A DNA stretch of 64,000 nucleotides, taken from the IMG/VR virus record IMGVR_UViG_3300032289_001255, positions 1 through 64,000 of that record, one strand, 5' to 3'. Below the pieces are notes generated by a model. The model was not told where the DNA came from. It saw nothing but the letters and a program-made list of their open reading frames with translations, and ran no database searches. Position 1 is the stretch's first letter, and each line of letters begins with the position of its first letter. The translations under genes were made by a program, and so were the position numbers. Origin of the DNA: a virus (Duplodnaviria; Caudoviricetes). Shown piece by piece: positions 1 through 64,000 of the stretch.

Positions 1-126
1 CAATTAATTGCTATGATGGCAAATGGTGGTATTGCTGTAAATCTTGACGGTCAAAGAGTTAATGCTGCTTTATCTACAACAATGTTAAAATCTGGTGGAT
101 TTGGACAAGCAACAACTAGAGCTTGA
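1..126 (+). CDS. 3' end of a gene truncated by the window edge; possibly the tape measure protein C-terminus
   Basis: Open frame from base 1 (QLIAMMANGGIAVNLDGQRVNAALST...RA*, TGA at 124-126). The 'VNLDG' tail and the position before baseplate genes resemble tape measure C-termini. Confidence 0.4.
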   Translation, partial: QLIAMMANGGIAVNLDGQRVNAALSTTMLKSGGFGQATTRA

Positions 127-141
127 TACTATTTATAATCA

Positions 142-2730
142 ATGGCAAATAGTAATACATACGCTGAAGGATACGGTAATGCTGGTACGCAAATTACCAC
201 ATATGATAATATTCAGGGAGCTGGATTAAGACTACCAGTTCCAACCCAAGACTTCATCAATATTAGATCCCCCGGTAAAATTGAAAGAATATTTACAACC
301 GCCGGAAATAGCACTGTATTATATAATCAAAACAAACCACAAGATCTATATCTAAAAGGTCCAATGGCTAGTCAGATGTTTATATACAAAAACATTGAAG
401 AAGGCCAACGAAACAAAGTTACTACAGTATTTCAAGCATCAAGACAAGACGGCACAAGAGTAAGAAAATTTCTAGGAAGCTCTGCTGGTACTCGTTTTAT
501 ATTAAAACAACTTGTATTACAAGGATTTCAACCATTTGATGAAACCAAAGTATACAATCCAGCTTCTCCAATTATAGCTGCTTTAAGATTAGCTTCTTTT
601 GGATTGGTTGATAGACCCACAAGACATCTTGATACTAGCAATATAGTTGGTGGATTATTAGGCGGAAGTGGATTAGGTTCCATAGCTAGAACAGTTGGTG
701 GTTTATTTGATGGAGGCGGACCAGCCGTACCATCTCCCCCAAGAAGTAGTGTGGCTAGTGGAGCCAGTGGCGGATTTGGGGTTTCAACATTTACATCTTT
801 ATTGGGAGGAGCAGATAACTCGGATAGAGTAGTAGCTCCTCTAGCTAGACCAGATGTAAGAGATTTATTGAGAGGTCAAACTGCTACAAACGCTTATAAC
901 GCTCCTAGATATAGTAAATTAGTATCCGCTGGAGGAGGGAGATTCTTTAAAAAATTGTTAGGAGCAGCAGGCAGTTTCTTACAAAATAATACTTTATTGG
1001 GTGGTATTGTACCTTCCAAACAACCATGGAAAGCTAATTATCGTGCAGACGAACAAACATATGATTTGTATCTAAATGCTGGTGCGTTGTTTGACGATTC
1101 TGGTATTACCCCAACGAAAAGTGGCGGCATTTTAAGTGGATTGAAGAAAACATTGGGTATAGGAACAAATCAAAAATTCACTGGATTAAAGGTAAAACAA
1201 AGATTTTATCATGGAACTACCAATCCGTCTTCGATGCTTAGAAACGATTTTTATATAAAAACATATGGAAATCAAGAACAACAAAAATCAGTTGGTGTTG
1301 TTACATTTCAAGGAAGTGTCAATTCTAGTAACGTAAATCCAGTGCCAAGTTCTGATTTTCAAGATCAAGCACTTAATAGATTTAAAGGCGAGGTTAAAGT
1401 AGATGGGGTACCTACGATTAGATTAAAATACACTGATGTAGTTAAAGCTGACAGAGACACAGGTACGTTTATAGAACAAAGTGATCAGTTATTAAACTAT
1501 AAAGTGTTGATTGAAAACTCAAAACTTTTACCCGATACATTTAGTGACGAAACTAAGACTCCAACCGATTTAATTACTGCTAATTTAAATAAAGTTATAG
1601 ATAATATAGCTGGTGCATCTGCTAATCGTTTATATGATATTGGTTTCGTTGGTAAGAAAAATGTTAAACCATTGCAATTTGCTAAATATGACATTAATGG
1701 TGTTGGTATGGATTATCTAAAAGACGTAAAGACTACATACACTGATAAGTTTAGCACTGATCCAAATCAACTAAACTTTCCAACAAGATTGGGAAGAAAA
1801 GCTGGTAAAGATAGATTTATACAACCAACCCACAACGTTGATTATGTAAACTCATTGGATGTATTAAATCAAGCTCAATTTGATAAGCAATATGGAGATG
1901 GATCTGATTATAAAGGTTTTGGTCCTGATATCATTAAGTTTTATTTCTATGATATTGTCAATCAAAAATATATACCGTTTAGCGCAACTGTAAAGGGTAT
2001 ACAAGATAGTAATACAGCTGAATGGGAACCAATAGAATACTTAGGCAGACCAGATAAACTATATTACTATAAAGGATTTACCCGAGAAGTAAGTTTCAAC
2101 TTTACAGTAAATGCACATAGTGTCAAAGAATTGATGCCTATGTGGTCAAGAATAAACTATTTGACTAGTTTGACAAAACCAGCTAATTACACTGAAGCTG
2201 CGACCGGTGGTTTTATGGTTCCTCCGATGGTACAATTAACGCTTGGGGATTTTTACAAAAATCACTTTGTTATTATTAAGAGTTGTAATGTCAATATACC
2301 AGACGATGCTTCTTGGGAGACAATTCCTGAGAATATGAGTTCTCCAAACGATATATGGAGTTGGGGATCCAATAGAGCATATAAGTGGGCTGGTAAAGAC
2401 AATTTATTAAGCCCTAGAGGCGATAAAGATAGTTCTCTTGGCAGATTTGCACAATTTCCAAGAACGGCTGACATTAGCATTCAAATGGCAGTTATGGAAA
2501 AAGACAGACCAAAAGCAGGAAGATCTGCTTGGGGAAATGCTCCAGTTGCGATTGTTAACGGAGGAGACTTTTACGGAGCTGTTAATAGAAATAACGTGAA
2601 TCGTGTCAGAGATTATAATTTCTCTACCAACATAAGGTACGATACAGATTTAGAAGCGTTTTCTGCTGCTACTCAACAACTAACCGGTCAACAACCAACT
2701 GTTACAGTACAACAACCAAATAACCCATGA
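142..2730 (+). CDS. Virion structural protein: Gly-rich N-terminus plus C-terminal tail-tube-initiator/baseplate hub (gp48/gp54/GpU-like) domain
   Basis: C-terminal 'IKFYFYDIVNQKYIPFSATVKGIQDSNTAEWEPIEYLGRPDKLYYYKGFTREVSFNF...PPMVQLTLGD' pattern is typical of tube-fold baseplate proteins; directly upstream of a LysM baseplate gene. Confidence 0.6.
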   Translation: MANSNTYAEGYGNAGTQITTYDNIQGAGLRLPVPTQDFINIRSPGKIERIFTTAGNSTVLYNQNKPQDLYLKGPMASQMFIYKNIEEGQRNKVTTVFQASRQDGTRVRKFLGSSAGTRFILKQLVLQGFQPFDETKVYNPASPIIAALRLASFGLVDRPTRHLDTSNIVGGLLGGSGLGSIARTVGGLFDGGGPAVPSPPRSSVASGASGGFGVSTFTSLLGGADNSDRVVAPLARPDVRDLLRGQTATNAYNAPRYSKLVSAGGGRFFKKLLGAAGSFLQNNTLLGGIVPSKQPWKANYRADEQTYDLYLNAGALFDDSGITPTKSGGILSGLKKTLGIGTNQKFTGLKVKQRFYHGTTNPSSMLRNDFYIKTYGNQEQQKSVGVVTFQGSVNSSNVNPVPSSDFQDQALNRFKGEVKVDGVPTIRLKYTDVVKADRDTGTFIEQSDQLLNYKVLIENSKLLPDTFSDETKTPTDLITANLNKVIDNIAGASANRLYDIGFVGKKNVKPLQFAKYDINGVGMDYLKDVKTTYTDKFSTDPNQLNFPTRLGRKAGKDRFIQPTHNVDYVNSLDVLNQAQFDKQYGDGSDYKGFGPDIIKFYFYDIVNQKYIPFSATVKGIQDSNTAEWEPIEYLGRPDKLYYYKGFTREVSFNFTVNAHSVKELMPMWSRINYLTSLTKPANYTEAATGGFMVPPMVQLTLGDFYKNHFVIIKSCNVNIPDDASWETIPENMSSPNDIWSWGSNRAYKWAGKDNLLSPRGDKDSSLGRFAQFPRTADISIQMAVMEKDRPKAGRSAWGNAPVAIVNGGDFYGAVNRNNVNRVRDYNFSTNIRYDTDLEAFSAATQQLTGQQPTVTVQQPNNP

Positions 2731-3017
2731 GATACCAATTTACTCCAGTAGAAAAAAGATGGGATGGTAAAAACGTTTATAAAACTACATATTATCCAGA
2801 TATACCTGAGTCGTATGATGATTTTTACATTACCGTGAGTGAAACTGACTATTTAGATAGTATAGCTAAGAAATACTACGGCGATGAAAGTTTATGGTGG
2901 ATAATTGCTAAAGCAAATAAATTGCCTGGATATCAATTATCAGTAGGAGTTAGTAGACAACTACGCATTCCTGCTAATGTTGCTAGTATACTAAATCAAT
3001 TGAAGAACTTAAATTAA
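2727..3017 (+). CDS. LysM-domain baseplate/tail protein (P2 gpX / T4 gp53-like)
   Basis: 'DYLDSIAKKYYGDESLWWIIAKAN...LRIP' LysM-type motif; ATGA overlap with the upstream gene. Confidence 0.75.
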   Translation: MRYQFTPVEKRWDGKNVYKTTYYPDIPESYDDFYITVSETDYLDSIAKKYYGDESLWWIIAKANKLPGYQLSVGVSRQLRIPANVASILNQLKNLN

Positions 3018-3021
3018 TGTT

Positions 3022-6000
3022 ATGGCACAAAACGGAGAAATTACAGACACAACTCCATTATGGTGGGAAATACAAAATATCCCAACTGAAGTTGTAAGAG
3101 AATTAAGAAGAAGAAGTAATACCAACAATATTGGTATGAACATTCCCACTCCATTTATCAACGCAACTTTTAATTTTGAACAGAACTATAAAGACTATAA
3201 AGGGCCAATGACCCCATGGGTCAGGGTATTTAGCAATGGAACTGGAAAGTCTATAAATGGAATGGTACCCAGAAGTGATTATTTAGATAAGTTTTATGTA
3301 CCTGTAGATTATGATGGTTTTATATTAAAAGGCGGCGATGGATTTTTTGACGCATTTGGTTATGACACTGCAATTGGTTTTAAACAAACAAATGCTATAA
3401 TAGGATATCAAGCAGATGGACGGCCACATTATATAGACGGTTTATATAGAACTCAAACATCTTATTCAAGCAGACAAAATGCAAAATTTCCGCAAAATAA
3501 TGAAGTTTCTTCGATAGTTCCGCCTCCTGGAATAGTAAGTGTTAGTGTAAAACAAAATAAAGAATTTTTGACTTATGCCAGTATTAAGTTTAAATGTTAT
3601 GGCATTGCACAACTTGAATATTTAACTCCGTTCTTTTTTACAGCTGGAATTAATCTCTTCGTTGAATTTGGTTGGAATCTTTTTAATCAAAAATCACTTG
3701 TTAATCTTGCTGATTTAAAAGAGTGTTGGGAGTTGGTATATAAACCACAAACTGCTTTGGATCGTTCAAATAAATCCAATGGTAATTATGGATGTGTAAC
3801 TGGAATTATAACAAAGTATTCATTTACCACAACAGATGGATTTGTTTATGATTGTAATGTTGATATGACATCCAGACAAGGAATGTTTGCTGGAATGAGA
3901 ACTGATAATAATGCTAAAATAGCAACAACCACTCCAGCAACAGCTAGTGATCAAAACAATACTGAATTTTTAGATTTAAGAACATTTGTACGTACTTATT
4001 TACCATCTATAAATGATGTAATGAGAGAAAGTCAAGTTATTTCTCCGAATGTAAATAATAGTCAAGCAAACTTTTTGAATTATATAGTCGATAAAATTAA
4101 TATGATTCCAAAAAACAAAATTGAAAAAGATGCACTTGCGAATCAAGAACAGTTGGCTAAGAGCAAACAAAATGTACAAGCTGTGGTTACTACAAAATTT
4201 GCAGGAAGTAATTCTACTTTATTTTATGGCGGTAAACCTGAAGATAGAGTTTTTGCTGGAAGATTAGAAGAATATTATAGAGCTAAAAAGAAACCAGATG
4301 GAAAATCAGATGTTATAAATTATGGATCTGTAAAACCAGATGCACAAACATACACACAGTTATCATTTGTTGATGATAAAACAGATTTTGATGCAAAAGA
4401 TGGCGCAACCGAAGTCTGGATGCAATTAGACTTTGTATTTGAATTGGTAAATCTATTCATGGCAAATTCAAATACAAAACAATTCTTGGTAGATATTAGT
4501 GATATAATCATAAGCGCACATCCGAATTTAATATCTTGTGACAAAAATGTATTGATACCAAATCCAATTTCTCCAAAAATAAACAGAGGAACTCCGTATA
4601 AAAAAGGTAATCCAAATAGCGGGTATCTTAAAGGAGACAATGCAGATGCTTTTTCTACAGTACAAAATGCATTTGCTGAGAAAATTTTTGGTGAGAGATT
4701 TGCTTATAATACAACATCTGGAAATGCATTTTTAAACCAACAACAAGATATTACGGTACCTCGTAATGATCAACTTGAACAAAAATATAAAAAAGCAGTT
4801 GATGAAGGAACTCTTACAGAATTTTATAGAGACTTAAAAATTGAAGAGAGTTTATACTTTGCTGCAAATGCTGCAAAAAAGACGTTTAAAACTAGTGGTA
4901 GATATAGAGATAATATTGATAGTGTGATCAATTATTTATATTATCATAGTGTAAATTCTAACAAAGAAGCATCAGCATCATTTCCATTTGCGGAAGATGT
5001 GCAAGTTATTCGACCAAACAAATTTGGACAGCCTACAAAAGTTCCATACAAGAAATATTACTTTGGATATTTGAAAAACATCTATATTAGTAAAACCAAA
5101 TTGATTGATATTGTAAATTCCTCGGAAACCAAAAATTACAAACAATTTATTAACGCAATTCTAAATACTATAAATGACTCAACTGATGGTTTTTGGAAAT
5201 TTGATATTGTAGAAGGAAAAGATCAAAATGGCAATTCTACACTATCTATAGTAGATAAAAACATGGTTAACTATGACATATTGCGTGAAGTATATATGTT
5301 TGAGTTGGGTAGAACAAACAATGTTATAAAGAGCATAAATTTCGATGTTAGTTTAACAAATGAACAAGCTATAAACGTTATGTTTGGTGGACAAAACTCA
5401 AAGAGTTTGAGAACCAATATAACTGATAAAATAAGTAAAGCTCAGAGTGTTGATCAACTAAACGCTGCTTTGAATGATTTGAACAATATACCATTTATGA
5501 AGTTTGTTGATAGAATGGATAAATTTCAACTTGGTTTAATGGTATCACAACAAAGTGGATCTATTGCTACTGCTAACACATTGGTGCCTGGTACTACATC
5601 TGGAATAGAAAATGACAATAATGCGATAGCTGATTTACAATCTTATGGACCAAAGGAAAAAAGTGGAGTGTTGTGTATTACAACGAAACAAGTATCAGGA
5701 ACTTATATTGGAGGATTGAAGAGTGGAGTTGATTCAAAAGCATTCACGGAATTAGTAGATGATGTGAGAAATAGAAAGAATCATAAATATTTGTGTTTGC
5801 CATCTGATATGAAGGGTAAACTAACACAAATGATGAATGACGACGACTTTAAAAACAATAACGCAAAATACAGTGGGGTAGCTGATAATTTTACTGTAAC
5901 AATAAAGTTTGATGGTATATTCTCATTTAGAAATTTACAAGTATTTGCGATAAGTAATCTTCCTAAGCCATATGTGCCTGGAAACGTTATATTTCAAATA

Positions 6001-6102
6001 TTGGAAGTAGATCATGAAATAAGCAATGGTAAATGGGAAACTACTGTTAATGCGTTGGTTAGATGTATTGGATCTTCTAAACTAGAATATGTAGCTGTAT
6101 GA
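3022..6102 (+). CDS. Large baseplate hub-like protein (gp27/gpD-like, tentative)
   Basis: 1026-aa ORF after the tube-initiator and LysM genes, the usual myophage order. 'LFVEFGWN', 'GVVTKYSF'-like and C-terminal 'FQILEVDHEISNGKWETTV' segments resemble hub proteins. Confidence 0.5.
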   Translation: MAQNGEITDTTPLWWEIQNIPTEVVRELRRRSNTNNIGMNIPTPFINATFNFEQNYKDYKGPMTPWVRVFSNGTGKSINGMVPRSDYLDKFYVPVDYDGFILKGGDGFFDAFGYDTAIGFKQTNAIIGYQADGRPHYIDGLYRTQTSYSSRQNAKFPQNNEVSSIVPPPGIVSVSVKQNKEFLTYASIKFKCYGIAQLEYLTPFFFTAGINLFVEFGWNLFNQKSLVNLADLKECWELVYKPQTALDRSNKSNGNYGCVTGIITKYSFTTTDGFVYDCNVDMTSRQGMFAGMRTDNNAKIATTTPATASDQNNTEFLDLRTFVRTYLPSINDVMRESQVISPNVNNSQANFLNYIVDKINMIPKNKIEKDALANQEQLAKSKQNVQAVVTTKFAGSNSTLFYGGKPEDRVFAGRLEEYYRAKKKPDGKSDVINYGSVKPDAQTYTQLSFVDDKTDFDAKDGATEVWMQLDFVFELVNLFMANSNTKQFLVDISDIIISAHPNLISCDKNVLIPNPISPKINRGTPYKKGNPNSGYLKGDNADAFSTVQNAFAEKIFGERFAYNTTSGNAFLNQQQDITVPRNDQLEQKYKKAVDEGTLTEFYRDLKIEESLYFAANAAKKTFKTSGRYRDNIDSVINYLYYHSVNSNKEASASFPFAEDVQVIRPNKFGQPTKVPYKKYYFGYLKNIYISKTKLIDIVNSSETKNYKQFINAILNTINDSTDGFWKFDIVEGKDQNGNSTLSIVDKNMVNYDILREVYMFELGRTNNVIKSINFDVSLTNEQAINVMFGGQNSKSLRTNITDKISKAQSVDQLNAALNDLNNIPFMKFVDRMDKFQLGLMVSQQSGSIATANTLVPGTTSGIENDNNAIADLQSYGPKEKSGVLCITTKQVSGTYIGGLKSGVDSKAFTELVDDVRNRKNHKYLCLPSDMKGKLTQMMNDDDFKNNNAKYSGVADNFTVTIKFDGIFSFRNLQVFAISNLPKPYVPGNVIFQILEVDHEISNGKWETTVNALVRCIGSSKLEYVAV

Positions 6103-6485
6103 TATACGATACTCCAAATAGTGTTAAAAATATAGTAGGTCTTGGCAGCTTTGACTTTGCAAAGCCATCCACTTATATTCCCACTATAACACAAGACGAC
6201 TATGATCGTGGTTATATTGACCGATTTTTTGTTGCTAGAATCAATTACTTTGATATTATTGAAACCAACTACAAAGACTATAACACAGCTAATACCAGTT
6301 ATTTTATAAAAACCAAGATAGATTGGAAAATAACTGGGCCGGAGTTGAACACATATATTGGCAAAACTCTTCAAGAAACAGGCGTGGTTAATTACAATAA
6401 CTTTAGAATTCGTGATGCTCAAGTATATATTCCAAATATTCAGATTGTTTTAAATAACCCAAAACAATTTTGGCGTGGATTTTAA
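6099..6485 (+). CDS. Hypothetical protein in the baseplate module
   Basis: 128-aa ORF with ATGA coupling to the hub gene; function not recognised. Confidence 0.6.
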   Translation: MIYDTPNSVKNIVGLGSFDFAKPSTYIPTITQDDYDRGYIDRFFVARINYFDIIETNYKDYNTANTSYFIKTKIDWKITGPELNTYIGKTLQETGVVNYNNFRIRDAQVYIPNIQIVLNNPKQFWRGF

Positions 6486-6487
6486 TC

Positions 6488-6515
6488 TTGACTCTATACA
6501 ATTATAGTGTAGAGT
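6488..6515 (+). promoter_or_regulatory. Sigma70-like promoter for the PolA-like gene
   Basis: TTGACT (6488-93), 16 nt, TAGAGT (6510-15). Confidence 0.5.
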
Positions 6516-6521
6516 AAGAGT

Positions 6522-7820
6522 GTGAAGTACAGTTCCAAAATCTATTTAAAACTAATAACTAAAGATAATAATTGTCATAATAAGAACAATTCGATTATCG
6601 CTGCATTTGTTTATGATTTTGGAACTCAACGTAAACATTACTATAACTTCACTCATGGAGATGTGATTGCAGATTCAACATTCGAAGATTTTAAGAAAGA
6701 AATAGAATCGAGGAAATACACGATATACGTAAATAATAAAAAAACTTATAAATACTGGTTGAATTGTAAACTAATAGATGTGAATTTATTTGGGTTCATA
6801 AAAAATAACGAAACAATTGAGGAGTGTTCTTCCACAACCAAAGATTATTTAAATAGATCACACCGTAATGTTAATGACTTTAACTTAATAGTTCCGTACA
6901 TAAGTCATCAAGAATGTTTTGATGATGAAGTAGAATTAATATGTGATCTACACGAAGCTGATACAGATACTTACTGTTTTAAGTTTTTCAATGATATTAT
7001 TACAGATACATTATTTGAAGTTGAAAAGAATGGTTTAAAAGTTGATGTAGATGTATTTAAACAACATTTTAAATCGCGTGTTTATGATGGATTTGTGTAT
7101 ACTAGCTATAACATTTACAATCCAACGGGTAGACCGAGTAATGCTTATGATAACATAAATTATGTAGCTTTAAAGAAAGATGATGGTTCACGTAATAGTT
7201 TTGTGTCGAGATATGGAGACAATGGTCATTTAATGATGATTGATTTTACTGGATTTCATCCACATATCGTGGCAAATTTGATTGATTATAAAGTTCCTGA
7301 AGAAGAGACCATTTATGAATATCTTGGAAAACAATACTTTAATGTAGACGAAGTTACATCGGATATTATTGCTAAGGCCAAGAAATTGACTATGGTTAAT
7401 CTATATGGACAAATTTCTCAACAATACTGTGATATACCATATTTTGCTAAAGTAGAGACTTTAAAGAATAAGTACTGGGAAACTTTTCAGAAAAAGGGAT
7501 ATATAACTACTCCCATCTATAAAAGAAAGATATCAGACAAACACATTTTAGATCCAAACAAAAACAAATTGTTTGCATATATTATTCAAGCGGCTGAAAC
7601 TGAACATGGAATCGATAGTTTGGGCAAATGTATTAAGTTTGTAAGCAATAAGAGAATAGTACCAATTCTGTATGTATATGATTCTATTGTATTTGACATA
7701 CATAATGATGAAGATAGTCAGAACGTATTAGACTTAATTGAGATTTTCAAGAACAACCGGTTCAAAGTAAAGACTTATCGGGGAAATAATTACAATGATT
7801 TGAAATTAGTTAATTTATAA
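6522..7820 (+). CDS. Divergent family A DNA polymerase-like protein
   Basis: 'YNPTGRPSN' (cf. TGRLSS), motif A 'MIDFTGFHPHIVA', motif B 'AKKLTMVNLYG', 'AYIIQAAETE' (cf. N.PIQG.AAD), motif C 'YVYDSIVFD'; GTG start. Confidence 0.75.
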   Translation: MKYSSKIYLKLITKDNNCHNKNNSIIAAFVYDFGTQRKHYYNFTHGDVIADSTFEDFKKEIESRKYTIYVNNKKTYKYWLNCKLIDVNLFGFIKNNETIEECSSTTKDYLNRSHRNVNDFNLIVPYISHQECFDDEVELICDLHEADTDTYCFKFFNDIITDTLFEVEKNGLKVDVDVFKQHFKSRVYDGFVYTSYNIYNPTGRPSNAYDNINYVALKKDDGSRNSFVSRYGDNGHLMMIDFTGFHPHIVANLIDYKVPEEETIYEYLGKQYFNVDEVTSDIIAKAKKLTMVNLYGQISQQYCDIPYFAKVETLKNKYWETFQKKGYITTPIYKRKISDKHILDPNKNKLFAYIIQAAETEHGIDSLGKCIKFVSNKRIVPILYVYDSIVFDIHNDEDSQNVLDLIEIFKNNRFKVKTYRGNNYNDLKLVNL

Positions 7821-7847
7821 ATATATTTATATCTATATTTATAATAG

Positions 7848-10010
7848 ATGAACTTTAAATCACTGATTAACGATATTTGTTGTGACAGTCGCATTAAGAA
7901 TGGTACTTTTGATTTTGAAAATCAAGAACATGTTTTTGTATTACAAGAATACCTTGAAAAGGTTGGGTACGATGTTAATTTTGTAGTTGATAAAACCGCT
8001 AAGTTATTTGAAGCTGGTAGATTCCCAGATAGACAAGCATATAACAAAGATGGTATACTCGTCACATTCCCAAGTAAAGAATATCGTGATCGTGCTGTAA
8101 ATAAAGGTACTCATTTTGCTGAAAATCCTAAAAAAGCTCAAGCAAATATTTTTACAGAACCCCCTGCGGATATTAAATCAGGTAAAGATACAAAATCTGA
8201 TGCGTCAAAAGAAGATGAAACTGTTCCGATTGATCAAGCACTGGATCGAAAGATAGTCGATACAGATCAAGATAAAAGAACGCCTAAAGAAAAACAATTA
8301 GATGCACTTGCAGTACAAGCTGTGTTAATTGGACAAACTCCTTTAGTAAATTATAGCGTAGATGAAGCTAAGAGATTTGGATTTTATAAAAAGGGATATA
8401 AGTGGTATGATGTAGAAGGTAACTTGATTGGGGAACAAGTATATGATGAATCAAGAAAAACCACGGTAATAAGAAAAATTATAAAAGAAGCCACTGCTCC
8501 AAAATATAACAATGAGTACTTTAAAATTGCAAAGGACAATCTATTTTATGAACCAGTAGCTGGAACTGATGACGCTGGAAAAGCTATATCACCAGAGCTT
8601 TATTTCCAAAAAGTTTTTGAAACAACCAATTTCAGTACATTTAAATTTCCAAGAGGAAGAGATATACAATTTACACTTGTTGACTTTGACAAATATCTAT
8701 CCACAAACAATGTAAATTTAGTACCAGCTTCTACATATGTAAAAGTAAGAAGCTTATCTGATGAACGTTTAATTCAATATAACAAGACCGATATACAAAC
8801 AATTGCTGTACTATCTACTTTGTATAAAAAATACAAAAATAAGTTCGTGTCTAAAGCTAATAGTGACATGGATAAATCGTGTCCTGCGAGAGAAATGGAA
8901 AATTACATAGGAGAAGAATTTAATACTCCTCAAGGATCGAAAAACGCAGTAGCTAAAAAGATTGCAGATAAGTTAAAAACTGGTAAATACAAAGAAATTA
9001 GTGCTCCGGTTAAAGCTATAGAAATATTGGGTTCTAGTGGATGTAAATTATCCGAAGAGTTTGCGGGTATATCAAAGATATCTAAAACAGATTTAATCAT
9101 CAATGGCAACATAAAATGTAGTGCAAAAAAAGCTGGTGGAGCACAAATTGCATCTTCACAACATAAAGAATTAACTACTGTGATTTCTGCAGTATTAAAA
9201 GATTTTCCAGATATCAAAAACAAAATAGTTGCAAATATTACACAAACACTTGCTCAGTTGATGGAAAAATCGTTTTACTATGATCATGCAGCTGTTATCA
9301 ATAAAAACTTGACAACATTATCAACTACTAATGATCAAAAGAAAACTAAAGACGCTATAAATAATTTAGTATCGTTAATCAAAAGTCCAGATGCAGTTAA
9401 CGAAATTAACATAGAAGAAAAAGAAATGCATCAGATGTTGACCGAATTAAATAAGATTTTTACCGAAGATAAATACAAAAAAGCATTGTTGAGAGAATTC
9501 TCTACCGGTGAAAAAAGATTTGCCGCTGGGGAAAAATGTGTAGCTGATCACATTATGACATGGGACTGTCAAGGAGATTGCTTGATTTACACAGTAGATG
9601 AATTCATTGACGATAACTATAATAAAATTAAATTCGGTGTACGTGATAGAGGAAATGAACGTGGTGGATCACTTAGAATTGGTATTCTAAAAGAAGAATA
9701 TGATGAAACTGACTATCTTTTATTGGAAAATCAAATAATAGAAGAAAGTTTAATGTCATTCATCAATAATTTAGGTGCTGAATTTAAAAACGTAGTACAA
9801 AACAGTTCGGAGTTTGTAAAAAATCTATCTGCATCCGCTAAGAGTGCATTAAATGTGTTCTATAACAAAATAAAAGAATTTTTCAAACGAATGGTTATAA
9901 AAATATCAATTACCGTTAAACAAATTTTAGATAAAGGGTTTGAGTATTTTGCAAATTATTTTGATATGGAGCCTGAAATTGACGGTAAATTTGAATTTGA
10001 AATACCATGA
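7848..10010 (+). CDS. Large hypothetical protein with a possible PD-(D/E)XK restriction-endonuclease-like domain
   Basis: 720 aa; central 'SKTDLIINGNIKCSAKKAGGAQIAS' resembles the KTD...SxKK...Q nuclease-fold motif. Confidence 0.45.
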   Translation: MNFKSLINDICCDSRIKNGTFDFENQEHVFVLQEYLEKVGYDVNFVVDKTAKLFEAGRFPDRQAYNKDGILVTFPSKEYRDRAVNKGTHFAENPKKAQANIFTEPPADIKSGKDTKSDASKEDETVPIDQALDRKIVDTDQDKRTPKEKQLDALAVQAVLIGQTPLVNYSVDEAKRFGFYKKGYKWYDVEGNLIGEQVYDESRKTTVIRKIIKEATAPKYNNEYFKIAKDNLFYEPVAGTDDAGKAISPELYFQKVFETTNFSTFKFPRGRDIQFTLVDFDKYLSTNNVNLVPASTYVKVRSLSDERLIQYNKTDIQTIAVLSTLYKKYKNKFVSKANSDMDKSCPAREMENYIGEEFNTPQGSKNAVAKKIADKLKTGKYKEISAPVKAIEILGSSGCKLSEEFAGISKISKTDLIINGNIKCSAKKAGGAQIASSQHKELTTVISAVLKDFPDIKNKIVANITQTLAQLMEKSFYYDHAAVINKNLTTLSTTNDQKKTKDAINNLVSLIKSPDAVNEINIEEKEMHQMLTELNKIFTEDKYKKALLREFSTGEKRFAAGEKCVADHIMTWDCQGDCLIYTVDEFIDDNYNKIKFGVRDRGNERGGSLRIGILKEEYDETDYLLLENQIIEESLMSFINNLGAEFKNVVQNSSEFVKNLSASAKSALNVFYNKIKEFFKRMVIKISITVKQILDKGFEYFANYFDMEPEIDGKFEFEIP

Positions 10011-10399
10011 TACAAAAACAATTGCTTTGTACATTCTCTAATAGTAGTCAATATACGGATGTATTGAATGAAATACCGCAACAATATAAATTGATTGATA
10101 ACAAGATCTTTATATTTGCGAATGAAAATAATCTTCGGGAATTATATTTAACGTTCAACGTGGAAAAACGTGAACAAATCAATCGATACAAAGGTACTAT
10201 TAGCATTCATCGTAAAAAGCAAACAAATACACTATATACGCTCAATGCAATGAATAAGTTGATTGCTGATGAAAACAATGGTGTATTTGATAAGAGCTTT
10301 CAATTAAATTGGGATTTATATAAAAACCGTATTATTTTAACCAATGAAATTGGTGTAAAAATAGTTCCATTAAAGTTGTTTTCTATCTCTGAAGTTTGA
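10007..10399 (+). CDS. Hypothetical protein upstream of the SSB
   Basis: 130-aa ORF with ATGA overlap. Confidence 0.65.
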   Translation: MIQKQLLCTFSNSSQYTDVLNEIPQQYKLIDNKIFIFANENNLRELYLTFNVEKREQINRYKGTISIHRKKQTNTLYTLNAMNKLIADENNGVFDKSFQLNWDLYKNRIILTNEIGVKIVPLKLFSISEV

Positions 10400-10413
10400 T
10401 ATATATTTTTGAC

Positions 10414-10442
10414 TTGATTTCAGTCGATACATAGTGTAGACT
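10414..10442 (+). promoter_or_regulatory. Sigma70-like promoter for the SSB/recA block
   Basis: TTGATT (10414-19), 17 nt, TAGACT (10437-42). Confidence 0.5.
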
Positions 10443-10524
10443 CAGTTTCGAGTTGGTTATACAATCTGATTTGAGTGAACCAGACGAATTAATTAACTAA
10501 TTAAACATTAAACATTAAATAATT

Positions 10525-11361
10525 ATGGCATTAGATCTAAGTAAGTTGAAGAGCCGTTTGAGCTCTCTCTCAAACACAAATCAAAAATCTAACTTGATTT
10601 GGAAACCAAAGCCTGGAAAACAGGTAGTTCGTATTGTTCCGTACAAGTATGTACCTGAGAACCCATTCATCGAACTAAAGTTTCATTACAACATTAACAA
10701 CAAGACATATCTATCTCCTGATAGTTTTGGTCGTCCAGATCCAATCGTTGAATTTGCTAACCGTCTGAAGAAGACTGGTTCAAAGGAAGATTGGCAGATG
10801 GGTCGTAAGATGGAACCAAAGATGCGTACCTTCGTACCAGTTATTGTTCGTGGTGAAGAAGGTGAAGGAGTTAAGTTCTGGGGATTCGGTAAGCAAGTTT
10901 ATCAAGAACTTCTATCAATCATCAGTGATCCTGACTTCGGTGATATTACTGATCTAACCAATGGTCGTGATATTGTTGTAGAGTTCAAGACAGCTGAAGG
11001 TGGGGCTAGTTTCCCAGAAACCAGTATCCGAGTTAAACCAAACGTAAGTGTTGCAGTAGATCCTAAGAACGGTCAATTGCTTGACGCATTGAAGGCTCAA
11101 GTTAATATTTTGGATCTATTTGAAGAACTATCCTATAATGATCTAAAAGATGTTATGGATAAGTGGTTGAATCCAGAAGCATCTGCCACTGAGATTGCAG
11201 CTGAACCAACTACAAGTGGAGATGATGACGAAGCTCCGTTTACAGTTCCATCTACTACAGCAACAACAGCTACTGTCAAGCCAGTACAGTCACCAAGTAC
11301 TGCTAAGGCTAAGGGTAAAGACAGTGTAGAACAAGCATTTGATGACTTGTTTAACTCCTAA
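10525..11361 (+). CDS. Single-stranded DNA binding protein, T4 gp32-like
   Basis: 'WKPKPGKQVVRIVP', 'PFIELKFHY', 'GVKFWGFGKQVYQ', 'DLTNGRDI'; acidic C-terminal tail 'AFDDLFNS'. Confidence 0.85.
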   Translation: MALDLSKLKSRLSSLSNTNQKSNLIWKPKPGKQVVRIVPYKYVPENPFIELKFHYNINNKTYLSPDSFGRPDPIVEFANRLKKTGSKEDWQMGRKMEPKMRTFVPVIVRGEEGEGVKFWGFGKQVYQELLSIISDPDFGDITDLTNGRDIVVEFKTAEGGASFPETSIRVKPNVSVAVDPKNGQLLDALKAQVNILDLFEELSYNDLKDVMDKWLNPEASATEIAAEPTTSGDDDEAPFTVPSTTATTATVKPVQSPSTAKAKGKDSVEQAFDDLFNS

Positions 11362-11372
11362 AAAATAAAAAT

Positions 11373-11410
11373 AAGCCGGTGGAGTTTTTATACCCCACCG
11401 GCTTTCTAGT
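11373..11410 (+). terminator. Intrinsic terminator-like hairpin after the SSB gene
   Basis: AAGCCGGTGG (11373-82) pairs with CCACCGGCTT (11395-404), followed by T-rich sequence. Confidence 0.7.
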
Positions 11411-11420
11411 TATATACGTT

Positions 11421-12560
11421 ATGGCAAAAAAAAGTGTTAGTAAAGATACGGGTCAACGTGACGAGCTTATCGAAATGTTGGCAAATGAATTAAATAAAGC
11501 AAATAAAGACGGTGGAAAGATTGCTCATTTTCTAGATGAACAAGACAATCCATCTGAAATTACGGATTGGATTAGCACTGGTTCTTCTATTTTGGATTTG
11601 GCGATTAGTAATCGTCCTCACGGCGGATTGCCAGTTGGTAAAATGGTAGAATTTAATGGCCTTGAAGGTACTGGTAAAAGTTTGCTATCCGCACACGTTG
11701 TTGCCGACACTCAGAAGAAAGGTGGAGTTGCAGTAGTAATTGATACTGAAAATGCAGCTGCTCCTGAATTCTGGAGAAGTTTGGGTGTAGATCTATCCAA
11801 GTTACTATATGTTCAATGTGAAACCGTTGAAGATATTTTTGCTCAGATGGAACGAATGATTGCTATTGTTCGTAAGAGCAACAAGGATCGTATTCTAACA
11901 ATCATTGTTGATTCTGTAGCAGCGGCATCAACTAAGGTAGAACTTGAGAGTGACCACGGTAAAGATGGTTATGCTACTGGTAAATCAATCATTATCAGTA
12001 AAGCAATGCGTAAGATTACCACTATGATTGGTCGTCAGAAGGTTCTTACTGTATTCACCAACCAATTACGTCAGAATCTAAATGCTATGGCATTTGGTGA
12101 CAAGTATGTAGTTAGTGGTGGTAAGGCACTTGCTTATCACTGTAGTGTTCGTGTTCGTTTGAATAATACTGGTAAACTCAAAAAGGGTGAAGAAATTATT
12201 GGAAACGAATGTAAAGCAGTTGTTGTGAAGAATCGTATGGGTCCACCACAACGTCAAGCAAATTTTGATATTTATTTTGATTCTGGAATTGCGGATTATG
12301 GTTCTTGGATCAAGGTATTGAAGGAAAATAACTTGGTGAAACAAGGTGGTGCTTATTACACATACAAGAAGGACAATGGATCAGAATGGAAGTTTCAATC
12401 CAAAGACTTTGTAAACATTATGCAAAGTGACAAGGAATTGAGTGAAGAAATTTACTTGAAGATTTGTGACGCTGTAATTATGAAATACAAAGATCCTAAT
12501 AGTCAGATCATTGACGATGCTGTAGTTGAAACAGAAGAAACTGCAGGCAACGAGGAATAA
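11421..12560 (+). CDS. uvsX: RecA/UvsX recombinase
   Basis: 'WISTGSSILDLAISN...GGLPVGKMVEFNGLEGTGKS' Walker A, 'IIVDSVAA', 'FTNQLR', 'SGGKALAYHCSVR'. The start was moved to ATG 11421 because the longer frame runs through the terminator. Confidence 0.95.
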   Translation: MAKKSVSKDTGQRDELIEMLANELNKANKDGGKIAHFLDEQDNPSEITDWISTGSSILDLAISNRPHGGLPVGKMVEFNGLEGTGKSLLSAHVVADTQKKGGVAVVIDTENAAAPEFWRSLGVDLSKLLYVQCETVEDIFAQMERMIAIVRKSNKDRILTIIVDSVAAASTKVELESDHGKDGYATGKSIIISKAMRKITTMIGRQKVLTVFTNQLRQNLNAMAFGDKYVVSGGKALAYHCSVRVRLNNTGKLKKGEEIIGNECKAVVVKNRMGPPQRQANFDIYFDSGIADYGSWIKVLKENNLVKQGGAYYTYKKDNGSEWKFQSKDFVNIMQSDKELSEEIYLKICDAVIMKYKDPNSQIIDDAVVETEETAGNEE

Positions 12561-12570
12561 TACATTAATT

Positions 12571-12610
12571 GTTTTCCACACAGTCATCTATATTAGACTG
12601 TGTGGAAAAC
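12571..12610. terminator. Perfect 15-bp inverted repeat (terminator or processing hairpin)
   Basis: GTTTTCCACACAGTC (12571-85), 10-nt loop, GACTGTGTGGAAAAC (12596-610). Confidence 0.7.
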
Positions 12611-12651
12611 TTTCATTCGACTAAGATTTATTTAATACAAACATTCGTTAA

Positions 12652-12780
12652 ATGAGTAACTTTGACAACAAAGAAATGAAGAAGTTATTTTCTTTATTTC
12701 AAAACATAGAAAGCGATTCCGTCACCGGAGGACTTAAAAAATCACTTAATAGTGATGTCCTTTTGGTTGACGGATTGTAG
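12652..12780 (+). CDS. N-terminal 42-aa fragment of the 5'-3' exonuclease (ends ...SDVLLVDGL*)
   Basis: ATG 12652, in frame to GAC GGA TTG TAG (12769-80); 'VLLVDG' is the first catalytic strand of the FEN/PIN fold. Confidence 0.75.
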   Translation: MSNFDNKEMKKLFSLFQNIESDSVTGGLKKSLNSDVLLVDGL

Positions 12781-13724
12781 TGAATACTTACATTAGAAGT
12801 TTTATGGCCATTCCGTCTCTCAATGAGGATGGATTGCATACAGGTGGTATTGCTGGTTTCTTGAAGAGTATTGGGTATGCAATTAAATTACTTTCTCCTA
12901 CCCGAGTTATTATTGTATTTGATGGTAAAGGTGGTAGTCAGAAACGCAGAAAGATTTATCCAGCGTACAAAAATGGTAGAAAGACAGATATTAGACTCAA
13001 TCGTAATTACGAAGAACTATCTTCATCTGAAATAGAATCTGTAAATTTTAAAAAAGAATTGATTCGTACTATAAATTATTTAGATACATTGCCTGTTACT
13101 GTAATGGCAATCGATCAAATAGAAGCAGACGATACAATTGCTTATTTAGCCACAGAAACTTTCAAGGACAGTAATGTAACAATTATGTCCACTGATAAAG
13201 ACTTTTTACAATTGGCAAACGATAAAGTCAAAATTTGGAGTCCTGTCAAAAAGAGAATTTTTGGTTGTAAAGAAATCTTGGATGAATATGGTATTACATG
13301 CAGCAACTATATCTTGTATAGAGTTATGGAAGGCGATGTAAGTGATAATATACCTGGTTTAGATGGTGTAGGTTTAAAACGGGTAGTAAAATCATTTCCT
13401 TTCTTATCGGAAGAACGTCAATATGATCTAAATGAGATTTACAATTACGCGGAGAATAACAAGACTAAATATAAAGTATATCAGACTGTATTAGACAACA
13501 AGCTATTGCTTGAACGTAATTATAGTTTGATGCAGTTGAAAGATACGCAAGTGCAATCATTTACCCAGTTACGTATAGAAGAAATTATAAAATCTCCCGT
13601 GCGTAGAATTGATAAAATGAGCTTTTCTAAATTAATCACAGAGGACAAAATGTGGAATAATATCCCCAATTATCACATTTGGCTCAATGAGTGTTTCGGT
13701 AAATTAAATAGTTTCGTAGAATAA
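12780..13724 (+). CDS. rnh: 5'-3' exonuclease / T4 RNase H-like (FEN) protein, body lacking its N-terminal DG motif in this frame
   Basis: 'NTYIRSF', 'IVFDGKGGSQKRRKIYPAYK', 'IEADDTIAY', 'IMSTDKDFLQL', 'GDVSDNIPGLDGVG' (H3TH). Confidence 0.85.
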   Translation: MNTYIRSFMAIPSLNEDGLHTGGIAGFLKSIGYAIKLLSPTRVIIVFDGKGGSQKRRKIYPAYKNGRKTDIRLNRNYEELSSSEIESVNFKKELIRTINYLDTLPVTVMAIDQIEADDTIAYLATETFKDSNVTIMSTDKDFLQLANDKVKIWSPVKKRIFGCKEILDEYGITCSNYILYRVMEGDVSDNIPGLDGVGLKRVVKSFPFLSEERQYDLNEIYNYAENNKTKYKVYQTVLDNKLLLERNYSLMQLKDTQVQSFTQLRIEEIIKSPVRRIDKMSFSKLITEDKMWNNIPNYHIWLNECFGKLNSFVE

Positions 13725-13744
13725 AAAACGTCGGTAAATAAAAG

Positions 13745-13773
13745 TTGAAGACCACTTAATTCAGTGGTATAGT
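13745..13773 (+). promoter_or_regulatory. Sigma70-like promoter with extended -10 for the helicase gene
   Basis: TTGAAG (13745-50), 17 nt, TATAGT (13768-73), preceded by TGG. Confidence 0.6.
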
Positions 13774-13784
13774 AGAGTTATCTT

Positions 13785-15167
13785 ATGGAAAACAAAAAAG
13801 CAATTGACTCATTAACAAAATACGGTCGTGACTTCCAAATCAAGTGTATTTCGTGCTTAATATCTGATCGTTCATTTATTGAACGTATTAACGATATTAT
13901 CGAAGTAGATTTCTTTGAAAGTGATGCAAACAAGTGGGTTGTAAAAGAAAGTATTAAATATTTTAACGAATATAAAGATCTGCCAACGTTAACAGTCTTT
14001 AAAATTAAAGTTGATGATGTCAGCGATGAACTTCTCAAACGAAGTATCGTAGATAATCTCAAATTAGTTTATCAAAAAGTTAGCGATAACGATTTAAAGT
14101 TTGTTAAAGAACAGTTTTTGGAATTCTGTAAGAATCAAAAGCTAAAGAACGCTATCATTGAAAGTGCAGATCTATTAGCACTTGGTCAATACGAAAAGAT
14201 TAAAAACGTAGTTGATCACGCAATGAAAGCTGGTATGGAACGTAATATCGGTCACGATTATACCGAAGACGTTGAAAAACGTATGAGTGTAATGAGTCGT
14301 AATTGTGTCAAGACCAATTGGACAGAAGTTGATACCATTATGGATGGCGGATTGGCAGCTGGCGAATTGGGCATTATTACAGCTTGTGCCGGTAGTGGTA
14401 AGAGTTGGGTGCTATCTAAGTTAGGCGCCGAAGCTATGAAGCAAGGTAAGAACGTAGTCCACTTCACTCTAGAATTGAATGAAAACTATGTGGGTCTTCG
14501 TTATGATGCTTGTTTTACCGGAATTGATTTCCAAAACATTCGTAACAATGTTGATATCGTAAAGCAGAAGATTGCTGATGTGCCTGGTAAGTTGAAGATC
14601 AAGTACTTCCCAATTAAAACTGTAAGTGCTTATAGCCTTAAGGCTCACTGTGAACGATTGGCAGTATTAGGTACCAAGGTAGATATGATTATTGTTGACT
14701 ATGCTGACATTCTACGTCCATCGCAAAGTGAACGTAATAGTAACAGTTATAGTGAAGCCGGTGGTATTTATGAAGAACTACGTGGTGTAGCTGGCGAACT
14801 ACAAGTTCCTATTTGGAGTGCTTCACAAAGTAATCGTGCTGCTATGGATGAAGATATCATTCAGGCCAACAATATTGCTGATAGTTATCGTAAGATTATG
14901 ACTGCTGACTTCGTTATGAGTCTAAGTCGTAAAGTTAACGATAAACAAGCAAATACTGCACGATTCCACGTAATTAAGAATCGGTTTGGACCAGATGGTT
15001 TGACATTCCCAAGTAAAATGAACGCTGGTTGTGGTCATATCGAAATTTATGGCGAGAACAGCCGTGAGGGTATGAGTATCTTGAATGAAATGATGGATGG
15101 TGAAAATCAAGTCAAAAAGGCTCTAAAATCCAAGTGGAACGTCCATAACAACGATGACGAAGAATAA
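13785..15167 (+). CDS. Replicative DnaB-family helicase (T4 gp41-like)
   Basis: 'GGLAAGELGIITACAGSGKSW' Walker A, 'HFTLEL', 'IIVDYADIL', 'WSASQSNR', 'IKNRFG'. Confidence 0.92.
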   Translation: MENKKAIDSLTKYGRDFQIKCISCLISDRSFIERINDIIEVDFFESDANKWVVKESIKYFNEYKDLPTLTVFKIKVDDVSDELLKRSIVDNLKLVYQKVSDNDLKFVKEQFLEFCKNQKLKNAIIESADLLALGQYEKIKNVVDHAMKAGMERNIGHDYTEDVEKRMSVMSRNCVKTNWTEVDTIMDGGLAAGELGIITACAGSGKSWVLSKLGAEAMKQGKNVVHFTLELNENYVGLRYDACFTGIDFQNIRNNVDIVKQKIADVPGKLKIKYFPIKTVSAYSLKAHCERLAVLGTKVDMIIVDYADILRPSQSERNSNSYSEAGGIYEELRGVAGELQVPIWSASQSNRAAMDEDIIQANNIADSYRKIMTADFVMSLSRKVNDKQANTARFHVIKNRFGPDGLTFPSKMNAGCGHIEIYGENSREGMSILNEMMDGENQVKKALKSKWNVHNNDDEE

Positions 15168-15237
15168 TTTATAGTATGTAACACACAAAAAGCGTACAAA
15201 TAAATTATTAAAAAAGTTATAATCTAAACACAAAATG

Positions 15238-15263
15238 AACTATCCTAAAGATAGTTATTTTTT
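15238..15263 (+). terminator. Intrinsic terminator-like hairpin between the helicase and nrdA
   Basis: AACTATC-CTAAA-GATAGTT followed by ATTTTTT. Confidence 0.5.
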
Positions 15264-15269
15264 ACCCAT

Positions 15270-17555
15270 ATGAATAAAGAAATTTTTATAAAGAAAAGAA
15301 ATGGTAACACTGAAAAGTTCAATGCAGACAAAATCAATAAGATTTTACAATGGGCTACGCAAGACATAAAAGGTGTCGGATTTGAAGAAGTAGCAATGAA
15401 TGCACATTTGTCATTTTTTGATGGGATGACATCCAAAGACATTCACGCAATGTTAATAGAAGCTTCAGCAAACCTTATTACAGAAGAGAAGACAAATTAT
15501 CAATTCGTAGCATCTCGTTTGTTGAATTATCAATTGAGAAAAAATGTTTGGGGTGGTAAAAATCCTCCTAAACTGCACGATCTAGTTAAAACTAATATTG
15601 ATGCATTGGTCTATGACCCGTCTATTCTTGATTGGTATAGTAAACAAGAGTTTGATAAGTTAGATGAATACCTAAAGCATGATCGTGATTTTAATTTCAC
15701 TTATGCCGGTATAAAACAGTTGTGTGATAAGTACTTGGTACAAAACAGAGTTACCAAAGTAATTTATGAAACTCCACAGTTTGCATATATGCTTATTGCA
15801 ATGACATTCTTTAAGGACTATAAAGAAAACCGACTTGAATATGTAAAGAAGGCATATAACTACTTTAGTAAACATAAGATTAATCTACCCACGCCAATTA
15901 TGGCGGGTGTAAGAACTCCTATGAAGAGTTATGCTAGTTGTTCTCTGTTCACTGTAGATGATGATCTTCGTAGTATTTTCAGCAACAATAGTGCTGTTGG
16001 ATTTGCTACAGCTAGTCGATATGGTATTGGATTAAATCTATCCAGACTACGTGCTACAAATGCTCCTATTCGTAATGGCGAAGTTGTACACACAGGACCA
16101 ATTCCATTTGCTAAAGCATTTGAATCCACTGTAAAGAGTTGTCACCAAAATGGTATTCGTGGTGGTAGTGCAACTGTAAACTTTGCTTGGTTTCATTATG
16201 ATATTCTAGATATTCTTGTATTGAAGAACAATCAAGGTACTGATGATAACCGAGTTCGTAAGTTAGATTATTGCGTGGGTCTTGATAAACTAATTTTTGA
16301 ACGTTTCTTGAAGAATCAAGACGTTACACTATTCAGTTATCACGAATGCTCTTCACTATGGAATACATTTGGATTAGAAGGATTCAAAGAAAAATATGAA
16401 AAGGCTGAAGCTAATAAGAACATTAAGTTCAAGAAGAAAGTACCTGCTCGTGAATTGATGGGACTATTAGCTAAAGAACGTCTTGAAACTGGACGTATTT
16501 ATACAATGTTCGTGGATCACGCAAATGAACACGGTAGTTGGTTGGATCAAGTGGATACAAGCAATCTTTGCCTCGAAGTGCATCATCCATTGATTCCTAT
16601 TTATGATGTTAATGATCAAAATGGAGAAATTGGAGTCTGTGTATTGGCAGCATTGAATTGGTTAGAAATTAAAGATGATACTGAAATGGAAAATGTTTGT
16701 GATATCATTGTCAGAATGTTGGATGCTTTGATTGATCATCAAGAATATTTCGTGCCAGGCGCAAAAAACTTTGCTACCAAACGTCGTAGTCTAGGTGTAG
16801 GTGTGAGTAACTTGGCGGCTCTATTGGCTAAAGAAGGATTAAAGTATTGGGATGCCAAAGCTCCAAACTTTGTAGCTCAATGGATGGAAAAGACAAGTTA
16901 TTATCTAATCAAGGCCAGTGTTGAAATGGCAAAAGAGTTGGGTAAGTGTAATAAGTTTGATCGTACTAAATTTAGTCAAGGCATTCTTCCAATTGATACT
17001 TATAAGAGGGACGTTGATGAATTTATTACAGAACCTCTACATATGGATTGGGAAGCTCTAAGAGAAGAAATCAAGAAGTATGGTATGAGACATAGTACTC
17101 TTACAGCTTGTATGCCAGTAGAATCAAGTAGTGTAATTCAAAGTAGTACCAATGGCATTGAACCCCCACGTAGTGCTATTAGTTTCAAAGGAAGCAAGAG
17201 TAACATTTTGCCTGTAGTAGTTCCAAATATTGATAAGTACAAGGATAATTATACCTTTGCTTTTGATATGCCAAGTAATGAAGGATATTTAAAGGTAGCT
17301 GCTGCTATTCAGAAATTCACAGATATGAGTATCAGCACTAACACTTACTATATTCCTTCCCGTTATGAGAAGAATAAAGTGCCTGTAGAGGTTGTTATTA
17401 AAGATATTTTGTTGGCATACAAGTATGGATTGAAGAATCTATATTATGCCAATACAGATGACGGTGATAAACAAACAGCTATGGAAACAAAAACTGTTGA
17501 AACGAAACCAATTGTACAAGAATCCGATTGTGAAAGCGGAGCTTGTGCTTTATAA
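15270..17555 (+). CDS. nrdA: Ribonucleotide reductase class Ia alpha subunit
   Basis: N-terminal ATP cone ('IKKRNG...FNADKI'), 'PTPIMAGVRT', 'ASCSL', 'SNLCLE', C-terminal 'CESGACAL'; no intein or intron seen. Confidence 0.96.
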   Translation: MNKEIFIKKRNGNTEKFNADKINKILQWATQDIKGVGFEEVAMNAHLSFFDGMTSKDIHAMLIEASANLITEEKTNYQFVASRLLNYQLRKNVWGGKNPPKLHDLVKTNIDALVYDPSILDWYSKQEFDKLDEYLKHDRDFNFTYAGIKQLCDKYLVQNRVTKVIYETPQFAYMLIAMTFFKDYKENRLEYVKKAYNYFSKHKINLPTPIMAGVRTPMKSYASCSLFTVDDDLRSIFSNNSAVGFATASRYGIGLNLSRLRATNAPIRNGEVVHTGPIPFAKAFESTVKSCHQNGIRGGSATVNFAWFHYDILDILVLKNNQGTDDNRVRKLDYCVGLDKLIFERFLKNQDVTLFSYHECSSLWNTFGLEGFKEKYEKAEANKNIKFKKKVPARELMGLLAKERLETGRIYTMFVDHANEHGSWLDQVDTSNLCLEVHHPLIPIYDVNDQNGEIGVCVLAALNWLEIKDDTEMENVCDIIVRMLDALIDHQEYFVPGAKNFATKRRSLGVGVSNLAALLAKEGLKYWDAKAPNFVAQWMEKTSYYLIKASVEMAKELGKCNKFDRTKFSQGILPIDTYKRDVDEFITEPLHMDWEALREEIKKYGMRHSTLTACMPVESSSVIQSSTNGIEPPRSAISFKGSKSNILPVVVPNIDKYKDNYTFAFDMPSNEGYLKVAAAIQKFTDMSISTNTYYIPSRYEKNKVPVEVVIKDILLAYKYGLKNLYYANTDDGDKQTAMETKTVETKPIVQESDCESGACAL

Positions 17556-17568
17556 TAAAAAAATACAT

Positions 17569-18627
17569 ATGAAAACTGTACTAAATAAGAAAAACATAGA
17601 TCAGTTGCGCAACCCAATGTTCTTGGGAGAAGATCTATCGCTTCAGCGATATGATAAGATCAAATACCCAAAGTTTTATGATTTGTACGATCAACAACTG
17701 AATTTCTTTTGGCGACCCCAAGAGGTTTCGTTGGTGAAAGATATTAGCGATTACAAGAATCTTTCTGCTGAAGAACGATTTGTTTTTGACAGTAATTTAA
17801 AATTTCAAACTATGACTGATAGTATGTTGAGTCGTAGTATTCACGAACTAATGAAGCACGTTACAAATAGTGAATTGGAAATTTGCATGAATGCGTGGAG
17901 TTTCTTTGAAACTATTCACAGTAATAGTTATACATACATTCTTAACAATGTTTATCCAGATGCTACCAAGTTCTTTGATAGTGTCTTAGAAGACGAAGAA
18001 ATTGTGAAACGTGCTAAAGCTATTAGTAAGAAGTATGACGAACTATTAGCACCATCGGATGACGTTAAACAACAATTATTTGATGCGGTATTGGCAACTC
18101 AAATTACTGAGGGGTTGATCTTCTATGTATCATTTGCTTGTAGTTTTTATTTTGGATATCGTGGAAAGATGGAGGGTAACAGTAAGATTATTAAGTTTAT
18201 TAGCCGTGATGAAAATCTCCACGTTGCTATTACCCAAAATATTATGAAGAACTGGATTAATAACCCAGAAGAAGGATTCCAAGATATTGTTAAGAAGAAC
18301 GAAGACAAGATATATGCTGCTTATGAAATGGCAGTAAATGCAGAAAAAGACTGGGCTGATTATTTATTCAGTAAAGGTAATCTAGTAGGTTTGACCAGTG
18401 AAAGTCTCAAACACTATGTTGAATGGTTGGCTAACAATCGTTTATCTAGTATGGGATACAAGAAACTATATCCCACAGCCAAGACAAATCCATTGGCTGG
18501 ATGGTTGGATAGTTATTATGATAGTAAGAAGTTACAGGTAGCCCCCCAAGAAACTGAATTGAGCAGTTACGTTAAAGGTGTAGATAATACCATTAGCGAG
18601 GGCGCTTTTGATGACTTCAAACTATAA
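17569..18627 (+). CDS. nrdB: Ribonucleotide reductase class Ia beta subunit
   Basis: 'FWRPQEV', 'DSMLSR', 'ETIHSNSY' (radical Tyr), 'EGLIFY', 'RDENLH', 'VAPQETE'. Start set to ATG 17569, after the nrdA stop. Confidence 0.95.
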   Translation: MKTVLNKKNIDQLRNPMFLGEDLSLQRYDKIKYPKFYDLYDQQLNFFWRPQEVSLVKDISDYKNLSAEERFVFDSNLKFQTMTDSMLSRSIHELMKHVTNSELEICMNAWSFFETIHSNSYTYILNNVYPDATKFFDSVLEDEEIVKRAKAISKKYDELLAPSDDVKQQLFDAVLATQITEGLIFYVSFACSFYFGYRGKMEGNSKIIKFISRDENLHVAITQNIMKNWINNPEEGFQDIVKKNEDKIYAAYEMAVNAEKDWADYLFSKGNLVGLTSESLKHYVEWLANNRLSSMGYKKLYPTAKTNPLAGWLDSYYDSKKLQVAPQETELSSYVKGVDNTISEGAFDDFKL

Positions 18628-18654
18628 ATAAAATTATAATTAGTTAAAAATGTG

Positions 18655-18683
18655 ACGGGTACTTTAAATAGTATCCGTTTTTT
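18655..18683 (+). terminator. Intrinsic terminator after nrdB
   Basis: ACGGGTACT-TTAAAT-AGTATCCGT followed by a T run. Confidence 0.65.
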
Positions 18684-18707
18684 ATTATATTTATATTTAT
18701 CTCTATT

Positions 18708-19262
18708 ATGGAAATCATTTTTGCATATCTTGAAAAAATATTGGTAATAAGCGCCGCTGGTGGAGTGCTTTTTGGAGCATTTAAGTGGGTATTTACATTA
18801 AATAGGAATGTAAAAGAAATTTTAAAAGAAGTTAAGCCCAATTCTGGAACTTCTTTGAAAGATCAAGTTGCGAAGATTGAAAAACAGGTATGTTATGATA
18901 GTAATTTGATAAACACTATATGTAGAAGACAACGGTGGATATTGGATAATAGACCAGAGCCAATATTTGAATGTGACGTTGACGGTAAATGTACGTGGGT
19001 AAATGAAAAATATTGTCAATTATTAAAACACGATGTGGAATATTTCTTGGGTAATGGATGGAAAAACGGTATATACGGAGACGATTTAGAAATGGTTGAA
19101 AAAGAATGGGATAGAGCAATTAAAGATAAAAGAAGTAGTGTTAGTACACATAGAGTGGTTGATAGAGAAGGAACTATATATAACGTTAAAGTAGTAGCTA
19201 CTAGAAATGATGGTTATGGGTATATAGGACATATTGAAGTATTAGACGATAAAAAAGATTAA
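18708..19262 (+). CDS. Membrane-anchored stand-alone PAS-domain protein
   Basis: Hydrophobic N-terminus 'ILVISAAGGVLFGAFKWVF', linker, then PAS-like 'PIFECDVDGKCTWVNEKYCQLL...GNGWKNGIYGDDLEMVEKEW...HRVVDREG'. Confidence 0.7.
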   Translation: MEIIFAYLEKILVISAAGGVLFGAFKWVFTLNRNVKEILKEVKPNSGTSLKDQVAKIEKQVCYDSNLINTICRRQRWILDNRPEPIFECDVDGKCTWVNEKYCQLLKHDVEYFLGNGWKNGIYGDDLEMVEKEWDRAIKDKRSSVSTHRVVDREGTIYNVKVVATRNDGYGYIGHIEVLDDKKD

Positions 19263-19299
19263 TAATTAGATACCCAACACTATTTATATGTATATTAAT

Positions 19300-19932
19300 A
19301 TGAAGTCTTCTAAAGAATTAGTCAATAAACTCGTAAAAGAAACACTAGAACAAAAGTACACCAATGCTTCGGCTTCTTGGAGTGATTTAATCGACGAATT
19401 ATCCAAAGAAATCAAGAAGCCTATTGAACTAGATGATGCTGGTAACTATAATGTATGTGAATGTGAACCATATCACATTAGTATTAGACCAATTGTACAC
19501 GGTATTTGTGATGTACAAGCATTCAAAGATTATAGTGACAGAACCAAGAAACTTTTTATGAAGTTTGAAGATGTCAAGAAATTCGTAAAAGAATATTTAA
19601 CTTCAAAAGATTTAAATTATGTGGACAGTGCTTTATCTAAACCAGTAGATAATAGTAAAGATAAACAAGGCGGTACGTCAGCTGACAAAAAAGAAGATAT
19701 GGAACATATGGTTGATTTCAAAGACAACTATAAAGTAATAAAAAATATCAAAGCTGAACCAATGAATAAAGAAATTGATAACCCAACCGAACCTATGCAA
19801 GTAGTTGGAAAGTTTCTTAAATCATCTGAATATAAGAGTGTTAATCCAAAATACACTCCTCCTACTCTACCAAAAGCTCTGCAAAAATTGGTTGTAAAGT
19901 ATACTAAGGCTGGTAAAGCTAAAAAGAAGTAA
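19300..19932 (+). CDS. Hypothetical protein
   Basis: ORF of about 210 aa (start 19288 or 19300); charged, with a basic C-terminus; no family recognised. Confidence 0.6.
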   Translation: MKSSKELVNKLVKETLEQKYTNASASWSDLIDELSKEIKKPIELDDAGNYNVCECEPYHISIRPIVHGICDVQAFKDYSDRTKKLFMKFEDVKKFVKEYLTSKDLNYVDSALSKPVDNSKDKQGGTSADKKEDMEHMVDFKDNYKVIKNIKAEPMNKEIDNPTEPMQVVGKFLKSSEYKSVNPKYTPPTLPKALQKLVVKYTKAGKAKKK

Positions 19933-19961
19933 TTGACAATTTCTAGGTTTCGATGTACTAT
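19933..19961 (+). promoter_or_regulatory. Sigma70-like promoter
   Basis: TTGACA (19933-38), 17 nt, TACTAT (19956-61). Confidence 0.7.
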
Positions 19962-19988
19962 AAAAGTATATCTAAAAAAAGGATACAT

Positions 19989-20306
19989 ATGAAGAAATTA
20001 ATTACTATCACAGCATTGAGTGCAACTTTAGCCTCTCAAACATTTGCTGGCGATAGAGAATGGGCTACGGTTGGTAAAGTATTGACCGGAGTTGCAGTAA
20101 TTCACGTTATTGATAGAATTGTAAATCCCCCAACACAAGTTGTATATGTACAACCACAACCAGTGGTTTATGCACAGCCTGTAGTAGTACATCCTCAACC
20201 AGTAGTATATTATCAACCTGCTCCTGTTGTATATGTGCAACCACAACCAGCAGTAGTTGTATATGGTGGTTGGGGTCGCCCCGTATGTCATTATCATCAT
20301 CACTGA
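19989..20306 (+). CDS. Secreted or membrane small protein with Pro/Val/Tyr/Gln (PXPV-like) repeats
   Basis: AAGGA ribosome-binding site then ATG 19989; signal-peptide-like 'MKKLITITALSATLASQTFA'; repeats 'VYVQPQPVVYAQP...'. Confidence 0.75.
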   Translation: MKKLITITALSATLASQTFAGDREWATVGKVLTGVAVIHVIDRIVNPPTQVVYVQPQPVVYAQPVVVHPQPVVYYQPAPVVYVQPQPAVVVYGGWGRPVCHYHHH

Positions 20307-20328
20307 TAATATTATTTTAAAATAACCT

Positions 20329-20354
20329 AAACCACCAGTTACGGTGGTTTTTTT
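20329..20354 (+). terminator. Intrinsic terminator
   Basis: AAACCACC-AGTTAC-GGTGGTTT followed by a T run. Confidence 0.75.
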
Positions 20355-20363
20355 ATTTTCTAG

Positions 20364-20391
20364 TTGACTTCTTATAAGTCTGTGGTAAGAT
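20364..20391 (+). promoter_or_regulatory. Sigma70-like promoter with extended -10 for the AAA/vWA operon
   Basis: TTGACT (20364-69), 16 nt, TAAGAT (20386-91), preceded by TGG. Confidence 0.65.
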
Positions 20392-20413
20392 GGTTTTACG
20401 GTAAGAAACACAT

Positions 20414-21385
20414 ATGAAAAATAAAAACTCACTAAATCTGGTTACTGGCAAGGACTTCAATATCAAGGCTTATCTTGACACTTGTGTAAATCTACGTCCA
20501 TCTTCTTTGATTATGGATGATCTCAAGTGGAAGTATATGGTACGTAGTGCTATTCGTGGCAAGAACATTCTGCTTCTTGGTCCAACTGGTTGTGGCAAGA
20601 CTCTAGCAGCGCAAACTGTTGCTAAGGCTATTGGTCGTGAAGATAACTTCTTCTATTTTAATTTGGGTGCTACGCAAGACGCTCGTAGTGCTTTGATTGG
20701 CAACACTCACTTTGATAAGAAGACTGGTACTCTATTTAAGGAGTCTAGTTTCATCAAGGCTATTCGTACCCCTAATGCCATCATTCTTCTTGATGAAATT
20801 AGTCGTAGTCATCACGATGGTGTTAATATTCTAATGACTGTTCTTGATGATCTCCAGCGTTATCTTCGTTTGGATGAAAAGGACGATTGTGAAGTCGTTA
20901 AGGTTGCTGAAGGTGTTACCTTTATCGCTACCGCTAACGTAGGTAACGAATATACCGCTACCCGTGTAATGGATCGTGCTCTACTTTCACGTTTTCCGGT
21001 TAAGATCGAAGTAACTCCGCTTGATAAGGACAGTGAGTTTAATCTTCTAAAGAACCGTTTCGATATTTCTACAGAAAATCATCTTGATATTCTCAAGGCT
21101 GTTTGTGAAATTGCGGAACATACACGTAAGCAGGTTAAGCAAGATGATAGCAAGCTAACCAATTTTATTCCCACTCGTTCAACAGTTGAAATTGCTGAAC
21201 TTATTGTTGACGGATTTAATTTGCTTGAAATTGCGGAGTCAACCATTTATCCTAACTTCAGTGATGATGGAGGTGTAGATAGTGAACGTACTTATATTCG
21301 TCAGCTTGTACAGAAGTACATCAAGGTTGAATCTAAGGAAAAGCTATTTAATGATCCACTAAAGAGTGATCAGCCTCCTTTTTAA
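20414..21385 (+). CDS. MoxR/CobS-type AAA+ ATPase
   Basis: 'NILLLGPTGCGKT' Walker A, 'IILLDEISR' Walker B, 'FIATAN', 'MDRALLSRF'. Confidence 0.9.
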   Translation: MKNKNSLNLVTGKDFNIKAYLDTCVNLRPSSLIMDDLKWKYMVRSAIRGKNILLLGPTGCGKTLAAQTVAKAIGREDNFFYFNLGATQDARSALIGNTHFDKKTGTLFKESSFIKAIRTPNAIILLDEISRSHHDGVNILMTVLDDLQRYLRLDEKDDCEVVKVAEGVTFIATANVGNEYTATRVMDRALLSRFPVKIEVTPLDKDSEFNLLKNRFDISTENHLDILKAVCEIAEHTRKQVKQDDSKLTNFIPTRSTVEIAELIVDGFNLLEIAESTIYPNFSDDGGVDSERTYIRQLVQKYIKVESKEKLFNDPLKSDQPPF

Positions 21386-21410
21386 TAACTAAATAAACAA
21401 ACAAACTATT

Positions 21411-23489
21411 ATGAGTAACTACAGTGATTTCTGGCTTAAAGACAACCATTATGAATGGGATTGGGAAGATGAGCTAGATGCGGCTATTGAAGAAGAATCA
21501 GATACAGATGCTACGGTTGATGCTGAGGATCGTCTCAGTGATACTACTGCTAGGTTGATTCGTCTATCTTCAGCTCGTCGTGCTGTTGCTAACTATGTTA
21601 GTATTCTGACGAACCAGAATATTCCTGTAGTATTCAATGATAGTGCTGTAAATTGTACTGATGGTAAGCTAGTCTATATCAGTAGCGATATTACCAAGAA
21701 GGATAATTTTGATGTGGCTGTCGGACTAGCCTTACACGAAGGCAGCCACATCAAATATTCTGATTTTGAATTGTTTAAGACTGTATGGATGAATGTTCCC
21801 CGTGACATTTATAACTATACTGAAAAGCTAAGCATTTCAAAAGATGAAGTGGGTAAGACTTGTCAGACTATTCTAAACTATGTAGAAGATCGTTTTATCG
21901 ATTATACTGTACATCGTAATGCTCCTGGCTATCGTGGATACTACGATGCTTTGTACGACGAATACTTTAATAACAAAGTAATTAGTGATGCTTTGGATAG
22001 CGATATGTATCGTACACTAAGCATTGATTCTTATATGTACCGTATTATCAATCTTACAAATCCTAATACCAATCTTAAGGCTTTGCCTGGTTTGTACGAC
22101 ATTGCCAAAGAATTGGATCTTACCAATATTAGTCGTTTGACTACTCCAAAGGATCGGTTGAATGTTGCTTATAAGATTGCAGAAATTGTATTTAAAAATA
22201 TCAATGAACACAATCAAAAGCAAACTGGGACTGGATTCGATCAAAATGATAGTGGTGTACCTGACGATTCTAATGGAATGCCCGGTGATGGTGAATCTGG
22301 TAAATCAACTGATGATGTACTTGGCGGTATTGAGTCTACTGTAACAAGTGATAACGCTGCTGTAACAAGTGATGTTGGTACAGATGCAAATGTCAGTAAG
22401 ACTAAACAGAGCAAGATTGCTAAGAGTTTTGAGAAACAGAAAGACTTTCTTGCTGGTAAGATCAAAAAGAAAAAGGTTTCCAAACGTGAAAAGACGATGT
22501 TGGATGTTCTTGAAAAGAGTCAGATCGATCTTGTGCCTGTAGCTCAAGAGATGATGAAAGCTAGTGGATACATTGGAAGTGTAGAATGTATTTTGGTTAA
22601 GAATATGACCAAGGAACTTATTCTATCTGACGAATTTCCAATGAGCATTGGTGCTAACAATGAAGGTAGCCGTACTGAACTACAAAAGAATGTGGATGCT
22701 GGTATTGTTTTGGGTACAAAGCTAGGTCGTCGTCTTCAAATTCGCAACGAAATTAATATTGATAAGTTTACCCGTCGTAATTTGGGTAAGATTGATAAAC
22801 GTTTGATGCATGAATTAGGATTTGAGACTGATACCAATATCTTTTACAGCACATTTACTAATAAGTATAAGAAAGTAAACTTCCATATTAGTGTAGATGC
22901 TAGTTCTAGTATGCGCGGACCAAAGTGGAATCGTACAATCAAGTTATGTGTAGCACTAGCAAAGGCTACATCTATGATTGATAATGTTGATCTTACTATT
23001 AGTTTTCGTACTACTATGAGCCACAATCCATACATTGTGGTTGCTTATAATTCTAAAGTAGACAAGTTTTCAAAGATTAAGAATTTGTTTTCTTATCTAA
23101 TTCCAGTAAATACTACTCCTGAAGGATTGTGCTTTGAAGCACTAATGAAGTTTTTACCAAAGGCTGATACTAATACAAATAGTTATTTTGTTAATATTAG
23201 TGATGGTGAACCGTGTTTTTATTATAACAACACTTCAGCTGGTATTACATTTGCTTATCGTGACAAATCAGCTTGTGAACACACACGTACTCAAGTAAGA
23301 AAGATTAAGGAATCTGGTTATAATATTATTTCCTATTTCGTATCTGATTATGATAGTTTTGGTATAGAAGTGCTACGTCAGAACTTTAAAACGATGTATG
23401 GTAGTGATTCACATTTTATTAATGTGGAGAATCTTAATCAGATTGTTAAAACAGTCAATTGTAAGATGATGGAAGCTATTGACATATAA
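21411..23489 (+). CDS. vWA-domain partner of the MoxR ATPase, with an N-terminal HExxH metallopeptidase-like domain
   Basis: 'ALHEGSHIKYSD' plus 'NYVEDRFID'; acidic low-complexity linker; MIDAS 'VDASSSM', 'TPEG', 'ISDGEP'. Confidence 0.85.
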   Translation: MSNYSDFWLKDNHYEWDWEDELDAAIEEESDTDATVDAEDRLSDTTARLIRLSSARRAVANYVSILTNQNIPVVFNDSAVNCTDGKLVYISSDITKKDNFDVAVGLALHEGSHIKYSDFELFKTVWMNVPRDIYNYTEKLSISKDEVGKTCQTILNYVEDRFIDYTVHRNAPGYRGYYDALYDEYFNNKVISDALDSDMYRTLSIDSYMYRIINLTNPNTNLKALPGLYDIAKELDLTNISRLTTPKDRLNVAYKIAEIVFKNINEHNQKQTGTGFDQNDSGVPDDSNGMPGDGESGKSTDDVLGGIESTVTSDNAAVTSDVGTDANVSKTKQSKIAKSFEKQKDFLAGKIKKKKVSKREKTMLDVLEKSQIDLVPVAQEMMKASGYIGSVECILVKNMTKELILSDEFPMSIGANNEGSRTELQKNVDAGIVLGTKLGRRLQIRNEINIDKFTRRNLGKIDKRLMHELGFETDTNIFYSTFTNKYKKVNFHISVDASSSMRGPKWNRTIKLCVALAKATSMIDNVDLTISFRTTMSHNPYIVVAYNSKVDKFSKIKNLFSYLIPVNTTPEGLCFEALMKFLPKADTNTNSYFVNISDGEPCFYYNNTSAGITFAYRDKSACEHTRTQVRKIKESGYNIISYFVSDYDSFGIEVLRQNFKTMYGSDSHFINVENLNQIVKTVNCKMMEAIDI

Positions 23490-23506
23490 TATAAAGATGG
23501 TATAAT
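23479..23506 (+). promoter_or_regulatory. Consensus sigma70 promoter overlapping the vWA stop codon
   Basis: TTGACA (23479-84), 16 nt, TATAAT (23501-06), preceded by TGG. Confidence 0.75.
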
Positions 23507-23553
23507 ATATAAACAGGGAAATTTATCACAACATAAACAAGAAAGGATAAAAT

Positions 23554-23949
23554 ATGAAAAAGACAGACCGAAAGAATAAGACAAACCTAACAGTAACATG
23601 GCCTTCAAATATCTTTACTATTAAAGAGTTGAATGCTCAGAATCCAGACTTCGTAGAAATTACACTACGAGTTCGTATGAAGAAAGCAATTGATAGTAGT
23701 GAAATTACTGAGATTGGCGTTCTACATAATGGTAAAGGACGACCAACGTTAGTATTTGTGCATGGCACTCCTACTAAAGAACACATTGAAGAAGCGAAGA
23801 GTCGTCAAGTTATCTTGAAGAATCCTCCAACTGTCAATGTCATTAAAATCACAAACATTCCAACGGTTGTGGATATCTTTGACAGAAAGAGTGTTGAAAC
23901 AAGTATTAATGTACAGAGTGGTATGTCTAATAATATTATTGGAGCTTAA
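23554..23949 (+). CDS. Hypothetical protein, possibly a winged-helix DNA-binding protein
   Basis: AAGGA ribosome-binding site; 'FTIKEL...ITLRVRMKKAI...GKGRPTLVF' is wHTH-like. Confidence 0.5.
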   Translation: MKKTDRKNKTNLTVTWPSNIFTIKELNAQNPDFVEITLRVRMKKAIDSSEITEIGVLHNGKGRPTLVFVHGTPTKEHIEEAKSRQVILKNPPTVNVIKITNIPTVVDIFDRKSVETSINVQSGMSNNIIGA

Positions 23950-24191
23950 GGTTTTGGAACATATGACCAAAGCGGATTGTACTTAAGCAATCCGCTTTTT
24001 TCTTTTGTATAGTAATTGATAATAGCTTTTGGGGCTTTTTCTTTTATTGTACGTATATATGCCGATGTCATATTCCAACTTCCATAATAAAGTGGTTCAT
24101 CCATTTCACTATCTAATACCAAAAACTTAGTGGATGTTATTTCGAATATGTAAAACGTTTTATCTTTTAGATTGATTTTTTTAAATGCCAT
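23946..24191 (-). CDS. Hypothetical protein
   Basis: 81-aa ORF convergent with the previous gene; TATTTATAAT motif upstream on the minus strand. Confidence 0.55.
   Translation of the reverse strand: MAFKKINLKDKTFYIFEITSTKFLVLDSEMDEPLYYGSWNMTSAYIRTIKEKAPKAIINYYTKEKSGLLKYNPLWSYVPKP
23969..24003 (+). terminator. Intrinsic terminator lying inside the convergent minus-strand gene
   Basis: AAAGCGGATTG-TACTTAAG-CAATCCGCTTT followed by a T run. Confidence 0.7.
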
Positions 24192-24209
24192 GATATACTA
24201 ATTATAAAT

Positions 24210-25394
24210 ATGGATGCACTACAAGAATTTTTTGGAATTGAATCATTTGATTTCGAGACAAACAAAAAGAAACTCATAGATAATCTTAATTTTCTTAAAT
24301 CAATGACTGTTGAAGAACAGACGTTTTATAAGAAATGGCAAGAAATTCAATCCTATGATGGATCTGTAAACAAGTTAAACGAAGTAAAAGCTAAAATTTG
24401 GACTCCAACCGATTTTAACGATGAAAATCTCACAATATCTGAAATAGAACAATGTAATCCAACGTTGGTTCATATTGACTCAAAACGAGACAATGAAGAC
24501 TGGACATTGATTCGTATTTTTGGTCATACTATGTCGTTTGACCAAACTCCAGGCAGATTTCTTAAATTTCTCGTAACCGATGGAAATAAAGACAATCCCC
24601 GTTACATTGGCGCAATTAGTGTCTCAAGTGATGTAATTGCGATTAGTGATCGCGATTCTTATTTGGGATGGACTTCTGACAACAAGATTAAAGATAAGAA
24701 GTTGGCTCATAGTGCTATTGGCAGTTGTATTATGAGTACTCAACCGATTGGTTATAATTTTCTAGGGGGTAAATTGATAGCTGCAATGATTACAACATCA
24801 ACTGTTCGTGATCTTTGGAAAAAATTATATAATCAAACACTTGTAGGCATGACTACTACTTCGTTATATGGTAGTTATAGTATGTATAACAGTTTGAAGT
24901 GGTGGCATAAATGTGGTAGTAGTGCTGGTAAGATTTCTATTAAACCAGATGAAGATATCTATAAAGTATGGCACGAATGGGTAAAAGATAATCATACTGA
25001 AAAGTATGATAAAGCTATGACTCAGCGTGAAGGTGTATCTGGTCCGGTAACTGGAGCAAAAAGTAGGGTAATAGGTATGATTTTTAGTAAATGTGATATT
25101 AAACAAAGTCATTATCAACATGGATATGAACGTGGGGTATATTATAGTTGTTTTTATGAAAATACCAAAGATTATCTACAAAACAAGATTGATGATGATA
25201 AATTAATTATGAAAGACTTGTTTAAACGTAACACTCAAGCTGTTTGTGAGTGGTGGCGACCAAAGGCTATCGAACGATATAAAAAGCTAAAGAGTGAGTC
25301 AAATTTAAAGACTAATGTACATTTCTATAACAATATGATTGGAATGTCATATGATGAAGCCAAGTCAGTTTATTTTCATGAAGTTGGTCGTTGA
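24210..25394 (+). CDS. DUF4338-like (DruA/Mom-related) protein
   Basis: 'PGRFLKFLVTD...YIGAISVSSDVIAISDRDSYLGW', 'GYNFLGGKLIA', 'GMTTTSLYG' are motifs I associate with DUF4338. Confidence 0.6.
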   Translation: MDALQEFFGIESFDFETNKKKLIDNLNFLKSMTVEEQTFYKKWQEIQSYDGSVNKLNEVKAKIWTPTDFNDENLTISEIEQCNPTLVHIDSKRDNEDWTLIRIFGHTMSFDQTPGRFLKFLVTDGNKDNPRYIGAISVSSDVIAISDRDSYLGWTSDNKIKDKKLAHSAIGSCIMSTQPIGYNFLGGKLIAAMITTSTVRDLWKKLYNQTLVGMTTTSLYGSYSMYNSLKWWHKCGSSAGKISIKPDEDIYKVWHEWVKDNHTEKYDKAMTQREGVSGPVTGAKSRVIGMIFSKCDIKQSHYQHGYERGVYYSCFYENTKDYLQNKIDDDKLIMKDLFKRNTQAVCEWWRPKAIERYKKLKSESNLKTNVHFYNNMIGMSYDEAKSVYFHEVGR

Positions 25395-25419
25395 CATTTT
25401 ATAAAATCTATGATAGAGT
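25391..25419 (+). promoter_or_regulatory. Sigma70-like promoter for uvsE, overlapping the upstream stop codon
   Basis: TTGACA (25391-96), 17 nt, TAGAGT (25414-19), preceded by TGA. Confidence 0.65.
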
Positions 25420-25426
25420 GAGTTAG

Positions 25427-26338
25427 ATGAATAAATCACTTTGTTGTATATCGCTTAAACTCCAAGAACAAAATATCCGAGCTTCGACAATGACGAAGAC
25501 TCGGTTTCTTGCATTGGAACGTAAAACTGCAGAAAAAACTGTAGCAGATCGTACATTGAATAATGTATACGTAACACGTAAGACACTAGAGTTCTGTGTT
25601 TTACACAAATGGAACTATCGGGTTAGTAGTGGTATGATGCCTCTGGAAACTCTTCCAGAAGCAAATCTTTCAATCGAAACCACATACAATTACACAAAAA
25701 TTAAACAAGAGTTTGATTTGTGTACATCTGTCATCAAGAAAAACAATATTCGTTGTAGTACGCATCCAGATCAATTTGTTGTGCCTGCTAGTGCAAATTT
25801 ATCTGTAGTAAAGAAATCTATCATTGAATTGGAAGCTCACGGAAAAATGATGGATGCTATGGGATTGCCTCAGACATATGAAGCTCCAATCAACATTCAT
25901 ATGAACTGTTATAAAGGTAATCTAAATGATATCGCATTGCGTTTTATTGATGTATACAATGATTTGCCTATTAATGTAAAATCCAGATTAGTACTTGAAT
26001 TAGAAGATAAACCCAATAGTTGGGGATTGATTAATCTTTATGATCTGATATATCAAAAAACAGGAATCCCCATTACTTATGACTCACATCATTTTAGATT
26101 AAATAATCCAGAAAATATTTCTCCTGAAAAAGCCATCTTAATGTGTATGGAAACTTGGGGTAAATATAAACCGTTATTTCACTACAGTAATGGTAGATCT
26201 GGTCCAACAGACCGAGCACATTCAGATTATGTATATATTTTACATAAAGAACTATTTGAAAATGATGTTGATGTGGAGTTTGAGTTTAAAGCTAAGGACT
26301 ATGCTCTTGAACGTTTTGAAAAAGAATTCAAAATTTGA
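25427..26338 (+). CDS. uvsE: UV damage endonuclease (UvsE/UvdE, TIM barrel)
   Basis: 'LCCISL', 'YRVSSGMMP', 'THPDQF', 'INIHM', 'LVLELEDK', 'YDSHH', 'HYSN...AHSDY', 'EFKAKD'. Confidence 0.88.
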   Translation: MNKSLCCISLKLQEQNIRASTMTKTRFLALERKTAEKTVADRTLNNVYVTRKTLEFCVLHKWNYRVSSGMMPLETLPEANLSIETTYNYTKIKQEFDLCTSVIKKNNIRCSTHPDQFVVPASANLSVVKKSIIELEAHGKMMDAMGLPQTYEAPINIHMNCYKGNLNDIALRFIDVYNDLPINVKSRLVLELEDKPNSWGLINLYDLIYQKTGIPITYDSHHFRLNNPENISPEKAILMCMETWGKYKPLFHYSNGRSGPTDRAHSDYVYILHKELFENDVDVEFEFKAKDYALERFEKEFKI

Positions 26339-26349
26339 TCAAAAAGTTG

Positions 26350-26378
26350 TTGACGGATTAGTGATTAGATGGTAAGAT
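26350..26378 (+). promoter_or_regulatory. Sigma70-like promoter with extended -10
   Basis: TTGACG (26350-55), 17 nt, TAAGAT (26373-78), preceded by TGG. Confidence 0.7.
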
Positions 26379-26433
26379 AAATTTAAGTTAGTGATGAAAC
26401 TAACGAAACAAAAAAAAGAAAGTAATATATAAT

Positions 26434-26643
26434 ATGTATACACGTACAAATGCTCGTAATAAGACTAACTTCGTAGGACATAACACCACTGGTGTTGAGA
26501 TTTACCTCTCTACTCCGCTAGCGAAGGCCAAGAAGGCTTCACGTTTGACACTTCGTAGTGGTAAGACCCGAGTTGATCTTGATGGTCGTCAAATCAAGGC
26601 TCTACGTGATGTCTTGAATGCTGGATTTAATTCCAAAGCTTGA
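26434..26643 (+). CDS. Small basic hypothetical protein
   Basis: 69 aa, K/R-rich, with its own promoter and codon usage like the highly expressed SSB/recA genes. Confidence 0.7.
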   Translation: MYTRTNARNKTNFVGHNTTGVEIYLSTPLAKAKKASRLTLRSGKTRVDLDGRQIKALRDVLNAGFNSKA

Positions 26644-26683
26644 TTTTTTGATGATGGCGTCCATATAAAAAATATATATTTAT

Positions 26684-26935
26684 ATGGATTCTTTATCACA
26701 TAATCATACAATGTTGTGGCTGCTAGGATTGCTAGCGGCCACTTTTTCTTTTATAAGTTTGTTTTTATCTTACAAAATAATCAAAAAATTTGACGATTTT
26801 CAAATTGCTACTTATGAAGCATTTGAATTATTGAATAATGACCGAGGTAGACTTTTAAAAGAAATTGAAGTGTTGCAAAGACGTAGTAGAATGATAAGCA
26901 ATGAAACAAAAGAAAACAACAGACGAAAAGAATAA
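26684..26935 (+). CDS. Small membrane protein (one TM helix plus coiled coil)
   Basis: 'MLWLLGLLAATFSFISLFLSY' hydrophobic segment. Confidence 0.6.
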   Translation: MDSLSHNHTMLWLLGLLAATFSFISLFLSYKIIKKFDDFQIATYEAFELLNNDRGRLLKEIEVLQRRSRMISNETKENNRRKE

Positions 26936-27374
26936 GTCCCGTGGATTATTTGATCATGTGAGTCATATTCGGGAAGTAAAGAGTGATAACTATTATAATT
27001 CTCTTACTGATTCTGAAAAGAACACATTTAACAAATATATGTTGTTACGTGTATTGAGCATGGATTCGGATATAATTGAGGAAATGGCATTTGTATCTAA
27101 ATACTTTCAAAATATACCCAACGATCAATTCTATAAGCTGTTGATTGAAATTGTGCCAAAAGGAAGACGATTTTCTAAATACATAAAAAAATCAACAGGC
27201 AATGTTAATGATACAATTTTAACGTGTATTTGTGATAAATTTAAAATCGGACAAAAAGACGCAATTGATTATTATAATATTTTTATGGCAGATGAACGTG
27301 GGACTAAAGACTTAATAAGTCTGATTGAATGTTTTGGATATGCGGAAAAAGAAATAGAAAAAATGTTTTCATAA
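26901..27374 (+). CDS. Probable clamp loader small subunit, T4 gp62-like
   Basis: 'LFDHVSHI...FNKYMLLRVLSMD...FSKYIKK' resembles the gp62 pattern; tentative. Confidence 0.5.
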   Translation: MKQKKTTDEKNKSRGLFDHVSHIREVKSDNYYNSLTDSEKNTFNKYMLLRVLSMDSDIIEEMAFVSKYFQNIPNDQFYKLLIEIVPKGRRFSKYIKKSTGNVNDTILTCICDKFKIGQKDAIDYYNIFMADERGTKDLISLIECFGYAEKEIEKMFS

Positions 27375-27375
27375 T

Positions 27376-28017
27376 ATGACTATAATTGGAGTATCAGGAT
27401 ACGCTCGTAGTGGTAAAGATTTATTTACAACGGTTGCTCAAACAGTTCTAAAAGAACATAAACTTAAATCTGAAAAGTTTGCTCTTGCTTATGAACTTAA
27501 AAATGACTTAAAAAGTCTTATTAAAGACAAGACGGGTATAGATATTTTTACAGAAAAAACGGAGGAGAAGAATATTATTAGACCATTATTAGTAGCTTAT
27601 GGCGATGTAATGCGTAAAACTAGTGAAGGTACATATTGGACTAATAAAGTTGCACAACGTATACTTAAAAGTAAAGTTGATGTTGTGTTTATAACTGATA
27701 TTCGATACGATGTTTATCCAGAAGACGAATGTACTTGGTTACGTAATAAAATGAATGGTAAATTGGTTCATATTACCAAGTTTAAACGTGGAACAGTACC
27801 ACAGGCTAAAAGATTTAGCAAAGATAAAATTGTTAAGATATATGATGCTGCTCCAAACGACCATGAGTTATTAAATAACCCCAAAGTAAAAGCAAAAGCT
27901 AATTATGCTTTTGAATGGGAAGATTATAGTGATAAGTTAAATAGTACTTCATTAGAAGATAGTCCATATATCAGAGAAAAAGTAATAGAAGCTCTAAAAG
28001 CAATTAACGTAATTTAA
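27376..28017 (+). CDS. Deoxynucleoside monophosphate kinase-like P-loop kinase
   Basis: 'IIGVSGYARSGKD', 'FALAYELK', 'RPLLVAYG', 'FITDIRY'. Confidence 0.75.
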   Translation: MTIIGVSGYARSGKDLFTTVAQTVLKEHKLKSEKFALAYELKNDLKSLIKDKTGIDIFTEKTEEKNIIRPLLVAYGDVMRKTSEGTYWTNKVAQRILKSKVDVVFITDIRYDVYPEDECTWLRNKMNGKLVHITKFKRGTVPQAKRFSKDKIVKIYDAAPNDHELLNNPKVKAKANYAFEWEDYSDKLNSTSLEDSPYIREKVIEALKAINVI

Positions 28018-28285
28018 TTGTCTTTATTACGTGATTACTACCATAAGAGAATATAATTTCATTGTCGGTAGTTTTTGTACTAAAATAGGTTATTAAATCG
28101 GAGGCATGCGATGATACGAAGTTGATATATAACGTATTACATTCTTCTTGCTTCTGATTTTTTCTTTGTTTCTGACAGTTGCAGATTTTATTTAATCCGG
28201 TTAGACAGTCTTTTAATCTATCTATTGAAACAATATGATCAGATCCTACTAAATTAATAAGTGCTTGATAATTTCCTATATTCAT
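28004..28285 (-). CDS. Hypothetical protein, last gene of the minus-strand operon
   Basis: ATG 28285 overlaps the upstream TGA; contains a CxC motif. Confidence 0.55.
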   Translation of the reverse strand: MNIGNYQALINLVGSDHIVSIDRLKDCLTGLNKICNCQKQRKNQKQEECNTLYINFVSSHASDLITYFSTKTTDNEIIFSYGSNHVIKTIKLR

Positions 28286-28659
28286 AACAGTTTCCTTATA
28301 ATTAAATAAATAGTTAAAGAGCAAATATAGTTAATTGGCAACATTAAAAAAGAAAACCATTGTTGATATCCAAATAATAATGTTAGTATGTTTACCCCAA
28401 TCAAAGTCGTCCAAAAACACAAACATATCGGACAACTAAGTAATTTAGTTAAATAACTTGGGTAGTTTTCATATAAAAAGTTGGGATAAGTAGACATAAC
28501 ATCTACTTCTAATTTGTATTTCTCAAACTCTGGTATTTTTAATAAATTACGCAGGTTGGTTAGTTTTGAGATGGTTTGAACTATATCACTGTCAAACCAA
28601 ACTACCATTATAAACGTGGTATAAAATATAAGCGGTATATTAAAATCTGTTAGATTCAT
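28282..28659 (-). CDS. Membrane protein, DUF1360-like
   Basis: Several hydrophobic segments and 'LLSCPICLCFW'; start ATG 28659 by ATGA coupling. Confidence 0.55.
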   Translation of the reverse strand: MNLTDFNIPLIFYTTFIMVVWFDSDIVQTISKLTNLRNLLKIPEFEKYKLEVDVMSTYPNFLYENYPSYLTKLLSCPICLCFWTTLIGVNILTLLFGYQQWFSFLMLPINYICSLTIYLIIRKLL

Positions 28660-29861
28660 TTTGTTAATTGATTTTTGTACCAATCTTCGTTGAGATCGAT
28701 TAAACTTTTACTGTACGTATTTAAATTATTTATCTTTACTTTAAAGATGTCATATTCTAATTCACCTACAACACCACTGTCTTCTAGTATTAATTGCAAC
28801 ATATTAAAGAATTCAAAACTTTGATTTGTTAATTTAATAGCGTCAAATTCAATAATAATATCATTTGTTTTTCGATCTTCGTATCTCTTTAATTTTTTAC
28901 TGAGATCAAATTTAGTATTTTTTTGTTCGGCTTGAATATAACGTTCATATGGAACATCTGTATAGATGGCATCACACCATGGTTCTAATAGTGCTAACTT
29001 GTATTCGTCACAATTTCTAACCACAAATCCCACGTTATATCTATTTGGAACAATTGGTTTCATCGTGTCATTGTGTTTAACAAAATGTCCCCATTTACGA
29101 ATAAAGTTTCTGGCACTACGGTTGTTTTGCGCTAACCATTCGTCGCTTTCTTTACCTACTGTGGTCAATGTAGGATTGTATCTACTGCCTCTACAGGTCA
29201 TATGATATACACAACCTTCCCATGTTTGTACAAACTTATAACCTTTTAATAGAAAACGGTTGAATATATCGCTGTCTTCTTTGCTTTGAGGAGCATATAG
29301 ATCGTCATGACCTCCAATAGATTGAAAATCGCTCTTATAAAGGGCCCATGGCGCAAAGATTCCTTCTGTGGTTTTATCTTTTCTGGTCAAACGGGTATCA
29401 TTGAACCATTTCAATAAAGCAGCTTCATTAAACTCTTCTGGCTCGGTACCAAATGCTTGTACGATCTTTTCTGGACCGGGAGGATGTAGAGGTGGTTCAA
29501 TGCGAGTTAGACTGACGATTGTGCCTGGTTGAATATATTTTTCTACATATTTATCGAAGTTAGGACATGCGTACATATCAGCGTGGTAGATCATTACCAC
29601 ATCGTTAGTAGCTACTTCATTTATAAGACGATCATATAGAATTGTGTGACCCAATCTGGTTGGACCTTCGTTACGGATAAATTTGAAGTGTGGATCTTTT
29701 TCGGCTGTTTCTTTACACCATTCCAATGTACCGTCATTACTAAAGTCGTCTGCAACACAGATTTCATGTTCTTTATGACTTAAATTTTTACGAATAGCTT
29801 CGTAACTCCATTTAAGATATTTTAGGTTATTTCTGCTTGGTTGAATAAAACTTATTTTCAT
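28656..29861 (-). CDS. Glycosyltransferase, GT-A fold (GT2-like)
   Basis: 'ISFIQPSRN', 'VADDFSNDGT', 'IYHADM', 'IGGHDD...EDSDIF', 'VYH'. Confidence 0.85.
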   Translation of the reverse strand: MKISFIQPSRNNLKYLKWSYEAIRKNLSHKEHEICVADDFSNDGTLEWCKETAEKDPHFKFIRNEGPTRLGHTILYDRLINEVATNDVVMIYHADMYACPNFDKYVEKYIQPGTIVSLTRIEPPLHPPGPEKIVQAFGTEPEEFNEAALLKWFNDTRLTRKDKTTEGIFAPWALYKSDFQSIGGHDDLYAPQSKEDSDIFNRFLLKGYKFVQTWEGCVYHMTCRGSRYNPTLTTVGKESDEWLAQNNRSARNFIRKWGHFVKHNDTMKPIVPNRYNVGFVVRNCDEYKLALLEPWCDAIYTDVPYERYIQAEQKNTKFDLSKKLKRYEDRKTNDIIIEFDAIKLTNQSFEFFNMLQLILEDSGVVGELEYDIFKVKINNLNTYSKSLIDLNEDWYKNQLTK

Positions 29862-29862
29862 A

Positions 29863-30786
29863 CTATTTAAATATTGACTGTATGGTACCTAACAGTTTAT
29901 TATAATTGCGTCCTCCGTTTTTTTTCCAATCTTCAATGTTGTCGTATACCGGATGTACCTTTGCATTAGATAATTTGTTAATATAACTATCTGGATACTC
30001 CAAATACATAGGTCTTAATTCTTTACCTTTATTTACATATTTAACAACGGGTTTATCAAAATAAGCACAAAGAATGCCTCCGCCACCATTCATTGTAATA
30101 AAACCATCTGATTCGGAGAATAGTTTTAACTGCAATGTATTATAATCTAGATTATATTGTTTCTGTAAATCATTTAAATTTAAAACTTTGTTATTAAAGT
30201 ATTTACATAAATCAAAATCTGTAATTGTCCCTAGATTTTCTATATTTGATATTAATGATAATTTATTCTCCAGTGTAATTTGTTCATTAGAATCTAATAC
30301 AAATTCGTCGTTGACAGGCCTTTTATAAATAACGGTATAACCTTTGTCCGTCAAATAAGAAAACATTTCAGATAGATTTTGAATATCAAAGTATCTATAA
30401 GGTCTAAACCCATCAGGACCAGGCTCAAAGTTACATATATTATTAACAACTACATATGGTTTTAAGTCATCAAATAGATTATTTTTATAATACTCTCTAT
30501 ATGACGGAGCAATCCATTCACTGTAATCTATAACACCGTTTCTTCTACCTCCAGCGTCTGAATTGTGAATCCATTTATTGGGTACATCTTTTAATGCGAT
30601 GGAATTATCTAATGTACGTTCATTGAATGATTCTACTACATTATCACAAAAGTAATAAAAGGGTTTCATTCCTTTTGAAGTAACTACCTTTTCCAATAAA
30701 TTATTTTTATGTAAATAATATGCGTAAGGTACACAGAGAACTATTTCGGATGCAAATTCTGGATTTACTTCAATCGTTTTTTTCAT
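29863..30786 (-). CDS. Hypothetical glycan-related protein (possibly GT-B-like)
   Basis: 307 aa within the island; 'KLFSESDGFITMNGGGGILCAYFDKP' resembles GT9-like C-terminal motifs. Confidence 0.45.
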   Translation of the reverse strand: MKKTIEVNPEFASEIVLCVPYAYYLHKNNLLEKVVTSKGMKPFYYFCDNVVESFNERTLDNSIALKDVPNKWIHNSDAGGRRNGVIDYSEWIAPSYREYYKNNLFDDLKPYVVVNNICNFEPGPDGFRPYRYFDIQNLSEMFSYLTDKGYTVIYKRPVNDEFVLDSNEQITLENKLSLISNIENLGTITDFDLCKYFNNKVLNLNDLQKQYNLDYNTLQLKLFSESDGFITMNGGGGILCAYFDKPVVKYVNKGKELRPMYLEYPDSYINKLSNAKVHPVYDNIEDWKKNGGRNYNKLLGTIQSIFK

Positions 30787-31213
30787 TTTCTATGATTTGT
30801 TTATATTGTTTATCTATTTTATTTTTACACAATGCTCTGGTTTCATTTGCTTTTCTTAATATTTTATGATTTAATTTGAATTTATCAACCGATGGATTAT
30901 CAGATAAAGCCTCAGTTAAATTTTGTTTATCTGCCTGACCAGTAGTTATATTACTTTTAATGAGTTCTTCCACAGTTTCTATAATAGCATTATACTTATA
31001 TGTTCTTTTTTCTTCTATATAATCATAATGTTTTGATTCATATGTTTTAATTAATATTTCACTTATTTTATTTTTTATTTCGTTTATGATCTCGTTCTGA
31101 TGAATAACATTTTCAGAAAGATTATCTTTTGTAAAAAAATAAAGTTTTATGTTTTCTACAATCAGTCTATCAAGCAATACAGATAATGTATTTATGTTTG
31201 TTATATATTTCAT
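30770..31213 (-). CDS. Helical hypothetical protein (DUF4254-like, tentative)
   Basis: 'SVLLDRLIVENIKLY' and coiled-coil character. Confidence 0.4.
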   Translation of the reverse strand: MKYITNINTLSVLLDRLIVENIKLYFFTKDNLSENVIHQNEIINEIKNKISEILIKTYESKHYDYIEEKRTYKYNAIIETVEELIKSNITTGQADKQNLTEALSDNPSVDKFKLNHKILRKANETRALCKNKIDKQYKQIIENEKND

Positions 31214-32415
31214 ATTAACCCCCGTTCTATAGTAATTTCAGGAAAGTATCTCAGATATAAATCGTTTGTATTATCTCTTACTTTTACTATTCCAGCCTTT
31301 ATTTCATCGAAGAAATTCCAAGCTAGTGGTATAAATAAAATCTTGTCATAATCTTTATATTTGTTCAATATATCAATTGAAGTAATTTCTATGTTTGTAC
31401 CCGGTGTATATAACCCTTGTTTTAATTTATTATCGTCTATTATACAATCTAATTTTACATCTGCAAAGTTCAAGAATGTATTTCCCTTGGCAGCTGCGCC
31501 GTATCCTATGATTTTGTATCCATTTGTACGATGATCTGTGATAACCTTCTTGAATTCGTTTACAATACCATTTACGTTAGATTCGTATTGTTGATAAATC
31601 TTATTGTTTAAGAGTCCGTATGATCTCTCCAATTCAATCAAATTATTAATTAGAAATGGTCTTTTATTTAATTTAGATAACACAAACAAATAACTCGTAC
31701 CATGTACTGGAGTTTTTATTACATCTACCAGATGAAACTTGGTTCGTTTGACCAATTCATTAAATGAGTTAATGTTGAAAAATGAAATGTGTTCGTGGTA
31801 AATGGTATCAAACTGATTATGTTTTATCATTTCCGCTTGAGACGTTTGGATAAACAAATATGATTGATCATGCATCAATTCATAACAATCATCGAGAAAT
31901 TTCTTAGCATTTTCATTGTGTGCAAATACATTTTGCCCAACAACTATATCAAATTCTCTTCCATCGAAATGTTTTTTGTCAAAGTAATCACATACAACAT
32001 TGTGATTTTTACTACTGATATGATGTAGATTTTGCGCGGGATCTATGCCGTATGTCTTGTACTCTAACTTTTTAAAACTATTTAACTGAGATCCGTCATT
32101 ACATGCAATTTCTAATATGGTTTCGGAATCGGGACTATATTCTTTTACATAAGAAGCGAACCAATCAAAATAACTTAGTAACGTCTTTGTGGTACCACTT
32201 ACGTAAAGATAGTTTTTAAACAAAAGATCGGGATTTACTATATGAGACAATTGCAAGTGATAACAGTTATTACAAAGATTAAGCTTAAGAGGAAACTTAT
32301 CTAACCTTTCATCTGTAGCGTGATATGAGTTAGCTAACGGTTGGTCCTTAAGATCCAAAACTTGAATTAAATTGACAGAATTACAACATATGCAGTTTAA
32401 TTTTTCTTTATACAT
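31210..32415 (-). CDS. NDP-hexose C-methyltransferase (Zn-binding + SAM + C-terminal domain)
   Basis: 'CICC', 'QPLANSY', 'LCNNCYHLQL', 'LEIACNDG', 'DTIYHEH', 'GYGAAAKGNT'. Confidence 0.88.
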   Translation of the reverse strand: MYKEKLNCICCNSVNLIQVLDLKDQPLANSYHATDERLDKFPLKLNLCNNCYHLQLSHIVNPDLLFKNYLYVSGTTKTLLSYFDWFASYVKEYSPDSETILEIACNDGSQLNSFKKLEYKTYGIDPAQNLHHISSKNHNVVCDYFDKKHFDGREFDIVVGQNVFAHNENAKKFLDDCYELMHDQSYLFIQTSQAEMIKHNQFDTIYHEHISFFNINSFNELVKRTKFHLVDVIKTPVHGTSYLFVLSKLNKRPFLINNLIELERSYGLLNNKIYQQYESNVNGIVNEFKKVITDHRTNGYKIIGYGAAAKGNTFLNFADVKLDCIIDDNKLKQGLYTPGTNIEITSIDILNKYKDYDKILFIPLAWNFFDEIKAGIVKVRDNTNDLYLRYFPEITIERGLI

Positions 32416-33310
32416 AACAACTTGGCAGATTGGTTCTATTTGATTTTATTTTAATTTGATCTAGATTATCAATCAAGTTTCTATATATAGAATCTACGGT
32501 ATCTACAAATTTAAATTTAAATTCTGATTCGAATTTCTCGTTTGTTACCGTAAAACTATAACTGGTTGACAAACTATCATTAACAACTAACTCACATCCG
32601 TTAATAGATTGGATTTTTTTAGCAAGTTCGACTATAGAATATGAACATGAAATTATATTATAAACGTCGGATTTAATATTTTTTGTAACAACAATTTTTT
32701 CTATTGCATTACACAAGTCGTCTATACCGAGTAAAGATCTACGAATATTTCCATTAGATACAAAGATTTTATTTTGTTCCAAACTACTTAGAGTCATCGC
32801 GTTAATAACTAAATCTGTTCTCAAATTAGGAGAATAACCATTTACAGTACCAAATCTAAGACCTACACATCGTTTGTTAATGGATAAATTTGTTATATAG
32901 TCCAATGCTTGTTTTGAAAAATCGTAATTGTTTAGAGGTGATTCTAATTTATCGTTCTCATTTAATACCTTGTTTCCATTTCCATATACACTACAACTGG
33001 ATGCATATATTAATACTTGTTCCGAATTCAACTTTTCTACTAAATTACTAAAATACGTAACGTTATTTTTTACGGTTTTATATAGATCTTTACACATACC
33101 TACACTAGAGAATCCTGCGAGTAATATGACATGTGTGTATTTTTCCAAGTCTTGTTTGGTCAAATCGTCATAATTTTTAACGATTGTTTCGTCGTAAATC
33201 TTTCCGTACCAACATAAATCTAAGTTATCTACGTTGTAATTTTTCTTTTTCAACTGGTTATAGAGTCTGGATCCGATGTAACCGTTGCCGCCGATTAATA
33301 ATATTTTCAT
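32408..33310 (-). CDS. NAD-dependent epimerase/dehydratase (extended SDR)
   Basis: 'IGGNGYIG', 'YASSCSVYG', 'YDFSK' (YxxxK), 'LRFGTVNG'. Confidence 0.9.
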   Translation of the reverse strand: MKILLIGGNGYIGSRLYNQLKKKNYNVDNLDLCWYGKIYDETIVKNYDDLTKQDLEKYTHVILLAGFSSVGMCKDLYKTVKNNVTYFSNLVEKLNSEQVLIYASSCSVYGNGNKVLNENDKLESPLNNYDFSKQALDYITNLSINKRCVGLRFGTVNGYSPNLRTDLVINAMTLSSLEQNKIFVSNGNIRRSLLGIDDLCNAIEKIVVTKNIKSDVYNIISCSYSIVELAKKIQSINGCELVVNDSLSTSYSFTVTNEKFESEFKFKFVDTVDSIYRNLIDNLDQIKIKSNRTNLPSCYV

Positions 33311-33313
33311 GAT

Positions 33314-34072
33314 TTATGAATATAACTGTTTGTACGTTCTTTCCATCCAATAAGAAACATGTCTGTCATTCTGTGGTATTGCGTTGAAATGATATATCCA
33401 TCCGCAGTTTATAAAATGTAAATCATCACTAAACCAGCTATGACCTGGTATATGTAAAAGATTTTTTCGGAATAGATCTTGTAAATTATAACACTCGGGT
33501 AGATAATTAATGTCTATTTTATTTGCTTGTAGTATATAGTTTATTATTGTTTGATCTGTACCCGCCTTTATTTCTGATGTTAAACGATTGATTTCGTTAA
33601 TATTATCAGTGTAAAAGTTTTTTATGGTATCGTAAATAGATTTTGTAGACTTTCCTCCGATTATAAATCCTCCATTTATATACTTCCAAGGATACACATC
33701 GGATTGATTTGGAAAAATAGACTTCCATCCTTTAATGCTTCTACAAGTCCATTCATAACACCCATTATTTAATACTGCTGAAAATTTATTGTTGGTTTCA
33801 TTAAAAAAGTTAGGACAGTTAGGATGTACAATTGTATCAGCATCTACCATCAAAACTTGATCGTAATCTATATTATTATATTCCAAAATATCGTGTACCC
33901 ACCATCTCTGTAGTGTGATTTTGACCTTACTAGGATCCATAATTGGGTCCGTCCATTCAATCAACTTGACATCGTTTTTATCACACCAATGTTTCCAACT
34001 TTTGACACTATAATGATATGGATTGCTTCTTCCATTTTTCAAATCTATATTAGGAATGAATACAACATTCAT
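33314..34072 (-). CDS. GT-A nucleotide-diphospho-sugar transferase (GT8-like)
   Basis: 'SWKHWCDKN', 'VDADTIV' (DxD), 'YINGGF', 'DQTIINY', 'HFN'. Confidence 0.75.
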   Translation of the reverse strand: MNVVFIPNIDLKNGRSNPYHYSVKSWKHWCDKNDVKLIEWTDPIMDPSKVKITLQRWWVHDILEYNNIDYDQVLMVDADTIVHPNCPNFFNETNNKFSAVLNNGCYEWTCRSIKGWKSIFPNQSDVYPWKYINGGFIIGGKSTKSIYDTIKNFYTDNINEINRLTSEIKAGTDQTIINYILQANKIDINYLPECYNLQDLFRKNLLHIPGHSWFSDDLHFINCGWIYHFNAIPQNDRHVSYWMERTYKQLYS

Positions 34073-34073
34073 A

Positions 34074-34922
34074 TTACTTACTATCTGTGACTGCGGACTT
34101 TGACTTTTCCCAGTCTTTATTTTTTCTAACTGATAAATTTCGATTCCAAGCTGCCTTTAATATAACGGGGTCAATATCAAATTTTTCAAATGTTTCTATA
34201 AAAGCGTTAATATCTTTTGGAAAACATGTGCCGCCAAATCCAAAATCATTATCGTGACCTGGTACTTGATAGTGACTTATACCAATTCTGCCATCGGACA
34301 TAACACCACCTAATATTTTATCCCAAGATAGATTTAATTTATCAGATAACAAAAACATTTCATTGAAGAATGATACTTTAGTTGCAAAGAAACAATTTGC
34401 AAAGTACTTTACAAATTCTGATTCTTTACTTTTCATTACATGACATGGAACTCCTGGGAATCTTTCTTCATATAACTTTTTAATGGTTAATGTTCCATTT
34501 ACTTCTTCTCCGCCAACTATATTTCTACTAGGTGTAATAAAATCAATAGCAGCAGATCTTGCAGTCAAAAATTCGGGAGAATGAATGATTTTTAGTGAAT
34601 TGAACTTTTCACAAAGATAATCTGTGGTACCAATCGGAACGGTTGATTTAATCACAAATATTGTTTGTGGATTATAAGTGTGGGTTATTACGGTATTAAA
34701 GAAATCAACAATATAAGAAGTATCCGATCCTAATGTATCTTTAAACATTGGAGTTGGTAAACAAACAAATACAATATCTTGTATTATAGTCTCGTCAAAT
34801 GAATGTGTAGATTTTGCACTATTTACATCATAGATTTTAACATCATGATAGTGATTTAAACCTCTGCAAATAGCACTTCCGACAAAGCCATTACCAACAA
34901 TTCCGATTTTAAATTTTTGCAT
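34074..34922 (-). CDS. UDP-glucose/GDP-mannose dehydrogenase family protein (short form)
   Basis: 'GIVGNGFVG', 'VCLPTP', 'KSTVPIGT', 'SPEFL', 'KYFAN', 'GFGGTCFPKD'. Confidence 0.88.
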   Translation of the reverse strand: MQKFKIGIVGNGFVGSAICRGLNHYHDVKIYDVNSAKSTHSFDETIIQDIVFVCLPTPMFKDTLGSDTSYIVDFFNTVITHTYNPQTIFVIKSTVPIGTTDYLCEKFNSLKIIHSPEFLTARSAAIDFITPSRNIVGGEEVNGTLTIKKLYEERFPGVPCHVMKSKESEFVKYFANCFFATKVSFFNEMFLLSDKLNLSWDKILGGVMSDGRIGISHYQVPGHDNDFGFGGTCFPKDINAFIETFEKFDIDPVILKAAWNRNLSVRKNKDWEKSKSAVTDSK

Positions 34923-35859
34923 AAATATTGTTCCAATTTTGTAACCATTTTTCTTCTGTATAATACATTAGATAATTATCTTTTGCGGTATCTGAACAGT
35001 AATTATAAAACTCTTTGTCGTCTCTTAATCTTATTGATAGTTGATTTGCTTTTTCTATATCGCCTATGTTGACACTTAGTTCTGGATGCAATGTCTCTTG
35101 TGTGTCTAATCCTGTATATCCTATACATGGTATACCCAAATAAGCACAGTTAAGAGCAAATGTACCCGCCGCATGTGTACGCATTAAGTGTATGCCCACA
35201 TTAAAATTGGCAAGTGTTTTAATCCACTCAGTCCACATCGTGTATGGTAAATGATGTAAGTTGGGAAATTGTTCTTCGTTTTCAATTTTTCTTCCCATGC
35301 TAGGGATGAAAGTTGGCTTGTTGAAGTTTTGTGCTACAAAGTAACTGTCTACACCACCATACCAACTACAGAAGTTTCCGCCTATAATAGGCATACCATT
35401 ATTTTCACGGAGTATATTTTTAACGGTATCTTCTATCATCAAAGACTGTAAATTAAATGTGGGTTTCTTAAATATACCTTTGAAGTATGAAATATCACTC
35501 TTGTTATGAGTTAATAGAAAGTCCATTGAACTTAGAAAATTAATATAATTAACTTGATTTGTATAATTATAATCTTGATAATACCAAGCCGGACCTTCTT
35601 GCATCACTGTTACTTTTTTGCCAATAGCTTTGACTAGATCTAACAATCGGACAATATCAAAGTTTTCTAACTTTTTTGGTAATATTACAATAACAACGTC
35701 ATATTGGGAAACTGCTTTAGCCGGTTTACTCAGAAGATACTGAATAGGAAAATGATCCGCGTCTAATGCAAGTTGCCACGAAAATTCTGTACGGCAGTTT
35801 TCGAAGTCTCTGGGTAGTTTGCCAGAATGACCATTCTGACTAACAAAACAAATTTTCAT
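34909..35859 (-). CDS. Glycosyltransferase, GT-B-like
   Basis: 'HLMRTHAAGTFALNCAYLGIPCIG' donor-binding-type segment. Confidence 0.65.
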   Translation of the reverse strand: MKICFVSQNGHSGKLPRDFENCRTEFSWQLALDADHFPIQYLLSKPAKAVSQYDVVIVILPKKLENFDIVRLLDLVKAIGKKVTVMQEGPAWYYQDYNYTNQVNYINFLSSMDFLLTHNKSDISYFKGIFKKPTFNLQSLMIEDTVKNILRENNGMPIIGGNFCSWYGGVDSYFVAQNFNKPTFIPSMGRKIENEEQFPNLHHLPYTMWTEWIKTLANFNVGIHLMRTHAAGTFALNCAYLGIPCIGYTGLDTQETLHPELSVNIGDIEKANQLSIRLRDDKEFYNYCSDTAKDNYLMYYTEEKWLQNWNNIYAKI

Positions 35860-36842
35860 AATCTTTTTTTGAAATCTTCGTAAGTGTAAAAGTTTCCTGT
35901 GTTATTAAATAAACTATTTAAATTGTGTTGTGACATTTCTTTAAAAATCTTCCACCAATCTCCTTTTTCTTTTCCACAAAATCCTCTTGGATTATTTTCA
36001 TTCGCAATATACATACGTTTATTTGGATGTCTTCTAACGTGTACCTTTAAAATATTTTTGAATATAATTTGTACGTATTTATCCCCTAGTATTTTTTGTG
36101 CCATCATTGATAAACTTTCATCATCATTATGAATAAAGCAAGGCGGTATATTAACACCACTTTTAATTAAATTACTACTCAATACCAAACAAGAACCATC
36201 TATTTTTGGATAATTTATCGTTTGTATATCAAGTTCTTTGATCTCTGAATTGATAATATTCATTTGATCTATGGTCATAAGTGACTTTGCTTGATTAATG
36301 TTATCAACGTCTTTGTCATCATATATATGATTTATGAATTTAGGATGTACTGTTACGTCCCAACTACTATCCCACATTTTTCGATCCGCAAAACATGCTA
36401 TAAATCTGTATATTCCTTGCGATCTTATAACAGGAGTCAGAGTTTCCAATCCAATTATTGCTTCTTTTGGAAGCAAACTATCTGTTTCTCCCCATATTAA
36501 ATAATCAGCTTTCTCACAATATTTTGTATTGAATTCTCTACGATAATTGGTCTGAGTATAGAATTCATTATCATTATCTATAATTTTGTAATGTAAGTTA
36601 GGCAATTCTTTTATTCTAACCAGTTCATTCTCAAATCTATCAACCAGATCATCTTTTGTCGTTTTAGATGTATCTATTTTTTCGAAAAACTGGGATGTAT
36701 TGAACACAAAATCCAAATATACGTTTTCTTTGTTGTCAACCGTGGACAAAAGATTTAACAATCCACTAATATAATCACTGAACATTTCAATTTCATAAAA
36801 CATCACGTGGATGCCAATTGCGTATTTATAATTTATATTCAT
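35856..36842 (-). CDS. Probable GT-A glycosyltransferase
   Basis: 'YLIWGETDSLLP' (DxD-like), 'DGSCLV', 'NDDES', 'KVHVRRHP'. Confidence 0.55.
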   Translation of the reverse strand: MNINYKYAIGIHVMFYEIEMFSDYISGLLNLLSTVDNKENVYLDFVFNTSQFFEKIDTSKTTKDDLVDRFENELVRIKELPNLHYKIIDNDNEFYTQTNYRREFNTKYCEKADYLIWGETDSLLPKEAIIGLETLTPVIRSQGIYRFIACFADRKMWDSSWDVTVHPKFINHIYDDKDVDNINQAKSLMTIDQMNIINSEIKELDIQTINYPKIDGSCLVLSSNLIKSGVNIPPCFIHNDDESLSMMAQKILGDKYVQIIFKNILKVHVRRHPNKRMYIANENNPRGFCGKEKGDWWKIFKEMSQHNLNSLFNNTGNFYTYEDFKKRL

Positions 36843-37501
36843 AAAAATGTAGAGGCAATTGACATCAAATCTGGATTTAATTCGAAATTAAAAATTTTGC
36901 CGAACTTTGAAAGATTGGAGTCAATTGGTAGCTCTTTTCTATTCATATCTATCATATTATATACATACGGTAATTTATTATATTCCCCATCGAAGAAAAA
37001 ATTCTGTGGAATAAATTTAAGATCTAATTTGTTAATCAAGTTTTGATAGTTCTCTTCTAAGAAATTTAGAATCTGATCGAAGATTTGTTCATGTGATTTG
37101 TTAATAACAAATACGCTTAAATCAAAGAATCTCGAAAAGTCTACTTTTTTATTATTAAACACGTGTTCTTGATATAATTCTATATTGGTTAACAAGTAAC
37201 TAAAATCAGAATCCCATTCTGCAAATGTGAGTTTATTGTCGCTTAAATCAAAAATATTCTCTGTATTCTTATTTACAAGCGTTGTGTCTCGTACTAAACA
37301 GATGTTGTCGAAACTCACATCACTATTTTTCAATAATTTGAATATATAGAAAATTTGATTTATTCTATCGAATGTTGGATTAACAATATCGGTTAAACAG
37401 ATCAATTTTAAACTGTGTAATTCACAATACTTTTTCCAAGAGTCATATGACAACTGATTTAGTTGTTTTCCGGATTGATATAGAATAACGAAATTATTCA
37501 T
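36839..37501 (-). CDS. GT8-like paralog with a degenerate DxD motif
   Basis: 'SWKKYCE' shared with neighbours; 'VRDTTLV' where paralogs have VDAD/VDAS. Confidence 0.55.
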   Translation of the reverse strand: MNNFVILYQSGKQLNQLSYDSWKKYCELHSLKLICLTDIVNPTFDRINQIFYIFKLLKNSDVSFDNICLVRDTTLVNKNTENIFDLSDNKLTFAEWDSDFSYLLTNIELYQEHVFNNKKVDFSRFFDLSVFVINKSHEQIFDQILNFLEENYQNLINKLDLKFIPQNFFFDGEYNKLPYVYNMIDMNRKELPIDSNLSKFGKIFNFELNPDLMSIASTFL

Positions 37502-38291
37502 AGTTTTGTTTTACTAAGTCCCATGTTTGTTTCATTAATTGGGTACGAGTGGCTCCTCTATCAGAGAATCCAGAAAATATCCAAACGTTTAAATATTTGA
37601 TAAAGAATGGTGTTTTATCATTTGTATAAGAATTGCCAGTTAATAAGTTACGTCTCCACAAGTGATTTACGCCGTGAGATATAGGAAACACTTTTGTATC
37701 TATTTTATTTATTTGTATAAAGTAGTTTAGGACTGGTTGATCTCGACCACGTTTTACCAATTTGTCTTCGTGATTTAATATAGATTCGTGGTTATCAAAG
37801 TAGAACTTTTTCAAATCATCAAACATCGGTTTATGATTTTTATTAAATAAAACAAAGCCAGCTAGAAAATGTTTGGTGTAATCAAATTCGAATCCGTTAA
37901 AAAGATCTTTATATCCGTTTATACTTTCGTATACCCACTTCATATTTTCGTTTCCCAATATTCCACATAACTTACTTTCGGATTCATTGAAGAAATTAGG
38001 AGCATCCCATTTTACCATGATAGATGCATCAACTGCTAATATTTGATCAAAATCTCCTACTTTGTTTTTAACAAAATCGAAAATATCTAACCAACGTTGC
38101 CAATTGATTTTGTATTTGAGTTGGTCATCATAGGTAGTAACATCATAGTGTACAAAAATAACATCGTTTTTCTTACACCAATATTGCCAAGATTTTTTGC
38201 TATATTCCATCCAAGAAAAATCGTCATAACGATACTTTTCTTTTACGACATCACTACCTTTTACTCCACACCAAAACAATACGTTTTTCAT
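37494..38291 (-). CDS. GT-A nucleotide-diphospho-sugar transferase (GT8-like)
   Basis: 'SWQYWCKKN', 'VDASIMV', 'DQPVLNY'; start ATG 38291 by ATGA coupling. Confidence 0.7.
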   Translation of the reverse strand: MKNVLFWCGVKGSDVVKEKYRYDDFSWMEYSKKSWQYWCKKNDVIFVHYDVTTYDDQLKYKINWQRWLDIFDFVKNKVGDFDQILAVDASIMVKWDAPNFFNESESKLCGILGNENMKWVYESINGYKDLFNGFEFDYTKHFLAGFVLFNKNHKPMFDDLKKFYFDNHESILNHEDKLVKRGRDQPVLNYFIQINKIDTKVFPISHGVNHLWRRNLLTGNSYTNDKTPFFIKYLNVWIFSGFSDRGATRTQLMKQTWDLVKQNYE

Positions 38292-39850
38292 TTTATAAAA
38301 TACTCTTTCCAATAGTTGTAGGTTTTATAATCACTTGGGGTACCCCAACAAATATAATGTTCTACTTCAAATACTTTGACATTTAATCCGTGTTTGATAT
38401 TTTGATTAATAACATCATCGACATAAAATTCACCATTAGTTCTTATATTAGAATCATAGTTCTCTTTTAATCCGTCGATAAAATACTTGGCTTTTCTAAA
38501 AAACATTGTACCAATGATAGCATGGGTTTGTAAAGGATTATCGTAGATAAACTTTTTACACGAAACGTGATTGATGTTATTGTTTTCATCGACATCCAAC
38601 CAAGAATACATATTAGGATTAACTTTACTCGTTTGATTGTTTCTAAATGACCACACAATTACATCAACTGTTGGATCATCGATTAATCGCTGATATTCGT
38701 TTGAATCGTAATATACACCATTGTCACACGCTGAAATTAAAATTGGGTTTTCTAATTCAATATTGAAGTGATTAATAGCTAATTCACATGTGCATGCTTG
38801 TCCTTCGGTAGTTTTATCTATTGATAAAACAGATGTGTTTTTATAATGTTGTTTAAGTGTAGTGTCTAATTTAAACTCATCCACGTGTTCTTTTAAACAC
38901 ACAAACGTATTATTGTCACAACTTGGTAGGCAATCAACTGCTTGCACAACCATTGGTAACCCATCTACGTCTATAAGAGGCTTTGGTAATTTAAAACCTT
39001 CCATTGAAAACCTACTTCCTCTACCAGCCATCGGAAGTACTAGGGTAGTATTTGGTTGGTTAATAATTTCTAATTTATTGGTTTTAAGTTTTTTAAAATA
39101 AGATGACCATGATTTATATATCTCCAAATCGTATGGAGTTCCCCATTGCAACATTTTATCGATTTCAAATATATTTGTACGCAATCCATCTTTAACCAGT
39201 AGATTATATACTAAACTTATATAAAACTCACCTTTTAGATCATTTCCAGATTCCAACAATTGTTTAAAGTATTTTTTTACCAAGTTACCACTTTTAAAGT
39301 AATATGTTCCATTTGAAGCATATTCATTCATTTTATTGTTGGTAAACGGCTCTTTTTCTTTAATTTGAATCAATACTTTATTCTCTTCTTTACAGAAAGC
39401 ATAGTTATCGATTCCTAACATATGTGGATGGAATCCTGTGTAACACGGAATTGAACCGTCAAAATTGCCGATGTGAATTTCTTCTAAGAATTTATCAAAA
39501 TTCCATACTGTACCATAATCACAATAGGTTATTATTGTTTCTTTGGAGTCGTCGATATGATCAAAGATCTGTGATACTGTGTAAACAGGACCTTTTTTGT
39601 GATTAGGAATAGAGTAGATTTTACAATTTGGCACAATTGATTCTAATACGGATCTCATATTAGTTTCTCTTAGATGTGGTTCATTGCAAATGAATGTTAT
39701 ATCAGTAACTCCTGGGAATAGATCAACTACGTGTTTAATAATAGGATGTCCATCTACTTCAATTAGTGGTTTTGGGTCTTTGTATCCAGCCTCAATGAAT
39801 CGTTTGCCAATTCCTGACATTGGGATGATAAGTTGAATATTGTCTTTCAT
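38288..39850 (-). CDS. Tandem two-domain sugar-phosphate nucleotidyltransferase
   Basis: Domain 1 'IIPMSGIGKRF...PKPLI'; domain 2 'VLPMAGRGSRF...PKPLI'; both end with 'WGTP.D'. Confidence 0.88.
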   Translation of the reverse strand: MKDNIQLIIPMSGIGKRFIEAGYKDPKPLIEVDGHPIIKHVVDLFPGVTDITFICNEPHLRETNMRSVLESIVPNCKIYSIPNHKKGPVYTVSQIFDHIDDSKETIITYCDYGTVWNFDKFLEEIHIGNFDGSIPCYTGFHPHMLGIDNYAFCKEENKVLIQIKEKEPFTNNKMNEYASNGTYYFKSGNLVKKYFKQLLESGNDLKGEFYISLVYNLLVKDGLRTNIFEIDKMLQWGTPYDLEIYKSWSSYFKKLKTNKLEIINQPNTTLVLPMAGRGSRFSMEGFKLPKPLIDVDGLPMVVQAVDCLPSCDNNTFVCLKEHVDEFKLDTTLKQHYKNTSVLSIDKTTEGQACTCELAINHFNIELENPILISACDNGVYYDSNEYQRLIDDPTVDVIVWSFRNNQTSKVNPNMYSWLDVDENNNINHVSCKKFIYDNPLQTHAIIGTMFFRKAKYFIDGLKENYDSNIRTNGEFYVDDVINQNIKHGLNVKVFEVEHYICWGTPSDYKTYNYWKEYFIK

Positions 39851-39851
39851 T

Positions 39852-40328
39852 TTAATATAAACCTTTATTCTTAAGAGAAAATTTACACAAATCTACATAA
39901 TCGGTACATACAGCGTAGACAATCTTATCATTAAACTTTAATACTGATTCCTCGTCTAAAAGAGGAATGATACAGTTTTCATCTAATTTAAGACTCAAAT
40001 CGTGTACCCAAAAATGATTTGTGCTTGTTATAATATATGAGTCCTGCGAATGACAAAAATACTTTATATCACGATTTAATTTTTTTAATTCAATAGCTGC
40101 GTCTAAGTTTTTACAATGATACCAAATATCGTTTATTCTATTTATAATCCACATTTTATCAATTTTATAATCGGGAGTATCATGTCCGAGCCAAAACTCT
40201 CCGTTTATATATCGTATATCTACTTCAACTTCATATCCACTTCCTATAGCTGAATCAATATAAGATGGCCTATTTTCTTTATTTGGTACAATTCCTTTTA
40301 AATTTCCACGGTGTGATATAATTTTCAT
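39852..40328 (-). CDS. Short glycerophosphodiester phosphodiesterase / PLC-like protein
   Basis: 'IISHRGN', 'EN', 'EVEVDI', 'LGHD', 'HCKN', 'VCTDY'. Confidence 0.75.
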   Translation of the reverse strand: MKIISHRGNLKGIVPNKENRPSYIDSAIGSGYEVEVDIRYINGEFWLGHDTPDYKIDKMWIINRINDIWYHCKNLDAAIELKKLNRDIKYFCHSQDSYIITSTNHFWVHDLSLKLDENCIIPLLDEESVLKFNDKIVYAVCTDYVDLCKFSLKNKGLY

Positions 40329-40621
40329 AACTTTTCAATTGGTATTGTTTTATCATCTATGAATAAATCATAATACGGTTTATCAACTCGTAACTCATTA
40401 TATTTTGCTCCCCACGAATCTAATTGATGTTTGGTCAAAACATACCAATTTATTTGTTTTCGACTTCCTCTCGCTGTCCAGTACACAATAGTATTGCCTT
40501 CTTCATATAACTTGTTTATTTTTTCTATGTTTTCTTTTATTGGAGTAGAATTTGCATAATTTCTATCTTCAGAAGTAGTACAAATTGTTTCGTCGATATC
40601 AACGTAAATTATTTTCCCCAT
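40325..40621 (-). CDS. Minimal HAD-superfamily phosphatase (capsule-locus type)
   Basis: 'YVDIDETI', 'YWTARG', 'KP...FIDDK'. Confidence 0.85.
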   Translation of the reverse strand: MGKIIYVDIDETICTTSEDRNYANSTPIKENIEKINKLYEEGNTIVYWTARGSRKQINWYVLTKHQLDSWGAKYNELRVDKPYYDLFIDDKTIPIEKL

Positions 40622-40624
40622 AAA

Positions 40625-42178
40625 TTATTTTTTCTTGTAAATTCTATTCTTGTGAATTAAAATATCTAAATCTGTATTATTTAATACATGAAATGCATCT
40701 TTTAATGTAGTTAATATAGGCAATCCTTTTATATTAAAAGATGTATTTAATAAAACCGGTATTAATGATTGATTTGACATTTCGGTCAAGATGTCATAGA
40801 AAAAGCAGTCATTTGAAACTGTTTGTAATCTGGATGTGTTGTCGGCATGTGTTATTGATGGTAGTTTTGTTCTCCATGTTTCTTTTACTTTTGGTGCAAA
40901 TGACATATACTTGCAGTCAGGTGCATTTTCAAAAAATACATCTTTATCTTCGATTTTACAGACAGGAGCAAATGGTCTAAACCATTCTCTGAACTTCACT
41001 TTGCTATTTAAAATATCTTTCATTTCTGGAAATGCCGGATAACAAATTATACTACGATTGCCTAATGCACGTGGTCCTGCTTCGGAATAGCCGTCTATAA
41101 TCGCGATTATTTTTCCGTCTTTTAAATATGTAATTAATTTTTTAAGATCCAACTCTTCCGATGGGTTATCATAATTTTGAATCTCGTTTTCATCCAAAAT
41201 TTCAAATCCACTGAAACAAATCTCTTCTTTAGTTACCGCATTTTTGTGTTCGTTAGTAAACATGCCAAATGATAAGCCACAGTCGTTTGGATTAGGTGGT
41301 ACGTATAATTCTAAGTTTTTTGTTTTTAAATATTCATATAGTCTTTGATTAAATAATACATTTAACGCACATCCACCTGTCATTACAACGTTAAGATTGT
41401 ACTTTTCTACGTTAACTTTAACTAAATCAAAAAGAATTTCTTCGAAAACGTACTGTGATGTTTTTGCAATATCCCACGCTACTTGTCCTTTTAAAGATTT
41501 CGGCTGAACACTTAGTGAAGATAATAAATAGTCTTTATTACTAGTAGAATAAAATTCTCTGAAGATTTTTACCCAATCGGATCTAACATTTCCGTATGCT
41601 GTCAATCCCATCAATTTACCTGCTGCACCCAGATCACCGACAATTTCTGATAATGGTATCGCCGTAAAATTATATGGATTTGCAACGTCTATGTTCGGTC
41701 TACTGATATGTTTTATCTCATTTTCCTTGTACAGATAAACATTTGTAGTAGAAACACTCCCATTGTCTCTGCCACCACCATCTACTGAAAAAATTAAACA
41801 CTCTTTAAATCCAGAAAGATGAAATGCGCCGTAAGCATGAGAAATATGATGATTACAATATTTTAGGTCGGCATTTGGAAAATATTTTTTAAATAAAACT
41901 AAGTCTTCATTCGCGAACATATCGTGATGTAACACCAATTTAATATCTTCACAATATAAATTTTTTTTGATGTGATTTAAAAAATCTTCTCTATTTTTAT
42001 CTTTTGTTCCGAGTGAGGATCTGTGATTTTCTAAACTTTTTGAAAACATCGCATATCTCTTTTTCACGAATCTTTCGTATTCATATATTCTTAACTTTTT
42101 ATTTTTATCGATAAATGTACATGAACAGTCATGAGATCCATTTATTGCTATAGTTTCTTCTGGGAGTATATTATTCAT
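40625..42178 (-). CDS. Carbamoyltransferase (NodU/CmcH family)
   Basis: 'SHD', 'HHISHA', 'VDGGG', 'GKLMGLTAYG', 'GGCALN', 'EAGPRALGNRS', 'REWFRPFAP', 'LNTSFN'. Confidence 0.92.
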   Translation of the reverse strand: MNNILPEETIAINGSHDCSCTFIDKNKKLRIYEYERFVKKRYAMFSKSLENHRSSLGTKDKNREDFLNHIKKNLYCEDIKLVLHHDMFANEDLVLFKKYFPNADLKYCNHHISHAYGAFHLSGFKECLIFSVDGGGRDNGSVSTTNVYLYKENEIKHISRPNIDVANPYNFTAIPLSEIVGDLGAAGKLMGLTAYGNVRSDWVKIFREFYSTSNKDYLLSSLSVQPKSLKGQVAWDIAKTSQYVFEEILFDLVKVNVEKYNLNVVMTGGCALNVLFNQRLYEYLKTKNLELYVPPNPNDCGLSFGMFTNEHKNAVTKEEICFSGFEILDENEIQNYDNPSEELDLKKLITYLKDGKIIAIIDGYSEAGPRALGNRSIICYPAFPEMKDILNSKVKFREWFRPFAPVCKIEDKDVFFENAPDCKYMSFAPKVKETWRTKLPSITHADNTSRLQTVSNDCFFYDILTEMSNQSLIPVLLNTSFNIKGLPILTTLKDAFHVLNNTDLDILIHKNRIYKKK

Positions 42179-42182
42179 AAAT

Positions 42183-42860
42183 TTATTTTATAACATTCTG
42201 TCTGTAAATTTCATTAGTGTCTTTTTTTATCTGTACCACTTTGTCTTCAGAAATAAACGTACATTGTCCAAGAGACTTGGACCCAATAAATATTTCAGCG
42301 GACTTTTCACATATTTCAGTAGCAATTAAACATTCTTTACTTGAAGATGCAGCGCAGATTATACCATGATTTACCAATAAGATCAACTTTGGTAAATATC
42401 CATTGTCTTCTATAAATTTGTCAACGAATACTTCTACATTTTTACATAATTCTTCGCCGGGATGTGCATAGGGAACTATACAGGATTTTTCTCCGTTAAA
42501 AACAACTTGATCCGGAAAAACTCGTTTATTTGCAAATTCCTCTATTAAAATTTGATTACTACATAGTATTTTAAGTGTATTTGTTGGGTGTGTATGTGCT
42601 ACGAAATTAACTCTTGATTTTTGTAAGAGAAATGAATGAAATCCAGTTTCTATGCTTGGTTTTTTGTTAAAGTTGTTTAACTGTTTTCCATTAAAATCAC
42701 ATTTAACTAAATCATCATACGATAAATGTTTTAATGTGGTACCACTTGCCTTTATTACAAATCCGTCTTCAAGTTTTTCAGAAACATTTCCCTCTGCACC
42801 AACAACATAATTCTTAAGACACGTTCCGAGTATTAATAAATCATTATTTGAATTTTGCAT
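42183..42860 (-). CDS. Class II aldolase/adducin family protein
   Basis: 'GAEGNVS', 'KPSIETGFH', 'AHTHP', 'LVNHGII'. Confidence 0.88.
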   Translation of the reverse strand: MQNSNNDLLILGTCLKNYVVGAEGNVSEKLEDGFVIKASGTTLKHLSYDDLVKCDFNGKQLNNFNKKPSIETGFHSFLLQKSRVNFVAHTHPTNTLKILCSNQILIEEFANKRVFPDQVVFNGEKSCIVPYAHPGEELCKNVEVFVDKFIEDNGYLPKLILLVNHGIICAASSSKECLIATEICEKSAEIFIGSKSLGQCTFISEDKVVQIKKDTNEIYRQNVIK

Positions 42861-42881
42861 AACAAGTTTAAATTATTTTAA

Positions 42882-43667
42882 TTAGACAACAATAGTCCAA
42901 TTGTCTAATGACATGGGTTCTAATTTCAACTCATGTTTGTAATAAGTATCTTTGAGCAAACCACCCCATCTTTCTTTTCGTACAAACGGGTAAATATATA
43001 TTTTTATATTTTTAAATATTCCATATCGTGCGTCTAATATATAACAAAACGATGCCCATACAGAATCTACAAAATGCATCTCTTTGGCATGTTCTAAAAT
43101 TTTTATCATATTAAACATATCCAAAGCTTTTCCGTTTAAGTCTATATACTTTGTAGATTCATGTTTTTCAAAATTTATAGCTGAATCTCCTAAGTGGTTA
43201 TCATGGTATAATACATAATCGGATCCGTGTTCCGCAATAAACTTTTCGTAAAATATATTCTCATTAATAACATCACGTTCAATATTGAAAAAGTTAATTT
43301 TATTAATATAATCTATACCATAACAAATATAATATTTTTTATTAAAATGAATGGCTGACGACGAAGACATAAATGCGTTTTTATATTGGTCGTTTCTATT
43401 TGCGTCCAACTTACCATGCAATAAATAATCGTAAATGTCTGGGTCAAATTTATTGTAAAAATCTTTTGACACTTTAGTTGTCGCCAGAGGATCGTAAATT
43501 TTAGTTATATTGTTTTTATTCTTTAAATAAAATTCAAAAATTGGTTTTGCTTCGGGTCTTAGTATTACTGTTATATTATCATATTTTGACAAATAATAAT
43601 CAATCATGGATAAGTGATTTACTAAATCCGTCCACGATTGATAAAAAAATAAAAGACCTTGTTTCAT
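42882..43667 (-). CDS. Hypothetical glycan-related protein
   Basis: 261 aa; 'QSWTDLVN', 'AKEMHFVDSVW' resembles GT-B-like viral proteins. Confidence 0.45.
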   Translation of the reverse strand: MKQGLLFFYQSWTDLVNHLSMIDYYLSKYDNITVILRPEAKPIFEFYLKNKNNITKIYDPLATTKVSKDFYNKFDPDIYDYLLHGKLDANRNDQYKNAFMSSSSAIHFNKKYYICYGIDYINKINFFNIERDVINENIFYEKFIAEHGSDYVLYHDNHLGDSAINFEKHESTKYIDLNGKALDMFNMIKILEHAKEMHFVDSVWASFCYILDARYGIFKNIKIYIYPFVRKERWGGLLKDTYYKHELKLEPMSLDNWTIVV

Positions 43668-43679
43668 TGAAAATACATA

Positions 43680-44447
43680 TCACCCAACTACGCCGTCATA
43701 AAACTTTTTATTTGTATTATTTAAAGTCAATGACTCTATTATTTTATTATATTCCGGTATGAGTTTTGAATCCAATCCATTATTTGACCTGGGTAATAGT
43801 TTTCCTTTGTGAGTGATGTGAATAAATTGAAAAAAAGACAAACAACTAAACCATCCACATTTTATAGGATTATCAGAGTAAAGTTTGTAAATTTTATATT
43901 TAAGACAGTGTTTCATCACAGATTCATTTTCAATCGTTCTATATGTCTCATTTTTAAAAATCTCCATTGTTTCTAATAATACATTCAATTTCCAGATAGA
44001 AGGGTTTACATTGTATATGTAATTGTTTATATTTCTCTGCGCTCTTAATTCAACCTTTAAATCATTAAATTTAATTGATAATCTGTCTTTATTATATAGA
44101 TCCCAGTTATGTCTACATTGTAAGTCTATTCTATCAATTGAATGTTCAGTCATATAATTTTTTATATGACTGATATATGAATCGTCTTTTTTAACAACTA
44201 TATCAATGTCATGAATAAAAAGAATATATTCGTTTTTTAAACATTTTAATGATAGAACTCTGCTCGCATAAGGCAACGAATCGTCATAAAAAATAACTTG
44301 GCTATATTTACAATATAAATGATCTAAATTTTTGTCAGATTTGTTTATCAGTAAAATTTTATCCGTGTACTCTAACGCTTGTGTCTGGACAGAAAGTATA
44401 TCTAAATAATCTGTGTGTGAATAAACCACATATGTTAACTCGTTCAT
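43680..44447 (-). CDS. Probable GT-A-like protein
   Basis: 'YVVYSHTDY', 'LFIHDIDIV' (DxD), 'YNVNPSIWK'. Confidence 0.5.
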   Translation of the reverse strand: MNELTYVVYSHTDYLDILSVQTQALEYTDKILLINKSDKNLDHLYCKYSQVIFYDDSLPYASRVLSLKCLKNEYILFIHDIDIVVKKDDSYISHIKNYMTEHSIDRIDLQCRHNWDLYNKDRLSIKFNDLKVELRAQRNINNYIYNVNPSIWKLNVLLETMEIFKNETYRTIENESVMKHCLKYKIYKLYSDNPIKCGWFSCLSFFQFIHITHKGKLLPRSNNGLDSKLIPEYNKIIESLTLNNTNKKFYDGVVG

Positions 44448-44491
44448 ATTTAAAAATCTTTTTGTAGTATTGTTTTTTACACATACATACG

Positions 44492-45124
44492 TTAGTGATT
44501 TATATATTTGAAAATTGAAATAATATAAAATGATGGATCTAGAATCATTTTATTTACCAATTCAAATTTTATATTATATTTTTCTTGTATATCACGATGT
44601 GCTTTACTTTGTCCATTTTCATATTCATTTTTGTTATTCATCAAAAATGAACCCCAGTCGTCATATATTATGATCGATCCATTACACAATAAATTGTTTT
44701 TTAAAACAAATTCCCAAACCTCTAATGTGGATGTGTATATATCACAGTCCATATGTAAAATTCCTATTTTTTTATTATCGAATTTTGTTACTAAAGAATC
44801 AGTCAGTGTCTCAGAAAACCATCCATCGATGATATGTGCGTCCTTTTTGTTAAGAAGTTCAGGATTAATATTTCCATTACATGAAAATTTTCCAGTCTTC
44901 CAAGGTGAATGTAAATCATTTTTTTCGACAGGCAACCCAACGAATGAATCAAAACCAAAAAAATTTCTATCAAGATTGTAGTTTTTATACAAATTATAAA
45001 ACTCTAGAAAAGATTCCCCTTTATGTACGCCGAATTCTAAAAATAATTTATCTCGTAAAAAGTCTGAGTTTTTGGATACTAGTTCGTTTCTCAGTGACGT
45101 TTTGATTCTATTGTAAACATTCAT
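44492..45124 (-). CDS. TylF/MycF-like O-methyltransferase
   Basis: 'LEFGVHKG', 'GFDSFVGLP', 'GWFSETL', 'HMDCDIYTST', 'YDDW'. Confidence 0.85.
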   Translation of the reverse strand: MNVYNRIKTSLRNELVSKNSDFLRDKLFLEFGVHKGESFLEFYNLYKNYNLDRNFFGFDSFVGLPVEKNDLHSPWKTGKFSCNGNINPELLNKKDAHIIDGWFSETLTDSLVTKFDNKKIGILHMDCDIYTSTLEVWEFVLKNNLLCNGSIIIYDDWGSFLMNNKNEYENGQSKAHRDIQEKYNIKFELVNKMILDPSFYIISIFKYINH

Positions 45125-45125
45125 A

Positions 45126-46553
45126 TTAACATTGTGATTTTAAATTAAGTATTATGTAAAATATATAATTGTAATATTTTACATAATTTTCTTCGGGGAT
45201 TCCAAAATTCCATCGTTCACAGTATATGTATCTATTGAACGATATAATCTTAAATTTTTCATTTGTTTTAAATTCATATGGAATGTTGTACTTTGAAAAA
45301 GATGAAAGTATATTTTCAACTGAGTGTTTTTTGTTAATAAGAATATTAAGACCCAATGACATATCTTCTTTTTCAAAAAAGTTTACAACTATATCTGAAT
45401 TATCTTTTTGTGGAGCTATATATTTTTTATAGTCGTTTTTTCTATCAGATATTTGTTTAATTACTTTCTCTTCTGTATATCCTCTTGTTTTCACATCTCT
45501 TTCTAATTTCCACTTTGTTTTTAGAGATTCATCGGGATCCATATATATTGAGAAATTATATATATGACCAGCATCTCCATATAAACTGTGCAATCCACAC
45601 ACTATAATATTATCTGCATTTTCTATTTTTTCTGGTTGTTTAAATTTGCCTGTGTTATGATCATAATCCACTTGAAATATAGAATTACCTATTTTTAGAT
45701 TAAAAACATCCTCTTGCATTTTAGATACGAAATTTGCATCAGGATTCAAATGTGTATATGTTTTCCAGTTTTCACTGTGTCTTTCCCATTTATGGTATCT
45801 GTCACATTCTAATAAAATTGAATTTGAAAAGTATTTTTTAAGTAAATTTCCGAGTGTAGTTTTTCCAGAACCAGAGTCACCACATATAGCAAATACATTA
45901 CACATAGATAATATTACTTCGTATTCTATATCATCCTCTACGTAATCCAGTTTATTTTCGTTCAAATGGTAAAATAATACTGTTTCAGAGACAAAGCCAT
46001 GTAACTTAACTAAATCGTTTAAATTTTTATATAAATCAAAATATTTGTCCATTAACTCCGATGACCCATAGGCTATTATATCGCACAAATATGGGTCATT
46101 TATACTTTGTAGTTTGGTTTTATCTAAAACCGTATTTTTTGGTATATGGATTTTATCTAAATCGCAATCGAAATTTATGAGTTGAAGATTTACATCTGGT
46201 CTTATTTTGATTACAATGTCATATTTTCCGTGTAATTCTTCGTTTAATTTTTTAATAAAATTGAGTTTATAAAATTTAAACCATGTATTATACAAGCAAT
46301 TTTCTTTTGAATTGTTCGAAAATATTAAATTATTTTCTTCTAATATAACTTTTGGTGACAATTCGGATTCTATGGATTTTATAATATCAGACAAATCATT
46401 GGGATTTAAATACTTATCTTCTAAAGATTCATTTTTTGTTATGTGGATATAAACGTCTGTTGATTTGAAATTGTCAATAATAAACTTTTTAATATTAGGT
46501 AGATTTAACTTAATAGTTCGTAAATATCCAGATATTAATAAAGCGGCTTTCAT
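45126..46553 (-). CDS. Fusion: N-terminal glycosyltransferase-like domain plus phosphoribulokinase/uridine kinase domain
   Basis: N-terminal 'AALLISGYLR...YDIVIKIRPD'; C-terminal 'GDSGSGKTT', 'DRYHKWER', 'HLNPDAN', 'YDHNTGKF', 'GLH'. Start ATG 46553 by TAATG coupling. Confidence 0.8.
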   Translation of the reverse strand: MKAALLISGYLRTIKLNLPNIKKFIIDNFKSTDVYIHITKNESLEDKYLNPNDLSDIIKSIESELSPKVILEENNLIFSNNSKENCLYNTWFKFYKLNFIKKLNEELHGKYDIVIKIRPDVNLQLINFDCDLDKIHIPKNTVLDKTKLQSINDPYLCDIIAYGSSELMDKYFDLYKNLNDLVKLHGFVSETVLFYHLNENKLDYVEDDIEYEVILSMCNVFAICGDSGSGKTTLGNLLKKYFSNSILLECDRYHKWERHSENWKTYTHLNPDANFVSKMQEDVFNLKIGNSIFQVDYDHNTGKFKQPEKIENADNIIVCGLHSLYGDAGHIYNFSIYMDPDESLKTKWKLERDVKTRGYTEEKVIKQISDRKNDYKKYIAPQKDNSDIVVNFFEKEDMSLGLNILINKKHSVENILSSFSKYNIPYEFKTNEKFKIISFNRYIYCERWNFGIPEENYVKYYNYIFYIILNLKSQC

Positions 46554-47779
46554 TATATTATATTTTTTAATGTTTCTAAATTTAGACTCCAACTACAATT
46601 TAATCCATTATCTAATTTTTTACATTTTTCTTTTTTCAATAATATGGTTTTGTATGTTATACTCGCATTCCATCCTGTTATTTTTTCATCGGAGTATTTA
46701 ACTAATACTTCGTCATTCAAAACTTCTTCTATTTCTCCAACCACATTTTCTGATTGTACTCGCATAAATTGTTTAAACTCATTTGATTCCGTGTGTTTTG
46801 TGTCCAGAAAGTAATAAGTATTTACTTTGTTCAAGCTGTAAGTAAATCTATAATTTACATCCAAAAATGTGGGTGATACTAATGTTATCAATTTACACAG
46901 TGGTTTACTAAACAATACATTAACAATTCCACCTCCAATTGCGCCTACAATTGATTCCGCATTATTAAACAACAATATTTTATCGACAGTGGATAATTTT
47001 TCTGTGAATACCTCTTCATATCCTTGTGATTTTAACAAATCAACCAGTTCATTTTCATTTTCACACTTTCTTCTGGTCGTATAATTTGTACCTATATTTG
47101 AAAAGTCGTTATGAATCCACGTTCTTCTTGATATGTAAAATTTCTTTGGAAATTGTTTTTCGATCTTTAACTCTTTTACATTTTCTACAATTTCTTTATA
47201 TAAATCGTAGATTTCTTCTCTAGGTTGTTGTTTCGGATCGGGTCCGTATGTATAAGTCGATGATATATAAACATGAGAATATACGGTGTCTTTATTTAAT
47301 ATAACTATATCCGATGAATCGATTTTCAATATCTCAAGAAATTCGGTTACAAATTTATAAAATTTATCGCCGTGAGAATAATACATTAAAAGTTTAAGAT
47401 TTTTAGTTATGATTTTTAATTTTTTATATGTAATCAGATATGGTAATGTGTCGTATATAAAGTGATAATAATTATCCGTATTATAAATGAAGTAAAAAAC
47501 GGGATCGTTATACGTCTCAGATGTATTTCCCACTTTATAATCTATTTTATCCGTACTATTAATGTTTCGTAAAGACATCGTTGACTCTTCAAGTGGTTGA
47601 TAAAATGTATTATCTAATTTTGAATATAATACTAAATTTGGATAATATAGAGATGATCCTGTAAAAACAACATCATTTAAAACATGAATATTAATTTCAT
47701 CAAAATTATCAGATTTAGGAAATATTTCGAATTTGTGATTGCCATTATCTGAAGTATTAAGATTTTTTATAGGTGTCAT
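46553..47779 (-). CDS. Glycosyltransferase family 61-like protein
   Basis: 'NYYHFIYDTLP', 'FYISRR', 'R...NENEL', 'AESIVGAIGGGIVN'. Confidence 0.75.
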   Translation of the reverse strand: MTPIKNLNTSDNGNHKFEIFPKSDNFDEINIHVLNDVVFTGSSLYYPNLVLYSKLDNTFYQPLEESTMSLRNINSTDKIDYKVGNTSETYNDPVFYFIYNTDNYYHFIYDTLPYLITYKKLKIITKNLKLLMYYSHGDKFYKFVTEFLEILKIDSSDIVILNKDTVYSHVYISSTYTYGPDPKQQPREEIYDLYKEIVENVKELKIEKQFPKKFYISRRTWIHNDFSNIGTNYTTRRKCENENELVDLLKSQGYEEVFTEKLSTVDKILLFNNAESIVGAIGGGIVNVLFSKPLCKLITLVSPTFLDVNYRFTYSLNKVNTYYFLDTKHTESNEFKQFMRVQSENVVGEIEEVLNDEVLVKYSDEKITGWNASITYKTILLKKEKCKKLDNGLNCSWSLNLETLKNII

Positions 47780-48666
47780 AGTATTTTGTTAAATATGTAT
47801 TCCACTCTACTTTCGGATGTATGATGTTTTATTATGTTTTGATAAGAATTTTCTATAATATCATACAATTTATTTTTGTTATTTAGATAGTAAACAAGCT
47901 TGTCTTTTAATTCGTCTGTTGAATCCCACGAAATATAATGTACTCCGTCTTCTAAATTTGGTAATATGATATTGTATTTTTGAGCAAACAAGCAAGATTT
48001 ATTTGCCATTATTTGCCACATTCTGGCATTACATTCTCCTCCTCCAAACGCATCGACACTAATAAATGATTTTTTAATCGTGGTAAAGTAATCACTAACA
48101 TTCTCAGTTTTTATATTAAAATTAAGAGATTTGAGTTGATTGCATACTTCTACAGATTGTTTTCTTAGACCTGTTTCTAATTGACCATATGAACAAAATA
48201 CGTCTATTTCTTTATTGTAAAAATTATTATTAAAATATGAATCTAATGTTGCAAATGGAAGTGGTATTATTCCTTGATCAACATGTTCTTTCAAACATTC
48301 TCTTTTAAAGTAATATCTTGATTTTGATTTAAAAGTTGGATCTAGTTGTTCATTTGTTTTTCCACGAAATCCTGTGTAGTTATACTCACTACCATCAATA
48401 TAAATCGTTTTATTCCAGCCATTTACTTTATCAATCAAATAAAACTTTGGTTCTTGAATTCCATTAAATTTAGATTTGCCCCAAATTGCAAATATATAAT
48501 CGCAGTTTTTTGAGTGATAAATAAATGTATCATCGCTTATTATATTATCTGCGCCGTTACCTTCATCTGTATAATAAATTTCATGTTTTGTTTTCTTTAA
48601 TCCTTCTATTATAGATGTCGCTAAATAATCTTCTTTTTTACACGGATTTATTACTAATATTTTCAT
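47776..48666 (-). CDS. Glycosyltransferase, GT-B/CgeB-like
   Basis: 'YFKRE', 'IDVFCSYG', 'CNARMWQIMANKSCL', 'DGVHYISW'; start ATG 48666. Confidence 0.65.
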   Translation of the reverse strand: MKILVINPCKKEDYLATSIIEGLKKTKHEIYYTDEGNGADNIISDDTFIYHSKNCDYIFAIWGKSKFNGIQEPKFYLIDKVNGWNKTIYIDGSEYNYTGFRGKTNEQLDPTFKSKSRYYFKRECLKEHVDQGIIPLPFATLDSYFNNNFYNKEIDVFCSYGQLETGLRKQSVEVCNQLKSLNFNIKTENVSDYFTTIKKSFISVDAFGGGECNARMWQIMANKSCLFAQKYNIILPNLEDGVHYISWDSTDELKDKLVYYLNNKNKLYDIIENSYQNIIKHHTSESRVEYIFNKIL

Positions 48667-49349
48667 TTTTTTGACAGAAGTTTTTTTGTTTTTTTCCAAC
48701 CCCTCTGTTTATTGTGATCTACCCAACAAAAATTTACAATTTTACATATGGCGCCTTTTTCACAATTTTCTATAAATTGACCTTCTTGACCACCCCAAAT
48801 GCCGTCTCCCTCATTGTATTTATTATTTTTATTGAAGTAACAAAAATCATTAAACTTGTATTTGTGATAGTGTTCTTTTGTGAATCCAAACATAAATCCC
48901 CCTATGTTTTTTGTATATACGATTCCTTCTCTGGGACCGTGACTATATTGATTTTCAATAAAAACGCCGTTTGTTAGAGGACTATATATAGTGTTTACAC
49001 TTTTAGGATCAGTATTAATATGATCGATAAATTTGTTTACACTGTCATTGAATATAATATCATCATTAGTATTGATTATGATATTACACCCATCATTTAC
49101 AGCATTATAAATGCCTTGATTCCAAGCTCCTGTAATTCCTTCTATTGACTGATCTTCGATTTTAAAATATTTAACATTTGAATACGTTAGTATGTTAGAC
49201 GGATATTGACTTGCATTATCAATAACGTATATTATTTTATCGCATATAATAACATCATTTATGGAATTTACTAATTTTTTTATAAATATATCTCCATTGG
49301 GTCTTAGTTCGTCAGACCAATGCATAGCTACACAAATTCCGATTTTCAT
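48663..49349 (-). CDS. Glycosyltransferase, GT-A (GT2-like)
   Basis: 'YVIDNAS', 'AWNQG', 'NTNDDI', 'GGFMFG', 'VDH'. Confidence 0.75.
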   Translation of the reverse strand: MKIGICVAMHWSDELRPNGDIFIKKLVNSINDVIICDKIIYVIDNASQYPSNILTYSNVKYFKIEDQSIEGITGAWNQGIYNAVNDGCNIIINTNDDIIFNDSVNKFIDHINTDPKSVNTIYSPLTNGVFIENQYSHGPREGIVYTKNIGGFMFGFTKEHYHKYKFNDFCYFNKNNKYNEGDGIWGGQEGQFIENCEKGAICKIVNFCWVDHNKQRGWKKTKKLLSKK

Positions 49350-50356
49350 TCAACTATGATGCCTTTCATATTTTTAAATAGATCGTAGTAATGTAGAGCC
49401 AATTTATTTAAATCGTACACTTCCATATATTTACGTCTCATATTTTCTACATAAAATGATTGTAAGTTATTAAAGTCTGAGAGAACATAATCTATCTTTT
49501 CGTTGAGATCGGAAAAATCATGTTTACATGGCACGTAGGTTTCGTGTGGTATATACAAGTTGGGAATAGTTTCCAAATGGGACATGTCCGGTTTTATTAA
49601 TACAGATCCAAACATTGTAGCTTCTAAATCTCTCGGTGCTATTTCTCCAAAACCAAATGGAGCTAATGTGATTTTGGAATTTGACATTCTATTGTAATAC
49701 TCGTTAAGAGGCAACCGAATGCCATTTTCTAATTTAGCGACTTTAAATTTACCGGACAAATTGTTAAATACATTTTGTCGGAATTTATTATAATAGATTG
49801 CTTGATTTAGTCCATGTTCAAACACATCTTTATGTGGATACATAAACATGGCGGATATATCAAAATATTTATTGCTGTTATAATTTAACCATTGAGGTTG
49901 TATTGTAGATAACCAATTAAATCCTGATAACTTAATCTTATCTAAAAGATTTAAATTGGATATACTGTATCCACCACTTCCCCAGTATAAACGACCATTT
50001 GCATACTTGTTAAGATATTCATTTCTATTTTTATATAAGGTTGGTTTTAATAAATAAATTGCTTTTGACTGTTCAAGTACTTCATACGAACCCATCAGTG
50101 TGGCAGCATCTTGTCCATCAAATAGAAAATACGGTTCTTTTACAGTTTCTAAAAATTTCAAACCAGATGATACTGATTCTGATAAAGATGTCTTTTTATT
50201 GACAAAACTTGCATGTCCTACAAAAGCAAAATCTGCTGGGCCATCTGTTACAAATTCTATACCAATTTCATTGAATATATGTCTTGCAAATAAAAGTGGC
50301 CGAAATGTAGTTTCATTTCGATGTTTATAAAGTTCATATATTTTTATTTTTATCAT
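49346..50356 (-). CDS. Glycosyltransferase, GT-B/CgeB-like
   Basis: 'SKITLAPFGFGEIAPRDLEATMFGSVLIKPD', 'ETYVPC'. Confidence 0.7.
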   Translation of the reverse strand: MIKIKIYELYKHRNETTFRPLLFARHIFNEIGIEFVTDGPADFAFVGHASFVNKKTSLSESVSSGLKFLETVKEPYFLFDGQDAATLMGSYEVLEQSKAIYLLKPTLYKNRNEYLNKYANGRLYWGSGGYSISNLNLLDKIKLSGFNWLSTIQPQWLNYNSNKYFDISAMFMYPHKDVFEHGLNQAIYYNKFRQNVFNNLSGKFKVAKLENGIRLPLNEYYNRMSNSKITLAPFGFGEIAPRDLEATMFGSVLIKPDMSHLETIPNLYIPHETYVPCKHDFSDLNEKIDYVLSDFNNLQSFYVENMRRKYMEVYDLNKLALHYYDLFKNMKGIIVE

Positions 50357-50390
50357 TTAATTTATTGAAAGTTTATATAGCAAGAAGAGT

Positions 50391-50951
50391 TCATACTTCT
50401 ATACAAATAAGTCCTTCGTAGTCAAACAATTGACGGGTAAAAGTAGACTCTGGTGGATGTCCAATATATTGCACCACTTTAATTTTTTCGTGTGTGATTA
50501 GATCATTAATTGCTTGTTTTATTTCTGGAAATGCGCCGTAGTCGTCATAAATAAAGTACTTTTTGTCATTTGACTTAAAATTTAATGATCGAATTGTATC
50601 ATTGATGACCGCATCATATGTGTGTTCGGCATCAATCAAAAAAACGTCTCCATAGTCTAGTGGTAATATTGTATTATACACATCTTGTGCATAAAATCTA
50701 ACATTTGGTCTATCACTATTAAACTTTTCCGCTAATTCTACGCTTTCTAAATTAAATCCTACTACTTCTTTAAAAAGATAACTTAAAATTTTTGTTGTAT
50801 ATCCAATATTGCTCCCAATCTCTAAACACGTTTTATTTTTAAATTCGTCTTTATCAAAAAATTCAAACAGTTCACGTTTAAATTTATGACTCGTTGTGGT
50901 TTTGTGTTGAAACTTATCTGGTATATTAACCAACAATTCTTCGATATTCAT
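50391..50951 (-). CDS. Class I SAM-dependent methyltransferase
   Basis: 'CLEIGSNIGYTT', 'LIDAEHTYDAV', 'YDDY'. Confidence 0.8.
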   Translation of the reverse strand: MNIEELLVNIPDKFQHKTTTSHKFKRELFEFFDKDEFKNKTCLEIGSNIGYTTKILSYLFKEVVGFNLESVELAEKFNSDRPNVRFYAQDVYNTILPLDYGDVFLIDAEHTYDAVINDTIRSLNFKSNDKKYFIYDDYGAFPEIKQAINDLITHEKIKVVQYIGHPPESTFTRQLFDYEGLICIEV

Positions 50952-50957
50952 ATAATA

Positions 50958-51734
50958 TTAACTTAAATTTCCCAAAAACCCACGTTGACATTCTAATAAA
51001 TAATGACTAATTCTTCGTACATTAGAAAGTCTATAACTTCTATTAGATATGTTCTTATCAACTAAGTATCGTGAAAAATTACGACATATGTTATTCCAGT
51101 TTGACAATGCTTTTAAATCGATTGGACTAGGTGATACAACTTGATTTTCACGTGTTAATGTAACGTTATTATAGTTTAAAAATGATTCTCTATCCAATAA
51201 AATTTCTTTTTTAAACACATTAAATGATCCCCTCGGAGTTAACGTATTTTCATAAAAACAATTTCCCACATGTAACCAATTATCATCTTTAATTGCTTTT
51301 ACTTTATTGTTTTCTGAGAAAAAGTAAGATTCTACCGTGTTATTTACAATGTCAGATATTATATTTAAATTTGTTATATAGTTGTCATCGTGAAAGAAAA
51401 ATAAATAATCAGGAATTTCATTGTGATCTGAAAAATATTGATTTATAAAATAAAAATCGCCGATTACATTTTGATATTCTTGATATTCTATATTCCAGTT
51501 TTTCAGATTTTGTTGAATAAGTCTCTGTGAATATAATTTAAAATCTAATTCATTAACTTTATTGTTACGTATAAAATTCAATTTTTCATTATAAACCAAA
51601 GGAATTTCTGGATTTCTATGAGAAACTACGAATTTTTTAATGTTACAATTTTCAGGACAATTTAACTGTGAAATTTGTTTATAAAATTCATAAGGAAAAT
51701 GCCATCCACCAATTAGTATCAATATATTTTTCAT
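50958..51734 (-). CDS. Probable GT-A-like protein
   Basis: 'GGWHFP', 'GDF', 'FFHDDNYI'. Confidence 0.5.
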   Translation of the reverse strand: MKNILILIGGWHFPYEFYKQISQLNCPENCNIKKFVVSHRNPEIPLVYNEKLNFIRNNKVNELDFKLYSQRLIQQNLKNWNIEYQEYQNVIGDFYFINQYFSDHNEIPDYLFFFHDDNYITNLNIISDIVNNTVESYFFSENNKVKAIKDDNWLHVGNCFYENTLTPRGSFNVFKKEILLDRESFLNYNNVTLTRENQVVSPSPIDLKALSNWNNICRNFSRYLVDKNISNRSYRLSNVRRISHYLLECQRGFLGNLS

Positions 51735-51994
51735 CTAACGTTATATCCTTTGTTTTCTTCTTGAGTAAACATTTTATTATAGTTTAAATTTGTCTGTCTC
51801 TGTTTTTCTATAGTCTTTTCGTGAATAATTGCATAATCTTTTTGCGGAGGTATAAAGACATAACTTTTGAAGCCTTCTACTTTTTCATGTAATCTTCTTT
51901 CGTACCTAATGTGTGGTAAATTACGATATAATCTGGATTGATAATCGGGTACATTTATTAAAGGAGGATTGTATTTAATTTTAATGAGTGCCAT
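51731..51994 (-). CDS. C-terminal fragment of a split GT2 glycosyltransferase
   Basis: 'INVPDYQSRLYRN...LHEKV...AIIHEKT' is the usual C-terminal part (PDYQxRL, HE, H) of the GT2 type begun at 53332. Confidence 0.75.
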   Translation of the reverse strand: MALIKIKYNPPLINVPDYQSRLYRNLPHIRYERRLHEKVEGFKSYVFIPPQKDYAIIHEKTIEKQRQTNLNYNKMFTQEENKGYNVR

Positions 51995-52793
51995 AATATT
52001 TTTCCAATAAAAATTCTTTTGAGATTGAACTTTTTGTATTTTTAATACTATTTTGATTTGATGGTATAAATTCTAGATTATCTATAGATCCAACTATTTT
52101 TGGATCTATACCATCTTTAAAACCTTGCTTAATACTCAATTTATGATCCAAACTATATGATCCTGATACTTCTATTCTAGCTCTTTTGTTATAATTTTCT
52201 AATTCTGTTAAATTATTTTGGTTAGTATAATACCAGACTAATTGCTTATATTGTTGCCATTCCGATTTTTTTGTTAATGGGGTAAAATATCCAAGATTCT
52301 CCATAGTTTTTCTCCACTGTTCTACAGATCTATTTTCTGAAACTGATTTTGAAACTTTTTCCCTATATTCTTTGTTTTTCCAAAACAGTTCGGTGTGTTT
52401 GCCAATTATTTTCTTAGTGATTTCATCGTGTTTAAATCCAGTATGTTTTTTTGCATTATTATCTATAATATCATTTGTATATTTCGTCAATCCTTTGTTC
52501 CAAGGCGGATTGTTTTTTCTATATTCAATCATTCGTTTTGAATGTAGTTCGCCCATTTTTTTTAAAGATGAATTGTTTTCTTTTGTTAAACCACGATTCC
52601 AACTTCCACATTTATTACATTTTCGTTTTTCTCTGAAACAACATCTCGCTGAGATCACATTTTTATGAATGATATTCACGGAACATTTCGGACATTTTCT
52701 AATCCACAAAATATTTCCGTTGTCATCTTTTGCTTCTATGATTGAAGAATAATCAATGGTTGTAGTGCCTTTAGGTCTCATATTATTATACAT
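51981..52793 (-). mobile_element. Homing endonuclease gene (Zn ribbon + NUMOD3-like repeats + HNH/His-Me finger) inserted in the GT2 gene
   Basis: 'CPKC...CNKC', repeated 'SWNRGLTKE/PWNKGLTKY', 'GFKHDEITKKII', C-terminal 'SLDHKLSI...NLEFIPSNQNSIK'. Confidence 0.75.
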
Positions 52794-52816
52794 TCTTTAT
52801 CAATGGAGAGTGTTTA

Positions 52817-53332
52817 TTAATATATATTAGATTCTTCCAATATAAATCCATTAATTTTTAAAAATTTATATTCATTCGATTCGTTGTCTATTATTTTTTC
52901 ATTTATTAAATCTTTAAATGTACTACATTGCCAACCCCACATATTGATGTCTTGTTGTGTCACCCCGTGGAAATAATTTAAACGTGGCAACCATAATACT
53001 TCATTGTTATTGTTCGATTCAATAATTAAATCTATATTCTCTATCAATCCATCCGTGGGAATTTCATCTGCATCTAGTTGAAAGATCCATTCACCTTTAC
53101 ATAATTCTATACCATAGTTTTTATGTGCACCATAATTTTTATCTAATTTATGTTGATAAAAATTTATCTTTTCTTTATATTTCTGTATAATTTCCAAAGT
53201 TTTTGGATTGTCTGAATAATCATCAAGAAGAACGATCTCATGTTGTTCTTTTATGTTGGAAATTAATTTGTTTAATAGTTTTTCTAAACTATCTGTTTCA
53301 TTATGACACGTTACTAGATAAGATAAAAACAT
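52817..53332 (-). CDS. N-terminal fragment of a split GT2 glycosyltransferase
   Basis: 'SYLVTCHNE', 'LDDYS', 'HKNYG', 'QLDADE' (DxD), 'PRLN', 'WGW'; stops before the PDYQ motif. Confidence 0.8.
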   Translation of the reverse strand: MFLSYLVTCHNETDSLEKLLNKLISNIKEQHEIVLLDDYSDNPKTLEIIQKYKEKINFYQHKLDKNYGAHKNYGIELCKGEWIFQLDADEIPTDGLIENIDLIIESNNNNEVLWLPRLNYFHGVTQQDINMWGWQCSTFKDLINEKIIDNESNEYKFLKINGFILEESNIY

Positions 53333-53333
53333 A

Positions 53334-54671
53334 TTAAGCTATCTTTAATTTTGGAAGTGTTAGTTTATTTTCCGTTGGGGTATTATTAATTGATTTTAAT
53401 TTCGGTAATACAAACGCATTTTCAACTGCAAATGTTGGAACATATTTATCCAAGATAGACCACAGTCTTGTATCCATTGCAGTCATACTGAATTTTTCCA
53501 TGTTTTCTTTACGTAGAAGTTCAGCGTTTTTAGTAAATTTATCACTCTTTCGAGCAAAGTATATTTGTTTCATTCTATCTTCCGCTAGGGAATATGATAC
53601 TTTGAACCATTTGCTTTCTTTAATAATCCATTGATTTACTGACTTTTTATCTACATCAACAAGATTACCGGATAATAAATTAGCATATGTTGGATTTAGA
53701 TAATCCAAGTGACCACTCCAATTAGGCGCCAATAGTGGTTTACCACTTAGTGTTGATAGAAGAAGTGGATGTCCATATCCTTCACCGTGAGTAAATGAAA
53801 CGTGAGCTATAATCTTTTCGTGATTCATCAAAGCATTCATTTCTGGTTCGGATAATTCTCCATGCAAAAGATACACATTTGGAGCATTTTCGCCGATTTC
53901 ATCACGAACTTTCTTAATCCTAGATAGAATTTCAAATCGATCTACAGTTGAATATGAAGCTCCACCTGTTTTTACAATGAGACATGGACGGTCATTTAGA
54001 GACTGATTCTTAAATGATGTACAGAATGTCTTAATTAGATTTCCAATATCCTTACGATCATTATAAAGTCCGCCATGTGTCCACTGACCTATAAATAAGA
54101 ATGCAGAAGTTTCTTTGATGCTTGATAAAGCAGTTTCAACGGATTCAAGTTTTTCATCCGTCTTTTTAAAGATGTTGGTATCTGCTCCCCAGAAACACAC
54201 TTCGATTGGTTTTTCAACTTGAATTGGAATTTGTTGACCGTTTTCCAATTGTTTTGCTAACTTTGTCTCGGTAAATGTCTTTTTAACATGATTAGACAAT
54301 CCGATAGTAAGATTCATTCTATTAACACCTTCGATCCAACTGCCTGGTGGAATAGTAGTTTCAATACCAGCGGTCATTCCAATATTGTATTTGCCAATTG
54401 GTTGGAATTCTTCTGGAATGGTTAGTTGAATAAATACATCTGGTTGTTTATTTAAACCATTAGTGATTATTTTTGAAGCGACTATTTTATCTTCGGGATC
54501 AGTGAGATCTTCTAGAAAACGTTTACTTTGACAATTTCCCCATCTAGTGGGTGCAATTTTAACATCATACTTATCATAACGAATGATGCTTTTTGCAACA
54601 GCTGTTGCCCAGTCGCCATATCCGCTGCGGTTAAATACTGGTCCTGAAATTAGACATAATGGTTTGCTCAT
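53334..54671 (-). CDS. Glycosyltransferase, GT-B (GT4-like)
   Basis: 'SRSGYG'-like 'NRSGYGDWA', 'AGIETT', 'RKDIGNLIK', 'EGYGHPLL'. Confidence 0.85.
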   Translation of the reverse strand: MSKPLCLISGPVFNRSGYGDWATAVAKSIIRYDKYDVKIAPTRWGNCQSKRFLEDLTDPEDKIVASKIITNGLNKQPDVFIQLTIPEEFQPIGKYNIGMTAGIETTIPPGSWIEGVNRMNLTIGLSNHVKKTFTETKLAKQLENGQQIPIQVEKPIEVCFWGADTNIFKKTDEKLESVETALSSIKETSAFLFIGQWTHGGLYNDRKDIGNLIKTFCTSFKNQSLNDRPCLIVKTGGASYSTVDRFEILSRIKKVRDEIGENAPNVYLLHGELSEPEMNALMNHEKIIAHVSFTHGEGYGHPLLLSTLSGKPLLAPNWSGHLDYLNPTYANLLSGNLVDVDKKSVNQWIIKESKWFKVSYSLAEDRMKQIYFARKSDKFTKNAELLRKENMEKFSMTAMDTRLWSILDKYVPTFAVENAFVLPKLKSINNTPTENKLTLPKLKIA

Positions 54672-54672
54672 A

Positions 54673-55392
54673 TTATTGATTAAATTGTTTTGTATCTCTT
54701 TCGTTAACTAACTGACTATACTTTTTGTTTGGAGTAGGAATTCCACCTAAACTATTATAGAGTGCTTCCATTTTACTCATTTGAACTTGAGCTATTTCGG
54801 CTTTCTCTGTTTTTTTAACATCGGTACTACCAAATCCACCGTCGCCTCTGTCTGTAGAATCTAGTTCATTTACTAATACAAATTCTACGTCTTCAACTCT
54901 GGTTATTTTTAGTTGACAAACTTTATCCCCCTTTTTATAGAGTTTTTCAATATTTGGTTTTCCTACTATATAATTGTACAATGGAGATCCATCATTTGAT
55001 AGATGGGGATATATACTATAATCTTCTGGTTGCCAAATATATTTAAATCGAAGCAATACCTCACCACGATAATCTGCATCGATTAATCCAATACAGTTAG
55101 CTAACACCAGATTATATTTACTAACACTACTACGAGGAAATGCTAGAATATCATAATCAATATCAGTATAACCAAAGTTACTGAATTGACGATCTTTTTG
55201 AACTGCCAACTTAAGATTGGTCTTGTATTGAATGTAGTCAATGCGTTTGTATGTACCATTCTCATACTGATCACCAACGATCTCTGGATCACTTGTAACA
55301 AGTACATCAAATCCAGTAGCTCTATCAGTACCTTTCTTTGGTAGATTTTCTACATCTTGATAATCTTCGTTCTTTAATACTTGAATTTTCAT
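54673..55392 (-). CDS. dut: Trimeric dUTPase
   Basis: 'ATGFDV', 'FPRSS', 'GLIDADYRGEV', 'KVCQL', 'RGDGGFGST'. Confidence 0.9.
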   Translation of the reverse strand: MKIQVLKNEDYQDVENLPKKGTDRATGFDVLVTSDPEIVGDQYENGTYKRIDYIQYKTNLKLAVQKDRQFSNFGYTDIDYDILAFPRSSVSKYNLVLANCIGLIDADYRGEVLLRFKYIWQPEDYSIYPHLSNDGSPLYNYIVGKPNIEKLYKKGDKVCQLKITRVEDVEFVLVNELDSTDRGDGGFGSTDVKKTEKAEIAQVQMSKMEALYNSLGGIPTPNKKYSQLVNERDTKQFNQ

Positions 55393-56354
55393 GAAATAGT
55401 CTGCTTAATATTTTCTAAATTTACAACGTGTAAATCAAACCCCAATTTATCATTAGGTAATGATTTAATATCACAACCATCTTCAGTAAAAATGTCAAAT
55501 GTTTTAACTGGATTAAAATTATTTAATGTGAAGTCCATGGCTTTAATAAACTGATTACACATGTTTATACTATTAATTCCACCTTCATTCATTGCCCATC
55601 TACGACCTTCTAATCCATATTGTTCACGTTTATTACTTCCAACCAAATGCCAATAAGCAATTGCATCAGCAATATCAGTATAATTAGTTAGATCATCCAT
55701 GATATATGGAGTAGGAGGGCTTCCTTGAAGATTTTGAACTTTGGTCCAAATTGGTTTCGCCCATACGCCATGTTTCTTGTATCTACCTGTACTATTGGTA
55801 CCAAATTCAAGATTAAATTCTACCGGTTTGCCATCATCTGTAACAATACCCAACTGATCTTGTAAACCGCCTGTTACTGTAGCAATAACCGGAGTACCAC
55901 ACATAATACTTTCAGCGATACTTAGACCAAATCCTTCATTTGAACTAACATTAACGGTAACATCTGATAGATTGTAGAATGCACACATTTCATCCGGACT
56001 TCTACGAGATTCATCCAATACCACTTTATACTCCGGACAAACAGCTTGAACTGTTGCTACAAGATCTGTACCGGCCTCACATACCTTATCTGTATGCATA
56101 ATCAATGCACATTTCTTTGCTTTTTCTTGATCAATAGAAGCACAAAATGATTTAAATGCTAAAATTAGATTTGCTGGATGTTTACGATGTGCATTTCTAC
56201 TATTGAATGCTACGATAAAATTGTATTCACCATCACCAAGTAAGTCCTTCTTTAATTTAGCTATAGAAGAATCTCCTTTTGGAAGTGGTTTAAATTCGTC
56301 ACTGTTAATACCATGCGGTACTAAGTGTAATAGATGTTTTCCTTTTACTGGCAT
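55389..56354 (-). CDS. C-terminal part of a split GT-B (GT4) glycosyltransferase
   Basis: Starts 'MPVKGKHLLHLVPHGIN'; 'RNAHRK', 'EGFGLSIAESIMCGTPVIA'. Confidence 0.8.
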   Translation of the reverse strand: MPVKGKHLLHLVPHGINSDEFKPLPKGDSSIAKLKKDLLGDGEYNFIVAFNSRNAHRKHPANLILAFKSFCASIDQEKAKKCALIMHTDKVCEAGTDLVATVQAVCPEYKVVLDESRRSPDEMCAFYNLSDVTVNVSSNEGFGLSIAESIMCGTPVIATVTGGLQDQLGIVTDDGKPVEFNLEFGTNSTGRYKKHGVWAKPIWTKVQNLQGSPPTPYIMDDLTNYTDIADAIAYWHLVGSNKREQYGLEGRRWAMNEGGINSINMCNQFIKAMDFTLNNFNPVKTFDIFTEDGCDIKSLPNDKLGFDLHVVNLENIKQTIS

Positions 56355-56355
56355 A

Positions 56356-56907
56356 TTAAATGTTCTCCTTTATTAAATTACCGTTGTTGTCAAAATCACC
56401 ATAGATACTGGTACAATTTTCCGGTCCTAATACTTGTTCAATAATATTATGAGTTTGTTTGCTTATTGAAAATAAAGCATCACAACTTTTATAAAACGGT
56501 TTATTCCACATCGGGTATGGTAAATCGTCCCATATTGTTAAATATGTCAGAGGTATTTTGCTGCGGATCTGATGTTCGATATTATATAACCAACCCCAAA
56601 ACCGTGGATCAGTGAAGTGCATAATTGCATCAGGTTTTTCTATAGCAATGATCTGGTATAAAATATCTTCATCTCCATAACCATCTACTGGATATAATCT
56701 AAGGTAATTATCAGATCTACCATTCAACTTATCACATGCGTCTTTCATGTCCACAACTTTGCCGCCCTCTGGATGTTTAATGGCGCCTGCAATTTGCACC
56801 CAGTCATAGTGATGAAGAGTGCCTAATACGAGTTCTCGACTCATTGTAGCCACACCACTATGCATTCTTAAATCATCACTCAATAATAGTATCTTTTTCT
56901 TTTTCAT
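56356..56907 (-). CDS. N-terminal part of a split GT-B (GT4) glycosyltransferase
   Basis: 'KILLLSDDLRMHSGVATMSRELV', 'KPDAIMHFTDPRFW', 'WDDLPYP'. Confidence 0.8.
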   Translation of the reverse strand: MKKKKILLLSDDLRMHSGVATMSRELVLGTLHHYDWVQIAGAIKHPEGGKVVDMKDACDKLNGRSDNYLRLYPVDGYGDEDILYQIIAIEKPDAIMHFTDPRFWGWLYNIEHQIRSKIPLTYLTIWDDLPYPMWNKPFYKSCDALFSISKQTHNIIEQVLGPENCTSIYGDFDNNGNLIKENI

Positions 56908-57119
56908 TTAGATTCCTTTGATAATGAAAATGGAGCATTAAAACTTAACTTAGTAGAAATACTTTCGCTAATTTCTGTTTGAAATTTAGCGTCTATCAAA
57001 TACTTTTCAAGACACTTATTTACAAAGTCTTGGAAAGATATTTTTCCTCGTATATTCAGTTCTTTAAACTGATTATATAATTCTTGATTAAGTTTTACTG
57101 TTGTAACAAATTGATCCAT
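56904..57119 (-). CDS. Small ribbon-helix-helix-like DNA-binding protein
   Basis: 'VTTVKLNQELYNQFKELNIRGKISFQDFVNKCLEKYL' strand-helix-helix pattern; start ATG 57119. Confidence 0.6.
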   Translation of the reverse strand: MDQFVTTVKLNQELYNQFKELNIRGKISFQDFVNKCLEKYLIDAKFQTEISESISTKLSFNAPFSLSKESK

Positions 57120-57162
57120 AACATATGTACATATATAGATATACACATATGTAAAGTATTAA

Positions 57163-58053
57163 TTATAATTTTGTAGCCTTACCATCACATATTTTTTTGT
57201 AATGGGTACAATACTTACAATTCTTTTTACCATTACCAGGAACTTTTATATATTGATTGGTTTCATTATAATTTCCATCTGAAGTAAATCCGTAGTCTAA
57301 GAACTCAACAAATGATTTGATCGATTCTTTAATGATAGTAGGACCAGCGGCCGGTTTAAATAACTGAATTCTGCTTTGTGGGAAGCTTACATTTTCATAA
57401 AGTTTACGTTTTACGATAAAGAACTCTACTTCGATATTATTGAGTGGCACATTAAACTTTTTGCTGTATACAGATTTGTATAGATGTAACTGTGCAAGTT
57501 TACTTACATCTTCTTTCATATAACTATTCCAACCACTGCTAGATGTTTTGAAGTCAATAATACGATAATATTCTTTGTTTCGTTCTTTTAGGACGATATC
57601 GATGAAGCCTACAAACTCCACATTATTTTTGATTGGAATCTCAAGTGGAATTTCAATGCCAATTAGTTCATAGTCTTTGGTAGGAAAGTATTTTAACCTA
57701 TTTGCAGATTTACAAAATGTATCAACGATATCATTTCCGTCGAAAATAAAGTCGGTAAACTCTTCTTCTTTTACATCTTTTACCTTTTTGATTTCCTCAT
57801 TAAACTTATCTAAGAATAGCTTCTTTACATCTAATGAGTCGGCAATACCGACACCTTCCTTATATAATGCGGTAAGATATGTTTGAAATGCATGATGAAT
57901 GGCAGTTCCAAACGTAGTATTAATATTATCATCTTTAACCCGAAGATTCTTGACATAATCCAAATACCACTTTTGCGGACATTTTAGAAATGTAGAATAT
58001 TGGCTAAAACTGACTCGTTTCTTTTTTATTTCTTTAGTTTCTTCAATTGACAT
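57163..58053 (-). CDS. PD-(D/E)XK exonuclease, Cas4/RecB-like, with a Cys cluster
   Basis: 'SFSQYSTFLKCP', 'FGTAIH', 'GFIDIV', 'IIDFKTS', 'QLHLY', 'CKYC...C'. Confidence 0.85.
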   Translation of the reverse strand: MSIEETKEIKKKRVSFSQYSTFLKCPQKWYLDYVKNLRVKDDNINTTFGTAIHHAFQTYLTALYKEGVGIADSLDVKKLFLDKFNEEIKKVKDVKEEEFTDFIFDGNDIVDTFCKSANRLKYFPTKDYELIGIEIPLEIPIKNNVEFVGFIDIVLKERNKEYYRIIDFKTSSSGWNSYMKEDVSKLAQLHLYKSVYSKKFNVPLNNIEVEFFIVKRKLYENVSFPQSRIQLFKPAAGPTIIKESIKSFVEFLDYGFTSDGNYNETNQYIKVPGNGKKNCKYCTHYKKICDGKATKL

Positions 58054-58087
58054 TCTATCATCCTAATGTATAATTAATAAAAGTCAA
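58047..58087. promoter_or_regulatory. Overlapping divergent sigma70-like promoters
   Basis: Plus strand: TTGACA (58047-52), 16 nt, TATAAT (58069-74). Minus strand: TTGACT (58087-82), 16 nt, TAGGAT. Confidence 0.65.
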
Positions 58088-58110
58088 TCTATAAAAACTA
58101 TATATTGTAT

Positions 58111-58842
58111 ATGAAGAAATTTCTAACTATTCTATTGACATCATTTAATCTACACGCAAACGATCTTTATCTATATGATAAGAATAATGACGTAGAATTA
58201 ACCGAGGTAATTAATAATAAATTAAACGTATTACCTACTACTATTGGTAAAACATATACTATTACTAATAGTCTTAATATAAACACAACCAACTCTAGTG
58301 TATCATATATAATACCATATCGTATTGCAGTGTTTCAGAAAGAAAACACTTCCACATACTTTAATCAAACAAGTACTGAATATGTAAATGATTTTAAATT
58401 GCCTGAAGTGGTTAAAGTCAAAGATGCAATGTTTAACTTTACTGTAAATGGAGAGTTGTATTGTGTTAGCGAGGGTACCAATATAAATACTCTACTCACT
58501 TCACTGTGTAGTGTAGCATTTGGCCAATCTACATTCTTTGTTAAATCCAACGAAAAGTTTACTCACTTATATGTAGTTAGTGGTACAGTGACTGCATTGG
58601 ATAACAAATCAAAGAAGAAGAAGGAATTAAAATCAGGAGACTATTTGGTTGTTACTCCACAAATTGTTATGAGTGCTAGAGAAGCTAGTGTTACAAAATT
58701 GGGTAATAGTTTTAGTGTTAAAGAAGTAGAAGATGAAGAAAAAGACGTACATTCTAAGGAATTAACCACGTTAAAATTTAAGTTGGATAACACACTATTT
58801 GTAAATTACGGACAAAGCATCTTTGGGATCAAACTAAAATGA
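58111..58842 (+). CDS. Exported beta-rich protein, FecR-like C-terminal region (tentative)
   Basis: Signal-peptide-like 'MKKFLTILLTSFNLHA'; 'GQSTFFV...HLYVVSGTVTAL' resembles FecR strands. Confidence 0.5.
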   Translation: MKKFLTILLTSFNLHANDLYLYDKNNDVELTEVINNKLNVLPTTIGKTYTITNSLNINTTNSSVSYIIPYRIAVFQKENTSTYFNQTSTEYVNDFKLPEVVKVKDAMFNFTVNGELYCVSEGTNINTLLTSLCSVAFGQSTFFVKSNEKFTHLYVVSGTVTALDNKSKKKKELKSGDYLVVTPQIVMSAREASVTKLGNSFSVKEVEDEEKDVHSKELTTLKFKLDNTLFVNYGQSIFGIKLK

Positions 58843-59066
58843 AATTAGATCATCTAGAGTCTCTCACAGAAGACGAATTAGCAATGTTATGGTTCTGTAT
58901 TAATAAAATTAATCCACCTGTGTTAAGTGGCGAAGAAATTGAACCGTGTTTATTTGTTTCAATTAAACATAAACGGTTGATGGATAGAATATTACAATGT
59001 GCGCAACACGTAAAAGAAGAACATCACGCAGTTTTCACTGGACTTGTTGCTAAATTAAAGGTATAG
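58839..59066 (+). CDS. Hypothetical protein
   Basis: 75-aa ORF with ATGA coupling. Confidence 0.55.
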   Translation: MKLDHLESLTEDELAMLWFCINKINPPVLSGEEIEPCLFVSIKHKRLMDRILQCAQHVKEEHHAVFTGLVAKLKV

Positions 59067-59073
59067 TGGTTGT

Positions 59074-61737
59074 ATGTATCAAAATATATACGTAGATAAA
59101 AAAAATAATATTATTCACCTGTGGGACGACGGTAAAACCGGAAATTCTAGATACGTAACGGTTCCTTATCGTCCATATGCTTACCGAAAGCGTGAGGGTG
59201 GAATGTATCGTAGTATTTATGGAGACGAATTAGAAAAAGTCTACAAATTTAGTCCAAAAGACCCAAGTCTATTTGAAAGCGATGTTCCAGCAGAAACTCG
59301 TATCTTGATTGATGCTTATGAGGATAGTGACGAACCATCTGAAGGACATCGTGTTGTATATCTTGACATTGAGGTTAGTACCGAAGGTGGCTTTCCAAAC
59401 GTAGAAGAAGCTGATAAAGAAATTACAGCTATTGCTATTTATGATAGCTGTACATCTAAATATACAGCTTTCATTTTGGATAAAGAACAAAAGCTACAGG
59501 ACTTCGTTAAAGAAAATGTAGAAGTACGTAGTTTTACAGATGAAGACAGTCTATTGATGCACTTTCTTACCAAATGGGAAGAAATTCAACCTACTATTAG
59601 TACTGGTTGGAATAGTGATAACTTCGATATGCCATATCTGTTTCGTCGTATGAAAAATATTATTGGTCCAAACAATGCAAAACGTTTGAGTCCAATTCAA
59701 GTTGCTTATATCAATGACTGGAATAAAAAAGTTATTGTAGCTGGGGTAACTCATTTGGATTATATGACTCTTTACAAGAAGCTTAATATCAAACAAGAAG
59801 CTAGTTATGCTCTTGGAGCTATTGGTAAAAAGATCGTGGGTATGGAGAAGATTGCCTATAAAGGCAGTTTGGATGATTTGTACAAAGCTGATATCAACAA
59901 GTATATTGAATATAACTTAAACGACGTACAAATTATTGTAGCTCTAGAAAAGAAGTTACAGTTTATTGAATTGGCTAGGGCTATTTGTCACAAGGGTCAC
60001 GTTCCATATGAATGGTATGAAATGAGTTCTCGTTTCATTGAAGGTGCTATTCTTATGTATCTACGTCGTAAAGGACAGGTTGCTAAAAATAAATCATTGG
60101 ATGGTCGTGATGAATATGAAACTCAAATGGAAGACAATGAACAAGGTTTTGAAGGTGCTTATGTTAAAGCTCCTACTCCAGGTCGTTATGATTGGGTGTT
60201 TGACTTGGACCTTACATCAATGTATCCGAATATCATCATCAGTCTTAACTTATCACCTGAAACTAAAGTAGCAGTAATTAATAAGATTGAATATGATGAT
60301 TCTTATGTAGAGGATCGTACCAAAGAAATTCGTGAGGATTATGAGAATCTAGGTGATAGTGCTCAAAAGAAAACTCCATTTACTCAATATCTTGAACAAC
60401 GATTGTACGCATTTAATGCTAGATTGTTTGCTCAAGACAAGATTAGCAAGTATCATGTTGGATCTACAGTTTATACCAATGATGAATTTAAACAATTGGT
60501 TACCCAAAGCAATTTGAGTGTGGCTAGTAATGGTGTAATGTGTAAGAAAGACAAGACTGGGGTTATTCCAGAAATTCTAGTAAAGTGGTTCGATGAACGT
60601 AAAGATCTTCGTAAACTTGCTAAAAAGCATGCAGATTTAAAAGAATGGGAAAAATATGAATTTTATGATGGTCGTCAAAAAGTACAAAAAGTATTACTTA
60701 ATTCAATCTATGGTGTATTGGGGTTACCGATCTTTAGATTTTATGATAAGGATAATGCAAGCGCTGTTACCATAACTGGTCAGGATATTATCAAATCTAC
60801 TGGTAAAGCTATTAATGAGTGTTTCAAACGTTCGTTAAATGAGAAAGAAGGAGATTGGGTTATCTATACAGATACAGATAGTTGTTTTGCTAGTGCATTA
60901 CCTATCATCAAAAAGAATATGCCTGATATTGATCTAAATGATGAAAAGGCAATGACTGAGGCTATTTTGAAAGTAACTGGTGATGTACAATCATTTGTTA
61001 ATAAGTTCTATGATGTAATGGCAAAACGATACTTCAATATTGAGAAACATCGTTTTGATGCAAAACAAGAAGTTATTGCTAAAACTAGTTTCTGGTTGGC
61101 TAAAAAACGATATGCTCAGTTTATCGTCAACAAAGCTGGTATTGAGTGTGATGAAATGGAAGTAAAGGGTATTGACGTAGTTCGTACTAGTTTTCCAATT
61201 CGTTTTCGTAAGTTTATGCAAAAGTTCTTGGATGATATGTTGCGTAAACTTCCAAAAGATCAAATTGACGCAAGTATTCTTGAATTTAAAGATAAGATGT
61301 CTACTTATCCAGTTATTGAGATTGCAAAGAATACCAGTGTAAAATTTAAGAGTCAAAATGGAGATAATGATTATAATCCAAAGACTAGACATCCATTTCA
61401 GTTTATGGATGGCACTCCAGCACAAGCTAAAGCCGCTTTGGCTTATAATGATTTGTTGAAGACTTGGAAGTTAGACAAAGATGTACCTGAGATTTTCCAC
61501 GGTCAAAAGATCAAGTGGGTATATCTAAAACAAAATCAATATGGTATCGAAGGTATTGCTATGAAAGCGGATGGTACTGATCCTGATCGTATTATGGAGT
61601 TTATTGAACAATATGTAGACAGAAATGCTATGTATGAACAAGAACTTAAAGGCAAGTTGTTGGACTTTTATAATGTGTTGAATTGGAGTTATCCAAATGA
61701 GACGGATGTCAAATTGGAAGAGTTTTTTAGTTTTTAA
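59074..61737 (+). CDS. Family B DNA polymerase (T4 gp43-like)
   Basis: Exonuclease motifs 'YLDIE', 'GWNSDNFD', 'YNLNDV'; polymerase motifs 'DLDLTSMYP', 'QKVLLNSIYG', 'YTDTDS', 'KKRY'. Confidence 0.96.
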   Translation: MYQNIYVDKKNNIIHLWDDGKTGNSRYVTVPYRPYAYRKREGGMYRSIYGDELEKVYKFSPKDPSLFESDVPAETRILIDAYEDSDEPSEGHRVVYLDIEVSTEGGFPNVEEADKEITAIAIYDSCTSKYTAFILDKEQKLQDFVKENVEVRSFTDEDSLLMHFLTKWEEIQPTISTGWNSDNFDMPYLFRRMKNIIGPNNAKRLSPIQVAYINDWNKKVIVAGVTHLDYMTLYKKLNIKQEASYALGAIGKKIVGMEKIAYKGSLDDLYKADINKYIEYNLNDVQIIVALEKKLQFIELARAICHKGHVPYEWYEMSSRFIEGAILMYLRRKGQVAKNKSLDGRDEYETQMEDNEQGFEGAYVKAPTPGRYDWVFDLDLTSMYPNIIISLNLSPETKVAVINKIEYDDSYVEDRTKEIREDYENLGDSAQKKTPFTQYLEQRLYAFNARLFAQDKISKYHVGSTVYTNDEFKQLVTQSNLSVASNGVMCKKDKTGVIPEILVKWFDERKDLRKLAKKHADLKEWEKYEFYDGRQKVQKVLLNSIYGVLGLPIFRFYDKDNASAVTITGQDIIKSTGKAINECFKRSLNEKEGDWVIYTDTDSCFASALPIIKKNMPDIDLNDEKAMTEAILKVTGDVQSFVNKFYDVMAKRYFNIEKHRFDAKQEVIAKTSFWLAKKRYAQFIVNKAGIECDEMEVKGIDVVRTSFPIRFRKFMQKFLDDMLRKLPKDQIDASILEFKDKMSTYPVIEIAKNTSVKFKSQNGDNDYNPKTRHPFQFMDGTPAQAKAALAYNDLLKTWKLDKDVPEIFHGQKIKWVYLKQNQYGIEGIAMKADGTDPDRIMEFIEQYVDRNAMYEQELKGKLLDFYNVLNWSYPNETDVKLEEFFSF

Positions 61738-61744
61738 AATTGTT

Positions 61745-62152
61745 ATGAAGAAGTATAAAGATTTATTAAAAATATCCGAAGAGGGATCGTCATTAGAGTT
61801 GAAAACAAGTTATGATACAGTTATTGCTCGTAAATATGAACGTGTAGTTATTGGACAACGTGGTCCACATGTAGAATTTACGCCAAATCAAATATTGTGT
61901 GATAAATTGTTTGTTCCAAAGAATCAGTTATATAGGTTAAGTGATCCTAAAATCTATTATATTGAGTTTAGAACAAATGATAGTAGTAATGTAAAAGTAT
62001 ATTATCAAATGAGAACCGTTGCATATGCTGATTATAAAATTGGTTACTTTTATGTGTCCCCAAACGATTTGTATGTAAACGGCATTAAATGCTTGAGTTC
62101 TGTAGAAGACTTGCGTAAAGCTTCCGAAGAATTTTTCGATTTCACATTTTAA
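61745..62152 (+). CDS. Hypothetical protein
   Basis: ATG 61745 after the polB stop; 'YERVVIGQRGPHVEF...YADYKIG'; function unknown. Confidence 0.6.
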   Translation: MKKYKDLLKISEEGSSLELKTSYDTVIARKYERVVIGQRGPHVEFTPNQILCDKLFVPKNQLYRLSDPKIYYIEFRTNDSSNVKVYYQMRTVAYADYKIGYFYVSPNDLYVNGIKCLSSVEDLRKASEEFFDFTF

Positions 62153-62154
62153 AA

Positions 62155-62183
62155 TTGACAAAACATTAAACTTAGAATAAGAT
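62155..62183 (+). promoter_or_regulatory. Sigma70-like promoter for the clamp/clamp-loader genes
   Basis: TTGACA (62155-60), 17 nt, TAAGAT (62178-83). Confidence 0.7.
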
Positions 62184-62191
62184 TGTAGAGT

Positions 62192-62929
62192 ATGAAGAAA
62201 CAAACAATTAATACATTTATCGACAAATATTCACTCAACGGAACCATTGAAAGCGTAAAATGGGTTGTTGATAACGCAAACAAACAGATCAAAACCGCAT
62301 CTATCAGTGATGATAAGAACGTACTTTCATTCGTGGTTATTAAAGACAGCGCTGGTTTGAATGATGCTGAGATTGGTATCAATGATACGGCTAAACTAAA
62401 GAAACTTCTTAGTGTTTTGAATGATGAAGTAAACATCTCATTTAATACCCGTGAAGATAAGATCGTATCACTCTCGTTAACTGGTGAAAGTACTGATGTA
62501 CAGTATGTTACCGCAGATCTTAGTGTTATTCCTAAAGTACCAGAACTCAAGAAGTTGCCTCCGTTCAATCTGGAAATTCCTCTTACCAAAGAATTTGTTA
62601 CCACATTTGTAAAAGCCAAGAATGCTTTGAGTGACGTAGATACTTTGACTTTTACCAAAGATAAGAAAGACAAGATTAAATTGGTACTTGGATTCAGTAG
62701 TGTAAATAGCAATCGTATTAATATCGATTTCAAAGCTGTTGAAGGAAAAGATACATTGTCTAAGACTATTCATTTTAGTGCAAAGCATCTTAAAGAAATT
62801 TTGACCAGTAACAGTGATTGTGAAAACGCTGTATTGAAGATTAGTGATGCTGGTATTGCTCATGTTGAATTCAACAATGATACATTCAACAGCAGTTACT
62901 ACTTGGTTGAAATCAAGAACGTTGACTAA
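62192..62929 (+). CDS. DNA polymerase sliding clamp (gp45/PCNA-like)
   Basis: 245 aa, two-domain alpha/beta periodicity, between polB and the clamp loader. Confidence 0.7.
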   Translation: MKKQTINTFIDKYSLNGTIESVKWVVDNANKQIKTASISDDKNVLSFVVIKDSAGLNDAEIGINDTAKLKKLLSVLNDEVNISFNTREDKIVSLSLTGESTDVQYVTADLSVIPKVPELKKLPPFNLEIPLTKEFVTTFVKAKNALSDVDTLTFTKDKKDKIKLVLGFSSVNSNRINIDFKAVEGKDTLSKTIHFSAKHLKEILTSNSDCENAVLKISDAGIAHVEFNNDTFNSSYYLVEIKNVD

Positions 62930-62935
62930 TATTAT

Positions 62936-63892
62936 ATGAGCTTCTTTTCTGAAGAAACAGAATCGCAATCACAGTCGCACACTCTTTGGGCTGAAAAGTA
63001 TCGTCCAAATAATGTGAATGACTATATCTGTGATAGTCATTTGAGAGATATTTTGGTTGATTTTATCAATCGTAAAGATATTCCTCATTTGTTGTTTCAT
63101 GGCGGAGCTGGTACTGGAAAGACAACTCTTGCTAAGATTCTTACCAAGAACATTCCATCTGACGTAATTTATATCAATGCTAGTGATACAAACGGTATTG
63201 AAATGGTACGTACCAAGATCAAAGGATTTGCTGGATCTACTGGATTTCAAGCACTAAAGATTGTTATCTTGGACGAAGCAGACTTCTTTACTACAGAAGC
63301 TCAAGCAGCTCTTCGTAATTTGATGGAAACATATAGTCAATCTACACGATTTATTTTAACGTGTAATTATGTAGAGAAGATTATTAAACCATTGATCAGT
63401 CGTTGTCAGGTATTTGAGATTGAACCACCTACAAAGAAAGATGTAGCGGTTTATGTTCGTAATATTCTTGATAAAGAATCAATCAAATATGAATTGTCTG
63501 ATTTAAAGACTGTTCTGGATAATTTTTATCCAGATGTACGTAAGACTATTAATTATCTACAACAGAGTAGTACTAGTGGAACTTTGAAGTTGGTTAAAAC
63601 TCAGAATGCTAGTGTTGATCTAAAATCAAGCTTGGTTAATCTATTGAAAAATAGTAAGACAAATTCAAAAGCATTTAATGATATTAGACAGTTAGTTGCT
63701 GATGCTGGAACAAAAACATTTGATGAATTGTATATTGAATTGTATACTAAAGCTAGTGAGTTTGCTCCAGATAAAGAAATCTCTGTGATTATTGAAGTTG
63801 CCGAATATATGTATCAGAGTGCAATGGTTGTAGATAAAGAAATTACGTTTATGGCTTGTGTTGCCAAGTTGATAAAAACAATCGGTAAATGA
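62936..63892 (+). CDS. Clamp loader AAA+ subunit (T4 gp44 / RFC small subunit-like)
   Basis: 'WAEKYRP', 'GGAGTGKTT', 'INASD', 'ILDEAD', 'AQAALRNLME', 'SRC'. Confidence 0.93.
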   Translation: MSFFSEETESQSQSHTLWAEKYRPNNVNDYICDSHLRDILVDFINRKDIPHLLFHGGAGTGKTTLAKILTKNIPSDVIYINASDTNGIEMVRTKIKGFAGSTGFQALKIVILDEADFFTTEAQAALRNLMETYSQSTRFILTCNYVEKIIKPLISRCQVFEIEPPTKKDVAVYVRNILDKESIKYELSDLKTVLDNFYPDVRKTINYLQQSSTSGTLKLVKTQNASVDLKSSLVNLLKNSKTNSKAFNDIRQLVADAGTKTFDELYIELYTKASEFAPDKEISVIIEVAEYMYQSAMVVDKEITFMACVAKLIKTIGK

Positions 63893-64000
63893 TAAAGAAA
63901 GTATCAAGAATAGTTAGTAATAAACCAATTATTTTTCCATCCGTTGAAATAAACGAAGTTGGATCAGTCAAATATATAGGTCAAAGCGGCACTAGTGGTT
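63889..64000 (+). CDS. 5' part of a gene truncated by the window edge
   Basis: ATG 63889 overlapping the clamp-loader stop, open to the end of the window (MIKKVSRIVSNKP...). Confidence 0.5.
   Translation, partial: MIKKVSRIVSNKPIIFPSVEINEVGSVKYIGQSGTSG

Follow-up and report, generated by a model that had tools for sequence, protein, structure and literature searches.

Can a phage 5'-3' exonuclease (FEN) gene still encode its enzyme when a stop codon and a change of frame separate its first catalytic motif from the rest of the protein? The question is raised by a locus in the 64-kb stretch of phage DNA that we analysed (the window), where the letters read GAC GGA TTG at 12769-12777, TAG at 12778-12780, TG at 12781-12782 and AAT ACT TAC ATT AGA from 12783. 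The interruption lies two codons past the catalytic Asp. In the list of open reading frames, ORF1 occupies 12652..12780 (42 aa, ending ...DVLLVDGL) and a 314-aa ORF runs from the GTG at 12780 to 13724. Re-reading the letters confirmed the coordinates of the split given in a first-pass annotation of this DNA (ATG at 12652, DGL, TAG TG, then the AAT frame). The junction and the two coding segments comprise the following features.

12652..12777 (+): ORF1, the FEN N terminus, 42 codons; first strand and catalytic Asp (VLLVDGL); the diverged replacement segment of the cassette described below
12775..12777 (+): proposed take-off codon TTG (Leu42), the last sense codon of ORF1 and the Leu of DGLN in intact relatives
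12778..12782 (+): 5-nt coding gap TAGTG, with the stop TAG at 12778-12780; missing in intact alleles
12780..12782 (+): proposed landing triplet GTG, identical to the take-off TTG at positions 2 and 3
12783..13724 (+): ORF2, the remaining 5'-3' exonuclease/FEN, 313 codons (NTYIRS...) and the stop TAA

Intact relatives encode proteins of 355 aa (that is, 42+313) whose junction region reads DILLVDGLNTYIRS, or DGLNTYIR, so that removal of exactly 5 nt from the window regains the family motif, as the same annotation had proposed. Because TG stands on both sides, these 5 nt have equivalent spellings, TAGTG, GTAGT and TGTAG. We found the same junction, letter for letter, in 35 IMG/VR contigs out of 34 datasets, which indicates that it is real DNA and refutes the assembly error that had been offered as one option. 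The companion option, a simple pseudogene unique to this phage, fails by the test that the annotation itself had named: the allele is not unique, and comparison of the locus in relatives revealed a conserved stop after DG(L/T).

The two ORFs correspond to one FEN protein

ORF2 matched the Pfam family 5_3_exonuc_N (PF02739; E=8.9e-27) over profile positions 11-164 of 164 only, and the intact relative P0001 matched positions 2-164, spanning the junction. The match of ORF2 to the C-terminal H3TH/SAM-fold family 5_3_exonuc (PF01367) scored 28.1 bits, under the curated cut-off of 40; the alignment of P0001 with Taq Pol I reaches Taq residue 206. ORF1 is 59% identical to residues 1-42 of P0001 (tblastn), and ORF2 is 96% identical to its residues 43-355. 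Residues 35-47 of P0001 align without gaps to residues 13-25 of Taq Pol I (VLLVDGHHLAYR; phmmer), which places the ORF1 Asp at the position of Taq Asp18, a residue that we take to be a metal ligand. This Asp, the first of the (V/I)DG motif, is encoded by GAC 12769-12771 in ORF1 and comes into the family register with NTYIR only if the 5 nt are skipped. With the gap removed, the Asp-to-Arg spacing is that of Taq Pol I.

Both halves carry the marks of selection. Among stop-bearing cassettes, ORF1 had a dN/dS of 0.08-0.38 at a dS of 0.3-2.4. Complete ORF2s were all full length (313-322 aa), with a dN of 0.09-0.22 and a dS at or near saturation. By these estimates both ORFs are open and under purifying selection, and the predicted joined product equals the uninterrupted homologues. 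Within type B, dN/dS was about 0.95, a value resting on very few changes. ORF2 backgrounds recombine freely with intact alleles, so that an intact ORF2 in a type-B allele counts for less as evidence than it seems to.

Stop-led gaps recur in diverged FEN families

The relatives indicate that TAGTG is no lone mutation. In four or five diverged FEN families, the same codon boundary holds a stop followed by an echo of the preceding codon. Inserts of 6 nt take the forms TTG-TAG-TTG (L002), TTG-TAG-TTA, CTT-TAG-CTT, CTT-TAG-CTG, CTC-TAA-CTT and CTG-TGA-CTC, and inserts of 5 nt the forms TTG-TAG-TG, CTG-TAG-TG, ACT-TAG-CT and ACG-TAG-CG. Four of the five 5-nt variants obey the rule XYZ TAG YZ, and the first two positions of the take-off and landing triplets agree in six of the seven 6-nt variants; the poor fits are ACG TAG CT, a partial exception, and CTT TGA GTA (L222). 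In the window, UUG and GUG agree at two of three positions. The matched triplets could be partly a product of the origin of the insert by duplication, instead of selection for re-pairing. Removing the gap regained the motif in each family (DGL-NTYIR, DGL-NTFIR or DGT-NTF).

The middle triplet was a stop in all 64 FEN inserts. A scan for 5- and 6-nt inserts in which the middle triplet was left free returned no FEN gene with a sense codon at that place, its sense-codon matches being unrelated genes. As all three stop codons were seen, reassignment of one stop cannot account for the gaps. Reassignment of TAG or a suppressor tRNA was ruled out on the same ground and by the window itself, which uses the standard code at 94% coding density and in which no tRNA genes were found. 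TAG serves as the stop in 1 of the 60 window ORFs of at least 100 aa. A scan for wider gaps (N{5,34}) gave nothing but chance matches among the matches listed, and a metagenome scan added three further Thr-family alleles only, its other matches being due to chance and mostly to one recurring human-gut-metagenome sequence. One candidate, L185 (CAT TAG CAT), was rejected as a chance match in DNA that looks non-coding.

The gap is the edge of a homing-endonuclease cassette

The region upstream of ORF1 contains the following features.

11379..12560 (+): RecA/UvsX-like recombinase gene (Pfam RecA, E=1e-53); left homology flank of the cassette
12561..12651 (+): intergenic spacer, the position of the homing-endonuclease gene (HEG) in sister alleles; no endonuclease ORF here
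12572-12585 / 12596-12609: terminator-like inverted repeat in the spacer

In the sister allele L183, whose ORF2 is 99% identical to that of the window, a 310-aa ORF for a Vsr-like endonuclease (NUMOD3 and REase_MTES_1575) lies upstream and overlaps the start of ORF1. PHROGs labels this ORF as a homing endonuclease, and its identity to the HEGs that adjoin the other 5-nt alleles is 58% and 48%. Alleles with CTT TAG CTT adjoin an HEG of the HNH-NUMOD3 type. Alignment of the window with L183 ends at 12563 and restarts at 12646, and the interval yielded no credible match. No HEG homologue was found by tblastn in the whole 64-kb window, and the nearest record, G001, a 20-kb fragment, gave no HEG match. 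Because the HEG is missing here and present in sisters such as L183, what the window holds is not the complete element but a derivative or relative of the cassette that lacks the endonuclease, which was either lost or never present.

The spacing between recA and FEN follows the presence of the gap. It measures 1-40 nt in intact alleles of the window's FEN family and 125 nt in the chimeric-ORF1 loci L144 and L072; a distance of at least 580 nt occurs in none of 69 intact loci, whereas about 33 of 62 stop-bearing loci have one. The same comparison in family 2 gave 9/9 stop-bearing versus 6/64 intact loci. Six intact family-2 alleles adjoin an HNH gene and have no gap, so the gap is not the sole route to coexistence with an endonuclease.

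When the window is compared with intact-allele loci, homology breaks at the end of recA and resumes exactly at AAT 12783. Type-B ORF1s share 93-100% nucleotide identity regardless of their ORF2 background, and intact and gapped alleles are interleaved in the ORF2 tree, down to identical ORF2 proteins, which forces at least 12 changes. On this sequence evidence, TAGTG is the 3' edge of a mobile cassette composed of an HEG gene, a diverged replacement ORF1 and the gap. A link to mobile elements thus does exist at this locus, in the form of a free-standing HEG cassette, which the first-pass annotation had not seen.

A stable hairpin precedes the take-off codon

The transcript of ORF1 can fold into one further feature next to the junction.

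12713..12778 (+): RNA hairpin, with a core of CCGUCA 12719-12724 / UGACGG 12768-12773, plus inner stems

The 3' base of this hairpin abuts or overlaps the take-off codon. Its minimum free energy of -29.9 kcal/mol (z = -4.7) was equalled by 0 of 200 shuffles, and all 500 synonymous-codon shuffles folded less stably. In 20 stop-bearing alleles the closing stem does not vary, and the next pair outwards covaries with the Gly wobble base. MAFFT/RNAalifold recovered the closing stem only, because loop lengths vary between families, and the inner stems were therefore assessed per sequence. We rejected the hairpin as a gap-specific signal: equally significant hairpins occur in intact alleles, so that a strong hairpin is no specific evidence for hopping.

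A +5 stop-hop and its alternatives

The best reading, which we regard as probable, is that the gap is crossed by a +5 stop-hop, making the locus a small-scale counterpart of the T4 mobA/gene 60 bypass cassette. In mixed infections the endonuclease, whose target we infer from the T4 precedent, would cut FEN alleles that lack the gap, near the conserved motif. Repair of the cut would bring in a copy of the cassette, whose gap would shield its carrier from cutting, an effect that experiments have demonstrated for T4 mobA and the gene 60 insert. During translation, the ribosome would stall once its A site holds UAG, a stop that is seldom used, while peptidyl-tRNA-Leu occupies UUG. After losing its pairing, the tRNA would meet GUG as the mRNA moves 5 nt forward and would re-pair there at two of three positions, with decoding restarting at AAU. 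By re-forming behind the ribosome, the hairpin, which reaches the take-off codon with its 3' arm, may aid forward motion. The product would read ...VLLVDGL-NTYIRS..., in the same register as the intact relatives, with SLNSDVLLVDGLNTYIR as the predicted tryptic junction peptide. Take-off at UUG and landing on GUG had been among the first proposals for this locus; the relatives add to it their matching stop-led gaps, a stop that is always kept and purifying selection, and the hop itself, together with any efficiency ascribed to it, stays a candidate. A caveat is that the GUG landing is a match at two of three positions only, a G facing A36 of the tRNA. In the synthetic constructs that have been published, hopping over a stop is inefficient.

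The same junction might instead yield a two-piece enzyme, in which termination at UAG is followed by re-initiation on the overlapping GUG (UAGUG) and the 42-aa and 314-aa products assemble non-covalently. The stop and a legitimate start do overlap in the window (TAGTG), in L002 a TTG comes after the TAG, phage enzymes split by an HEG are known to reassemble (T4 gp39/gp60 and Aeh1 NrdA), and purifying selection on ORF1 is compatible with this arrangement too. We nevertheless consider it unlikely, as most variants have no usable start past the stop (CTT, CTC and TTA, or GCT/GCG in the Thr family) and re-initiation does not predict an echo of the preceding codon. In addition, the GUG adjoins a stable hairpin, and the split would fall two residues past the catalytic Asp, within the 13-residue ungapped match to Taq 13-25. 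Other forms of recoding appear very unlikely. A +2 or -1 frameshift at UUG-UAG would produce DGL-V-NTYIR or DGL-VV-NTYIR, with junction peptides heavier by 99 Da (Val) or 198 Da than the hop's VLLVDGLNTYIR; from 12771 onward the -1 frame is open, and shifting is classically stimulated by a stop codon in the A site. There is, however, no slippery sequence, the +2 (GUA) and -1 (AUU) triplets re-pair worse with the tRNA than the +5 triplet (GUG), and the added residues break the Asp-to-Arg spacing common to Taq. Read-through or a suppressor tRNA would be enough for the in-frame 6-nt alleles but would not rescue the 5-nt alleles, and it is further opposed by the occurrence of all three stops, the lack of window tRNA genes and the standard code.

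A different possibility is that the gapped gene is dead and the cassette purely parasitic, the allele being kept by endonuclease drive and recombination with intact alleles while the host Pol I 5' nuclease or another phage nuclease makes up the loss. Abundance alone is no proof of function, because an allele that cripples its gene could still spread with a selfish endonuclease. Drive is able to bring harmful alleles to fixation, the near-invariant type-B ORF1 suggests recent spread, the type-B dN/dS, few as its changes are, fits inactivation, and ORF2 backgrounds are common to intact alleles; as the 64 kb seen are part of a larger genome, a second nuclease is also possible. Against this, the old HEG-less alleles L002, L092, L134 and L151 still have ORF1, the stop and the echo codon, together with a full ORF2, at a dS of 0.9 to >2, a second disruption occurs in none of about 64 stop-bearing alleles, and the window has no endonuclease left to drive the allele. 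The middle triplet is always a stop, yet the stop varies by lineage, which is hard to explain without selection on decoding. We judge an inactivated gene to be improbable. To an assembly or sequencing artefact, or to the scar of a lost group I intron as put forward in the first-pass annotation, we give almost no credence. Nothing speaks for either beyond the formal possibility raised there; the same 5 nt stand in 35 independent contigs, Rfam gave no hit to an intron or intron remnant in the window, no relative has an intron or other long insert at this site, and a leftover of 5-6 nt is not how introns get lost.

Relation to known bypass systems

The closest precedent for a +5 stop-hop at the edge of a cassette is T4 gene 60, whose bypass lies on a mobA element (Huang 1988 and Bonocora 2011, as cited in bioRxiv 10.1101/2022.08.31.505936 and PMC5009743) and whose gap protects against MobA and travels with mobA (bioRxiv 10.1101/2022.08.31.505936). 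Like the gene 60 gap, the FEN gap is a non-coding insert that interrupts a gene of DNA metabolism within a conserved catalytic region, with a stop right after the take-off codon and then a related landing triplet. It likewise forms the border of a free-standing HEG cassette with a diverged replacement segment, and the cassette occurs with and without an endonuclease and with differing nuclease types (HNH, Vsr-like). Where gene 60 has a 50-nt gap in a topoisomerase II gene, the gap here measures 5-6 nt and lies in a FEN gene, and it has neither a take-off stem-loop inside it nor an internal Shine-Dalgarno sequence, the conserved FEN structure being a large hairpin 5' of the take-off codon. In the window the landing match is only 2/3, and the hop here is predicted from sequence. 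No sequence homology of the FEN gap locus to gene 60 was found.

Synthetic stop-hops between matched codons around a stop were obtained in E. coli by Weiss et al. 1987, a paper whose title names +5 and +6 events, as reviewed in PMC5009743; according to the review, no natural stop-hops are known. As in those constructs, matched codons flank the stop and 9 nt are read as one amino acid, exactly so in the 6-nt relatives and in a +5 form in the window. In contrast with the engineered ones, the FEN arrangement occurs in nature, is conserved in different phage lineages and is linked to a mobile element. The byps of Magnusiomyces capitatus mitochondria (PMC5009743) are also short inserts in coding genes, skipped there in translation and thought to be mobile, and their take-off and landing pairs are sometimes imperfect. 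Unlike the FEN gaps, they are mitochondrial, 27-55 nt long and number 81 per genome, with an unused A-site codon instead of a stop and no endonuclease partner (PMC5009743). A candidate bypass in the terminase of Streptomyces phage Hau3 resembles the FEN gap in joining two phage ORFs over a short distance with a slow A-site codon as trigger, and mass spectrometry demonstrated its junction peptide in E. coli; in that case, however, the trigger is a rare UUA sense codon, a regulatory role has been proposed and there is no homing endonuclease (PMC10732093).

Implications

A literature search of limited coverage found no published stop-hop or bypass in FEN genes. Stop hopping has so far been published for laboratory constructs only, which are easily made, and the comparison with wild relatives suggests a natural case in a lake phage. 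On balance, we lean towards the broader view that natural programmed stop-hops (+5 and +6) form a family in phage FEN genes and evolved there as HEG self-immunity devices. This would be the first natural stop-hop and would mean that the strategy of mobA/gene 60 had been invented a second time, independently. A rare stop plus an echo codon at the foot of a hairpin would then be the smallest insert able to destroy the target and still allow the wild-type protein. If this is true, the +5 form in the window shows that a landing match at two of three positions suffices.

For decades, bypassing rested on one natural case from a bacterial virus, T4 gene 60. The FEN alleles form a natural 5- and 6-nt set with differing stops, take-off codons and hairpins, suited to testing what the ribosome minimally needs for a hop. 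Because gene callers split or truncate such genes (as in the 306- and 314-aa calls), active nucleases would be mis-annotated as fragments. The two unrelated types of endonuclease support a general idea, in which a recoding signal may be the price that a selfish nuclease pays for marking its own host gene as occupied without destroying it.

An interrupted FEN gene in a phage replication module

We compared the two halves of the split 5'-3' exonuclease (FEN) gene with an intact relative protein, P0001. At the junction, GAC GGA TTG (12769-12777) is followed by TAG (12778-12780) and TG, and the reading resumes with AAT ACT TAC ATT AGA from 12783. The gene consists of the following parts:

12652-12777: ORF1, 42 codons, C-terminal end ...DVLLVDGL
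12778-12782: gap, TAGTG
12783-13724: ORF2, frame downstream of the gap, open as far as 13724

ORF2 matches the 5'-3' exonuclease N-domain in Pfam starting only at profile position 11 of 164, and P0001, which shares 96% identity with ORF2, covers positions 2-164. P0001 is 355 aa long (42 + 313) and reads DILLVDGLNTYIRS across the junction. Its residues 35-47 align without gaps to residues 13-25 of Taq Pol I (VLLVDGHHLAYR), which places the Asp of ORF1 on Taq Asp18 and the Arg of ORF2 on Arg25. The junction sequence, ORF map, Pfam start, P0001 length and Taq alignment all agree with the first-pass annotation, which had described an exonuclease split by 5 nt at these coordinates.

The gene lies in a phage replication module (gp32-like gene, recA/uvsX, FEN, dnaB and ribonucleotide reductase). 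This gene order is shared with Flavobacterium phage immuto, in which FEN is uninterrupted. The recA-like ORF (11379-12560) is listed with a GTG start at 11379; its translation points to the ATG 14 codons inside (MAKKSVSKD...) as the probable actual start. The ORF map also holds minus-strand ORFs at 51981-52793 and 52817-53332.

Stop-led gaps recur at one codon boundary

Some close homologues had been called as genes of only 314 or 306-307 aa, which led us to suspect further interrupted copies. The DNA of relatives' loci reads GGT TTG TAG TTG AAC (L002) and GGG TTG TAG TTA AAT (L003/L004), with inserts that add 6 nt, in frame, at a codon boundary identical to that of the window. A pattern scan with fixed flanks and a middle triplet of TRR revealed stop-led inserts in 4 or 5 FEN lineages with quite different N-termini. 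Three more Thr-family alleles came from a metagenome scan. When the middle triplet was left free, all additional matches were unrelated genes, and no FEN with a sense codon at this triplet was found. Protein-based searches, which cannot see the junction, showed that intact (gap-less) alleles are present in each family too, as DGL|NT(Y/F)IR or DGT|NTF(I/M)R.

Gap variants in the pattern scan (codon before the stop, stop, bases after it)
5 nt: TTG TAG TG, 35 contigs
5 nt: CTG TAG TG, 1 contig
5 nt: ACT TAG CT, 1 contig
5 nt: ACG TAG CG, 1 contig
5 nt: ACG TAG CT, 1 contig
6 nt: CTT TAG CTT, 13 contigs
6 nt: TTG TAG TTA, 5 contigs
6 nt: CTT TAG CTG, 3 contigs
6 nt: CTG TGA CTC, 2 contigs
6 nt: CTC TAA CTT, 1 contig
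6 nt: CTT TGA GTA, 1 contig

In most variants the bases after the stop echo the preceding codon. The post-stop triplet and the pre-stop codon have their first two bases in common in six of seven 6-nt variants. Of the five 5-nt variants, four have bases 2-3 of the preceding codon again directly after TAG, such that the G of the stop and the next two bases form a triplet (the proposed landing triplet) with a 2/3 match to that codon (the proposed take-off codon). This rule was seen with Leu codons of both boxes and with Thr codons; the exceptions are ACG TAG CT and L222 (CTT TGA GTA AAC, reverse strand, ~249 nt from the contig end), a 6-nt stop-led insert that may be a decaying allele, a case of UGA read-through or a tolerated mismatch. 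What the window contributes is an out-of-frame +5 gap with a 2-of-3 landing match that lacks an endonuclease.

All three stop codons are used among the gaps, so reassignment of a single stop is excluded. Coding density in the window is 94% under the standard code, G+C content is 31.7%, and no tRNA genes were found. TAG is the stop in most gaps. Among the window's 60 ORFs of at least 100 aa, 38 end in TAA, 21 in TGA and one in TAG (29863-29865, minus strand; the ATG of the next gene then follows), a rarity that would fit a slow, poorly terminated A-site codon.

The gap belongs to a mobile cassette

Compared with the intact locus L016, the window aligns at ~89% as far as the end of recA; spacer, ORF1 and gap do not align, and the alignment resumes exactly at the AAT codon. 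Among type-B alleles, which carry the window's diverged replacement ORF1, this segment is 93-100% identical in nucleotides, and the ORF2s range from 78% to 99% amino-acid identity. Gapped and intact alleles are intermixed in the ORF2 tree, in which well-supported branches force at least 12 state changes, and both states occur within five sets of identical ORF2 proteins. L144 is a recombinant inside ORF1 that has lost the gap. In L144 and L072, the 5' half of ORF1 and the upstream spacer are type-B-like, and the 3' half (TTNSDILLVDGL, CTT) is intact-like and gap-less, which shows that a crossover within ORF1 can remove the gap.

Homing endonuclease genes adjoin many of these gaps. L183, with an ORF2 99% identical to the window's, has a 310-aa ORF between recA and ORF1; the last codons of this ORF overlap the ORF1 start. 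In Pfam it matches NUMOD3 and the Vsr-like REase_MTES_1575 domain, each with a score under the curated cut-off, and PHROGs calls it a homing endonuclease. It shares 58% identity with the ORF adjoining the CTG TAG TG allele and 48% with that adjoining the Thr-family ACT TAG CT allele; the CTT TAG CTT alleles adjoin an unrelated HNH-NUMOD3 endonuclease. A recA-to-FEN distance of at least 580 nt was observed at 0 of 69 intact and ~33 of 62 stop-bearing loci among family 1 (the window's FEN family) and pattern-scan loci, some of which are non-independent. The same association holds in family 2, another FEN family (9/9 stop-bearing versus 6/64 intact). Six family-2 loci (L421, L422, L452, L435, L441 and L443) have an HNH-NUMOD3 gene between recA and FEN, yet their FEN is intact and gap-less; there, immunity, if needed, must come from base substitutions, or the nuclease must have another target.

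We also observed degenerate-looking endonuclease copies, namely a 611-nt gap without an ORF and broken or truncated ORFs in L376 and L399. The window has a spacer of only 82 nt, and a search of all 64 kb found no endonuclease homologue. In L183 (7754-7815) the endonuclease start codon lies within an inverted repeat (GTTTTTCCGCATTG ... CAATGCGGAAAAAC) that could be a recA terminator and also mask this start; a similar repeat persists in the window (12572-12609), without the endonuclease gene.

Both halves are under selection, and a hairpin precedes the gap

Within the window's family, stop-bearing cassettes show a dN/dS of 0.08-0.38 for ORF1 at dS 0.3-2.4, and a dN of 0.09-0.22 for ORF2 with dS saturated or nearly so. 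All complete ORF2s adjoining a gap are full length. These values indicate that ORF1 is translated and matters as a protein, and that the FEN gene has not decayed where the stop is an old feature of the lineage.

The end of ORF1 folds into a hairpin that is stable at -29.9 kcal/mol (z = -4.7). The stem that closes it, CCGUCA/UGACGG, is unchanged in 20 stop-bearing alleles, with the 5' arm lying outside the search pattern, and the next outward pair covaries with the wobble position of the Gly codon (GC 10, UA 3, GU 2, UG 2, AU 2, 1 mismatch). The hairpins are more stable than synonymous-codon shuffles (z -2.5 to -6.3), and the stem ends directly before the take-off codon or 0-3 nt into it, recalling the 5' stem-loop of T4 gene 60 proposed to drive forward movement (PMC5009743; bioRxiv 10.1101/2024.12.09.627546). 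However, hairpins of intact alleles are as significant (z -2.7 to -8.0 against such shuffles), so the hairpin is either older than the gap or independent of it, and alone it is no evidence for hopping. It may explain the local tolerance of the gap; candidate roles are FEN expression control, an endonuclease recognition element or a mutational hotspot. Intact alleles with the hairpin (L090, L117, L146, L013 and L122 in family 1; L377, L385, L428 and L396 in family 2) carry it within the 80 nt that lead up to DGL|N, in roughly the final 20 codons of the N-terminal segment. The family-2 hairpin takes in the Leu codon and has visible compensatory changes. In the chimeric ORF1 of L144/L072 it is gone (-12 kcal/mol).

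A proposed bypass and its alternatives

The favoured mechanism for the window is a stop-hop, which would start with peptidyl-tRNA-Leu on UUG 12775-12777 while UAG occupies the A site. Once the tRNA had un-paired, the mRNA would shift by +5, and re-pairing on GUG 12780-12782 would let decoding restart at AAU 12783, with a predicted 355-aa enzyme as the product. It is possible that ribosomes instead terminate and re-initiate at the overlapping GUG, yielding a two-piece enzyme, but most variants have no start codon after the stop. A +2 or -1 frameshift, or read-through, is very improbable: such shifts re-pair more poorly and give the wrong motif spacing, and read-through is of no use to the 5-nt alleles.

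A dead gene maintained through drive and recombination is hard to reconcile with an invariable stop and with old cassettes that have lost the endonuclease and are still intact. The first-pass annotation had also considered an assembly error, an allele unique to this phage and the scar of a group I intron. The form TTG TAG TG recurs without any change in 35 IMG/VR contigs, drawn from 34 datasets, which refutes a sequence artefact and, together with the inserts in other FEN lineages, uniqueness; the scar found no support, as Rfam gave no intron-like match.

The cassette shares its anatomy with T4 mobA/gene 60, where a free-standing endonuclease carries a diverged copy of an adjacent gene segment, an untranslated insert that ribosomes bypass prevents self-cleavage, and the element is found with or without its nuclease (HNH, Vsr-like or GIY-YIG) (bioRxiv 10.1101/2022.08.31.505936; PMC5009743). 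The FEN loci likewise show a free-standing endonuclease, a diverged adjacent segment, an insert, and nuclease-plus and -minus states. No natural stop-hops were known to a 2016 review (PMC5009743); in the literature we found stop-hops described in synthetic constructs only, and our searches yielded no publication that deals with bypass in a FEN gene.

By analogy with T4, the target of the endonucleases would be the conserved DNA that encodes DG(L/T)|NT in gap-less alleles, and the diverged ORF1 would leave no homology to link the cut site with the endonuclease gene, such that the latter is co-converted. With an in-frame sense insert, every molecule would have additional residues in its catalytic loop, whereas a stop between re-pairable triplets would leave wild-type protein from a fraction of ribosomes, which would give a selective reason for stop-led, echo-codon inserts only. 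The FEN gaps are put forward as candidates for translational bypass inside a homing-endonuclease cassette.
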